DNA of 64,000 nt, taken from Mobula hypostoma. Its lineage: Eukaryota. This document shows, piece after piece, positions 1 to 64,000 of the stretch. Positions within the stretch are counted from its first letter, which is position 1; each line of letters begins with the position of its first letter. The stretch spans positions 95,606,001-95,670,000 of the forward strand of contig NC_086107.1 of the NCBI RefSeq assembly GCF_963921235.1, written 5' to 3'. Below the pieces are notes generated by a model. That model saw only the letters and a list, made by a program, of their open reading frames with translations, was not told the DNA's origin and did not search any database. The translations under genes were made by a program, and so were the position numbers.

Positions 1-484
1 GTGCAAGTGAGGTTTGTCAGGATGCTGCCTAGCTTGGAAGATGTGCTCAGAGGAAAGGTTGGTCAAGCTGAGACTGTTTTCTCTAGTGCGACAGAGACCA
101 TTTGATAAAAGTTTATACGACTATGCAAGAGACATAGAGTACATAGAGTGGACAGGTATTATCATTTTTCATGACTGAAATGTCTAGTTCTAGATGGTAT
201 GTATTTAAGGTGAGAGAGGGAACGTACCAAAGAAGCTGTGTGAGGCAAGTATTTTACACAGTGTTGAGCATGGAATGCACTGCTAAGGGTGGTGGTAGAG
301 GCAGATAGCATAGGTGCGATTAAGAGACTTAGGCATATGAATATGCAGAGAAGGGAGTGCTATGGTCAATATACAGGGAATAGGTTTAAATTAATCGTGA
401 GTCATTGATCTAATTTCTTCAGTACAACATTGTTGGGTGAGGGGTTGTGCTATTTTGTTCTGTTTTCTATCCTATCTTGCTTAT

Positions 485-785
485 GCAACACATAAAATGT
501 TGGAGGAACTCAGCAGATCAGGCAGTATCTAGGGAAGGAAATGAACAGCTAATATTTCAGACCAAGACCCTTCAGTAGGACTGGAAAAGAAGAAAGCAGA
601 AGCCAGAATAAAAAGGTAGGTGGAGGTAGAGGAGCACATAGTGAGGGGGTGAAAGTCTGTGGGTGGGGGAGAGGAAATGAAAGGGAATGGTGTGAGAAGC
701 TAAGAGGTGATAGGTGGAAGAGGGAAAGGGCTGAAAGAGGAATGATAAGAGAGGACAGTAGACATGGATTAAAGGGAAGGAGGTG
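485..785 (-). mobile_element. Decayed Penelope-derived 3' region
   Basis: GGAGGAACTCAGCAGATCAGGCAG head and purine-rich body like 49893-50270. Confidence 0.6.
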
Positions 786-810
786 CTTACATTTTTTTTC
801 TGTTTTGCAG

Positions 811-872
811 GCAAATTAGAACTGCGTTTTGAAGAGCTATTTTCGAGTGAGCAAAAGCATGAAGGAAACATT
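811..872 (+). CDS. Probable internal exon of the KASH gene (KLELRFEELFSSEQKHEGNI)
   Basis: Very strong acceptor ttttttttctgttttgcag and a single open frame. Donor ATT|GTTAGT gives phase 0, compatible with 8486. The 3' boundary is uncertain (alternative GTGAGC at 847). Confidence 0.55.
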
Positions 873-1204
873 GTTAGTAAATTCATCGATGGCAGAGATT
901 TACATCTCATTGTATTTAATTTCTTGCTTTGTGTAAAATTACTTGTCTTAATTTAGGACTGTGGTTTTGCATTTGGATAAGCTGTGCCTCTAACATGAAA
1001 AAAAATGGTTCACAAATAGCTGCTTAAAGAAAATGAACAGTAAACTGAAGAAAGGATTAAAATGTGGTTAACCGAAACGGGTTTGAGGAAGTTTGTAAAT
1101 ATAAATGGAGAGAATGATTCCAAGAGAAAGACCAATTGAACTGAATGTTTTGCCACTAGTAGCATATCAGAGGGATATGGTATTTTTAAAATTTATTCAT
1201 AGAT

Positions 1205-1472
1205 ACAGTGCGAGATAGGCCCTTCAAGCTGCACTGCCAGCAACCCCCGGTTTAACCCTAGCCTAATCACAGGACAATTTATAATGACAAATTAGCCTAC
1301 TAACTGGTAGGCCTTTGATCTGTGGGAGGAAACTGGAGCACCCAGAGGAAACCCACATATTACACAGGGAAGACGTACAAATCCCTTACAGGGGATGCTG
1401 GGATTGAACTCCGTACTCCAATGCCTCAAGCTGTAATAGCATTATGCTAACAGTCACGCTGCCATGGCACCC
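1205..1472 (-). mobile_element. tRNA-derived V-SINE-like element
   Basis: Minus strand has GTTCAATCCC (B box) and GGGTTTCCTCTGGGTGCTCCAGTTTCCTCCCACA (V-domain-like). Confidence 0.7.
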
Positions 1473-1699
1473 ATATACATAAAACAATGTTTAAATGGGC
1501 ATAATGGATAGGAGTAGCTATTATGGAACAATGTTGAGTTATGAGGCCAGGGATCATAAATATAATTTTGACCAATCATATTGAAGAAATAACAAATGAT
1601 TTCATAGTCTGAATGGTAAGTGACTTGTAGGCCTGTTGCTTAAAATCGGTTTATTATAGTTGCATGTATTGAGGTTTATTTAAAAAAAAAAGTAATTTT

Positions 1700-4510
1700 C
1701 TTTTTCATGCCAACCATGCAGATCATTTCACTGCATCAGTATGTCGAGGTAGTACAAGCGAAAACAATGACAGAAAATAGGATATAGTTCTACAGTTGCA
1801 GCAAAAGTGTAGGCAGACAATAAAGTTGCATGCGATTTTGAGGTTAAGAGTCCACCTTTATCATACAAGAGGTTTGCTCACTGGTCTTGTTAGAGTGGGA
1901 TAGAAGCAATCTTTGGGCCTGGTGGTGTGTGATTTCAGGCTTTTACGTCTTCTGCCTGATGGCAGGGGTTGTTGGAAGAAGAGAAAATGCCTGAGGTGGG
2001 AGTGGTCTGACGATGTTGGCTGCTTTTCCAAGGCAGCGGGAATGATAGACAGTCACGGTTTCTGTGATCTGTTTACAATTCTGTGCAGTTTCTTGTGGTT
2101 TAGGGCAGAGCATTTGCCATACAACCCTATTGCATCTGGATAGTATGCTTTCTATGGTGCATCTGTAAAAATTGGTGAGGCAGTGGGATGTACTAAATTT
2201 CTTTAGGCTGCTGATATACTTTGCTGACCATGGCATTTGCATGGTTGGACCATGACAAACTATTGGTAATATTTATGCTTAGCAACTTGAAGCTCTCAAC
2301 CACCTCCACATCAGCATCAATATGAGCAACACCTCGCTTTCTGAAATCAATGATTAACTCTTGCTGATATTGAGGGAAAAGTCTCAGATCAGTTTTCAGG
2401 GTTCTTGAGGGCATTTTATCCACTCTCTACTTCAGTCTGAGGCTCCCACCTGCTAAAAGAAAAATTCTATTGTCCTGGTAAGAGAATAAGTTGCATGCCT
2501 TAATGATTATTGCTTGGTAGCTCTGACATCCATCATCATGAAGTGCTTTGAAAGGCTGGTCATCCTCCTGGTTCCATTCTCCTAGGTAACCTCAATCTAC
2601 TGCAATTCACCTACCACCATAACAGGCCCATGGTGGGCATCATCTTTCTGGCTCTATATTAATCACTGGAGCATCTGGATAACAAAAACTGCTGTTTATC
2701 CAATACAGCTCTCCTTCAATACCATAATTCCAAGTAAACTCATCTAAAAACTCATAGACTCAGCATTCAATACCTTCCTTTTCAACTTCCTGACAATGTA
2801 TGACCCCTGCCAATAAGGCTGTGTCCTCAGCTCCTTACTGTACTCCTGATACGCTCACTGCTGTGTAGTCAGGTACAGCTGTAATGCCATCAATAAGTTT
2901 GCAAATGATACCACCATAGTGGGCTGTATGTCAAATAACAATGAATCAATACAGGAAGAAGGTAGAGAGCCTAGTGACATGATATCATGACAACAACCTT
3001 TACTTCTATGTCAGCAAACAAAAAGAGCTGGTTCAGGACTTCAGGAAGTGGTGGGGAGGTGGGGTGTTAGTATACATGCTTTTGTTTATATCAGGTTGAG
3101 AGCTTCAGATTTCTAGGAGTGAACATCACCAGTCACCTAACCAGGTCAGACCACATTGATACAATAGACAAGAAAGCTCACCAGAGTACCTCTGCTTTCT
3201 CAGGTGTCCAATGAAAGTTGGCATGTCCCCTTTGACCCTCAACAATTTTAATCAATACACTGTAGAATTCAAAGTAAATTTATGTCACCATATACAAATC
3301 TGATATAAGTTTTCTAGCGAAAATTCACAGTAAGTAAAAAGAAACAAAATAAAGCAAAATGATAAATAATATCAAGAACATGAGATGAAGAGTACTTGAA
3401 AGCGAATCAATAGGTTGTGGGAACAGTTGAGTGAAGTTATTCCCTCTGATTCAAAATGATAGTTATGGGGTAATAGCTGTTTCAGAACTTGGTGGTGTGG
3501 GTCCTGAGACTTCTTTACCTCCTTCCTAATGCCAGCAGTGAGAAGACAGCAGGGCCTGTTTAATGGGGGGTTTCTAATGATGGATGCTGCTTTTCTAAGA
3601 TAGCATTCCATGCAGATGTGCTCAGTGGTTGGGAGGGTTTTACTTGTGATGATCTGGGCTATGTCCACTACTTTTTGTAGGTTTTTCTGTTTCAAGGTAT
3701 TGGTGTTTCCATGCCAGGCTGTGATGCAACCCATTAATATACTCTGCACTGCACATCTATAGAAGTTTGTCAGAAGTTTTGGATGATATGCCAAATCTTT
3801 GCAAACTTCTTAGGAAGTAGAGGCTCTACTTGTAATGGTGTTTACGTGCTGGACCCAGGACAGATCCTCTGAAATGCCTACAGCAAGGAATTTAAAGTTG
3901 CTGATCCTCTCCACCTCTGATCCCCCAATGAGGACTGGCTCATGGACTTCCAGTTACCTCTTCCTGAAGTCAATAAGCAGCTCCTTGGCCTTGCTGATAT
4001 TCAGTGAGAGGGGTGCATCTCAAATGCATCACGATTTAGTATGGCAGTTATTCTGCCTGAGATCACAATAAACAGTGGAGGAGATCACAGAAACCAGCCT
4101 TCCCTCTGTGGACCCTGTTTACACTTCTCACTGCATCAGGAAAGGAGCCAACATAATCAAAGACTCCACACACCCTGGACATTCTCGCTTCTCTCCCTCC
4201 CATCAGGTAGGACATAAAAATGCCTGAAAGCTCATACCACCAGTCCCAAGGACAGTTTCTATCCTGCTGTTATAAGTCTATTGAATGGTTTCCTAGTACA
4301 ATAAGAATAGACCCTTGACCTCGCAATCCACTTTGTTATGATTTTACACCTTACTCCTGCATTGCACCTCAGTTGTAACTGTGGCATTATATTCTGCATT
4401 CTTATTATTTCCCCATGTACTATGTCAATGCACTGATGTTCTGTATGGATGGTATAAATATAAAGGTTTTCATTGTACCTTGACACATGTGACAGTAATA
4501 AACTAATTCA
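1700..4510. mobile_element. Cluster of decayed Rex/Babar-like LINE 3' fragments in both orientations
   Basis: Repeated TNFYRC.IESIL.GCITAW-like remnants (ORFs 1943-2242 and 3372-3794) and an RT remnant at ~2470-3270. Confidence 0.65.
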
Positions 4511-4639
4511 CTAATTTAAAATAGGTTGTCTCTAGGACATTGTTTTGTTTAACACCTACAGTGATATCCTGAGGCAGAAGCAATTAACTTAAACTGGCCA
4601 TCTTGTTTTGTGCAAGTTATGTATGACTGCATAGATGTA

Positions 4640-7600
4640 CAATTATATAACACAGGTACAGGCCCTTCAGAACACCATGTCAATGGTTATTTGTTTTGCC
4701 CATCTATATATTAATCCCATTAAAAACATCCTCCTATGCTTTGCCTACTTAAGTGTCTGTCTAAATTTAATTAAATATACTGATTATCTGTGATTCTACC
4801 ACCTCCACTGGCAACATTTTTTAGAAATCAATCACTCCCTGTTTATAAAATACTTGCCTTTCAGATATCCTTTCAAACTTTCCTCTCATTTTCCACCAAT
4901 GCTTCCTTGCTTTTTATATCCTATCCATTGGAAAAGAATTTTAGCCAACCACTGTATGTTTTCTGCTCATAATCTTACATGTATCTTTTGCCCAACCTAT
5001 CCAATCACTCATCATAACTAAATCCATCCAATCCAAGCAACAATGTAGTGCATCCCCTCTACATTCTTCTGTGCAGTCACATCCTTCCTGTAGGACGGCA
5101 AGTAGAACAGCACAAAGGAAATATAATTTTCTGCTGATCCTCATTGGCTTCAATTTGACTAGAATAGAGTCAGACAGCATGAAAATAGGCCCCTCAGTCC
5201 AACTGGCTCACATTCATATATGTTTAAATAACGAAGAACAAGAGTCCCAACCACTTCCTCTGGCAGGTCTTTCCATATGTACACCTCACTTGGGTGAACA
5301 AATTGCCCCTTAGATCCTATTAAATCTCTGACTGCTTTCCTTAAACCAATGTCTTTTAGTTCTTGATTTTCCAAATTAGGGTTAAAGACTACACATTCAT
5401 AGTCATAGAGCAATACAACACAGATTCTGGTTTGTTGTCCCTGCCATTCAATTACAGTGAATGTGAGAGAGGAATTAAAAGATCTTCAGTAGATACAGGC
5501 CCTTCAACCTGTCTAGGCCAAACTGATAGTCCACCCAGCTAGCCCCAATTTCCTCTGTTTGACACAAATCCCTTAAGTCCCATATGTCCATGTACCTATC
5601 TAAGTGATCTTAAATGATATTGTATCTGCCGTAATCAATTATTTGAAAGCTTATTCCATACACTCACCATCCCTCAGGTCCCTTTTAAATCTTTCCCCTC
5701 TCATCCTAATCCTATGACCTAACTTTGTTTATTGACTTGCGCAAACAACAAATTTCATGACATTTGTCTGAGACAATAAACCTGATTCTAATTCTGACTC
5801 CTAAATTTGGACATCCCCTACCCTGGGGAAAAATACCATCCTTCTTATTGATGCCTTTCATATTTAAATATTTCTACAAGGCTCCCTCTTCACCCTTCCA
5901 GTTCTCCTACATTCCAAGGAATAAAAACCTAATTTGGTTAACCTCTTCCTATAACTCAGGCCCTTTAGTCCTGGCAACATCCTTCTGAATATTTTATGTA
6001 CTCTTTCCAGTTTAACCATATCTTTCCCTGATTAGGCCTTGTGTATTTGCACCCAAATCATTTATATAAATAGCAAATAACAAGAGTCCCAACACAAATC
6101 CCGGCAGTTTACCACTTGTCACCGGACTCCATTCCAAGAAACAACCTTCAACCACCACCCTCTGTTTCCCACCTCCGAGCCAATTTTGATTGCAGTAACT
6201 AGCTGTCCTTGAATTTTGTGGGACATAAGCTGTCTTACCAGCCTACTGTGTGGGACATTGTCAAAAGCCTTGTCCCGTCAGTAGGCTGGTACAAACAGAC
6301 AGCATTGGTTGTCCTACCCCCATCTTTTGGTTACATCTTCAAAAAACTCTAAAGATAACGTCAAACATGACTTTTCATGTACAAACCCATTTTGAGTTCT
6401 CCTAATCAGATCCAAATTCTGGTAGAAGCTATTCCTCAGAATTTCCTCTAGTAACTTCCCAGCCATTGACGTCAGAGTAACTGACCTTTAGTTTCTTAGC
6501 TTGTCCTTGACACCCTTCTTAAATAATGGAATAACATTTAGCCACCTTACAGTCTTCAGGAACTTCACCAGTGGCTAATGATGAATCAAATACTCTGCAA
6601 GGACTTCCATAATTTCTTCTCTAGCATCTCACAAAGGTCCGAAATGCACTCAGTCAGGCCCTGGGGGATTTACTGATCTTAATGTGCTGATAATTTGCAA
6701 ATACCTCCCTCCTGATATATGACTGTTCCCAAAACATCTCCACTTGTTCCTTTTATCTCTTGAGCAACCATGAATTTCTTTTTAGTAAACACTGAAGGAA
6801 AATATTTGTTAAAAATCCCACTCAACTTCTGTGGCTTGAAACATAGGCAGCCCTGCTGATCTCTAAACCACCCTTTTTCACTTAATATATCTATAGAATC
6901 TCGGGATTTTTCTTAATCTTTCCTGCCGGATCCATCTCATATCCTCCTTTTGCTCTCCTGATTTCCTGCTTAAGTGTTCTTTTTATCATCATCATCAAAA
7001 GATTGACACATCCCCAACCTCCTAAACACAATGTATCCTTTCTTTCTTGACCAGAGCCTCAACAACTCTTGTCAGCCAGGGATCCATTAATGGTTAGTTA
7101 CTTTTTTCACTAATAGGAACATGTTGTTCCTGGACTCTTGATACCCCACTGTTAAAAGCCTCCCACTTGCCATTTGTTTCTTTCCCTTCAAACAGACTCA
7201 CCCAGTTGACCTCTACTTCATCCTGCCTAATTCCCTCAAAATTTTCTGTGCTTCAGTTTAGGACCCAGTCTGTGGCACTGTCCTTTACCATCACTATGTT
7301 AAAACTGATAGAATTATAGTTGCTGGAACCAAAGTGCCTCCTGTTTGCCAGTTCAGTTCCATGCTCTACCTCATTCCCTAACAGGAAGTCCAGTATTGCA
7401 TCCTCCAAGTATGACCCTCAAGTATCAAGTCCCATCACTATTCACCCTATCTATACCCTCATAATTTTATCACTGTTATAAGATTGCCCCTCATTTTGTT
7501 GCACCTCAACCACTTCCTCCAGCAGCTGTTTCCATATACTGACCATTCTCTGGATGACCCTCAGTTCCAATGAAATCTTTCCTTCTATGTCCTCCAAATA

Positions 7601-7870
7601 TTGATTTTCTAACCCTGAGAAAAAGTCTGTACATATTCACTCTGCCTATGGCTAATGATTTTATACACCTCTAAAACATCACCCCACATTCTCCTATGCT
7701 CCATTGAAAATAAATCCCAGCCTTATCAACCTCTCTCTAACTCAGTCCCTCAAGCCGTGGCAACATTCTTCGTAAATGTCCTTTGTACTACTGTACTATT
7801 TTCAGCTTAATGGTGCATTTCATAATGCAGAGTGACCAAAACTGAAGACAGTATTCTGAATACGGCCTAC
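4640..7870 (-). mobile_element. Stack of decayed CR1 fragments
   Basis: Recurrent reverse-complement similarity to the CR1 at 12060-16164 (RT region and 3' tail). Confidence 0.65.
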
Positions 7871-8485
7871 CATACTTCATAAGGTACCTTCAGTCCTTTC
7901 AGGCTCTGTTTTCACTCATTGCTTTGAGAATGGTGCATCAGGTGTTGACTCCTCATAGTATCATTTGCATTCCTGAATCAAATCAGCCAATGAATGCCTA
8001 CAAATAACTACATTTTGATCCTAATATTGAAACTTCATGTTAACAAAGTCATTTTTTGTGAACTGTAGAGCACATATTCTTCTTTTTGTTCACCAGAGTC
8101 AGAATTAATTACTGCCTTCATGCATTTTTGTGCCCCCCTGGCTTTTAATGGACAATAGCTGACGTGGAGATTAAAAGTGGACATTATTAGTCTCAGCTCT
8201 TTTGGAAACGTGAAATAAACACTGCCTAGAGTGCCCAGTGGTTTCCTTGCTGAGCTAAGGTTTGCTGCCTAGGTTGCTGTAGATTGCTAAAATTAGGTTT
8301 TAAAAATTAATTGGTGTGCTGTCAGTGTTGAAATCTGATAACTTTGTTAATAGTTATAGTCAACATTGTACATTGAAGAGAGTAGTGCCTTGTGACTTAC
8401 TTCCAGAACTAGATTACAGATTGAAACATTTCTGAAAATTTCATTGACTGCTTGATAATTTACTTTTTTCATTTTAATTTAATAG

Positions 8486-8541
8486 TGCATCAGATGGAAT
8501 GTGATGCAGACAGAGTTGGCAGCATCAGCAACTGATGTGAA
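8486..8541 (+). CDS. Probable penultimate exon of the KASH gene (CIRWNVMQTELAASATDV-K)
   Basis: Acceptor ttttttcattttaatttaatag and donor AA|GTGAGT inside a repeat-free island. Only one frame is open and it ends in phase 2, as needed to join 28752 in the KASH frame. Confidence 0.7.
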
Positions 8542-9159
8542 GTGAGTACTTATGTTTTTATTAGTCTGAGCTGTCATTTTCTGTTGTATATCCATATGTC
8601 AGATTGAATGCCAAATTTTAACTGACTGGCAGTGTTTTAAAGAAACATATTTTGTTTCAACTGCAAATGTAAGCAAATGATATCACATGAAACCTGCTCT
8701 AGAATTTAATTTGGTATGAAGTACAATTAAAAAGTAGCAATATTGAGACTTTTGATGTTCTCTATTTTGTCGAATATCCCAACTTTGTTCACTGCTTTTT
8801 AGGGTTCAAACTAATTGAGCATGTAGATGTGCCCAACAAAGTTTGCAATATCCACTGCCTTGTTTTCATCAACTTTCCTGATAACCTCTTCAAAAAACTC
8901 TATAAGGTCGGTTAGACATGACTTACCATGCACAAAGCCATGTTAATGATCCCTTATCAGCCCCTGCATATCCAAATACTGACAAATATGGTTCCTTGGA
9001 ATACTTTCCGATAACTTAACCACTGCTGATGTCAGTCTAACCAGCCTATAATTTCCAAGTTTATTTTTAAGCTGTTCTTAAACAACAGAACAACGTTAGT
9101 TATCCTCCAAACCTCCTGCATGTCACCTGTGGTTAAGGATGTTTTAAATTCCTCTGCTA

Positions 9160-9331
9160 TGACTTATATTTGGAATTAATTTAGATCACTTTGTAGAGAT
9201 CTGTTTTCACTTTGACATGAGTCTTTTTCTGTTGTCAAAAAGCCAAATTAGATCCACTGTGATTCAATGCTGTGAAAACAATAAAACATGAAAGCCTCCA
9301 AGTGGGGTGAATACATTTTATAGGCACTGTA
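9160..9331 (+). mobile_element. Tc1-like terminal inverted repeat remnant
   Basis: Ends GGGGTGAATACATTTTATAGGCACTG followed by TA, typical of Tc1 ends. Confidence 0.55.
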
Positions 9332-10139
9332 GATGATCATGTTGATCTTTGAAGACCAATTTTATCCCTTGCTATGCTTTTGCTTTCAATAGATCAGCAA
9401 AGCCTTTGGGATTCTTCTTTACTTTGTCTGCTAGACCAACCTCATGTCTTCTTCTAGCCATCCTAATTTCCCTCTTAATTATTCTCTTGCATTTCTTACT
9501 GTCCTTGAGTACCTCATTTGTATCTTGCTGCTTATAACTGCTATGCACCTCCTCCTTCTTAACAAGGGCCTCAATATATTTCGAAAATGAAGGTTCCCTA
9601 AACCTGTTAGTCTTGCTTTTATTCTGACAGGAACATGTAAACCCTATACTTTCAAAAATTCACTTTTGAAGACCTCACACTTACCAAGCACACCTTTACC
9701 AGAAAACAAACTGTCCCAATCCATACTTGCCAGATCCTTTCTGATGCTATTAAAATTGGTGTTTCTCTGATTTAGAATCTCAACCTGAGAACCAGACCTA
9801 CCCTTCTCCATAATAATCTTGAAACTATTGCAATTATGATCACATGATCTAAAGTGATCCTGTATACACAGTTCTGTCGCTACCCTGTCTCATTCTCTAA
9901 TAGGAGATCCAGCATTGCACATTCTCCCTTTAATCCCACCCACTCAATCACATCTAAAGCAATGGAACCCTGGAACATTGCTCTGCCAACCCTGCCTCTT
10001 CTGCAACCAAGTCTCACTTATGTCATCTTTCCACGTGCTGATCCGTGTTCTAAGCTCATCTGACTTACTTACAAGACTCCCTATTATCTTCTAATTTCTA
10101 GTCTCACTACAACATGGCATGGGTAGCATCAATTGTTAC

Positions 10140-11210
10140 TGTTAGAACATGTGAAGAAGAGGTCTGCATACTCTGAAGGACCTCAGTCTCCTCAGGAAGT
10201 AGAGGTGACTCTGGCCCTTCTTGTACACAGCCTCTCTGTTGGTGCTCCACTCAAGTCTATCATCCAGCTGCACCCCCAGGTACTTGTAGGTCCTCACCAC
10301 CAATAGTACCAGGAAGCAATGCAGGCTTAGTCTTCGTAAAGTCCATCACCATCTCCTTTGTCTTACTGATGTTGAGCTGCAGATTCAGCTTGCACCAGGA
10401 CCCTGTATTCATCCTCCCATCCTCTCAACTATTGTTTAGGCCAAAAAATTTCTGCAAATAACATGACTCCATGTTGTATCTAAAGTCCAAGGTATACAGG
10501 GTAAACAGGAAGGAGGCCAATACAGTCCCCTGTGGCTCCAGTGCTGCTTATAGCTACGTCTGACACACAGCTCTGAAGCCACACAAACTGTGGTCTGCCA
10601 GTCAGGTAGTCCATTATCCAGGATACAATGGAAGTGCCAACCTGCATTGAATGGAGCTTTATCCCCAGCAATGAGAGTTACATGGTATTGAAGGCACTTG
10701 AGAAATCAAAAAACATAATCCTCACAGTATTGCCCTGCTTATCCAAATGGGAGTAGGCTCTGTTCAGCAGGTAGGTGACAGCAACTCCAATGTGCTCCTG
10801 GTAGGCAAACTGCAGGGGATCGAGGTCTGATCTGACCAGGGGTTGGAGGTGACCCAGGACTTAGCCTCTCTAGGGTCTTCATAATGTGTGACGTCAGGAC
10901 CACTGGATGGTAGTCATTCAAGACTTTTGGTTGACCCTTCTTGGGATTGGAACCACACATGATGTTTTCTACACAGTCAGGACCCTTTCCAGGCTGAGAC
11001 TCAGACTGAAAATGTGCTGGAGAACTCCACACAGCTGCTCAGCACACTCCTTCATGACCTTGGGGTTCACACCAACCAGTCCCAAAGCTTTGCTGTGTGA
11101 TTTTTCCCAGAGCCCTTCTCACCTGCTCAGTAGTGAAGGTGAGTGAGTCCATAATGACTGGGGAGTTGCTGGAAGGTAGAGACTGAAGGAGGTGAAGATC
11201 TGGACAATAG
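10140..11210 (-). mobile_element. Rex1/Babar-type LINE RT fragment
   Basis: LNDYHPVVLTSHIMKTLERL and WIMDYLTGRPQFV motifs. Confidence 0.8.
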
Positions 11211-12050
11211 CAGTTGATATGTGAAGGTGTGGATTGTCAATGGTACCAACATGGACCACAATCTCTGGCTGCTCACTCACCCTCCCACTTAAGAATACTA
11301 TGGACTTGGTCTGAGATATCATTGTCACTGGCACCTGGGAGGCACATACCATCTGGGAATCTTGTTCTTATCCACAGAATCTCCTGGCTGTTCCCCTAAC
11401 AAATGAATCATCTATCACTACAGCTCGCCTCTTCTCCCCCTTCCCTTCTGAGCCACAGAGGCAGACTCATTGGCAGAGACCTGACTGTTGTAGCTTTCCT
11501 GTGCTCTGTCATACCCCACCACCACCTTGCCAACAATATCCAAAGCAGTATATTATTGAGGTGAACGAACACAGTCGCATCCTACACTGTCTGCCTATAC
11601 CCTTGCCTCCACCGGAAGGTCACTCAGTTACCTGTGTCCTGCACCTTAGGACTACCTCCCTGTATCACTTGTAAATTAACTCCCCAGTCTCCTGAATGAT
11701 CTAGAGTTCATCCAGTTCCAGTTCCCTAACATGATCTGTAAGAAGCTGCAGTTGGATGCACTTCTTGCAGCTGTAGTCATCAGAGATACTGGAGGACACC
11801 CTGCCTTCCCACATTATGCAAGAGGAGCATTCCACTATCCTGCCTGGCATTCCCAGTGCTCTAAATGTGCAATAAAAAAGAAGGAAATTAAAAAAAAGAG
11901 AAAAATCTACCTACAGCCTCCTCCTCTCCTCACCGAAGCCTCTAAGAGTCAAAGTCTCAAGCTCTCCACTCTAATGCTGGCCCACTCGCACAATGACCAT
12001 TCCCACAGTGGCTGCTCTGCTTAATTCTATTGTTTTATTATTTATTGGCC
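11210..12050 (-). mobile_element. Degraded 5'/ORF1 region of a second CR1, head-to-head with the 12060 element
   Basis: Esterase remnant QPEIVVHVGT. Related ORF2 debris continues on the same strand at ~8820-10130. Confidence 0.7.
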
Positions 12051-12059
12051 ATTGTCAAA

Positions 12060-15000
12060 CGGCTAAGAGAGGCAGATAATAGACTCTCTTTGTCTAGAGA
12101 GTCTTCGGCGAGGAGGCTGAGGGAGGAGACTACGCCACAGTTGGAGAGGGTGAGAAGTGGTGAAGAAATGACAGGACAACTGATTCAGTGTGCTTCTTGC
12201 ATGATGTGAGAGGTCAGGACGTTGATGGTGCCTCTGACTGCTACAAATTTTGGAAATTGTGTCCAGGTTCAGCTCCTGAAGGACCGTGTTGAGGCACTGG
12301 AGAGGCAACTGGATGACCTCAGGGTCATCCAGGAAACAGAGATTTTTCTGGACAGGACCTGTAGTGGGATCGTTACACTGAAGATACCGGAAGAGAGAAA
12401 GGGGCTGATGATGAGGAAGGGATGGATGCTTGGAGTACAGGAGACCCCGGGGGGATGTGCCTCTTGAAAAAAGGTTCACCCTCTTGGAAGCTGTCGGGAC
12501 AGAAGACAGTGCCAGTCTGAGAGGCGGACAGGTCTGCAAGTCAAAAATTGGCGCTGAAACAAAGCCGAGGAGACAGATGTCAGCCACAGCCGTGGTAATA
12601 GGGGACTCCATAGTGAGAGGTACAGATAGGGGTTTCTGCGGCAACAGGTGGGATTTAAGGATGGTGTGTTGCCTCCCTGGTGCTAGGATCCAGGACATCA
12701 GGGACCGATTGCAGGGCATCCTCACAGGTGAAGGTGAACATCCGGAGGTGGTGGTGCATGTCGGCACAAATGACGTCGGGAAGAAGATGAGAGACATTTT
12801 GCAGCGTGACTTCGGAGCACTCTGAAGAAGGCTGAAAAGCAGGACCTCCAGGGTGGTTATATCGGGTTTGCTTCCAGTTCCTTGTGCTGGAGAGGACAGG
12901 AACAGGGAAATAGGGGATCTGAATGTGTGGCTGAGGAGCTGGTGCGGGAAGCAGGGATTTAGATTCTTGGACCACTGGGATCTGTTTTGGGGTAAGGATG
13001 AATTGTACAGAGGGGACAGGTTGCACCTTAACAGACGAGGGACCAGCGTTCTGGCAGGCAGGTTTGCCACTACTACACGGGTGTGTTTAAACTAAGTAGT
13101 GGGGGGAGGGGTGAACTGGAAATTTAAGAATGGAGTTAAAGGGAATGAGAGAATAAGAAAAGTTAAGAAAGACAACAGAATTAAAGGGGCGGAAAGCTCA
13201 GGAAGGGATCGGAGAGTATGGCCAAGTGCAACAGGAATCGATGTAAAAGGTGAGGAGAGTAATGGATTAAAAGTATTATATATGAATGCATGGAGTATAA
13301 GAAATAAAGTGGATGAGCTTGAGGCTCAGTTGGAAATTGGCAAGTATGATGTTGTGAGAATAATAGAGACATGGCTGCAAGAGGACCAGGGCTGGGAAAT
13401 GAATATTCAGGGATATACATCCTATCGAAAGGACAGACAGGTTGGCAGAGGGGGGTGAGGTGGCTCTGCTGGTGAGGAATGAAATTCAGTCACTTGCCAG
13501 GAGTGACACAGAATCAGGAGATGTAGAGTCAGTGTGGATAGAACTGAGAAACTGTAAGGGCAAAAAGACCCTGATGGGAGTTATCTACAGGCCACCAAAC
13601 AGTAGCCTGGATATAGGGTGCAAGTTCAATCAAGAGTTAAAATTGGCATGTCGCAAAGGTAATTGTACAGTTGTTATGGGGGATTTCAACATGCAGGTAG
13701 ACTGGGAAAATCAGGTTGGTACTGGATCCCAAGAAAGGGAGTTTGTGGAATGCCTCAGAGATGGATTCTTAGAGCAGCTTGTATTAGAGCCTACCAGGGA
13801 GAAGGCAATTCTGGATTTAGTGTTGTGTAATGAGCCAGATTTGATAAAGGAACTCGAGGTGAAGGAGCCATTAGGAGGTAGTGACCATAATATGATATGT
13901 TTTAATCTACAATTTGAGAGGGAGAAGGGAAGATCGGAAGTGTCAGTATTACAGTTGAAGAGAGGGGACTATGGACCCATGAGAGAGGAGCTGGCCAAAG
14001 TTGACTGGAAAGATACCCTAGCAGGGATGACAGTGGAACAACAATGGCAGGTATTTCTGGGAATAATACAGAAGGTGCAGGATCAGTTCATTCCAAAGAG
14101 GAAGAAAGATTCTAAGGGGAGTAAGGGGCGACCGTGGATGACAAGGGAAGTCAAGGACAGTATAAAAATAAAAGAGAGGAAGTATAACATAGCAAGGATG
14201 AGCGGGAAGCCAGAGGATTGGGAGGCTTTTAAGGAGCAACAGAAGATAACTAAAAAGGCAATACGGAGGGAAAAGATGAGGTACGAAGGTAAGCTAGCCA
14301 AGAATATAAAGGAGGATAATAAAAGCTTCTTTAGGTTTGTGAAGAGGAAAAAATTAGTTAAGACCAAAGTTGCGCTCTTGAAGGCAGAAATGGGTGAAAT
14401 TATTATGGGGAAGAAGGAAATGGCAGACGAGCTGAACAGGTACTTTGGATCTGTCTTCACTAGGGAAGACACAAACAATCTCCCAGATGTAATGGTGGCC
14501 AGAGGACCTAGGGTAACAGAGGAACTGAAGTAAATTCACATCAGGCAGAAAATGGTGATGGGTAAACTGATGGGACTGAACGCTGATAAATCCCCAGGGC
14601 CTGATGGTCTGCATCCCAGGGTACTTAAGGAGGTGGCTCTAGAAATCGTGGATGCATTGGTAATCATTTTCCAATGTTCTATAGATTCAAGATCAGTTCC
14701 TGCGGATTGGAGGGTAGCTAATGTTATCCCACTTTTTAAGAAAGGAGGGAGAGAGAAAACAGGCAAATATAAACCAGTTAGTCTGACATCAGTGGTGGGA
14801 AAGATGCTGTAATCAATTATAAAAGATGAAATAGCGGCATGTTTGGATAGCAGTGGCAGGATAGGTCCGAGTCAGCATGGATTTACGAAGGGGAAATCAT
14901 GCTTGACTAATCTTCTGGAATTTTTTGAGAATGTAACTATGAGAATGTACATGGGAAAGCCAGTGGATGTAGTGTACCTGGACTTTCAGAAAACCTTTGA

Positions 15001-16164
15001 TAAGGTCCCACATAGGAGGTTAGTGGGCAAAATTAGTGCACATGGTATTGGGGGTAGGGTACTGACATGGATAGAAAATTGGTTAGCAGACAAGAAACAG
15101 AGTAGGGATTAATGGGTCCTTTTCAGAATGGCAGTGAGTGACTATTGGGGTACCGCAAGGCTCGGTGCTGGGACCGCAGCTATTTACAATATACATTAAT
15201 GATTTAGATGAAGGGATTAAAAGTAACATTAGCAAATTTACAGATGACACAAAGCTGGGTAGCAGTGTGAAATGTGAGGAGGATGTTATGAAAATGCAGG
15301 GTGACTTGGACAGGCTGGGTGAGTGGCTAGATGCATGGCAGATGCAGTTTAATGGGGATAAATGTGAGGTTATCCACTCTGGTGGCAAGAACAGGAAGGC
15401 AGATTACTACCTGAATGGTGTCAAGTTAGGAAAAGGGGAAGTACAACGAGATCTAGGTGTCCTTGTTCATCAGTCACTGAAAGTAAGCATGCAGGTACAG
15501 CAAGCAGTGAAGAGAGCTAATGGCATGTTGGCCTTCATAACAAGGGGAGTTGAGTATAGGAGCAAAGAGGTCCTTCTGCAATTGTACGTGGCCCTGGTGA
15601 GACCACAGCTGAGTATTGTGTACAGTTTTGGTCTCCAAATTTGAGCAAGGACATTCTAGCTATTGAGGGAGTGCAGCGTAGGTTCACGAGGTTAATTCCC
15701 GGGATTGCGGGACTGTCATATGTTGAAGGATTGGAGTGACTGGGGTTGTATACACTGGAATTTAGAAGGATGATAGGGGATCTGATTGAAACATATAAGA
15801 TTATTAAGGGATTGGACACGCTAGAGGCAGGAAACATGTTCTCGATGTTGGGGGAGTCCAGAACCAGAGGCCACAATTTGAGAATAAGGGGTAGACAATT
15901 TAGAATGGAGTTGAGGAAAAACTTTTTCACACAGAGGGTTGTGGTTCTGTGGAATGCTCTGCCTCAGAAGGCAGTGGAGGCCAATTCTCTGGATCCTTTC
16001 AAGAAAGGGTTAGATAGAGCTCTTAAAGATAGCGGAGTGAAGGGATATGGGGAGAAAGCAGGAAAAGGGTGCTGATTGTGGATAATCAGCCATGATCACA
16101 GTGAATGGTGGTGCTGTCTCGAAGGGCTGAATGGCCTACTCCTGCACCTGTTGTCTATTGTCTA
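12060..16164 (+). mobile_element. Near full-length, inactivated CR1-clade LINE (ORF1 with SGNH esterase; ORF2 with APE endonuclease and RT)
   Basis: ORF1 remnants CxxC, coiled coil, VIGDSIVR, VHVGTND and LHLN (12168-13095). ORF2 remnants YRPPNS, GDFN, SDHN, KSPGPDG, QHGF, GVPQGSVLGP and FTDD. Several stops and frameshifts. Short tandem 3' tail. Confidence 0.95.
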
Positions 16165-16849
16165 AGTGGCTCCTAGCAGTCATTTTGCCAATCATTTTGC
16201 AATATTGGAGGCTTTAAAGTGCATTAAGGTGGATAAAACTCCAGGTCCTGACCTAGTGCATTCTTGTGAGAAGCTAGAGAAGAAATTGTGGAGGCCTTTG
16301 CAGAGATAATTGTTTCATCTCTAGCTTGAGATGATGTTCTGGAGGAATGTAGAACGGTTAATGTGGTGCTATTGTTTAAAGCAGAAACAAATCAGGAAAC
16401 TGCAGGGAATGAGGTTGACATCAATGAGTAAATTGCTTGAGGGAGTGCTAAGGGACAGGATCTACCGATATTTGGAGAGTCAAGGCCTGACTTGGGACAG
16501 TCAGCATGATTTTGTGCGTGAGAGGCCATGTCTGGCAAATTTCTTGAAGGTCTTTAAGGAGGTAAAGAGGTTAGATGAGAGTAACACAGCTAATGTTAAA
16601 TATATGCAGCTTAACACACCTTTGACAAGGTCCCTCACAGCATGCTAGTCTAGAAGGTTGCATTGCATAGGATCTGAGAGAGAAAATAGGCTCAGTGGTA
16701 GGAAGGTTCTACTCTTAGTGAAGTTTGAGGGTTGCCTGTGATTAGGAGTGTGCAAGGAGCTCTGTTGTTATAATTTATATAAACAATCTGGATGTGAATG
16801 TACAAGAAATGGCTGGTAAGTTTGCAAATGATACGGCATTGCTCCCTGT

Positions 16850-19165
16850 TACTATTGACCAAGTACCTGGGGGTGCACCTGGATGATAGACTTGAGTGGA
16901 GCACCAACACAGAGGCTGTGTACAAGAAGGGCAGAGCCGTCTCTACTTCCTGAGGAGACTGATGTCCTTTGAAGTATACAGGGATCTCCTTCACACACTC
17001 TAGCAGTCTGTTGTCGCCAGTATAATCTTCTGTGAGATGGTGTGCTGGGGCAATGGCATCAACACAGGTGATGCCAACAGGCTCAATAAACTGATTAGAA
17101 AGGCTGGCTCTGCTATAAGAGTCAAACTGGACATGCTGGAGGCTGTCGTAGAACAGAAGACCCTGTAGATAGAAACGTAGAAAATCTACAGCACATCACA
17201 GACCCTTCAGCCCACAATGTTGTGCCGACTTACTCTAGAAGCTGCCTAGAATTTCGCTACTGCATAGCCCTTTATTTTTCTAAGTTCCATGTATCTATCT
17301 AAGAATCTTTTAAACAACCCTATTGTATCTGCCTCTACCACCAACGCTGACAGTGCATTCCACACACCCACCACTCTGTGTGAAAATCTTACCTCTGACA
17401 TCTCCCTTGTACCTACTTCCAAGCACCTTAAAACTCTGCCCCCTCATGTTAGCCATTTCAGCCCTGGGAAAAAGCCTCTGGCTATCCACACAATCAATGC
17501 CTCCCATCGTCTTATAGACCTCTATCAGGTCACCTCTCATCCTCCTTTGCTCCAAGGAGAAGAGGCCAAGTTCACTCAACCTATTCTCATAAAGCATACT
17601 CTCCAATCCAGGCAACATCCTTGTAAATCTCCTCTCTCTTATAATGTCCACATCCTTCCTGTAATGAGGTGACCAGAACTGAACACAGTACTCCGTGGGG
17701 TCTAACTAAGGTCTTATACTGTATAGTTGTAACATTACCTCATAGCTCTTGAACTTAATCCCAGTTGATAAAGGCCAACATACCATACGCCTTCTTGACA
17801 ACACTGTCAACCTGCGCAGCAGCTTTTGAGTGTCCTATGGACATGGACCCTAAGATCTCGCTGATCCTCCACACTACCAAGAGTCTTACCATTAATATTA
17901 AATTCTGTCCTCAAGTTTGACCTACCGAAATGAACTACTTCACACTTATCTGGGTTGAACTCCATTTGCCACTTCTCAGCCCAGTTCTGCATCCTATAGA
18001 TGTCCTGCTGTAACCTCTGACAATGTTCCAATTTTTGTGTCATCAGTGAACTTACTAACCCACACTTCTACTTCCTCATCCAGGTCATTTATAAAAATCA
18101 CAAAGAGGAGGGATCCCAGAATAGATCCCTGCAGAACGCCACTGGTCACTGTCCTCCATGCAGAATATGAACCATCCACAACCACCCTTAGCCTTCTGTG
18201 GTCCTGCCAATTCTGGATCCACAAAGCAAGGTTTCCTTGGATCCCATGCCTCATTACCTTCTGAATGAGCCTCGCTTGCAGAACCTTGTCAAATGCCTTA
18301 GTGAAATCCATATACACTACATCCAGTGCTCTAACTTCATCAGTGTGTTTTGTTACATCCTCAAAGAATTTAATCAGGTTTTTAAGGCATGACCTGCCCT
18401 TTTTCAAAGCCATGCTGACGATCCCTAATCAGATGATGTCTTTCCAAATACTCATAAATCTTGCCTCTCAGGATCTTCTCCAACAACTTGCCCACCACTA
18501 AAGTAAGACTTACTGGTTTATAATTTCCTGGGTTATCTCTACTCCCTTTCTTGAACAAAGGAGCAACATTTGCAACCTTCCAATCCTCTGGTACTTTTCT
18601 CTTCCCTATTTATGATGCAAAAATCATCGCCAGAGGCTCAGCAATTTCCTTCCTCGCTCCCACAGTAACCTGGGGTAGGTCTCGTCTGGTCCCAGCGACT
18701 TATCTGACTTAATACTTTTCAAAAGCTCCAGCACATATTCTTTATTAATGTCTATATACTCAAACATTTCAGTCCACTGTACGTCATCCCCACAATTGCC
18801 AAGATCCTTTTCATTGGTGAATACCGACCCTATGGAAGATCCTGTCAGTTCTGGACAATGTTTCTCACCCTTTGCATGCCACCTTGGTTGAACAGATGAG
18901 CACTTTTAATAATAGACTAAGACAACTGCACTGCTCTAAAGAGCGCTATATGAAGTCATTCTTACCTTTGGCCATTAGGCTCTATAATTAGTCAGCCTAT
19001 AGCCGCAGAAATGATGACCCCCCCCCCCCCAGCTCAACTGTTCGAGATAACGTTTTTTATTCTTCTCTTCTAATATCTGTAGATTTGTATATCTGTGCAC
19101 TTCTAATGCTATTGTGACACTAATTTCTTTTGGGATCAATGAAGTATCTATCTATCTATCTTTAA
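16850..19165 (+). mobile_element. Rex1/Babar-type LINE 3' end split by the CR1 insertion
   Basis: KYLGVHLDDRLEWSTNTEAVYKKG-like segment similar to 46410-47315. Ends GGGATCAATGAAG(TATC)n. Confidence 0.75.
17166..18825 (-). mobile_element. CR1 LINE 3' part nested inside a Rex/Babar-type LINE
   Basis: RT pieces YMDFTKAFDKV, QGSILG and FTDD, plus a CR1 tail. The flanks (16850-17165 and 18826-19165) are two halves of another LINE. Confidence 0.88.
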
Positions 19166-19479
19166 TCTATCCAATATAGCTAGTGTAGTAGATGGTGTAC
19201 ACGTTTATGACAAATTACAGAGGGATCTTGATAGACTAGGCACCTGAGCTGAGAATTGATAATTGGCTTTCAATCCAGATAAATGCAAGGTTTTGCATTT
19301 GGAAGATCAAACCTGGGTAGGACGCATTCGGTGAAAGGTAGGGTCCTGGCTTTGTATAGAACAGATGGACTCAGGAGGGCAAGGTGAGGACCAAGAGAAC
19401 TCTAGCCCAGGTCTACTAGGGAGGGGGTGAGAATAGGATAAAGGAATAGAGGGGATGAGAGTGAGGGCTTCAATCTCAG

Positions 19480-20130
19480 GGGTTGGAAGGCCTCGACCTG
19501 AGAACAGAGATAGAGAAACGGCCTGACAGGGAGGCCGTGAGGTGGTTGTAGTCAAGGTAGCTGTGGGAGTCAGTAGTTTATCGTGGATATTGGAGATATG
19601 TGTCCTTGGATGGAGATAGATCAAGGAAGGGAAGAGCAGAGTCTAAGATGGACCAAGTGAACTTGAGGGTGAGATGGAAGTTGGCAGCGAAATGGATAAA
19701 GTTCAGCATCACTACACGAATATAAGATACAATCGTCAAAGTAGCAGAGAAAGAATTGGAGAGTGGTGCCAGATTAGACTTGGAACATGGATAGCTCCAT
19801 GTAGCCAATAAAAAGGTAGCCATAACTGAGGCCCATTCAAGTGCTCATGGCCACGGCTTTAGTGTGGAGAAGGTATAAGGAGCCAGGAGAGAAGTTGTTG
19901 AGGGTAAATACAAGTTCTACCAAACAGGAAGGTGTTGATGGAGGGGAACTGATTGTGTGTATGTTCCAAAAAGCAACAACCTCTGAGGCCTTTCTGAAGT
20001 GTGATAGAAGTGTACAGGAACTGACTATTCTTAGGAAAAATGAGGTGGTGAGGGGTGGGCAGGAAATTTGAAAGTTGTCAAATTGAGAACATGTGAGGTG
20101 TCATGGACATAGGTGGAAAAGGACAGAGCC
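19480..20130 (-). mobile_element. Penelope-like RT remnant
   Basis: The minus strand at ~19800-19860 reads KAVAMST*MGLSYGYLFIGY (Penelope GxAMGxxMGPxYA motif), followed by NFHLTLKFTWSI...LPFLD. Confidence 0.65.
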
Positions 20131-21339
20131 ATGGTAAGTGATATTTTAGAAACATTAAAAGTATAAAAGCCAATTAATTTGAAAGTGAGATCATTGGACA
20201 TCAGAATTCAATGTAAATTGCATTAAGAGAAACATGAATGGAATTTGGATGGTTTAGAGCAACTTTTTTAAGAGTATAAAATATAATGTGCTGGAATACA
20301 ATTTTGAACATTAAGGTACAAGAGAGTATTTTGCAGGTTTATTAGGATTTGTATACTTCCGTGAAATTCAAACTGAAATTTGATATTTTGTTAAGAACAC
20401 AAAATTATGTGGTATTTCAGCAGAGATGTTTGAAGTTAAGATGATTTAGGAGTGAATACTGACTGAACTGAAAAAGACAGAAAATATCAGCAGGAGAACT
20501 AGTCTGTTGTAAGCACTTGGTATTTTAAAAACTGCTGTTGCAAATGTGTACGTAAATACAGCTGGTTTTAACTTGATTAATATTGTCAAAAAAGAAATTT
20601 CCGGTCAAGATGGTGTTTGCATACAACAGTCCTTCGGTTGACATCATTTGGATAGATCATGAAACCATATGCTTCACTTCTTTTATGTCTTTTACTATTG
20701 TTTTTCGTCTTGGATGTGATTCTGGAACTGTTAGAGCCTGTGATTTGCTGTTTAGAGATTGTTTGGGTGTTCCAACACTCTGCAGTCTTTGAGAGATTCC
20801 AGGAGACAGAGGCAGCGTACGCGAACCTCATGGTGGACAGGCTGCGAGCCAATGGTCAATTCTAATTCGCCGATTAAAGCTTCCATTGTTCGCCAATTGA
20901 AGTGACAAGCGTATTGAAACATCGAGGCAAATGCAGAAGCTTGGAGATTGTTCAGGTGCTTCAGTACTCTGCAGTCTCTGCGAGGATTCCAGGAGACAGA
21001 GGCAGCATGTGCGAACTTTGTGGCGAGAAGGCCTGAGGATGGGGCACAAGCTGTTATTTGACTCCATTGTGCTGGTTAAAGGTTCCATTGTTCGCCAATT
21101 AAAGCGATGAGGGAGATTGAAGCATCAAGGTGAATGCGGAGGGTGAGCGCTGGCTGCCTTTTTTATTGATCGATTTGATACAGAGAGGGAAAGGTCTGCC
21201 ACAGGTCCAGAGAGTGTTGCCCAGGTTTTCTGCATTTTGAATGTGTACTTAGACTATAGACTTTTTTTTTGGTCTTATAGTATTTTATATTCTGTGTTTT
21301 TCACCCAAATTTTATTGTCCTTTTTTGTGTGCGTAGGGG

Positions 21340-21692
21340 TATTTGGGGGCTGATGTGCCTATCTGTTTTCGTTTGTGTGGGAGTTAAGATTTGGGGGTCG
21401 ATGTGCTTGTTCCATTTTGTTCATTTATTTTTGTGCAGGAGGAGAGATTTTGGAGCAGATGTGCCTGTTCCATTTTTGTTCTTTTTTTTTTGTGGAAGGA
21501 GGGATTTGGGGATCAATGTGCTTGTTCTGTTCTGCTGGTTTTTTTTGTGCAGGAGGAGGGATTTGGGGGCGGATGTGCCTGTTCCATTTTTGTTCATTTT
21601 TTTTTGTGTGGAAGGAGGGATTTGGGGATCGATGTGCCTGCTCTATTTTGATAATTTTTTTGTGCAGGAGGAGGTATTTGGGGGCTGATGGT
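21340..21692. repeat. Minisatellite, ~6 units of ~57 bp
   Basis: Unit GATGTGCCTGTTCCATTTTTGTTC(T)nGTG..GGAGGGATTTGGGG.. starting near 21352, 21400, 21458, 21514, 21572 and 21631. Confidence 0.85.
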
Positions 21693-22319
21693 TGTGCTGC
21701 CTTTCCTGGTTTCATGGCTACCCAGAGAAGAATTTCAAGTTGTATACTTTGATAATAAATTAACTTCTGAACTTTGAACTTTTTGAATCATGCACACCAT
21801 ATGTCAATGTAGGACTCATATTATACTTATGAAACACGGGGAAGAACCCATGATCCCATGAGTTCATGGAAATAATTTAGATGTATTAGCTCACAATCAT
21901 CAAAATAGTGATTAATCAGTTAATTGATTGTTTTGCATGACAAGTTGCTCTTTGAGCTAGCTGATAAAACTTGCTTTGTAGGAAAGTACTGATAGGGCTT
22001 AACCAATTGAAGAAATAAACAGCACAAGGATTGAACAACAAGTATAATTAGTGGGTGCATCAGAAAATGTTTGGAAAGAAAAATAGAGAAATGAAAGAAT
22101 ATTTGGATTTTTAAAAGCTTTTATATTTCCAAAGCTTAAAATAAATAATTAATTGAACTGAAGTTGAAAAAATGAGACTTGAAACTGTAAAGGTTAATCT
22201 TTGTGCCAGAATGGCTGATGGGCACTAATAAGCAACCAGCATATTGTTGAAGGAATCTATCTGAAAGCTAAATCGGATATATTTAGAAAGAGATCCTGCT
22301 GTCACTTCAGGCTTGTATT

Positions 22320-25010
22320 AAAATTGTACAGCAAGGAAGCAGGCCCTTTGGCCCAACTTGTCCTTGCTAATTTGTTGCACTGAGAGTTAGTCCTATCTGC
22401 TCATGTTTTGACAATAGCCCTCTAAACCTCTACTATCCATGTACTTATCTAGTTGGTGTTTAAGTGTTGCTGAAGTGCCTGCCTCAACCACTATTCCTGA
22501 TGACTCAGTCCAAGTATGCATCACTGTTTGTGTGAAGAAGCTATTCCTGATAGCTCTTTTAAATCTCTCACATCTGATCTTAAATTTATGCCCACTTCTT
22601 TTTAGCATCCTTAGGGAAAAAATACTGTGTGCTTTTACCCTGTCTATCACTCATGGTGTTTTATATCTTTATCAGATGACTTCTTAATGTCCTATGTTCA
22701 ACACTCTCTTTCTCAGAATCATTCTTGTATATGTCCGCTGGACCCTCTCCAATGCCAGCATAGTCTTTCTTAGAGATGAGGCCCTAAAGCAGTCTTATTA
22801 AGCTTCAGCATTACATCCTTGCTTTTATGTTCTTGTCCTCTTGAAATGAATGCTAATATTACATTTATGCTAATATGCATTTGCATTTGCCTTCCTTACT
22901 ACGGACTTAACCTGCAAATTAACCTTTACAAAATCCTGCACTAGAGCTCCCAAGTCCTTTTGGAGATCCGATTTCTGAATTTCCTCCTCATTTAGAAAAT
23001 AGTCTAAATCTTTATTCCTTCTACCAAAGTGCATGACTGTACACTTCCCTACATTGTATTTCATCTGCCACTTATTTGCCCATTATCTTAATCTTCCCAA
23101 GTACTTTTGCAGACCCTCTACTTCCTCAACACTGCTTGCTCCTTCACCTAGCTTTGTATCATCGGCATAATTGACCACTGCATTCCCAGACTTCTCTCTT
23201 CTACCAAGCTCCTCAGTGCCCTACCATTCACTGCAGAAGTCCTACCCAAGTGCAACACCTCACACTTGTCTGCATTAAATTCCCTCTGCCATTTTTCAGC
23301 CTATCTTTCCCGTCTGGTCCATATCCTGCTGCAGGTTTTGATAGCCTTCTTCATGTCAACTACACTTCCATCTTGGTGTCATTCAGAAATTGGCCAATGC
23401 AATTTACCACATTATCATCTAGATCATTGATATAGATTAAAGAACAATGGAACCTGCCCCTTCAACTGTCTTTGTATGATCTGCAAATTTGGCCACAAAG
23501 CCATCTATTCTGTCATCCAAATCGTTAACATTTCATTTTAAAATGAGTGGACCCAACAGCGACCCCTGTTGCTGGTCACTAGCCACTAGCAGTCAACCAG
23601 AAAAAACCGCCTTTGTTCATATTCTTTGCTTTCTGCCTGTTAGCCAAGCGTCTGTCAATGTTAATATCTTTCCTGTAATACCATAGGCTCTTCATAAATA
23701 TACTTTAAGTTACAATAAGAAATATAAACAAAAATATAGTAGTGCAGAAAAGAGAATAAAATAGTGAGGTCGTGTATGTGGGTTCATGGACCATTTGGAA
23801 ATTAGCTATTTGAGGGGAAGAAGCTGTTCCTAAAACATTGAGTGTGTCTTTAGATTAGATTTAGAGTCAGGTATAATATTACTGGCATGTCATGAATTAT
23901 GTTGTGTTGTGGCAACACTACATTGCAATACATAATTAAAAACTATAAAATACAATAAAAAATAAAAATTGAAATAAGTAGCGCAAAAAGTGCAGTAAAG
24001 AAAATATATATATATATAGTGAGGTGGACTGTGTACATGGGTTCATTGTCAATTGAGAGCTAGAAGGGGGCATGAGCAACTTGGTCATAAAGCCATCAAT
24101 TTTGTTATCCAAATTGTTGAGCTATAATGTGAAAAGAAGTGGTCTCAACACTGACCCCTGTGGAACACCACTAATCACTGGTGGCCAACTAGAAAAGGAC
24201 TTCATTATTCCCATTCTTTGCCTCCTGCCAATTAGCCAAACCTTTGTCCATGTTACTCCATGTTAGTATTTTTCCTATAATACCATAGGCTCTAATTTTG
24301 TTTAGCGGCTTCATGTTAGGCATCTTGTCAAAAGCCTTCTGAAAATCCAAGTAATTTACATCCACTGACTTTCCTTTGTCAATCCTCCCAACAGATTTGT
24401 CAAGAAAGATTTCGCCTTAAGGAAATCATGCTAACTGTGGCCTATTTTATCATGTGCCTCCTAGTACCCCGAAACCTCATCTTTAATGTCTCCAACATCT
24501 CACCAACCACTGCAGTCAGGTTAAGTGGCTTGGCCTATAATTTCCTGTCTTTTCCCGCCATCCCTTCTGAAAGAGTCCTCCAGAACCATTCCAAAGTCAA
24601 ATGATTCACTACTAATGCCTCCACAATTTCTTCAGCTATCTGTAGTGTGATCCATCAGGTCCAGGTGACCTATCCACCTTCAGTTCTTTCAGCTTCCTAA
24701 GTACCTTCTCCTTAGTGGCAGCAACTGATCTTCTCTTCTGCCTCCAACACTCTTGAATTTCCTCTCTGGTGCAAAATACTAAATACCATTTCTTTATCCC
24801 CACTAATAACCTCTTCACTGTTACTTTCCACTCTCATCTCTCCTTTACTGTTTTTATATCTTAAAAAAAAAACTTTTGGTATCCTCTTTTATATCAATGA
24901 CCAGCTTCATTCATGTTTCAACTTTTATTTGGTTTTTAAAGGCTTCCCAATCCTCTAGCTTCCCACTAATGACGGTGGGCTGAATGGCCTAATTCTGCTC
25001 CTAAGTCTTA
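22320..25010 (-). mobile_element. Decayed CR1 fragments
   Basis: MKYNVGKCTVMHFG, KVDRSPGPDG and FFTQ.V remnants. Confidence 0.65.
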
Positions 25011-25419
25011 TGTCATAACTTTTGCTATAATTATACAAATGTCTTGTCAGCATTCCTCTGCCTCCCTTGACCACGCCTGATTCTCACCACTGGCGCTGCA
25101 GTCTTCAGTTTTTGCCTGCACACCAGGAGTAGAAGTACAACCAGGTGTGGCAGTGGGATGGCACAGTAAGCATTCTTGATGGTGCTGTAACAATGGTCAG
25201 GTGTGCTCACTCTCTGGTTCTACACGTGGCATTTACTTCTGGGGTGATTTCATTGCAGTGCAGCTCGATGGATACGATTAAATATTCCCATTTCAGTCTT
25301 GATAAGCTGAGAATCACAACTGCTTCCAAGGTCTGTACAGTTAATAAAGATATTTCAATGTGATTGAACAATCTGTCACTGCTTAAAACCAGTGGAAACA
25401 ATGCTGATTGTGGCCATAC

Positions 25420-26120
25420 TGCTCATCAGACTCCTCGAAGGAAATGTGGCTGGTGGTCCGGGATACAGGTGCGTTTAAGAAAATGGGGTTTTGACTCCCT
25501 ATACCGGGTATCTTGCTGACAAACGTAGTCTCTAGTAAATAAAATTGAAGATCTCAGAGCTAGGGAGCTGTATCAGAGGGACATTAGGACCACTTGCATT
25601 CTTTGTTTCATGGAATCCTGGTTAATCCCTCCTGTACTGGACACAGCAATTCAGATTGATGTGTTCCCTATACACCACCAGGATAGGACAGAGGCAGAGG
25701 TGGAGATGTATGCCTTATGATCAACTCCTCTTGGTGCACAAATGTTTCAGTGATGTCCCAATTCTGCTCACCCGACCTGGAGTACCCTGCAATTAAGTGC
25801 CGTCCATTTTACCTGCTGTGGGAGATTTTAGCAATCATTTTGGTAGCAGTGTACGTTCCACCTCAGGCCAATGTCATACAGGCTCTAGATCTGTGGAATG
25901 TGATCAACATGCACGAAACAGCACACCCTGACACCTTCATCGTCATTTTGTGGGGATTTTAATTAGGCCAGCTTGAAAAAGTCACTAAATAATTACCATC
26001 AACAAATCACTTGTACCACCAGAGGGAACAATACACTGGACTACTGTTACACCACCATCAGGAATGAATACCGTGCTATTCCATGCTCACACTTCGGAAA
26101 GTCTGATCATCTGGCTGTAC
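25420..26120 (+). mobile_element. Rex/Babar- or L2-type LINE endonuclease fragment
   Basis: CSPDLEY..IKCRPFYL, AVYVPPQAN and TRGNNTLDYCYT...FGKSDH. Confidence 0.75.
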
Positions 26121-27703
26121 TTGTTGCTGCCAGTGATGATGTAACGATTATTGCCAACAGTCCAGCAGTCTCTTCTCTCACTTATTAACCTGGAATATAT
26201 CTCATCTGGGCCTGTGACCATTCTATCCTAATGTTTTTCAAAAGTTCCATGCTTCCTTCTTCTTGAGTTGTACCAACCCATTTTATACCCTGTTCTATAC
26301 TGACCTCACATTAGTCAAGGTCTGTTCAATGGTGAATGCTGAAACAAAGTATGCATTAAAGACTGTCCCTACCTCCCACAACTGTGGGCATATGTTTCCT
26401 CTTTTATCCCTGATTAGTCCTACTGTCACTAGTTATTTTCCCATTCTTTACGTACTTGTACAATGCCTTGGGTCTTTTTAAAATATTACTTGCCAAGGCT
26501 TTCTCATGTCTGCTTCTAGCTCCCCTAACTCCCTCCTTAAAACTCCTTCCTTGCTACCTTATAACTGTGAACTCTGAACTGATTCGACAACCTATGGATT
26601 CAATTTCAAGGACTTTACAACATGTTCTCAGCATTATTTATTTATTTATTTTTGTATTTGCCATTTGTATTCTTTTGCACATTGATTGTTTGTCAGTCTG
26701 TGTAGTTTTTTTCATTGATTCTATGTATATCTTTGGCCTGTAAATATCTTAATGAAAATGAATCTCAGAGTACTATATAGTGACATACACGTTTGTAGTT
26801 TGATAATAACTTTACTTTGAACATGGAACTGAAGAGCCCTATCAGATCTTTGCTTCCTAAATCTTAAGTATGCTTCCTTCTGTCTCTGGCTAAATGTTCC
26901 ATTTTTCTTGCCAACTATGTTTCTTTCACCCTAACTTTCTTTCCCAGCTCAATGCGACAAAGCTATCCAGAACTCCATACAAATATTCCCTAAACAATCT
27001 CCACATTTCCATTTTACATTTCCCTGAGTACATATGTTCCTAAGTTCCTGCCTAATAGCATAATAGCTCTCCCCTAATTAAATTCTTTCCTAAACTGTTT
27101 GCTCCTATCCTTGTCCATGGCTATGCCAAAGTTAGAGAGTTGTGGTCACTGTCTCCAAAATGCTCACCTACTGAGAGATCAGTCATCTGATTGCCTAGTA
27201 CCAGATGCAGTATGGCCTCTTCTTGAGTCAGCATATCTATATATTGTATCAGGAATACTTTTGGACCTATCTAAAGTCTGCCCTCAAAACCTCTTGCATT
27301 AAAGGGGTACCAATCAATATTAGGGAAGTTGAAGCACCCATGGCAATAACCCTAGTATTTTTGCATCTTTCCAGAATCTGTCTACTGATCTGCTCCTTGG
27401 TGACCCTGTAGTCAGCTATAGAATACATCCAGTAATGTAGTGGTTCCCTTTCTGTTTCTGACTTCTACCCCCACTGACTCAGTAGATCTCTCCATGATGT
27501 CTTCCCTTTCTGCGGCGTGAAACCATCCCTGATTAGCAATGCCACCCCCACCTCTTTTACCTCCTTACCTGCCTTACCTGACCCATTTTTAACATCTAAG
27601 CCCTAGAAATTCCAGCAGCCAGTCCTGTTACCATGACAGCTGAGATACATTCAGATACAATAACTAAATTTAACAGACATTTGGTCACTTAAATAGACAG
27701 GGG

Positions 27704-27738
27704 GTGTGTGTGTATATATATATAATATAATATAATAT
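27704..27738. repeat. Compound microsatellite (GT)n(AT)n(AATAT)n
   Basis: Seen directly, at the SINE tail. Confidence 0.85.
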
Positions 27739-28040
27739 AGAGGCATCCGTTAGTCTTGTGAGACCATGGTTTTGCACCTTGGAAGGTTTCCAGGGCGCAG
27801 GCCTGGGCAAGATTGTATGGAAGACCGGCAGTTGCCCATGCTGCAAGTCTCCCCTCTCTACGCCACGGATGTTTTCCAAGGGAAGGGCATTAGGACCCAT
27901 ACAGCTTGGCACCAGTGTCGTCGCAGAGCAATGTGTGGTTAAGTGCCTTGCTCAAGGACACAACACGCTGCCTCAGCCAAGGCTCGAACTAGCGACCTTC
28001 AGATCACTAGACAAATGCCTTAACCACTTGGCCACGTGCC
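27738..28040 (-). mobile_element. tRNA-derived SINE
   Basis: Minus-strand head GGCACGTGGCCAAGTGGTTAAGGC (A box) ... GTTCGAGCC (B box), central GTGTCCTTGAGCAAGGCACTTAACC. Ends in an AT microsatellite. Confidence 0.8.
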
Positions 28041-28751
28041 AACAGACAAGGCATAGTAGGATATGGTCAGTATATTCTGGCCTTGACTCTGAAGCCTACA
28101 TCCTATAAATGAGTAAAAACAATTCTAAGATGTAGTTTTAAAAGAAATCTCAAAAATTGTGAGATCCGCTGGAGTTAGAGCAATTGAGGAGGATCAAATA
28201 GAAACAGTGATGTTTTTATAATTAGTGACATTTGGTTCTTTATTATAATTAGTGTTTGTAACCCAGTTTTTCTATGGAGTGGAGATGAGTGAATTGAAGT
28301 TTTTTTGTGAAAAAACTCGGTGTTGTTATTACCAGAAATAACATTGTTGCTGAGAAATGGTGCTATTAGATGATTTTGGCAAGATCTTCTGTAATGAACA
28401 ATATAATCATTCAATAAACTAGACATTGTACTTACATTAAATGAGGTTTAATTAAATTTAACTAATATTTGTATAAGTCTCTTCAGAAATATGCATTATA
28501 AATCTCAATTGTTGTGTTCTTAATTTGAAGTTGTTAATGTGCAAAGTTGGAAATTACATAGATGTGTGAAGACACCAACAAAATGATTACCCATAATGTC
28601 ATTTCTAACATTAATGAAAATGTACTAAAGTTGCAATTTTGGACATTTGCAGTAACCAATGGAATAAATATGCTGCATTTTTTTATTTGGACCTACAATG
28701 CCACTCTTGATACAGTATTTAGAATTTTCATTTCCTTTCCCCTCTCTGTAG

Positions 28752-28992
28752 ACATGAAGATCAGCTGGACTCGTCCATTTGGTTTTGTTCGCAGACTAAG
28801 AACTTGTGTCTTGTAAGCTTTTGTTGTTTTTTACTGATGCTTGTGGCTTATTCCTGCTTTTTCTCCTTCTTCCCCGGGTGTTGCCAAAGGTACTCTTCAA
28901 CAGAATGCACAGGCAGCAGCTTCTGGTCATTGTTGAAAGCCTTACTTTGCCCTCAAATCAGGCTAAGGCATGGAGCTCCTCCACCTGTTTGA
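28752..28992 (+). CDS. Terminal coding exon of an IRAG2(LRMP/JAW1)/KASH5-family KASH-domain protein
   Basis: Strong acceptor tttcctttcccctctctgtag|A. Frame reads HEDQLDSSIWFCSQTKN, then a hydrophobic TM LCLVSFCCFLLMLVAYSCFFSFF, then a luminal tail ...FWSLLKALLCPQIRLRHGAPPPV*. The PPPX end and W/L/P/RLRH spacing match the LRMP C-terminus as recalled (WTSLEHILWPFTRLRHNGPPPV). Confidence 0.88.
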
Positions 28993-29016
28993 CTCAGTAA
29001 TCAATGTAATTTTCAA

Positions 29017-29022
29017 AATAAA
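29017..29022 (+). terminator. Candidate polyadenylation signal of the KASH gene
   Basis: AATAAA ~25 nt after the stop, followed by T-rich sequence. Repeats resume at ~29160. Confidence 0.5.
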
Positions 29023-30633
29023 GAGCACTTTTAAATTTTAACTGTTTTAAATGAATTTCATAGTTTTAGCTTATGTATACATTTATTTTTCTGATCACCC
29101 ATAATGCCAGAATAACTGATCATGTAGTTGCTCAGTCTAAATTATGTCTTTCTCTTACATAGAATGTAGAACATAGAACAGTATAGCACAGGAACATGCC
29201 ATTTGGCCCACAGTGTTGTGCTGAACCAGCTAAAAAGCAAATCAAAAACACCAAACACTATTCCTTCCTACCTACACAATGTCTGTGTCCCTCCATCTTC
29301 CTTAAATCCATGTGCTTATCCAAACGTTTCTTAAAAGCCTCTAATGTATTTACCTCTACCACCATACCAGGCAGCGCATTCCAGGCATTCACCACGTGGA
29401 GTAGAAAGCTTGCTCCTCACATCCCCCTTGAACCTACCTCCTTTCGTCTTCAATGCATGTCCTCTGGTATTAGGCATTTCAACCTTGGGAAACAAGTATT
29501 TCCTGTCTACTCTGGCAGATCTCCTCCATTGTTCCATAGAAAACAACCCAAGTCTATCCAGCCTCTCATGATAGTACATGCCCTCTAAACCAGGCAGCAA
29601 ACTGGTAAACCTCTCTATATCCTCTCCAAGGCCTCATCATTCTTCCTATAGTGGGGTGACCAGAACTGTATGCAATACTCCAGATGTGGCCTAACCAGAG
29701 TTTTGTAAAGTTGCAACATAAACTCTTCAGTTTTGAACTCAGGGCCTGAACTGATAAAAGCAAGCATTCCATAAGCTTTCTTAACCATCTTATGAACCTG
29801 TGTAGCCACCTTCAAGGAGCTATGAACTTGGATCCCAAGATCTCTCTGCGCAGCAACACTGTTCAGGATCTTGCCCTGAACAGTGTACTGTCTCCTTTGC
29901 CCTATCAGGGTGCAACACCTCACATTTATCTGGGTTAATCTCCATCTGCCATCTCTCCGCCCATATCTGCAATTGATCTACATCTTTGCCAGTCTTGTAC
30001 ACTACCAACTTTGGTATCATCCACAGATTTATTAACCCACCCATCTACATTTCCATCCAGGTTATTTATATACATCACAAACAGCAGAGGTTCCAGTACA
30101 GATCCTTGTGGAACACCACTGATTACAGACCTCCAGCTCAAATAAGTCCCTTCAACCACCACCTTCTGTCTTCTATGCACAAGCCACATCTGAATCCAAA
30201 CAGCCAATTCACAGACCCCATGCATCTTAATCTTCTGGATTAACCTCCCATAAGGACTTGGTCAAACACCTTATAAAAATCCACATAGACAGATTCCACT
30301 GCCCTACCCCCATCAATCTCTTTCATCATTTTGTAAGGCACAATCTGATGCACACAAAGCCTAATTAGGCAGTGTGTTTCCAAATACTCATAAATCAGAT
30401 CTCTAAGAATTTTCTCCAGCAATTTTCCTACAACTGACATGAGACTTGTCTATAGAGCCAAGTATTTCCTCTTGTTCCCTTCTTAAATACAGGTATAGCA
30501 TACAGCCTCCAGGACCTTGCCTGTGGATAGGGAGGACATGAAGATACTGGTCCCTGAGGACATCCACCTTAATACTCATTAGGAGGCCCAACACTACCTC
30601 CTTGACTTGCAAGCAGCCTTATGTATTTATACA

Positions 30634-31252
30634 ACCAACACACATCAAAGTTGCTGATGAACGCAGCAGGCCAGGCAGCATCTCTAGGAAGAGGTACAGC
30701 CGACGTTTCAGGCCGAGACCCTTCGTCAGGACTAACTGAAGGAAGTGCTAGTAAGAGATTTGAAAGTGGGAGTGGGAGGGGGAGATCCAAAATGATAGGA
30801 GAAGACAGGAGGGGGAGGGATGGAGCCAAGAGCTGGACAGGTGATTGGCAGAAGGGATATGAGAGGATCATGGGACAGGAGGCCCAGGGAGAAGGAAAAG
30901 GGGGGGGGGGAACCCAGAGGATGGGCAAGGGGTATAGTCAGAGGGACAGAGGGAGAAAAAGGAGAGTGAGAGAAAGAATGTGTGTATATAAATAACGGAT
31001 GGGGTACGAGGGGGAGGTGGGCATTAGCGGAAGTTAGAGAAGTCGATGTTCATGCCGTCAGGTCGGAGGCTACCCAGATGGAATATAAGGTGTTGTTCCT
31101 CCAACCTGAGTGTGGCTTCATCTTTACGGTAGAGGAGGCTGTGGATAGACATGTCAGAATGGGAATGGGATGTGGAATTAAACCACACTCAGCAGCAACT
31201 TTGACGTGTGTTGCTTGAATTTCCAGCATCTGCAGAATTCCTTGTGTTAATA
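30634..31252 (-). mobile_element. Penelope-like insertion with a short inverted terminal piece
   Basis: Same family as 61676-62290. CAACACACATCAAAGTTGCTG at the left is mirrored by CAGCAACTTTGACGTGTGTTG at the right. TATTTATACA is duplicated at 30624-30633 and 31253-31262. Confidence 0.85.
30698..30733 (-). ncRNA. Minimal hammerhead ribozyme motif (intact core)
   Basis: Minus strand AGTC-CTGACGA-AGG(GTCTCGG)CCT-GAAAC-GTC-GGCT. One G-U wobble in stem I. Confidence 0.75.
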
Positions 31253-32734
31253 TATTTATACACTCAGCACTGACATCCTGGTTCTCCATACCACTTTCCC
31301 TGGTAAATACCGAAGCAAAGTACCTCACATTCTCCGCATTGTAGCAAATATTCTCCCTTTTATCTTTGAGTGGTTCTGTCCTCTCCTTAGTTATCCTCTT
31401 ACTCTTGATGTATGTATAGAATGGTTTGGGATTCACCTTAGTCCTACTTGCCACGGACTTTCCATGGCCCCTCCTGGCTTTCATAATTCCCTTCATTAGT
31501 TCTTTTCTAGCTTTGTTATACTTCTCATGTACTTCATTTGATCCTAACTCTGAATTCTTACATACTTTTCCTTTTTCTTCTTGACTAAATTCATTCCCTC
31601 TCTAGACATCCAAGGTTCTCTTATCTTTCCATCCCCATCCTTCCTTCTAACATGAAATCACACCTTTACTCTGTGCAGTCGATCTTTAAACCCCTTCCAC
31701 ACGTCTGATGTGGACTTGCCAGAAAAAAAGGTGTTCCCAATTAAATCTTCTTAGTTCCTGCCTAATGCCCTTGTAATTTGTCCTCCAATTTCAAACTCTC
31801 TTGCAGGAACTATAGCTATCCTGAAAGACGATGAGTTGTGGTCACTGTTCCCTGTTTATCCAATGAAAGGTCAGTCACCTGGCCTGCCTCATTAGCCAAC
31901 ACCAGGTCCAGTACAGCCCTTCCTCATGTTGTATGGTCAACATATTGATTTAAGAACCCTTCCTGAATACATTTAACAAATTCTGCCCCATCTAAACCCC
32001 TTGCACCAAGAAGGTCCCAGTTTAAATTAAGGAAATTGAAATCACCCCATGCCAACAACCCATTTCATTTTCACACATTTCCTTAATCTGATTATGTATC
32101 TGTTCCTCAATGTCCCAGTGGCTATAGGGGTGGGGGTGTCTACAGTACAATCCTATCAGTGTGATGCACCCTTCCTATTCCTGAGTTCTACTCAAATGGA
32201 CTCAGTGTTTGACCCCTCCATAAGTCTTCGCTGAGTGCAGTTGTGATATTGTCCTGGATTAGTAGTGCAGAGAGATGGTAGATGGAGACTGGGCAGCCTT
32301 GAAGTCATGCAATTTAGGAAGTCACTGCAGCTATATAAAACATTGGAGAGAGTGCTGCTTGGACGGGAGAAAATAAGCTGTTAGATAAACCTTGATTATT
32401 TTTTTTTCTGGAGCATTAGGGGCTGAGAGGAGACCTGATCAAAGTTTATAACATTATGAGAAGCATTGATAAGGAAAATAGAGTCCTTTTCTCTGGGTAC
32501 AAATGCCAAATACAAAATGTCACAGCTTTAAATTGAGAGAGGATTCTTACATAGTGAGTGGCAAGTGTCCTTTCCACATACAGCGTTTATGAGGCACTTA
32601 GGCACATAAACATGCAGTGAAGTAAAGGATATGGATCATGTGCAGGCAGACAGTTTAGTTTAATTTGGCATCATGCTCAGCACATAGATCATGGACTAAG
32701 GGCCCTGTTTATGTGCTGTACTGTTCCATCTTCT

Positions 32735-33660
32735 AACACAACAGGTCAGGCTGTATCTGTGGAGGCGAAGGGACAATTAACCTTAAGGGTCAACATTTAA
32801 GGCTCAAGATTTTTTGGGGATAAAAGACCAAACCAGTTCCTCTGCATTTTCTTTTGCTTTGCTGGGCTTGTCCTTACCCTCAACAACTTCTCTCTCAATT
32901 TCTCACTTTATGTTGCTCAAAAGGTGCAGTTGCCATGGGCACTTGTATGAGCCCCAACTATGCCTATGTATTTGCTGGCAACTTCAGCACACACCCCTTC
33001 CCCAAATTTTCTGTACTGCATTGCTGACTGCATCTGAGCTATTTCATGCAGTTGTATGTAACTTATCCACCCTTGTCAACAGACTTCCTCAAGTTGCCCT
33101 GGGTTGATTCTGACACTATTCTTCCTTTTCTGGATCACTGTCATCTCTTTTCAATTTCTCCATCTCTGTTGCATCTGACCTCAAGATGTGGCCTTAGATA
33201 ATAGAGTTCAAGCCTTCTGCTGGGGCTTCTGAAATGTCTTCCTGCTTCCTGAAATATGGATTCCCCTCTATGTAGTTGATGGAACTATCACACATATTTC
33301 CTCAATTACCAGCAAATCTTTTTTCCACCCACTAGTCTCCCCCGAGCCATAACAAATTTCCTTTGATTCTCACTGTTCTCCCCACCAGCCTCTGCTTCTA
33401 CATTCTTTGCCATGTCCACCAGCTTGAACATGATCTCACTACCAGTCACATCTGTTCCACACCTGTCTACGATACCCTCCTCAGCAAACCCAGGCACTTT
33501 TGCAATTCTAAAAGGTGTAATTGTCACTTCACATTCTCTGACATTGCTCAGGGACCTAAACATCCCTCTAGGGGTGAGAAAGTCACCTGCATTTCTCCCA
33601 ACCTGCTCTATTTTACGCAGTGATCATAATGTAGCCTTCTCTACATTGGAGAAAGCAAGC
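32735..33660 (+). mobile_element. Highly decayed Penelope-like remnant
   Basis: GTTGCCATGGGCACTTGTATGAGCCCCAACTATGCC (VAMGTCMSPNYA) and a downstream LLYIGE-like remnant. Confidence 0.55.
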
Positions 33661-35536
33661 ATAGCCATAGACCAGTACTGCACTAGAACAGGCTCTTCTG
33701 CCTGCATAGGGCCCATATTGCTCCATTTTCTGCAAATTCGTGTGCTTATCCAAGGGACTCTAAAATGCTTCTATATTTACCTCCACCACCACCACTCCTG
33801 GCAGCACATTCCTGATCACCCTGTATATAAAAAAAAATGCTTCCTCTGCACCATCTCCTTTGAACTTTGCTCTTCACCTTAAGTACATGCTCTCTCGTAT
33901 GAGACATTTTGACCATGGGGAAAAAGGATAGCTGCCGATGCACTTAACTAGTTGACCTACAGTAGATTTTGGTTGCCTCTCAGATGTCACTACTTACAGT
34001 CCACTACACCACCAATTTTGGTGTCATGCCAGCTATATTTTCATTAAAGTTGTTAATATACTTGACAAACAACAGTGGACCCAACACTGGTCATAGGTTT
34101 ACAATGTGAGAAGCAACCACTTTCCGACTCCTAGTTGGCAAGATTACCCTGGATCAGCCAAAAATATTTAATTTTTAGGTGCTTAGGCTTTCAAGAGTTA
34201 TAAGTAGTGCCAAAGTAGTATAATAATCTTATTGAAAAGGTACTTTTTCATGCAATTTAAATAAAATTTTCACCCATTAAGCACCAGGTACTCTAAAACT
34301 GAACAGAGATGTCATGAATACATGATACACACTGCCAGAGGACATAGTAGTATGTTTACCAGGTGTTTGTGCAAACACTTAAAATAGATAAGACATAAGA
34401 GGAGATGGTCCTAAAATGGGCAAATATAGATAGCAAAAGGTGGCATAGCCTGAAGGCTAAAGGGCCTGTTTCTGTACCGTACCATTCAATAACATAGATA
34501 AGAAACTTTGCAATGGGAACTAATAAAAGGCATTACCTAGGGTCAGCATTTTGAGAAACTGGAAAACTTAGTTGAAAAAGACTTGCAAATGGAAATGTTG
34601 GTTGCAAGTTGCATAACAACTTCACCTTTCAAAAGGTAATGATGAATCATGCATTTAAAATGTGATATTGAGTAAAACAGCAGAATAATTTCTCATCTGA
34701 TATTATAGAAACAAAACCATACAATAGAGAATCAGGCCCTTGAGCCCACGCTGTCCATTGTCTGGTGGCAATCCAAATTAATTGCATCTACCTGTATATC
34801 CATGCCTGTAAAATGCCCCTTAAATGCTGCTATCATAATTGCTTCCAATTCCCCTGGCAGTGCAGTCCAGGCACCTACCACTTTTGTGTAATAAAAACCT
34901 TGCCTTGAATATTTCCTTTAAAAACCTACCCCTCTTTCATCTTAAACTTATATCCTCTGTTGGTTCCATCTGGGCTAAAAGACTTTTACTACCTCCTCTG
35001 TAATTTCATATAGTTCTCTTGGGTCACCTCCTTAGCCTCCTAAACTCCAGAGAAAACAACCCAAGTTTGTCCAACACATACGATGCAACATGATTTCCAA
35101 ACTTTTGTACTTAACATCTCAACTGATGAAGGCAAGTATCGTGCACTCTCCTCCATCTTGTGTGCCACTTTCAAAGAGCTATGTACTTGTAACCCAGATT
35201 CTCTCTGTACATCCATGCTCCTAAAAGTCCTGCCCTTTACTGTATACTTTCCTCTCACATTTGATCTCCAAAAGAGCAATGCTTCACACTGCTACAGATT
35301 GAACTCAATCTGCCATTTCCCTGCCCACACTTCTAACTGATCTATATCCTACCCATAATTTGATAATTTTCCTCACTATCCACAACTACGCAAATTCTTG
35401 TCTCATCTGCACTTAATTTTACAGATCCAACATACTAGTTAATGTTCCAGGTCGCTACCGGTGCTACCAAACCTCAGAATAGTTTTGTAATACTTTTGTT
35501 TCTCTTCCCAAGGAAAAAAAAACATTACAGTATCAG

Positions 35537-36447
35537 ACAAAAGTTGCTGGTAAACGCAACAGGCCAGGCAGCATCTCTAGGAAGAGGTACAGTCGACATT
35601 TTGGGCCGAGCCCCTTCGTCAGGATACTGAAAGACCTAGTAAGAGATTTTAAAGTGGGAGGGGGAGAGGGTGGGGGTGAACCAAAATGATAGGAGAAGAC
35701 AGGAGGGGGAGGGATAGAGCCAAGAGCTGGACAGTTGATTGGCAAAAGGGACAGGAGGCCTAGGGCGAAAGAAAAGGGGGGGGGAGCCCAGAGGATGGGC
35801 AAGGGGTATAGTGAGAGGGACAGGGAGAAAAAGAATGTGTGTATATAAATAAATAACAGATGGGGTACGAGGGGGTGGTTAGGCATTAGCAGAAGTTCGA
35901 GAAGTCAATGTTCATGCCATCAGGTTGGAGGCTCCCCCTTGTAGGTTGAAGGAACAACACCTTATATTCTGTCTGGGTAGCCTCCAACCTGATGGCATGA
36001 ACATTGACTTCTCAAACTTCCGCTAATGCCCTACCTCCCCCTCGTACCCTATCCGTTATTTATTTATACACACATTATTTTTCTCTCTCTCTCCTTTTTC
36101 ACTATACCTCTTGTCCATCCTCTGGGCTTCCCCCCTCCCCCTTTCTTTCTCCCTAGGCCTCCTGTCCCATGACCCTCTTGTATCCCTTTTGCCAATCAAC
36201 TGTCCAGCTCTTGGCTCCATCCCTAACCCCTCCTGTCTTCTCCTATTATTTCGGATCTCCCCCCTCCCTCTCCCACTTCCAAATCTCTTACTAGCTCTTC
36301 TTTCAGTTAGTCCTGACGAAGGGTCTCAGCCCAAAATGTTGACTGTACCTCTTCCTAGAGATGCTGCCTGGCCTGCTGCATTCACCAGCAACTTTTATGT
36401 GTGTTGCTTGAAATTCCAGCATCTGCAGATTTCCTTGTGTTTGCGTG
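35537..36447. mobile_element. Penelope-like insertion made of two inverted arms
   Basis: 35537-~35935 is the reverse complement of ~35975-36398. 13-bp duplication ATTACAGTATCAG at 35524-35536 and 36448-36460. Confidence 0.88.
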
Positions 36448-36569
36448 ATTACAGTATCAGTTTTATTTTGTATTATTGGTGTTGCATATCTAATTCAAAA
36501 GGTAAAAGAAGGTACTGATTATTAAAAACACATTCTTTTAAAACAATTGCTAATGCAGTGATTGTAAAG

Positions 36570-39111
36570 AATATCAAAACTGAATCTGTTTATTGGGAAA
36601 TGAAAGCAGAATACCTTGAACTCAGTTTAATTTTGACAAGAACAAGAATTACAGATTGCAGTTTTATTTAAAGTATACTGTAACAATTAATTGAACAGTG
36701 AAATGATCTACTTCAGAAAATGCCAATTTCAACTCTCAGCTCATCAGATGTTTATGAGTTGAAGGCCCACAGCAGCACTGCTTTCAGATGTACCATCTTT
36801 TAAATTAATTTATAAACAGCGGCCCTGTTAAAGCAATTCAGAAAGATAGAAGTTATCTGTGACATTAAAAGGATGAACAGTTTTACCATGTCTGCAAATT
36901 CCATTACAGAAGCAGATACATCAGTTGTTGGGTAAATTGGCAACAAAGTACTGTGAGAATAATCAATTCAGAATTAATTAGCTGGGAACTGTTTCAAATA
37001 TGATAAAGAGCAAGATTGTTCTCAGTAAAGCAGGGAATCTATTATAATACGTGAAAACAGTTTACACTGTTGACCACCTGTCGCAGTGGGTTATTGAAAT
37101 ATAAACTAACAATGGACATTTTCACCATTTGAAGGGAATAACAAGTCATTCAGTCTATTCATTTTTATAATCTATTTGTAGAACTGCAAAATAGGATTTG
37201 CAAAATAGATTTAACATGTTAAGTATAATCAAATGTGAATAGATTGTCCAAACCTTTTTAAACTTGGTCAATAAAGTATTGCAAGATATTTTGTTAGTGA
37301 TTGATTTGCAAATATGGTTCATCTTTAAATATTTTTATCTTGGACAATGGGTTTAATGCTGTCCAAATAACAAGAAATGAGCCATAATCAGTCACACATA
37401 TAGTAAGTTTAAGTTAAGCTGTAAATTAGTTTTTGTCTGAAAGTAAAAGTCGCATAAAGACAAGAGGCAAGTTAATGGAAAAGATTCTGGAACTGGCACC
37501 AGGCTGTTGACTAAATGGCAACACGTCATCTTTGTATTACATTAATCAGTAAATCAGTTGAGAAACAAACTCATATTATTGAAACATCCAGTAACTTTGT
37601 ACATACTAAATTATACAAGTTGTGGAGGAGATTGCCACAGAGTTGTGGTACTTATTCATCACACAAAGAGGACACTAGTGGTCCTCCAAACATGACACCT
37701 TTCACAACAGATGTGATGAAGTGTGCCAATTGACACTGGAACCCATTGGGCAACAATAACTGTTTGCACAGAATTAAACTTCTTTGAAATCAAAAACAAA
37801 AATACTTAGGTTCAGCAAGCTAACTGAATAATGATCCCCCCTCTCCAGCATTTACATTATTTTACAAACTCCAAATTCTGAGGCCAAAAACTTGGGCTAC
37901 GACTCTTCACAAAATCATTACTCATATGGCATATCACTCTTTCGATACAACATTTGTAAAGATTATATATTCTTGGACTATTTGTAGAATGCTTTTATCC
38001 TGAATGATTTTTACTTAAGTTGATCTCAAGCCTTCCATTATTTTTCTGTGGAACTGTGAAGCAGGGAGTGAAACATAATAATTGGCAGTTCTCCAGTCAG
38101 TTGAAGGTGGATAGGCATTTCTATTTGAGGACTGCAATTACAATCTTTCACTATAGTTTGTTTTCCATGTTTGGAAGAAATGAATAATTCAGGCCACAGA
38201 CTATGACAGCTACTATTAACAGCACTGAGTACAGTTATTAATTCCTGTGTATTCTAAACTTCATTGCAATGAAATAGTCCAAGTTCAGATCCAATTCAAC
38301 AGCAGTTCCTGGCTATCTTCCAGTGGAATTAAAATGTAAACTATGATACTGACAATTGGAGCTGCAATTTCACATCTGTAACCAGTTTGCATTTACTTCT
38401 GTTAACTCTTTTCTAAGTTCTTTATATCCAGATTATACCATTAACAACAGCATTCTTCATTTTCTTGAAATCTTCATATCTTAGTCAATGCAGATAGCAT
38501 CATGCACATAGATCCTGCATATAAAGCATTTCACGGGGAAGTGTTCAAATGTTTAATGGCATTATTGAATAGCAAGAGAAAGGATGTGTATCGTTCTGTC
38601 TGAGGTCTTAACCCAGGCACCAGTGACAAGAAATATTCACTGCAACTAAACAAAATTGACATGGCTCTCTCAGCCTCCTCTTCGTTAATCAGCAGGATCA
38701 CTACTGGCTAAGTTACCGGAAGGCTTACAGTATCACACAATTGTATTGACAGTTTAAAATCTGCATTTGTAAAAAAGGAAACTTTTCAGTACAAGTGTTC
38801 AGCATTGCAACAGCTTTGGAATTTAAACTTACGATCTTTTCACAGACACTGATTTCTGGCATCCCCACTAATAACAGCAGTGGTGAACTTAAAAATGCTG
38901 CAGTAGCATTTCAAAAGCTGCATGATCTGTACTTGGAAACCACAGCTTTTACTGTATCATCCGATAATCTCATTTCCTCTGGGTGTTCAGTTAGTGGAGA
39001 GAGCAAGGTTCAGGTAGGGTTGGACAGTGGTGTTAGTTAAAGACGGTTAGTTTCAATTTGCTCCCTTCTGATATGCAACACTTGCAAATTAAGATCAAGG
39101 TCCAAGTTACT
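36570..39111 (-). other. Putative long 3'UTR of the RAS gene
   Basis: About 2.5 kb of AT-rich sequence with no repeat I could recognise, directly after the stop codon. It ends at minus-strand AATAAA hexamers. Confidence 0.6.
36589..36594 (-). terminator. Candidate polyadenylation signal of the RAS gene (second candidate at 36663-36668)
   Basis: AATAAA on the minus strand followed by a U/GU-rich tract (TGTTTTAAAAGAATGTGTTTTT) at the end of the unique region. Confidence 0.5.
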
Positions 39112-39228
39112 TTAAAGAATTATGCACTTCTTCTTTGAAGGCTTTTTCTTCCTTTTACCATTTTTGCTGATCTTCTCCTTGTATTTACGAATTTCACGCA
39201 CTAATGTATAGAATGCATCTTCCACACC
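39112..39228 (-). CDS. KRASBL: KRAS4B-like GTPase, coding exon 4B-type ([38 protein letters not shown])
   Basis: Read directly from the sequence (too short for the ORF track). Acceptor ttctaatttcag|GGT. Length 117 nt including TAA. Polybasic tail plus CaaX; total protein 188 aa. Confidence 0.96.
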
Positions 39229-39904
39229 CTGAAATTAGAAGAATGTACTTGAAGTGAAGGGGAAACAAAACTCAGGAATTTCATTCTTGGTGACCAGAAA
39301 AGCGCACATACAGTACCGTTTTTTTTAAATGTACCTGTCTCATCCACTTCCTGTAGGAAGTCACTTCATATACTGACCACTCTGTGGGTGAAAAGCTGCC
39401 CCTCAAGTTCCTATTCAATTGCTGCCCTCTTACCTTAAACCTATGCACAACATTCCCCAGGGCCCAACCAGTGTACAAGTTCTATACTCGTTTCATTTCC
39501 CAAAGTGCAATACTTCACACTTATTTGCCAATCTTTGACCCACTCACCCAGCTGATCAAAATCTTCTATAATTTTTTAAAACCTTTACTGTCTGTGATAT
39601 CATCTATTTTAGTATCATCTGCAAACTTATGAACCATGCTTTACATTTACATTGTTTTGTTTTAAAATAAATAACAAATGAAGGTCCCAGCACCAACCCC
39701 CATGGCCTCTCCAGTCTGAGGAATAACCTTCGGCCCTCACTCTCTGCTTCCTACCATTTAGCCATTTCAGGCCCTCCTTTGGTAGAGGTCGACCATGGAT
39801 GTTGCGTTCTAGCTGTCAATGTGATACATAAGCCAGGGCAGTATAATATTGAGGGGAAGCTATTGCCCATGAAACAGTTTGGTACCAGTGGCATCGCAGG
39901 AGTT

Positions 39905-42166
39905 AGAAACATAGAAAATAGGTGCAGGAGTAGGCCATTCGGCCCTTTGAGCCTGCACTGCCATTCAGTATGATCATGGCTGATCATCCAACTCAGAACC
40001 CTGTACCAGCCTTCCCCCCATACCCCCTGATCCCTTTAGCCACAAGGGCCATATCTAACTCTCTCTTAAATATAGCCAATGAACTGGCCTCAACTGTTTC
40101 CTGTGGCAGAGAATTCCACAGATTCACCACTCTCTGTGTGAAGAAGTTTTTCCTAATCTCGGTCCTAAAAGGCTTCCCCTTTATCCTCAAACCGTGACCC
40201 CTCGTCCTGGACTTACCCAACATCGGGAACAATCTTCCTGCATCTAGCCTGTCCAATCCCTTTAGGATTTTATACGTTTCAATAAGATCCCCCCTCAATC
40301 TTCTAAATTCAAACGAGTATAAGCCTAGTCGATCCAGTCTTTCATCATATGAAAGTCCTGCCATCCCCAGGAATCAATCTGGTGAACCTTCTTTGTACTC
40401 CCTCTATGGCAAGAATGTCTTTCCTCAGATTAGGGGACCAAAACTGCACACAATACTCCAGGTGTGGTCTCACCAAGGCCTTGTACAATTGCAGTAGTAC
40501 CTCCCTGCTCTTGTACTCGAATCCTCTTGCTATGACTGCCAGCATACCATTCGCCTTTTTCACCGCCTGCTGTACCTGCATGCCCACTTTCAATGACTGG
40601 TGTATAATGACACCCAGGTCTCGTTGCACCTCCCCTTTTCCTAATCAGCCACCATTCAAATAATAATCTGTTTTCCTGTTTTTGCCACCAAAGTGGATAA
40701 CCTCACATTTATCCACATTAAATTGCATCTGCCATGAATTTGCCCACTCACCTAACCTATCCAAGTCACCCTGCATCCTCTTAGCATCCTCCTCACAGCT
40801 AACACTGCCGCCCAGCTTTGTGTCATCCGCAAACTTGGAGATGCTGCATTTAATTCCCTCATCCAAGTCATTAATATATATTGTAAACAACTGGGGTCCC
40901 AGCACTGAGCCTTGCGGTACCCCACTCGTCACCGCCTGCCATTCTGAAAAGGTCCCGTTTATTCCCACTCTTTGCTTCCTGTCTGCTAACCAATTCTCCA
41001 TCACATCAATACCATTCCCCCAATACCGTGTGCTTTAAGTTTGCACACTAATCTCCTGTGTGGGACCTTGTCAAAAGCCTTTTGAAAATCCAAATATACC
41101 ACATCCACTGGTTCTCCCCTAACCACTCTACTAGTTACATCCTCAAAAAATTCTATGAGATTCATCAGATTTTCCTTTCACAAATCCATGCTGACTTTGT
41201 CCGATGATTTCACCACTTTCCAGATGTGCTGTTATCACATCTTTGATAACTGACTCTAGCATTTTCCCCACCACCGATGTTAGGCTTAACCCGTCTATAA
41301 TTCCCCGGTTTCTCTCTCTCTCCTTTTTTAAAAAGTGGGGTTACATTAGCCACCCTCCAATCCTCAGAATCCCTTCAATTTACCTAACACCACTTCCCTA
41401 CTAACATGCATTTCCCTCAGTTCCTCCATCTCACTAGACCCTCTGTCCCCTACTATTTCCGGAAGATTATTTATGTCCTGCTTAGTGAAGACAGAACTAA
41501 AGTAGTTATTCAATTGGTCTGCCATGTCCTTGCTCCCCATAATCAATTCACCTGTTTCTGTCTGTAGGGGACCTACGTTTGTCTTAACCAATCTTTTTCT
41601 TTTCACATATCTATAAAAGCTTTTACAGTCAGTTTTTATGTTCCCTGCCAGTTTTCTCTCATAATCTTTTTTCCCTTTCCTAATTAAGCCCTTTGTCCTC
41701 CTCTGCTGGACTCTGAATTTCTCCCAGTCCTCAGGTGAGCTACTTTTTCTGGCTAATTTGTATGCTTCTTCTTTGGAATTGATACTATCCCTAATTACCC
41801 TTGTCAGCCACGGGTGCACTACCTTCCCTGATTTATTCTTTTGCCAAACTGGGATGAACAATTGTTGTAGTTTATCCATGCGATCTTTAAATGCTTGCCA
41901 TTGCATATCCACCGTCAACCCTTTAAGTGTCATTTGCCAGTCTATCTTAGCTAATTCATGTCTCATACCTTCAAAGTTACCCCTCTTTAAGTTCAGAACC
42001 TTTGTTTCTGAATTAACTATGTCACTCTCCATCTTAATGGAGAATTCCACCATATTATGGTCACTCTTACCCAAGGGGCCTCTCATGACAAGATTGCTAA
42101 TTAACCCTTCCTCATTGCTCAATACCCAGTCTAGAATAGCCTGCTCTGTAGTTGGTTCCTCGACAT
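39905..42166 (-). mobile_element. 5'-truncated young CR1 LINE in RAS intron 3
   Basis: ORF2 pieces KSDHN, GVPQGSVLGP, FADD and RPHLEYCVQFW. TTTCTATG-type tail at 39905. Internal deletion near 41364. Confidence 0.93.
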
Positions 42167-45100
42167 GTTGCCAGTGTTAAATTCAATGTAGGTTGGCCTT
42201 TTGGATTCCAGCTCTGGATTTATCCTTAGGATTTACTCCCGAAACTTTCCAATGAGTTGCTATAGCTGCAAGGCAGCAGAGGTTTGAGATCAGAGTTTTC
42301 CTTCTCTTACTGAGCTGCCAACCACAGTTGACAAGCCCCATTTGCTCAAAGCAACTGGTTTTAAGGTATCAGTAATCTGCCTTTGCCCCTTCTGTCAGTA
42401 GAAACTGTTCCACCAGGCTTAGTAGCTAAGCCACACATTAAAGTCGGGAGCTGGACTTAGTTGTCAGAGGCTATTTGAGGCGCACGCCATTGGGAGTATT
42501 TAATAAGTAGTGGGAACTTATCCCCACCAACACCCCTCCTATAACAACCATAAGGAACTATTAGGCCATTTATGAATCCAATTAGCTAGCTCTCCCTGGA
42601 TCCCATGCAATCTAACCTTTTGAACTAGCCTGCCATGAGAGACCTTGTCAAAAGCCTTTCTAGAGTGCATTTAGATAACAGCAACTGTCCTACCCTCATC
42701 TATCCTGCTTGTTACCTTTTATAAAATTTAAGGGATTGTCAGACATGATTTCCCTAATTAGACCTTGGTCTATCTAAATGCTGGTAGTTCCTGTCCCTGA
42801 GAATCACTTCCTGTAACTTAGCCACACTGATGTCAGGCTCACCAACCTGGAAGTACAAGGGAGGATCCATTGAAACCTACTGAATACTAAGGACTGGACA
42901 GAGTGGACGTGGAGAGCATATTTCCATCAGTAGGCGATTCTCGGATCTGAGAACAGATCCTCAGAATAAAAGGGGGTGCTTTTAAAAACAGAGATGAGAA
43001 GGAATTCTTAAGCCAAAGCGTGATGAATCTGTGGAATTTATTGCCTTAAGAGGGCTATGGAGGCCAAATCATTGGATGTATTTAAGGCAAAGATTGATAG
43101 TTTCTTGATTGGCAAAATGGTTAAAGGTTACAGGGAGAAGCTAGAACAGGGTTGAAAAAAGTATCTGCAATGACAGAATGGTGGAGCAGAGTTGAATGAC
43201 CTAATTTTGGCCTATGTCCTATCTATACCCTTCCTAATTTAATACACCTCAGCTCCCTACATTCCAGTGAGACAAAGCCCAGCCTATCGAATCTCATCTC
43301 ATCACTTCAGCCCTCTATTCTAGGAAGGATCCTGGTGAATCTCTTCTGCACTCCCTCTATTCCTCCTACATCCCCCTAAAGTGTGGGGGCCAGAACTGGG
43401 ACCTCTGTTGTTGATGTACTTCAATGATTTGGATGAAAATGTAGATGGGTGGATAGCAAGTTTGCAGGTTACACCAAGATTGGAAGATCTGTGGTAAGCA
43501 TGAGGGACTGTCAAAGAATACAGCAGGATATGGATCAGTTACAGATCAGAGCAGCCTTAGGAATATTTTGTACGGCTGCAACATGACATCCCAACTTGCA
43601 GATTCAGTGCCTCTGCCTATAAAGTCCAGCATAGCAAATGCCTTTTTTAATACCTTAATTCACCTATATCCCACTTTCAGGGTCCTATGGGTTTGTGCTT
43701 TCTTAATATAAAGGACTTGAATGGGGTGGGATTTCTTCAGTGAATGAATCCAAGAGGTATTCTTGAAACTGGACAGTCAAACTAGAGGAAGGAATATAGT
43801 GGACCTAGTTTCAGGAAATAAGCCAGGCTGGTAACAGATCTGATAGTGGGGTGAATATTTAGGGCACAACTCTTTAGTCGTTTTAAGATGGGCATAGGTA
43901 AGGATAAAAATGGATTTTGCAGGATGGTACTAAATTGGGGACAGTAAATCACGACAGGATGAAATAGGAGCTACTGGCATTGATTGCCAGCAGTTGCTGT
44001 TGGACAAGTCCATGTCTAACATGTGGGAGTTATTTAAAGATTAGCTGATTAGAGTTCATGATCAACATGTTCCAGAAGGGCAAGGATGGCCTTGGACGAC
44101 TTAAGAGGTTTTAAGTTTAGTCAGGAAGGAAAAGGAAGCATATGCAAGGCTTAGGAAGCTAAAATCAGACTGGGCCTTGTAGCTTTACGTTCCTCGGCAT
44201 CCACGTCACCGAGGATCTCATGTGGTCTGTACACACCAACTGTGTGGTGAAAAACACAACAGTGCCTCTTTCACCTCAGACAGTTGAGGAAGTTTGGTAT
44301 GGGCTCCCAAATCCTAAGAACTTTCTACAGGGGCACAATTGGGAGCATTCTAACTGGCTGTATCACTGCCTGGTATGGGAACTGTACTTCCCTTAATCGC
44401 AGGATTCTGCAGAATGGTACGTACAGCCCAGTGCATCTGTAGTTGTGAACTTCCTATGATTCAGGATATTTACAAAGACAGATGTGAGAAAAAGGCCCGA
44501 AGGTTCATTGGGGACCCGAGTCACCCTAATCACAATGTATTCCAGCTACTACCATCCAGGAAACGATGCTGCAGCATAAAAGCCAGGACCACCAAGCTCC
44601 ACATCAGCTTCTTCCACCAGGCCATCAGACTGATGAACTCACACTGATTAGAGTGTATTTCTTTTACATTGACTGTTCTATTTTTTAGAAATTATTATAA
44701 ATTACTATAATTGCACATTTAGGAGACATAACGTAAAGATTTTTACTCATGTATGTGAAGGATGCAAGAAATAAAGTCAATTAAATTAAATTCAATTTAA
44801 TATAAAGATAACAGGAAAGCGCTCAACCAGGCAATTAGCAAGGCCAAAAGGGACCATAAAATGCCCTGGCAGCCAGGGTCAAGGAGAATCCCAAGGCATT
44901 TAACAAAGAGAGGATATCTAAGATCTACTCATGGATAAAGGAGAGAATTTGCATTTGGTATTTTGTATCAGTATTTACTGAGAAAGATTGGAGGGTAGTG
45001 AAAATGGTGCAGAGCAAGCTAATGTGCTGGGAAATTTTGAGATTGAGGAGGTAGTGCTTGGTCTTCTGAAAAACATTAATGTAGACAAGTCCCCAGGGCC

Positions 45101-46409
45101 TGATGCTATATATCCCAGAAAGTAGTAAGTGAGGAGATTGCTGTGGCTTTGACAAAGATCTTTGTTTCTTCACTAAGCAACAGGCGAGGTCCCAGAGGAC
45201 TGGATTGTAGCAAATGTTATGCCGATGTTCAAGGAGGAAAATAGGGATAATTCAGATAATTATAGGTCAGTGAGCCTCACATCAGTGGTAGGGAAGCTAC
45301 TGGAGAGGATACTGAGAGACAGAATTTACACACATTTGGAAAGGCATGAACTGCATAGGGACAGCGAGCATCACTTTGTGCGGGGAAGGTCTTGTCTTAC
45401 AAACCTGAAAGAGTGAGAGGAAAGCTTAGTGAGGGTAAGGCCAAGGACATCATCTACATGGAGTTTAGTAAGGCATTTGATATGGCTCCTCATGGTAAGT
45501 TGATTCAGTAGATAAAGATGCCTGGGAGCCAGGTGAATTGCAAGTTTGGACTCAGAACTGGCTTGCGTACAGAGTAAGGGTGGAAGGTTGTTATTCTCAC
45601 TGGAGGTCTGTAGCCGTTGATATTCCGCAAGGATCTCTATTATTTGTGACGTGCGTCAATGATTTGGATGAAAATGTGGTTGGGTGGATAGCAAATCTGC
45701 AGCTCACACCAAGATTGGAGGAGTTGTGATAAGCATGAGGGACTGTGAAAGAATACGGCAGGATATGGATCAGTTACAGATATGGGCAGGGAAGTATAAA
45801 TCTGCATTAAAGTCAACACGACATCAAGTGTCCTGTCCAGTGCTGCACTAATTCTATGCATCTTAATATATCAAAGTTCCTGTTATTTACTGTACATGTC
45901 CCAACAGAATCTGACTGCCCAAAAGGGAATTGCTTTTGACTTGTCCACATTAAAAATCAGTATTATGAAAGAGGATGAACTAGCAGTCCTGAGGTGTAAA
46001 AAATGGATGAATCTGCAGGACATATCAAGCATATCCGAGGATGTTGTGGGAAACTAGAAGAAATAGCCAGCAGAGATCTTTGTATCTTTCTCGATAGATG
46101 TATCTCCATGGCGAGGAAGATACAAGACTGGAGGATGTCAAATGTGCCTTTATTTAAGGACAGTTGCATGGACAAGCCAGGGAAGTACAGGTCTGTGAGC
46201 CTGATATCAATCGTGGGAAAGTTACTGGAGAAAATTCTGAGACACAGAATCTACCTGCATTTGAAAAGGCAGGGACAGATGAGTTTTGTATGTGGGGAAT
46301 CATGTCTCACTGATTAGATCAACTTTTTGTTTCGAAGAGGTGACCAAGAGGATTGATGAGAGCAGAGCAGTGGATATTGTCTATTTTAACTTTACCTAGG
46401 TCCCAAATT

Positions 46410-47315
46410 CTGTCTTGTCTCCCTTTCTCTTCACCATTTACACCTCGGACTTCAACTACTGCACAGAGTCTTGTCATCTTCAGAAGTTTTCTGATGACTC
46501 TGCCATAGTTGGATGCATCAGCAAGGGAGATGAGTACAGGGCTACAGTAGGAAACTTTGTCACATGGTGTGAGCAGAATTATCTGCAGCTTAATGTGAAA
46601 AAGACTAAGGAGCTGGCGGTAGACCTGAGGAGAGCTAAAGCACCGGTGACCCCTGTTTCCATCCAGGGGGTCAGAGTGGACATGGTGGAGGATTACAAAT
46701 ACCTGGGGTTACGAATTGACAATAAACTGGACTGGTCAAAGAACACTGAGGCTGTCTACAAGAAGGGTCAGAGCCATCTCTATTTCCTGAGGAGACCGAG
46801 GTCCTTTAACATCTGCCGGACGATGCTGAGGATGTTCTATGAGTCTGTGGTGGCCAGTGCCATCATGTTTGCTGTTGTGTGCTGGGGCAGCAGGCACTAA
46901 CAGAATCAAGAAACTCATTCATAAGGCCGGTGATGTTGTGGGGATGGAACTGGACTCTCTGACGGTGGTGTCTGAAAAGAGTATGCTGTCCGAGTTGCAT
47001 GCCATCTTGGACAATGTCTCCCATCTACTACATAATGTACTGGTTGGGCACAGGAGTACATTCAGCCAGAGACTCATTCCACCAAGATGCAACACAGAGC
47101 GTCATAGGAGGTCATTCCTGCCTGTGGCCATTAAACTTTACAACTCCTGCCTTGGAGGGTCAGACATCCTGAGCCAATAGGCTGGTCCTGGACTTATTTC
47201 CTGGCATAGTTTACATATTACTATTTATTTATGGTTTTATTACTATTTTTTATTTATGGTGCAACTGTAACGAAAACCAATTTCCCCCAGGATCAATAAA
47301 GTATGACTATGACTA
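46410..47315 (+). mobile_element. Rex1/Babar-type LINE 3' fragment
   Basis: SPFLFTIYTSD...QKFSDDSAIVG...LNVKKTKEL...YKYLG RT motifs. Tail AATAAAGT(ATGACT)n. Confidence 0.85.
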
Positions 47316-48413
47316 AATTGGGTTGGGGGGGGCGCTGCTGGTGTAGAAGGTGAGATCACACAAGACCCAGGGTGAGTTAGCCAACTGGATACAAAATTGG
47401 CTTGGTGGAAGGAGTCAGAGTTGTTTATCATATTGGAAGCCTGTAGCCACAGGGGTCAGTGCTTTACCCCTGTTGATTAACACGTTAATATCAATAACTC
47501 GCATGAGAACATAGATGGCATGATGAGTGGTGTGCCTCGGGTCGGAGCTGAGCCCACTGCTGTTTGTCATCTATATCAACAATTTTGATGGGAATGTTCA
47601 AGGAATAGTTAGTAGATTTGCAGATGACACCAGAGTTGGTTATGTAGAGGGGAGTGAAGAAGATTGTCTCTGGATCTAGATTAACTGTGAACCTGAGCAA
47701 AGGAATGATAGATGAAATTTAACTCAGACACGTGCAGTGATGCATTTTAAGAAGAGAAACCGGTGCAGGACAGGTACCGAGAATGACTAGGCCCTGGGAA
47801 ACAATGTCAAACACAGACATAGGGATGCAAGTAGATAGTTCCCCAAGAGACAACGTGGTGAAGGTGCATTGCTTGCTTTTGTTGGATGGAGCATTGTGTA
47901 TAAGAGTTGGCATGCCATATTACAGCTATACAAAAAGGTTGCCAGGACCATAGCTGGAACACTGAATGCAATTCTGATCGCCATACTATAAAAAGGGTGT
48001 GATGAAGCTAGAGAGGGTGTTGGAAAGATCAACAAGGACTGAAATGGAACAAGCTGTAAAAGGAAGTGGTTGAAGTAGGTACATTAACAATATTTAAAAT
48101 ACAGTTAACAGGTACATGGATAGGAAAAGTTCAAAGTGACGTGGGCCATATGAGGGCAAAAGGGACCAGCATGGACCAGTTGGGCTGAAGGGCCTGTTTC
48201 CATGCTGAATGGCCATGTCAGGAACTGAAGCATAGGTTGAACTAACCACAAGTGTTTCTGCAAATGTTGAAAATCTTGAGCAACACATACAAAATGCTGG
48301 AGGAACTTAGCAGGTTGAGTAACAAGTTCTTTTTCCTTCTTTCACAAACACTAATAGCTGTACACGACCTTCCAATCTATTCTCTTCTCATTCCTTTAAA
48401 GGTAGCCTTATAC

Positions 48414-48573
48414 CTGTCTTGTTTTGGCTGATGTTTCTACGAATGGGATTCCATAACTCTTTGCCAATTGCTGGGCTTGCTTTGTGTCCACAGTGCGTGA
48501 TGGAAGGTCACACTTGTTTCCAACCAGTACCATGGGAACGTCATCAGAGTCTTTAACACGATTAATCTGTTCC
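48414..48573 (-). CDS. KRASBL: KRAS4B-like GTPase, coding exon 3 (aa 97-150, [23 protein letters not shown]...ETSAKTRQ)
   Basis: Acceptor atttcag|G and donor CAG|GTATAA. Length 160 nt. NKCD and SAK motifs present. Phase matches exon 2. Confidence 0.97.
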
Positions 48574-49892
48574 CTGAAATGACATAGAAGAAAGTGAAGA
48601 TCGATTTCCACCTCTTGTCCCATCTTAAAGCTGAATTTTCCCATTCCCAATGCGTAGGGTAAAATCCGTACAGTAGTACCACATCACTAGGCACCTCAGA
48701 GAGAGTCAGGAGGTGGTGCAAAGACCAAAAAGTTGCAGATGTTACATCCAAGCTTAAAAAAGATGCATGAATAAACAGAGCCACCAGTTAAATCCAGTGC
48801 TGCTGAAGTTCCAAAACCAAGTATCAGAGTCAGAATCACAGCCAATTGCACAAGTGATTGTTTAGAGAAAAACATTTATTTGTTAACAGTAAATGTGTTT
48901 TCAAAGAAGAAAATATGCTACATAAAGTATAAACCTCCAAAGAGGTATCTTATGAAGGTCCACAAAATTGATTGCCACAGATGAGGGTGTGGTTATAGTG
49001 GTATGGGTAGTCAATTGGTTAAGTAACACGAGTCATGGCAACTGGTAATTTTCTTTAAACTGAACCGCAGTAAGGGATTAGGATCTGCAATCTATCTTCC
49101 AGGCATAATGGGTTGATGCCTGCAGGTTGGAGAGGAGTCTTAAATGGCTTCCTACGGTCAAACAGGAGATAGTACAGAACAATAAATGTGTCCTTGCTAG
49201 TGTAAAAATAAACTGATTAAAGCTGTGCAATGAATAAACACAATAAACAGGGGGCCCAAACTCTCCATGCTGATCAAGCTGCCTGAGCTCATCCCACTTG
49301 CCCACATTTGACCCGTATCCCTCTAAACCTTTCTTATCCACATCCTTTTAAATGTGCCTTTTAATGTGCTGTAAATGTAACTGGCTCAACCACCTCCTCT
49401 GATAGATAGATAGGCATTTCATTGATCCCAAAGGAAATTACAGTGACACAGTAGTATTACAAGTGAACAGAATTAAATATTAGGAGAGAAGTAGAAAGAA
49501 TAAAAACAAGTACCACAAACAGTCTAACAGGACGAGGGTCATCACTTCCCTGATAGTGATAGCAGCCCATTCCACATTTCCATCACGTTCTGTGTGGTTC
49601 TCATGTCCCATCTCCCTCTCACCTTAAACCTACCCTTCTACTTTTCAACTCCTTTCTTCTGTGAAAAGACTGTGGCTTTTTTCCTTGCATGTCACTCATG
49701 AAGTTACATAGTTCTACGAAGTCACTCCTCAGGCTCATGCTCCAGGAAATAAAGTCCCAGCTATCCAACCTCTCCTTTTAACTCAAACCCTCCAGTCCCA
49801 GTAACAACTTTGTCAATATTTTTGTATTTTTTGTGGACTTTAACATCCTTCCTATAGCAAGGTAACTAGAACTGTGCACAGTCCTCCAAAGC

Positions 49893-51197
49893 AAAACACG
49901 CAAAATGGTGGAGGAACTCAGCCGGTCAGGCAGCGCCTATGGAAAGGAATAAACAGTCAATATTTCAGGCCGAGACTCTTCCTCAGGACTGAAAAAAAAT
50001 GAGAAGTCAGAGCAAGGTGGAGGGAGGTGTGGAAGAAACAAGGTGGCAGGTGATACGTGAAACTGGGAAGGGGGGGGAATGAAGTAAAGAGCTGGGAAGT
50101 TGATTGGTGAATGAGATAAAGGGCTGGAGAGGGGGGAATCTGACAGGAGAGGGTAGATCATGGAAGAAGAGGAAGGAGAAGGAGCACCAGAGGAAGGTGA
50201 TGGGTAGGCATGGAGGTAGGAGAGAAGGAAACAGGAATGGAGAATGGTGAGGGGAGGGTGGGAACTACCAGAAGATTGTGACATTGATGTTCATGCCATC
50301 AGGTTCAAGGCTACCCAGACAGAATATAAGCTGTTGTTACTTCAACCCAAGTGTGGCCTCATCACAGTAGTAGAGACGGCCGTGGACTAAGATGTCAGAA
50401 TAGGAATGGGAAGTAGAATTGAAATGGATGGCTACTGGGAGATCCCGCTTTTTCTGGCAGTTGGAGCGTAGTTGCTCAGTGAAGCAGCCTCCCAGTCTAC
50501 GTCGGGTATCACCAACATACAGGAAGCCACACTGGGAGCACAGAGTACAGTAGATGACCCCAAAAGCCTCACAGATAAAGTGTCACCTCACCTGATTAGA
50601 GCCCTGAAAGGTAGCAAGGGTGGTGTAGGAGCAGGTATGGCACTTGTTCCACTTGCAAGGATACATGCCAGGAAGGAGATCAGTAGGGAGGGACGAGTGG
50701 ACTAGGGCATCACATAGGGAGCTATCCCTGCAGAAAGGGTTGGGGGGATGTGCTTGGTGGTGGGATCCCGATAGAGACGACAGAAGTTGGGGAGAATTAT
50801 GTGTTGGATATGGAAGCTAGTGGGGTGGTAGGTGAGGACAAGAGGATGGGGAGGGCAGACGTACACGAAATGGAAGAGATGCAGGTGAGAGCACTGTTGA
50901 TGTTGGTGGAAGGGAAGCCCCTTTCTTTGAAGGAGGACATTTCATTAGTTCTGGAATGAAAAACCTCATCCTGAGAGCAGATGTAGTCGAGACGAAGGAA
51001 CTGAGCGAAGGGGATGGCATCTTTACAAGTGGCAGTTTGGGAAGAGTTATAGCCTAGGTAGCTGTAACAAACAGTGTGTTTATAAAAGATATCAATAGAT
51101 AGACTGTCTCCAGAGATACAGAGAAAGATTGACAAAGGGAGGGAAAAGTTGGAAATGGACCAAATAAATGAGGGCACAGTGGAAGTTGGAGGCAAAA
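49893..51197 (-). mobile_element. Older Penelope-like element (ORF C-terminal half plus 3' region)
   Basis: CKDAIPFAQFLRL..ICS...F.ERGFP motif, GIY-YIG remnant and degenerate hammerhead. Confidence 0.8.
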
Positions 51198-53224
51198 TCC
51201 TCCCAGTGTGGCCTTGCCAATGTCAGGGTAACCAGAACCGTACACAGCCCTCCAGATGAGTTTTTAAATGAACCTCCAAATGTAGTCTTGTACAGCTGTA
51301 ACGGAGTTTTTTAAAATTCATGTATTCAGTACCCTGACCGATGATGGTCAGTGCGTCAAACACCTGCACCAGCCTCCGCGCTGTTTCAAGGAACCATGTA
51401 CTTGCACCCATTAGATCTGTGTACTACAACACTCCACATGCCTCTACTATTGTGCAAGTCCTGCCCTGGTTTGACACCAAAATCAACAGCTCACATTTAT
51501 CTAAATTAAACTCCATCTGCCATTCCTTAGCCCACTGGCTCAATTGATCATGGTCCCACTGCAACCTTGGATTATTGTCCACCATACCACCATTTTTAGA
51601 GACAGCCACAAACTTACTAACCACACTACTGATATTCTCTGAAGGTAAACTACCTTCCTATCAGTGATACTATGCTACTAACGAGGAAGAGGTGAAAGTA
51701 TTCAAAAGGGAAATATTTGCAAGGCTCTGGGGAAGGCATGGGCTGCTGAATTGTCTTACACGTACTGGTATTGGCTTGGTGGGCTAAATGTCATCTCAAA
51801 GTAATTCACCCATATCCCAAAAGATGGAAGTATCACTGACCAGGTCCATTCCAACTGTTCCCAGATGAACAACCTGCTCGGCCATTTGGGTTGGCCACCT
51901 TAGAGTCAAACACAACTCAGCCCAAAAAAGGATAGCAGACACCTTACCGGAAATACATTTAAAACCCATCTGGCTTACAATAACAATCCTGCAGGTACGG
52001 AGAAAAGGTGAGCAATATTGTGAAGGATCTCACCCACCCTGCTCATGGACTGCTCATCCCACTCCCGTTAGGGAGGAGGCTACGTGGCATCCATGCCAGG
52101 ACCACCAGACTCAAAAACGGTTACTTTCCCCAAGCCGTAAGACTGATCAACACCCTCACCCACTAACCCACCCCACCACTACTATATCATTGCCTAGTGT
52201 CACTTTATGGACATACAATCAATTATGTATTTATATTTGTGTTAGACTGTTATCATTGGGTTCTTTCTCTCACTGATATTTTTGTGCTGCATTGCATCGG
52301 GAGTAACGATTATCTCACTCTCCTTTACACTTGTGTACTGGAAATGAGATCAAACAGTCTTGAACCAAGTCACATGGAATCCACAGTGAGCATATAAATC
52401 GATCCAAGATTGGCTTGGCCGTAGGGGAAATGAGGGTCATGGTGGAGGGGTCGGACCTGCGGTGTTCTGCAAGGATCAGTGCTGGAAGCTGTATTGGTTT
52501 TGATGCCTTGTCTGTAAATGTGGAGTAAGCGTCTAAGAGATGTGTGGGCAATGAACAGTAGCAGAGAAGTATATTTGGAAGTTAATCCAGACACACTTCA
52601 AGTCAGTCCTGTCTAATCACTTAGTACTTAAGCAGTACCATTCAATGTTAGGGAAATTTAAAACTGCTCACTACTGCAACAGCATTGTTCCTACACCTGA
52701 AATGAGTCTACCTTCACATTTGCTTTAATTCTCACTGACTGCTGGTGGGCTTATAGTATAAATCATTAGAAGTAATCAGTTATTTCTTGTTTCTAAGTTC
52801 TACCCATACTATTGCCAATAAAATCTTCCAAGTAGTACCGTGATGTTCTCTCTAGTCAGTAGTGAACTCCTCCTCCTGCCTTTCCTCCACCTCGATCACG
52901 ACTGCAGAATGTGTACGGCAGAACACTGAGTAGACAGTACTGCTCCTCCCACAGCCAGGTTTCTGTAATAGATACTGTATCGTCCCATGGGCCGGTCCAG
53001 TCCACACACTGAGCTCATCATCAGGGTTTTGCATGCAAGTTATCACATCTTCCTCATTCCCTGACACGCCTACCAGACTGGCTTTTTCCAAACTTAATGT
53101 ATATATTTTCTTCAGCTTTCTCATCTGTTAGCATTACTACTTTAGGTTCCCACACAAGTTCAAACTCACACAGTAGCACAAGCAAGTCTCCACGCCAAGG
53201 TATTAGTTCCACTCCATTTCTGAT

Positions 53225-54030
53225 GCAACACGAGACCATAAAACAGAGGAGCAGAATTGAGCTATTCAGCCATCGAGTCTGTTCCTCCATTCAATCTTGG
53301 CTAATTTATTATCCCTCTTAACCCCATTCTCCTGCCTTTTGTCGTAACCTTTGATTCCAGCAAGTACAGAGCCATTGAATGTTCCAAACATATTAACCAT
53401 TTAATTCTTGAGAACTTCCTCCAGATCCTCCCCAATGCCAGCACATACTTGCTTTTATATTCTAGTCCTCTTGAAATGAATGCTAACATCGCATTTGCCT
53501 TCCTTACCACAGACTCAAACTGGAAATTAACCTTTAGGGAATCCTACACAAGGACTCCCAAGTCCCTTTGGACCTCTGATTTCTGAATTTTCTCCCCACT
53601 TAGAAAGTCTATAGCTTCATTCTTTCTACAAAAGTGCATGAACAAACATTTGCCTACACCATATTCCATCTGCCACTTCTCTGCCCATTCTCCTAATCTG
53701 TCCAAGTCCTTCTGCAAACTCCATTTCCTCAAAACCACATGTTCTTCCACCCATCTTCTCATCATCTGCAAACTTGGCCACAAAGCCAGCAATTCCATCA
53801 TCCAGATCATTAACATAATGTGAAAAGAACTGTTCCCAACACAGACCCCTGTGGAGCATCACTAGTCACCGGCAGCCAACCAGAAAAGGCCCCTTTTATT
53901 CCCACTCTTCACGTCCTGCAGTCAGCCAATACTCTATCCATGCTAGTACCTTTCCTGTAATACTTTGGCTCTTGTTAAGCAGCCTCATGTGCGCCACCTT
54001 GTCAAAGGCCTTCTGAAAATCCAAGTACAC
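53225..54030 (-). mobile_element. CR1 RT/3' fragment
   Basis: KFADD, LQKDLDRLGEWAEKWQM and ANAMLAFISRG remnants. Confidence 0.75.
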
Positions 54031-54599
54031 AACACACCTCTCTTGTAAAGATCACCTCTGCCCTAATTGTCCAAGTGACTGAAGTCTTCACCAGCTCTTC
54101 AGGCAAGCAGTTATTTGCCCCAGCCTCTTATTTCTATCCTTGCTAGCACATGGTACAGGGAGCAATCCTGTGAGTGGCCAAGTAATCTTGAAGAAAAGAA
54201 AACAGAGGACTTTCTTTATCTTGTACCCAATACCCAGACTAAGTACTGAAAGACAAAGATCAACTGGACACAATACTTTGAAAATACCTGTGAATCTTTA
54301 AATCTTTAGCCTTTTTTACAACAGATGTTCAATGTGACAATTTATTTAAAAAAAAAAATACACTTTTCAACATGGTGTGCAGATAGGCCACACTCTTTTA
54401 TACTTAACCCACACGCTACGCTCAGATTTGGAACCTGTGATCTCATCCTGCTCATTCACTTCTGTCATAGTGAACTTTTTCTTTACAAGTGCCTGTTTTC
54501 AAATACTTGAAGGTGTTTGACAATTCCTTATTGATGAAGACAATTTTGACAAACCTCCATCTTGCTCATTGGGCCCTTATCGATACAGTTAACCTTATG

Positions 54600-54995
54600 A
54601 TTACTTACTGCCCGTTACACCGCTGGCGTTTAGGACAACAATGAAGATCCTCCATCTCTGGTGGTGTTCAGGGCTTCCTTCATCATCTCAGCAGTTTCCT
54701 CTCGGTTTTCAGTACTGTCAGTCATGCGAGTCCTGGGTGGAGACTCAGGAATACCATCACACTCGGATGTAGAAGGATTCTTCATTGCTGTTTCCGTAAC
54801 AATTTTGTTTTACCAGTCAGGGTTGTTAGCTCTGAGCAAACCTGGAGGACCACTCTTAGTCTGGCCTCTACCTTTTGACCTGTTTGGCATAGGTGACTCT
54901 ACCAAGAGCCAAAGCACAAGACCCTGACTCCAGCCAACACAGCTCTCCGGGTCATTGAGGCACACAGGCCTCCAAACCACAACAAGGCTGTGGAC
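54600..54995. mobile_element. Short RTE-like or non-autonomous repeat (similar-class inserts at ~39770-39904 plus 42167-42560, and 61226-61545)
   Basis: GC-richer inserts with sharp edges resembling RTE-associated elements. Family assignment is by impression only. Confidence 0.4.
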
Positions 54996-55156
54996 TTAAC
55001 AATTGGAAAGTACTTATTTTAAAGCTAAAACCTCCTTGAAGCACAAGTTACACATCTCCAACTTTACACTGTGCCTTTTGCAGGAATAAAATGGAACTCC
55101 TTGGTTATATTCCGGTTGAAGATGTAAATATGTTCCAAGCACATAATAATACTAAC

Positions 55157-55335
55157 CTGTACAGGTGGACATCCTCGAAAGATTTGATGTTATTGATAGC
55201 AAAAACACAGAGGAAACCTTCCCCTGTTCGCATGTACTGATCTCTCATAGCACTGTATTCCTCTTGACCTGCAGTGTCCAGGATATCTAGTAAACATGTT
55301 TCTCCATCAATGACCACTTGTTTCCTGTAGGAATC
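55157..55335 (-). CDS. KRASBL: KRAS4B-like GTPase, coding exon 2 (aa 38-97, DSYRKQ...DTAGQEE...FEDVHLYR)
   Basis: Acceptor tttgcgcag|GAT and donor CAG|GTTAGT. Length 179 nt as in classical RAS genes. Contains DTAGQ (switch II). Confidence 0.97.
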
Positions 55336-56851
55336 CTGCGCAAAGGAAGACAGGTGGTCAGTAATCAAACCGTAATTACATTTCCCACCATAATTTGCTC
55401 CTGATTCTCATCACTAATGCAAGTTTAGTCAGTCAAATTGTTTGTTGGGAGGAGGTCAGGGAATTCAGAGTCCAGATGTGCAGCTTTCTCCAAGATTCAT
55501 TTTGTTCTGTCAGTGAACTCTTCCCAAGTTTAGCTACTTTCTTGCAATGCCAATCCCAGACTGAATCCGTGCAGATATGGAATAAGCTGCACCCTTTCCA
55601 GTGCTATTCACAGGTTGGTTGAAGATTTCCGACTTTGTGAACAGAGAAAACAGAATCTCTATCACATTTCAAAGGCACCTCAAGAACTCACAAGACCACT
55701 GACCCAGAATTGGAATCGAGATTCATAGAAATAGTTCCACGTTTAGTTGGTGTAGGTGAGTAAGAGTTCCCTTCTCCAGCCCACCCCTCTACTGAGCATA
55801 TCTACATAAAATGCTGTCGCAGGAAGGCAATGGCCATCATCAGGGACCCCCACCACCCAGACATCCTCTCTTCTTGCTCCTGCCATCAGGAAGGTGGTGC
55901 AGGAGATTCAGGACCTACACTACCTGGTTCAGGAACAGTTATTTCCCTTCAACCATCTGGCTCTCAAACCAGAGGGAATAATTTCACTCAACTTCACTTG
56001 TCCCATCATTGAAAAGTTGTCACATCAGTGACTCACTTTCAAGGACTCTTCATCTCATGTTCTCAATGTTTATTGCTTTTTTTTATTATTAATTTCTTTT
56101 TTGTATTTGCACAGCTTATTGTCTTTTGCACGCTGGTTGAACGCCCAAGTTGGGCCAGTCTCATTCATCTGTTATTGTTATGATTCTACGGAGTGACCAT
56201 GAACGCCCACCAGAAAATGAATCTCAGGATTGTATATGGTGAAGTATATGTACTTTGATAATAAATTTACTTTCAACTTTTGAACATTGAACTTTAGCAC
56301 TGTTCATTTTTACCATTTTACAGTTAGCCACATTCGGTAGCAGATTATTGCCTCCACTTCAGGGATGATCTTCACAAAACGCGTGGTGTTACAGTAGATA
56401 TTGAAGCTAACTGCCTTGCCCTTGCACAATTATTCAGTGCCATGCACTCAACAACCCAACAAACAACAGTGTGCGTATTTAAAGCACGTGGGACAAAAAC
56501 GGGGAAAAGTCCTCAGCTGAAGTTCCAAGTGTTGGTGAAAAAAGAAACAGTCAGCATTGAAGGTCTGGACTCTCCTTCAGAACTGAGAAAGGGAGACAAG
56601 GGCAAGGGCAGTTTATCCAATAGGAAGAAAGGAGAAATTAGGATTAGCTCACCCGTGTGACGGCCACCTGAGACATGAGCAGCAGGACAAACTATACAGC
56701 AAAAACACAGCAAGCAAATGTACCCAGTTCGCACATAAAACAGACAAAATGAGTTATCTAAGGTTGAAAAATGTGAAATTTAGAGTTCTGAGGCTGCAAT
56801 CTGCCACGATGTGGCTACCCTTGGGCTGGAGGAGCAACACCTCATATTCTG

Positions 56852-57563
56852 CATCCGGTGCTCCCGATGTGGCCTTTTATATATTGGAGAGACCCGACGT
56901 AGACTGGGAGACCGCTTTGCTGAACATCTACGCTCTGTCCGCCAGAGAAAGCAGGATCTCCCAGTGGCCACACATTTTAATTCCACATCCCATTCCCATT
57001 CTGATATGTCTATCCACGGCCTCCTCTACTGTAAAGATGAAGCCACACTCAGGTTGGAGGAACAACACCTTATATTCCGTCTGGGTAGCCTCCAACCTGA
57101 TGGCATGAACATCGACTTCTCTAACTTCCGCTAAGGCCCCACCTCCCCCTTGTACCCCATCTGTTACTCATTTTTATGCACACATTCTTTCCCTCACTCT
57201 CCTTTTTCTCCCTCTGTCCCTCTGAATATACCTCTTGCCCATCCTCTGGGTCACCCCCCCCCTTGTCTTTCTTCCCGGACCTCCTGTCCCATGATCCTCT
57301 CGTATCCCCTTTTGCCTATCACCTGTCCAGCTCTCGGCTCCATCCCTCCCCCTCCTGTCTTCTCCTATCATTTTGGATCTCCCCCTCCCCCTCCAACTTT
57401 CAAATCCCTTACTCACTCTTCCTTCAGTTAGTCCTGACGAAGGGTCTCGGCCTGAAACGTCGACTGCGCCTCTTCCTATAGATGCTGCTTGGCCTGCTGC
57501 GTTCACCAGCAACTTTGATGTATGTTGCTTGAATTTCCAGCATCTGCAGAATTCCTGTTGTTT
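56852..57563 (+). mobile_element. Young 5'-truncated Penelope-like element (GIY-YIG end plus pLTR-like 3' region) nested in an older copy
   Basis: CIRCSRCGLLYIGETRRRLGDRFAEH...[19 protein letters not shown] is a GIY-YIG endonuclease. 13-bp duplication ACCTCATATTCTG at 56839-56851 and 57564-57576. Confidence 0.88.
57430..57465 (+). ncRNA. Minimal hammerhead ribozyme motif (intact core) in a Penelope-like element
   Basis: AGTC-CTGACGA-AGG(GTCTCGG)CCT-GAAAC-GTC-GACT. Stem I AGTC/GACT, CUGANGA box, stem II AGG/CCT, GAAA box, loopless palindromic stem III (ACGT) and GUC cleavage triplet. Confidence 0.8.
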
Positions 57564-57794
57564 ACCTCATATTCTGTCTGGATAGCCTTCAACCTGATGG
57601 CATGTACATCAATTTCTCTAACTTCCGGTAATTTCTCTCCCTCTCCCTTTTCCCATTCTATCTCCCCTTATCTCTTCTCTTCTCCACATCTACCCATCAC
57701 TTCCCTCTGGTGCTCCTCCTCCTTTCCTATGATCTACTATCCTCTCCCATCAGATTCTTTCTTCTTCAGTCCTTCACCTCCCAACTTCTTACTT

Positions 57795-58150
57795 CAAAAA
57801 GTATGGTCTCCACAGAACCCTGACCTCAAAATCATTGAGGCTGTCTGGGATTACCTGGAGAGCCAGAAGCAAGTGAGGCAGCCAAAGTCTGCAGAAGAAC
57901 TGTGGCAAATTCTTTAAGATCCTTGAAATAACCTACCAGCTGATTTTTTTTTACATATAAAATTGCACGACAGTGTACCTAAGAGAAATTATGCAGATTT
58001 AAAGGCAGAGTGGTCACACATCAAACATTGATTTTAGTTTTCTGACTGTATTTTTTTGATATTTAGAAACTTTTCAATTCAATATTTTTGAAGGCATCTT
58101 TGCTTTACAGAATTTATTTTTTTTACATATGTCTAAGACTTTTGCACAGT
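57795..58150 (+). mobile_element. Tc1/mariner transposon 3' remnant inside an old Penelope copy
   Basis: WSPQNPDLKIIEAVWDYLE matches the Tc1 WPxQSPDLNxIE motif. Ends with TIR-like AAGACTTTTGCACAGT. Confidence 0.75.
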
Positions 58151-59339
58151 CCTTTACTCTTCTCTCCCCCCCTCCCCCCACCCAACCCACATCCTTCCAC
58201 TTTCTTATTCTGGTTTCTTCCTTTCCAGTCCTGAAGAAGGGTTTATGGCCTGAAACATCGACTGTTTGTTCCTCTCCACAGATGCTGCCTGGCCTGCTGA
58301 GTTCCTCCAGCATTGCTCTGGATTTCCAGCATCTGCAGAGTCTTTTGTGTTTAGGGAGATGAGATGTCACTGCTTGAACCCGCATCATCCTGGGACCAAA
58401 CATTCTCCCCAGCTGAAGAAGTGATTCACTTGTACTTTATCCCCCATTCAACACATTGCATTTGTTGTTCATTGTGAGGCCTTTCAAATAAAAGCAAAAC
58501 CAACACGTGGGTGATTGCTCTGTACGCCTAATGCAGAAGATGACTGAGCTTCTAGTTGTAAGCCATGTTTATTCACCATCCCACTATGAACTTTGCTCTG
58601 TTACAAACAGACCCAACACCTCATTATCCACCCGGGTATAGAGCTTTCCGCCCTCCACCCTTCGAAAACTCACTCCTTGCTCCTATTTTTATGAGAATCA
58701 TCATTTTTGTCTGCCGCCATTTTACCTCTATTCTTGGTCTAGCCTGGAGTACTGACAACGTCGCAGTCAGCCTGACTAGAGAACATCAGCAAAACGACAG
58801 CCTTCTGCGTTTGTGTAACCTGACGCTCACAGGTTCATTATTGCACTGGATCAGAGGAATGCCTTTTGTTTGCAGTGCTCTAAGAGTAATTAATAACTGT
58901 TCCTGACCCTGGTGACCTGGGACCCAAGGTTCCTGAACCTCTCTCCCGATGGCAGCAGCGAGGAGAGAGCATGGCCTGGATGGTGGGGTCCTTGGTGACT
59001 GATGCTACTTTCTTGTAGCAGTGCTCCTTGTAGGCATGCTGAATAATGGGAAGGGTTTACCCTGTGGTGGGCTGGACTTGCGTAGCCTTTTCCGGTCATG
59101 GGCATTGGTGTTTCCGTATCAGGACATAATGTAACCAGTCAGGATTCCCCACTGTGCATCTCATTTGATTCCCAAACCTCACCAACAATGACTGCTCCAC
59201 TTACACCTAACCTATTTTATTGGCCCTTGCCCACAGTCGGCGATTTCAGGGTCACAAAATGTCCCAACAGGCCTAACTCACTTTTTCAAATCTCGCTCCT
59301 GTAACGCGCAGGCCAACGTTTCCTTGTGGTCTCAGGGCG

Positions 59340-61220
59340 CGCAGAATCATGAGGGACATAGATAGAGTAAATACGCACAACCTGGTTCTTAAAGGCAGGA
59401 TTTGTAGAAGCATGGTCTGATTACCATGAGTTAGCATGGCTTTGTAAGAGACACGTCATGCCTCACAGGCTTGACTGAATTCTTTTGAGGATGTGACAAA
59501 GCACATTGATGAAGGTAGAGCAGGGGATGTGGTGAATACAGATTTTTGTAAGGTGGTTCATAAGGTTTCCCACAGTAGGCTTACTCAGAAAGTCAGGACA
59601 CATGAGATCCAAGGGAGACGTGGCTGTGTGGATGCAGAATTGGCTTGCTTGTAGAAGGCAAAGGGTGATTGTTGATGGAGCGTATTCTTCCTGGAGGTTG
59701 GTGACCAGTGGAGTTCTGGAGGGGTCTGTTCTGGGACCCCTGCTCTTTGTGATTTTTATAAATGACTTGAATGAGGAAGTGGAAGGGTGGGTTAGTAAAT
59801 TTGCAGATGATAGAACGGTTGATGGAGTCGTGGATAGTGTGGAGGATTATTGTAGGTTTTAGCAGGACAGGATGCAGAGCTAGGGCTTAGAAGTGGCAGA
59901 TGAAGGTACAATCTGGAAAAGTACGTAGTGATTTATTTTGGAAGGTCGAATTTGAAGGCAGAATACAGAACACAGGGTTAAAGACAAGATTTTTGGTAAT
60001 GTGGAGGAATAGAGGGACCTAGTGGTCCACAACCATAGGTCCTTCAAAAGATGCTGCGCAAGTTGGTAGGGTTGTTAAGAAGGCATATGTTGTGTTGACC
60101 AACTGAGGGCAATTGAGTTCAACAATCACAAGGTAATGTTGCAGCTCTATAAAACCCTGGTTAGACCACACTTGTAATATTGTGGTTAGTTCTGGTCACC
60201 TCATTGTAGGAAGAATGTGGAAGCTTTAGAGAGGGCGCAGAGAGGTACCAGGATAATGCATAGTCTAGACAGCAAGTCTTATGAAGATAGGTTGAGCAAT
60301 CTAGGGCTTTTCTCTTTGGAGTGAAAGAGGATGAGAGGAGACTAGAAAGAGGTGTACAAGTTGATAAGAGGCATTGAAAGATTGGACAGTCAGTCTTTTT
60401 CCCATGGAAGAAATAGCTAATATATTTTAAGGTGATTGGAGGAAAGTATGGTGGGGTTTTCAGAGGTATTTAGCTTATTTATTGACTTTTACAGAGAGTG
60501 CTGAGTGCAAGGTATGGTCTGTCAAGGGTAGTTGTAGTGGCAGATGTATTAGGGACATTTAGAAACTGGTACATGGATGATAAAGAAATGGAGGACTATG
60601 TAGGAGGGAAGGGTTAGATTGATTTTAGAGTAGGTAAAAATATCAGCACAACACTGTGGGCAAAAGGACCTGTACTGTGTGATAATGTTCTATGTTCCTA
60701 TATGGACGAGCTGTCAAAGGAAGTGGTTGATGCAGCATTTAAAAAAAAACATTTGATCAAGTACCTAAATAGAAAAGGGATATGGATCAAACGTAGGCAA
60801 ATGAGACCAGTTTAAATGGGCCTCTTAGTCAGAATGGATCAGTTGGGCTGAAGGGCCTGTTTCTGTGTTTTATGACTATGGCCTCAAAACAAACCAGATA
60901 AAGGGAAGATATTCTGGGAAACTGGGAGTTCGTGAACCAGGGCTCAGAGCCTTGGGATATGAAGTGTTTCATGTAGAACCAAGACGAGAGGTTTCTTCAT
61001 TCAGGAGGCGGTGAGCCTGTGGAAACTCCACCACAGAAACTTGGGGCCGAGTCATTAAATATATTTGAGAAGCAGGTAGATTAAAGCTAGAGATTAAGGG
61101 CCAAGGCTAGACAAGGTACAAAGTCTGAAGTGAATGATCAGACATAATGCTGTGGATTGGTGCAACAGCCCCCAAGGGGCTGAGCGGCTCCCTCCTGCTC
61201 CAATTTTTAAGGTTTCTATT
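59340..61220 (+). mobile_element. Decayed CR1 3' fragments
   Basis: GSVLGPLLFVIFINDL...KFADD and several CR1 tails. Confidence 0.75.
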
Positions 61221-61675
61221 ACACATGGGAGGTGTACTGGAGATACATCTCTACCAAAGGAGGTGTAAGGTGTTCCTGCAGGTCACCCTTGGGCAAGGTG
61301 TAGCACCTGCTTAGCCCCCACTCCCACCCCCAATCAGGGTTGCGTGAATAGTCGTATGAGCAGCTGGTGCATATCACAAGTCCTGGTTATGTGACGACTG
61401 ATGCCAGGCAGACAATCTCTGAAGAGTATTGATAATGGCTGGGGGTCATCCGTTTTGTAAAGGCACTGCCCAGAAGAAGGCAATGGCAAACCACTTCTGT
61501 AGAAAAGTTCGCCAAGGACCACCATGGTCATGGAAAGAGCAACAATCCCTCACTCAATAGTCAGATTGAAGACAGATGAAAGACCCACATCATATCATCA
61601 TGTGCTGTCATATTACATACATTCTTTTAGAGTCTATCTACCTCCAGTTTCCAATGCTGCATTTCATTTCCCTGC

Positions 61676-62520
<845 letters not shown>

Positions 62521-64000
62521 CTGGAAAGAACAGTAACATTTGTTATTAGGTCTCAAATTTAAAATGCGCCCCTTACATTTAAACATTTGCTTCAAGGTAC
62601 ACCAATTCCATTTTACAAGTCTCTCACTGTGGCAGGAGCAATACCTCTCTGTTTGTGGCATGTCGAACTGTTGGAGTGACAGCGGCTTTTGATGGACATG
62701 GTCTCTTTGGGGGCTCTGCTAATGCTGACATGGCAGGTGGTGGGGGGGGGCTAGTGCCTTTTGCTGAGGCAGGTAGGGGAGAGGGAAGGGAAGGGTTGGT
62801 GCTTTGCTGCTTGTGCATGGGGGAGTGAAGGGGGTTTGGGGTTCTAACGTTTTCCTGTCATCTATTCTTTGGGGTTTTTCTTCTATTTTATGGATGTCTG
62901 TGGAGAGCGAGAACTGCAGGTTGTATATTGCACACATTCTCATCATTAAATGTAACTATTGAACAATCACAAGTCAACTTTGTCCACAAATCAGAAAATA
63001 CACAAATATCTCCAGATGAATCTCAGGAGTTGTATACACACTCTGGATAATAAATGCACTTTGAATCTTCGAAATCGTTCCGATAACCATTCCAAAGAAA
63101 GGAAACGAGTTCTGCCATTTGTTGGAATGAACATGCATACGTATATGAAGGGCCGTGCAAAAGTCTTATATACAGTTAGGGTGAGGGAATTCATAGGAAC
63201 GAGGACAACAGGTAAAGGAGGTCAGGGAGGAAGGCATTACCCTCAGGAGGGTGAGGATTTTCGAGTAGTACAAGGAGGTCAATACCACAACATGATAAAA
63301 TCAGAACAGGAACCGAAACCCAACAAGAGACAAAAGAAAAAATTTCTTCTCTCAAAATGTTGGCCCATTTTATTTTGATATACATGTGACAAATAAAGAT
63401 AATTTTTCAGATTGAATCAGATCTTCAATTTGAACAGAGGGAAATACAATCGCATCATCAATAGGCTGAATCACCTTCTGTACTGAAGTTTTCATGAATC
63501 TTAAGGCCAGTGGAAAGGGTGAAAGCAGTAAAATTACAGGGCAAGTTATCAAAATTTAAGCTCGATCAGATAGGCATGTGGGCAGATGTTTGGCAAAAGG
63601 TTTCAATTCAGGTTAAGTGTGAAGTGCTGCATTTTAACCAGGGTGGGGGCTGTGGAACAGAGGGGTCAAGCAGTACCATTTTGTGGTTCACTGTAAGTGG
63701 CATCACAGATAGTCAGGATGGTGAAGGTGTTTAGTACACTGGTCATCATCAGCCAGGGCATTGAGTATAGGAATTAGGATGTTATATTGCCACCGTACAA
63801 GATATTGGTGAGACTATACTTTCAGCATTGCGTAAAGTTTTGGTCAGCCTGTCATAGGAACCACGCCATTAACTCAAAAAAATATGGAGAAGAATTACAA
63901 GGACGTTGCCGGGACTCAAGTCTCTGAGAGGATGAGGGAGAATTTGGGCAGGCTAGGACTTTATTCCTTAGAGTGAGGGGTGACTTAAATCACAAGGGGC

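Follow-up and report, generated by a model that had tools for sequence, protein, structure and literature searches.

The locus described here, from the ray Mobula hypostoma, holds a KASH-type gene and a RAS gene whose 3′ ends face each other, much as a convergent IRAG-family gene and a polybasic RAS lie together in the human block IRAG2(LRMP)-DNAI7-ETFRF1-KRAS at 12p12.1. It raises the question of whether this is the ray's own IRAG2-KRAS locus or a separate copy that descends from the early vertebrate genome duplications, as the initial annotation had proposed.

The convergent gene pair and the interval between

The window (the whole 64,000-nucleotide stretch that was analysed, on the chromosome-scale contig C45) covers the 3′ ends of a convergent gene pair, KASH5 on the plus strand and KRASBL on the minus strand, with the following features.

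811 to 872, plus strand: antepenultimate KASH5 coding exon, found by tblastn with P0001, P0003 and P0004; AG acceptor before 811, GT at 873, frame read against P0004
8486 to 8541, plus strand: penultimate KASH5 coding exon, 100% identical to P0004 residues 298-316; AG before 8486, GT after 8541
28752 to 28992, plus strand: last KASH5 exon, encoding a predicted transmembrane span and a putative luminal KASH peptide ending in PPPV; AG acceptor at 28750-28751, TGA at 28990-28992
29017 to 29022, plus strand: AATAAA, 25 nt past the stop, the likely KASH5 poly(A) signal
29000 to 32500, no strand: interspersed repeats with blastn copies elsewhere, word depth up to 6 × 10^4 and a weak RVT_1 match, including a reverse-transcriptase remnant at 29938-30261 (minus strand)
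35400 to 36500, no strand: high-copy repeat in two copies of opposite orientation, recognized from repeat copies, word depth and mirrored open frames
36500 to 39111, minus strand: probable KRASBL 3′UTR, unique sequence without repeat copies, whose extent we infer
39112 to 39228, minus strand: KRASBL coding exon 4, with the end of helix alpha5, the hypervariable region and the stop; 97% identity to P0005 along this exon
48414 to 48573, minus strand: KRASBL coding exon 3
55157 to 55335, minus strand: KRASBL coding exon 2
62324 to 62434, minus strand: KRASBL coding exon 1, ATG at 62432-62434

Between the KASH5 stop at 28992 and the KRASBL coding end at 39112 lie 10,119 bases, which confirms the distance of about 10 kb given for the two convergent genes in the initial annotation. 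No gene was detectable in this interval, as 120 of its 121 open frames (at least 38 aa, both strands) had no Pfam family at E ≤ 0.01 and the remaining one gave a sub-threshold reverse-transcriptase match; Rfam returned no match in the entire window. When compared by blastn with no more than some 240 kb taken from other parts of the same genome, 32% of the interval proved to be repeated elsewhere, within 29.0-32.5 kb and 35.4-36.5 kb, and the same bins reached word depths of 10^4 in sequencing-run contigs. In the contigs of four sequencing runs, these repeats were present at enormous depth and 36.7-39.4 kb was nearly uncovered. The stretch from 36.5 to 39.1 kb is probably the KRASBL 3′UTR and has minus-strand A[AT]TAAA signals at 38557, 37357, 36668, 36631 and 36594. 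The earlier description of this interval as only repeats and UTR is thus right as far as can be detected, with 32.5-35.4 kb assigned to neither class. The span that had first drawn attention begins at 28752, the first base of the last KASH5 exon, and ends at 39228, the first base of the last KRASBL coding exon.

Identity of the KASH gene and the RAS gene

Only the last three exons of KASH5 fall in the window, the whole gene spanning 181 kb. Nine of the 12 genome matches to P0002 were colinear over C45:95,453,888-95,634,989, with matching exons upstream of the window at 95.454-95.577 Mb. The translated last exon contains a hydrophobic span and the PPPV end, with identities of 89% to P0001 and 71% to P0002; P0004 shares 96-100% identity with the last two KASH5 exons of the window and matches KASH_CCD at 9.6e-38. 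EF-hand_9 (PF14658) and KASH_CCD (PF14662) scored above the Pfam cut-offs in P0002 and P0003, relatives of the last exon, so that these domains are seen in the relatives, the ray's own upstream exons being matched by the P0002 search rather than by domain scan. The last exon itself matched no Pfam family at E ≤ 1. A search of the ray genome with the KASH tail recovered only the tail itself (next best E 0.075); the tails of the IRAG paralogues were not found with this query because they are too diverged. Sequencing-run contig X2 (record 9), in which the match begins at 28752 after 67 letters located elsewhere, gives a weak hint of KASH5 splicing.

In the tree, the sequence fell in a KASH5 clade that ranges from sharks to mammals, its batoid relatives grouping with coelacanth and horse KASH5, and an MRVI1-like C-terminus was present in none of the 42 rows of the KASH5 group. 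The label 'LRMP-type' in the initial annotation did not hold, since Pfam gave no MRVI1 match at E ≤ 1 in P0001-P0004 or in the last KASH5 exon. From the domains of its relatives, the colinear exons and its clade, the KASH gene is identified by sequence as KASH5 (CCDC155), one of the two options that the initial annotation had offered. KASH5 is a tail-anchored dynein adaptor located in the outer nuclear membrane and acting in meiosis; KASH5/CCDC155 is reported in Morimoto 2012. With the KASH5/CCDC155 of earlier studies and with zebrafish Fue/Lrmp, the ray gene shares an EF-hand-like domain, a coiled coil and a putative KASH tail of degenerate type that ends in PPPV, but KASH5 is already a separate gene in a cartilaginous fish and is, by the tree, nearer to IRAG1 than to IRAG2/Lrmp. 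In their passages on KASH5, Horn et al. 2013 (PMC3787381) term its KASH domain degenerate and relate the protein to fish Lrmp's N-terminal extension.

The RAS gene is intact, with a 188-aa frame in exons of 111, 179, 160 and 117 nt and AG/GT at all internal borders. To judge from an AG immediately upstream of coding exon 1, a non-coding exon may lie beyond the window. As defined in the relevant sections of PMC9882654, KRASBL has four coding exons with phases 0, 2, 0, and its tail has a K/R-E/D-K/R (NB) motif, a polybasic domain of at least four basic residues, an S/T before the CaaX box and a final L or F that serves as a geranylgeranyl signal. The window gene has intron phases 0, 2, 0 by its exon lengths, and its KRAS4B-type tail consists of KEK, a polybasic run, a Ser four residues before the Cys and CIIL, whose terminal L reads as the geranylgeranyl signal. 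The search for exon 4 gave a single match in the window and no 4A exon, compared with two matches (4A and 4B) at the KRAS locus. The protein is identical at 184 of 188 positions (97.9%) to P0005, an elephant-shark protein whose name and tail match the 'shark.KRASBL' entry in Supplementary File 1 of PMC9882654, and it pairs with P0005 in the RAS tree (support 98/96). Identity to paralogues of the same genome was 90.4% for KRAS4B, 86.2% for NRAS and 84.6% for HRAS. KRASBL formed a polytomy with KRAS, HRAS and NRAS in this tree, the G-domain being too conserved for paralogue order, and variable G-domain sites gave mixed signals on how KRASBL relates to the other RAS proteins. Two rattlesnake 'KRas' proteins (P0006 and P0007) were considered as KRASBL and excluded from the set, as their G-domain looks like that of KRAS4B.

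On its reading frame, exon structure and tail, the RAS gene is KRASBL, the fourth of the classical RAS genes in jawed vertebrates, and it differs in no way in kind from the published gene as defined in those sections, being an orthologue in another ray. It thereby answers to the fourth RAS that the initial annotation supposed mammals to have lost, KRASBL being missing in mammals and birds according to the account of its distribution in PMC9882654. It is highly improbable that the ray gene is decaying or silent, as a duplicate heading for a loss of the mammalian type, given the open 188-codon frame, the canonical splice sites throughout and the close identity to the elephant-shark orthologue, which indicates long purifying selection.

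Four RAS blocks in the ray genome

Twelve genome matches were obtained with an exon-3 peptide, of which four had 86-100% identity and the other eight 56% at most. The genome thus has four classical RAS loci, at which the last exons identify KRAS (C66), NRAS (C5) and HRAS (C45, 1.47 Mb) besides the gene of the window. The true KRAS occupies C66:7.169-7.188 Mb on the plus strand and has both last exons, 4A and 4B. It is followed by an ETFRF1-like LYR gene at 7,261,661 (minus), DNAI7 (plus; both genome matches to Casc1_N, at 7.31-7.33 Mb) and IRAG2 (minus), an order that mirrors human 12p12. In Pfam searches of frames and genome profile searches, no LYR or Casc1 match was found near the window, and the absence of ETFRF1 and DNAI7 there is explained by their being single copies in the 12p12-type block. 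All 10 genome matches to the MRVI1 family (PF05781) adjoined KRAS, HRAS or NRAS and none lay at the KASH5 locus, in a search whose first pass, like that with P0002, was strict enough for weak extra copies to escape. IRAG1 adjoins HRAS, IRAG2 adjoins KRAS and a third IRAG-like gene adjoins NRAS; for IRAG1 and IRAG2, exons were mapped from small stretches of genome. In a tree of partner core exons, one grouped with IRAG1 (100/99) and one with IRAG2 (100/97), and the NRAS-linked gene came out beside IRAG2 on a long branch (86/79).

The genes beyond the window point to a different human region. PTH2/TIP39 lies at C45:95,800,101, 130 kb past the window, followed at 95.822-95.893 Mb, 154 kb past it, by a glycogen synthase gene; a neurotrophin resembling NT-4/BDNF is at 90.32 Mb, 5.3 Mb away. 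We take these neighbours to be those of human 19q13.33. The markers on C66 are DNAI7, the LYR gene, a second glycogen synthase and NT-3. The expected marker BCAT (PF01063) gave no genome match from four candidates and was uninformative. Compared with the human gene order, these flanks support the correspondence of the window block to 19q13.33, and together with the KRAS-IRAG2 locus on C66 they support the ohnologue reading, against the case that the initial annotation had named as refuting it, in which the flanking genes would be of 12p12 type and the pair the only one in the genome. The two genes with convergent 3′ ends are thus very probably linked by descent, as one of four RAS blocks and the one of 19q13.33 type; the others are IRAG2-KRAS, IRAG1-HRAS and IRAG-like-NRAS.

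The HRAS and KRASBL blocks share contig C45, as might be expected if the RAS block had been duplicated segmentally within the cartilaginous fishes rather than in the early vertebrate genome duplications. The two blocks are, however, 94 Mb apart and flanked by different PTH2-type, glycogen synthase and neurotrophin paralogues. KRASBL orthologues are moreover listed for lizard, frog, coelacanth, reedfish, skate and elephant shark (entries in Supplementary File 1 of PMC9882654), and with the shark-to-mammal range of the KASH5 clade such a lineage-specific origin is very unlikely. The window as the orthologous 12p12 locus, with ETFRF1 and DNAI7 lost or moved, has a convergent KASH-type and KRAS4B-like pair in its favour and is refuted, with next to no probability left, by the separate KRAS with 4A and 4B on C66 followed by the LYR gene, DNAI7 and IRAG2, and by a window RAS without 4A, whose partner is KASH5, without an MRVI1 domain. 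The window RAS differs from that of the human 12p12.1 block also in its geranylgeranyl-type CaaX.

Relation to the sister blocks and to published work

KRASBL and its ccdc155/pth2 neighbourhood are already published, in 'Origin and Evolution of RAS (Oncoprotein) Membrane Targeting' by García-España & Philips 2023 (PMC9882654). For other species, its Supplementary Fig. 7 shows krasbl accompanied by ccdc155, pth2, dkkl1, tead2, cd37 and gfy, the same KASH5 and PTH2 neighbours as in the ray; the neighbourhood appears in this supplementary figure only, and KASH5, LRMP and CCDC155 have no occurrence in the main text. Since gene and neighbourhood are in print, the practical value of the present result is modest. 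It provides independent, chromosome-scale confirmation in a ray that the fourth RAS gene exists, located between KASH5 and PTH2, and that an IRAG/KASH5-family neighbour was kept by all four RAS paralogues. On the human gene order, the mammalian loss is placed in the KASH5-PTH2 interval of 19q13.33.

The one new point is the placement of KASH5 with IRAG1. In a careful tree of the EF-hand/coiled-coil region, built from 33 chosen rows of 90 (57 left out, the 90-row set being given a quick tree only), KASH5 and IRAG1 were separated from IRAG2 with invertebrate and lamprey sequences (100/99), and both alternative groupings of KASH5 were rejected (p-AU about 1e-4). Neurotrophin scores show a matching pairing, with BDNF ranking highest for the NT-4-like gene and NGF ranking next after NT-3 itself for the NT-3-type gene. 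The earlier view of the block as sister to IRAG2-KRAS therefore stands in the broad sense of an ohnologue and not as nearest sister, since neighbour-gene trees join KASH5 to the HRAS-linked IRAG1. KASH5-KRASBL may be the second-round twin of IRAG1-HRAS (11p15 type), with IRAG2-KRAS then pairing with IRAG-like-NRAS, a possibility that we hold to be rather doubtful.

This placement conflicts with the scheme set out in PMC9882654, in the part that treats the duplications, by which KRAS gave rise to KRASBL and HRAS to NRAS. If KASH5-KRASBL were the twin of IRAG1-HRAS, that scheme would rest on shared ancestral tails. Either the RAS gene before duplication would have had palmitoylated-type and polybasic-type last exons that were differentially lost, or RAS and neighbours would have been exchanged between duplicate chromosomes. 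The conflict between the RAS-tail duplication scheme and the neighbour-gene trees could matter to RAS evolution, and it bears on whether KRAS exon 4A was inserted late or is an alternative exon of ancestral origin.

The RAS and KASH genes

The minus strand of the window (64,000 nt of a 3.48-Gb assembly) carries a complete classical RAS coding sequence of four exons, with a 188-codon open frame, intron phases of 0, 2 and 0, and AG/GT at every internal border.

RAS coding exons, from splice borders and the open frame
62324-62434, minus strand, exon 1
55157-55335, minus strand, exon 2
48414-48573, minus strand, exon 3
39112-39228, minus strand, exon 4

The single last exon encodes KEK, a polybasic run, a Ser four residues before the Cys, and the end CIIL. 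In García-España & Philips 2023 (PMC9882654), a KEK-type motif, a polybasic run, a Ser, a CIIL-type end and a single last exon define KRASBL, the fourth classical vertebrate RAS gene. An elephant-shark protein with the database name 'GTPase HRas-like' (P0005) is identical to the window RAS protein at 184 of 188 residues, and its name and tail agree with the 'shark.KRASBL' entry in that paper's Supplementary File 1. Identity to the paralogues of this genome is 90.4% for KRAS4B, 86.2% for NRAS and 84.6% for HRAS, and in a 14-row tree, which does not settle the order of the paralogues, the window protein pairs with P0005 at 98/96 support. Judged by its sequence, the RAS gene is KRASBL, a known gene.

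On the plus strand, the exon running from 28752 to a TGA at 28990-28992 codes for a hydrophobic stretch and for a tail with PPPV at its end, with AATAAA 25 nt 3′ of the stop. This last exon was matched by four database proteins out of 12 candidates; in the two that are full-length, EF-hand_9 and KASH_CCD score above the Pfam cut-offs, and MRVI1 was not found by Pfam even at E ≤ 1. One of the four, P0004, carries KASH_CCD and is 96-100% identical to the last two KASH5 exons of the window. Nine of the 12 genome matches of another, P0002, are colinear over 95,453,888-95,634,989 of contig C45 (NC_086107.1, which contains the window), indicating that the gene spans 181 kb and that the window has its last three exons only. 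Trees built on the N-terminal region that these families share place the ray proteins together with horse 'KASH domain containing 5' and coelacanth 'KASH5'. The initial annotation had called this gene LRMP-type, a label displaced by the Pfam domains, the trees and the lack of MRVI1 in the matching full-length proteins; domains and trees uphold KASH5, one of the two identities it had offered, and on these sequence comparisons the gene is KASH5 (CCDC155), not an LRMP-type gene. The closest named proteins of the window genes in the database search are exclusively from rays and sharks.

A 269-letter contig from a public sequencing run (X2) has a match to 28752-28953 that begins at its letter 68; this break hints at a KASH5 transcript spliced to the previous exon, with the RNA origin of the run being a guess. 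The RefSeq accession numbers of coelacanth KASH5 isoform X3 and the published coelacanth KRASBL are consecutive, a hint that the two genes are adjacent there as well. The last intron of KASH5 contains a minisatellite at 21388-21690, with a period of 57-59 (115 when read as a double unit), roughly 5 copies and 73-86% matches.

The interval between the stop codons

Positions 28752 and 39228 in the initial annotation proved to be the exact first bases of the two last exons, and the stop codons, described as about 10 kb apart, are separated by 10,119 bases. The two strands of this interval have 121 open frames of 38 aa or longer, of which 120 matched no Pfam family at E ≤ 0.01 and one had a sub-threshold reverse-transcriptase match; Rfam gave no match across the whole 64-kb window. 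Copies of 32% of the interval (29.0-32.5 kb and 35.4-36.5 kb) were found by blastn against only ~240 kb of other DNA from the same genome, and these bins reach a word depth of 10^4 in the public-run contigs, marking them as high-copy repeats. The 36.5-39.1 kb segment, immediately 3′ of the RAS stop, is unique and has several minus-strand poly(A) signals; its uniqueness, position and signals suggest that it is the KRASBL 3′UTR. The 32.5-35.4 kb segment was assigned to neither gene nor repeat. ETFRF1 (LYR family) and DNAI7 (Casc1 family), which the initial annotation places between human IRAG2 and KRAS, gave no Pfam signal in the interval or near it in the genome; DNAI7 and an LYR gene are present on contig C66.

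LINE remnants in KASH5 and KRASBL introns (Exo_endo_phos_2 endonuclease and pieces of RVT_1)
13403-15641, plus strand
40648-41034, minus strand
46400-46897, plus strand; also matches ALKBH8_N, a short family, at E 2.7e-9, apparently through a retroelement tail and not a gene

IRAG relatives, RAS partners and flanking genes

The exon-3 peptide of the RAS gene has 12 matches in the genome, four at 86-100% identity and the remaining eight at ≤56%.

The other three RAS loci and their IRAG-family neighbours
C66:7.169-7.188 Mb, KRAS, two alternative last exons (palmitoylation-type 4A, polybasic 4B)
C66:7.40-7.42 Mb, minus strand, four MRVI1 matches near KRAS
C66:7,626,162-7,626,341, minus strand, KASH5-like exons of IRAG2
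C5:121.09-121.12 Mb, NRAS, identified by reading its last exon
C5:120.97 Mb, plus strand, two MRVI1 matches near NRAS
C45:1.464-1.475 Mb, HRAS, last exon ending CVIL
C45:1.74-1.78 Mb, minus strand, four MRVI1 matches near HRAS
C45:2,050,109-2,073,096, minus strand, KASH5-like exons of IRAG1

An HRAS ending CVIL is reported for cartilaginous fishes in PMC9882654. All 10 MRVI1-family matches from a stricter first-look search adjoin these three RAS genes. The C45 core exons are IRAG1 (89-100% identity to stingray mrvi1, clade support 100/99), those on C66 are IRAG2 (pairing with whale-shark IRAG2 at 100/97), and those on C5 belong to a third, divergent gene whose long branch adjoins IRAG2 (86/79). 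This third gene (C5:120,970,285-120,972,557, plus strand) lies 120 kb upstream of NRAS, and its core exons share just 35-53% identity with IRAG1 or IRAG2 proteins; mammals are not known to have such a gene beside NRAS. A 2023 figure labels it 'iragl' without comment (PMC9882654). In ray IRAG1 and IRAG2, the KASH5-like EF-hand/coiled-coil exons lie 200-290 kb upstream of the MRVI1 exons.

A full HMMER search with P0002 returned 236 proteins at E ≤ 0.001, of which 41 were scanned against Pfam. EF-hand_9, KASH_CCD and MRVI1 were all present in 23 of the 41; another 2 had MRVI1 plus either EF-hand_9 or KASH_CCD, and 16 had EF-hand_9 with KASH_CCD alone. The three-domain proteins, from gar, teleosts, frogs, snakes, lungfish, sharks, rays, platypus and bats, carry the names IRAG2/LRMP or mrvi1/IRAG1, and by this sharing of EF-hand_9 and KASH_CCD, KASH5 is a relative of LRMP, as the initial annotation had stated. 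They agree with Horn et al. 2013 (PMC3787381), who came upon KASH5 by way of the extended N-terminus of zebrafish Fue/Lrmp, proposed that a gene duplicated and then lost either its 5′ or its 3′ exons, and found human and mouse LRMP to lack the long form. Platypus and bats have three-domain IRAG2 isoforms in the database, which indicates that the long form is not restricted to fishes.

On C66 the order is KRAS (plus), an LYR gene at 7,261,661 (minus), DNAI7 at 7.31-7.33 Mb (plus) and IRAG2 (minus), which mirrors the human 12p12 order stated in the initial annotation; these genes also appear together for human in Supplementary Fig. 7 of PMC9882654. The alternative that the window is itself the 12p12 orthologue and the sole LRMP-RAS pair, with its intervening genes simply lost or relocated, is ruled out by the three other IRAG-RAS pairs, this block among them.

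Flanking genes beyond the window
C45:95,800,101, plus strand, PTH2 (TIP39 family), E 9.7e-14, 130 kb past the RAS start
C45:95.822-95.893 Mb, complete glycogen synthase gene (11 of 34 family matches)
C45:90.32 Mb, neurotrophin scoring about equally for BDNF and NT-4
C45:103.7 Mb, TEAD exon
C45:25.03 Mb, clear BDNF, HRAS side
C66, the KRAS contig, clear NT-3 and a second glycogen synthase

The PTH2, glycogen synthase, neurotrophin and TEAD matches bear out the 19q13-type surroundings considered initially, KASH5, PTH2, GYS1, NTF4 and TEAD2 being genes of human 19q13.33. A third complete glycogen synthase gene is at C45:52,341,383-52,434,179 (plus), and a lone glycogen-synthase-like exon lies between KRASBL and PTH2 on the opposite strand (C45:95,760,345-95,760,461, minus). 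The single 117-Mb contig C45 holds both HRAS-IRAG1-TEAD-BDNF (HRAS at 1.46 Mb) and KASH5-KRASBL-PTH2-GYS (95.65 Mb).

Prior descriptions and the nearest related block

Supplementary Fig. 7 of PMC9882654 draws krasbl with ccdc155, pth2, dkkl1, tead2, cd37 and gfy for shark, skate, coelacanth, frog and lizard, and shows the pairs hras-irag1, nras-'iragl' and kras-irag2. KASH5, LRMP and CCDC155 are absent from its main text. A literature search for KRASBL returned this paper only, one for a paralogon with HRAS, KRAS and NRAS returned none, and one for a fourth RAS or RAS ohnolog returned a single unrelated structural paper restating the duplication scheme of PMC9882654. The explicit claim that KASH5-KRASBL is an ohnologue of the IRAG-RAS pairs may be unprinted, with its supporting data already published. 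The subject is a known gene in a known neighbourhood, for which the initial observation was exact and its interpretation right.

The published scheme runs from KRAS to KRASBL and from HRAS to NRAS, based in PMC9882654 on a last-exon tree. The RAS gene itself cannot arbitrate among the pairings, by either identity or the RAS tree. A careful tree of the EF-hand/coiled-coil region common to these proteins, built from 33 selected rows out of 90, placed the IRAG1-type rows in one group (100/100) and invertebrate, lamprey and gnathostome IRAG2 rows in a second (100/99), with the ray gene in the KASH5 clade and KASH5 on the IRAG1 side, the rooting depending on long invertebrate branches and some of the group naming having followed a first tree. 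Trees constrained to join KASH5 to IRAG2, or to join the two IRAGs, are each worse by 41.6 log-likelihood units (p-AU 1.1e-4 and 8.5e-5, respectively). The IRAG1 EF-hand exon of this genome shares 48-51% identity with KASH5 proteins and 36-42% with IRAG2 proteins; for the IRAG2 exon, identity with KASH5 proteins is 35-38%. The neighbour-gene trees do not fit the published scheme, and given the rooting, the naming, the long branch of the NRAS-linked row and the uninformative RAS gene, the IRAG1-side pairing is kept as an alternative reading, not a verdict. Of the proposal that this is the sister of the IRAG2-KRAS block, the ohnologue reading stands, whereas the neighbour trees pair KASH5 with IRAG1 and not with IRAG2. 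The neurotrophin scores give the same pairing as the KASH5/IRAG trees, and the NRAS-linked gene, a long-branch row, adjoins IRAG2 in the tree.
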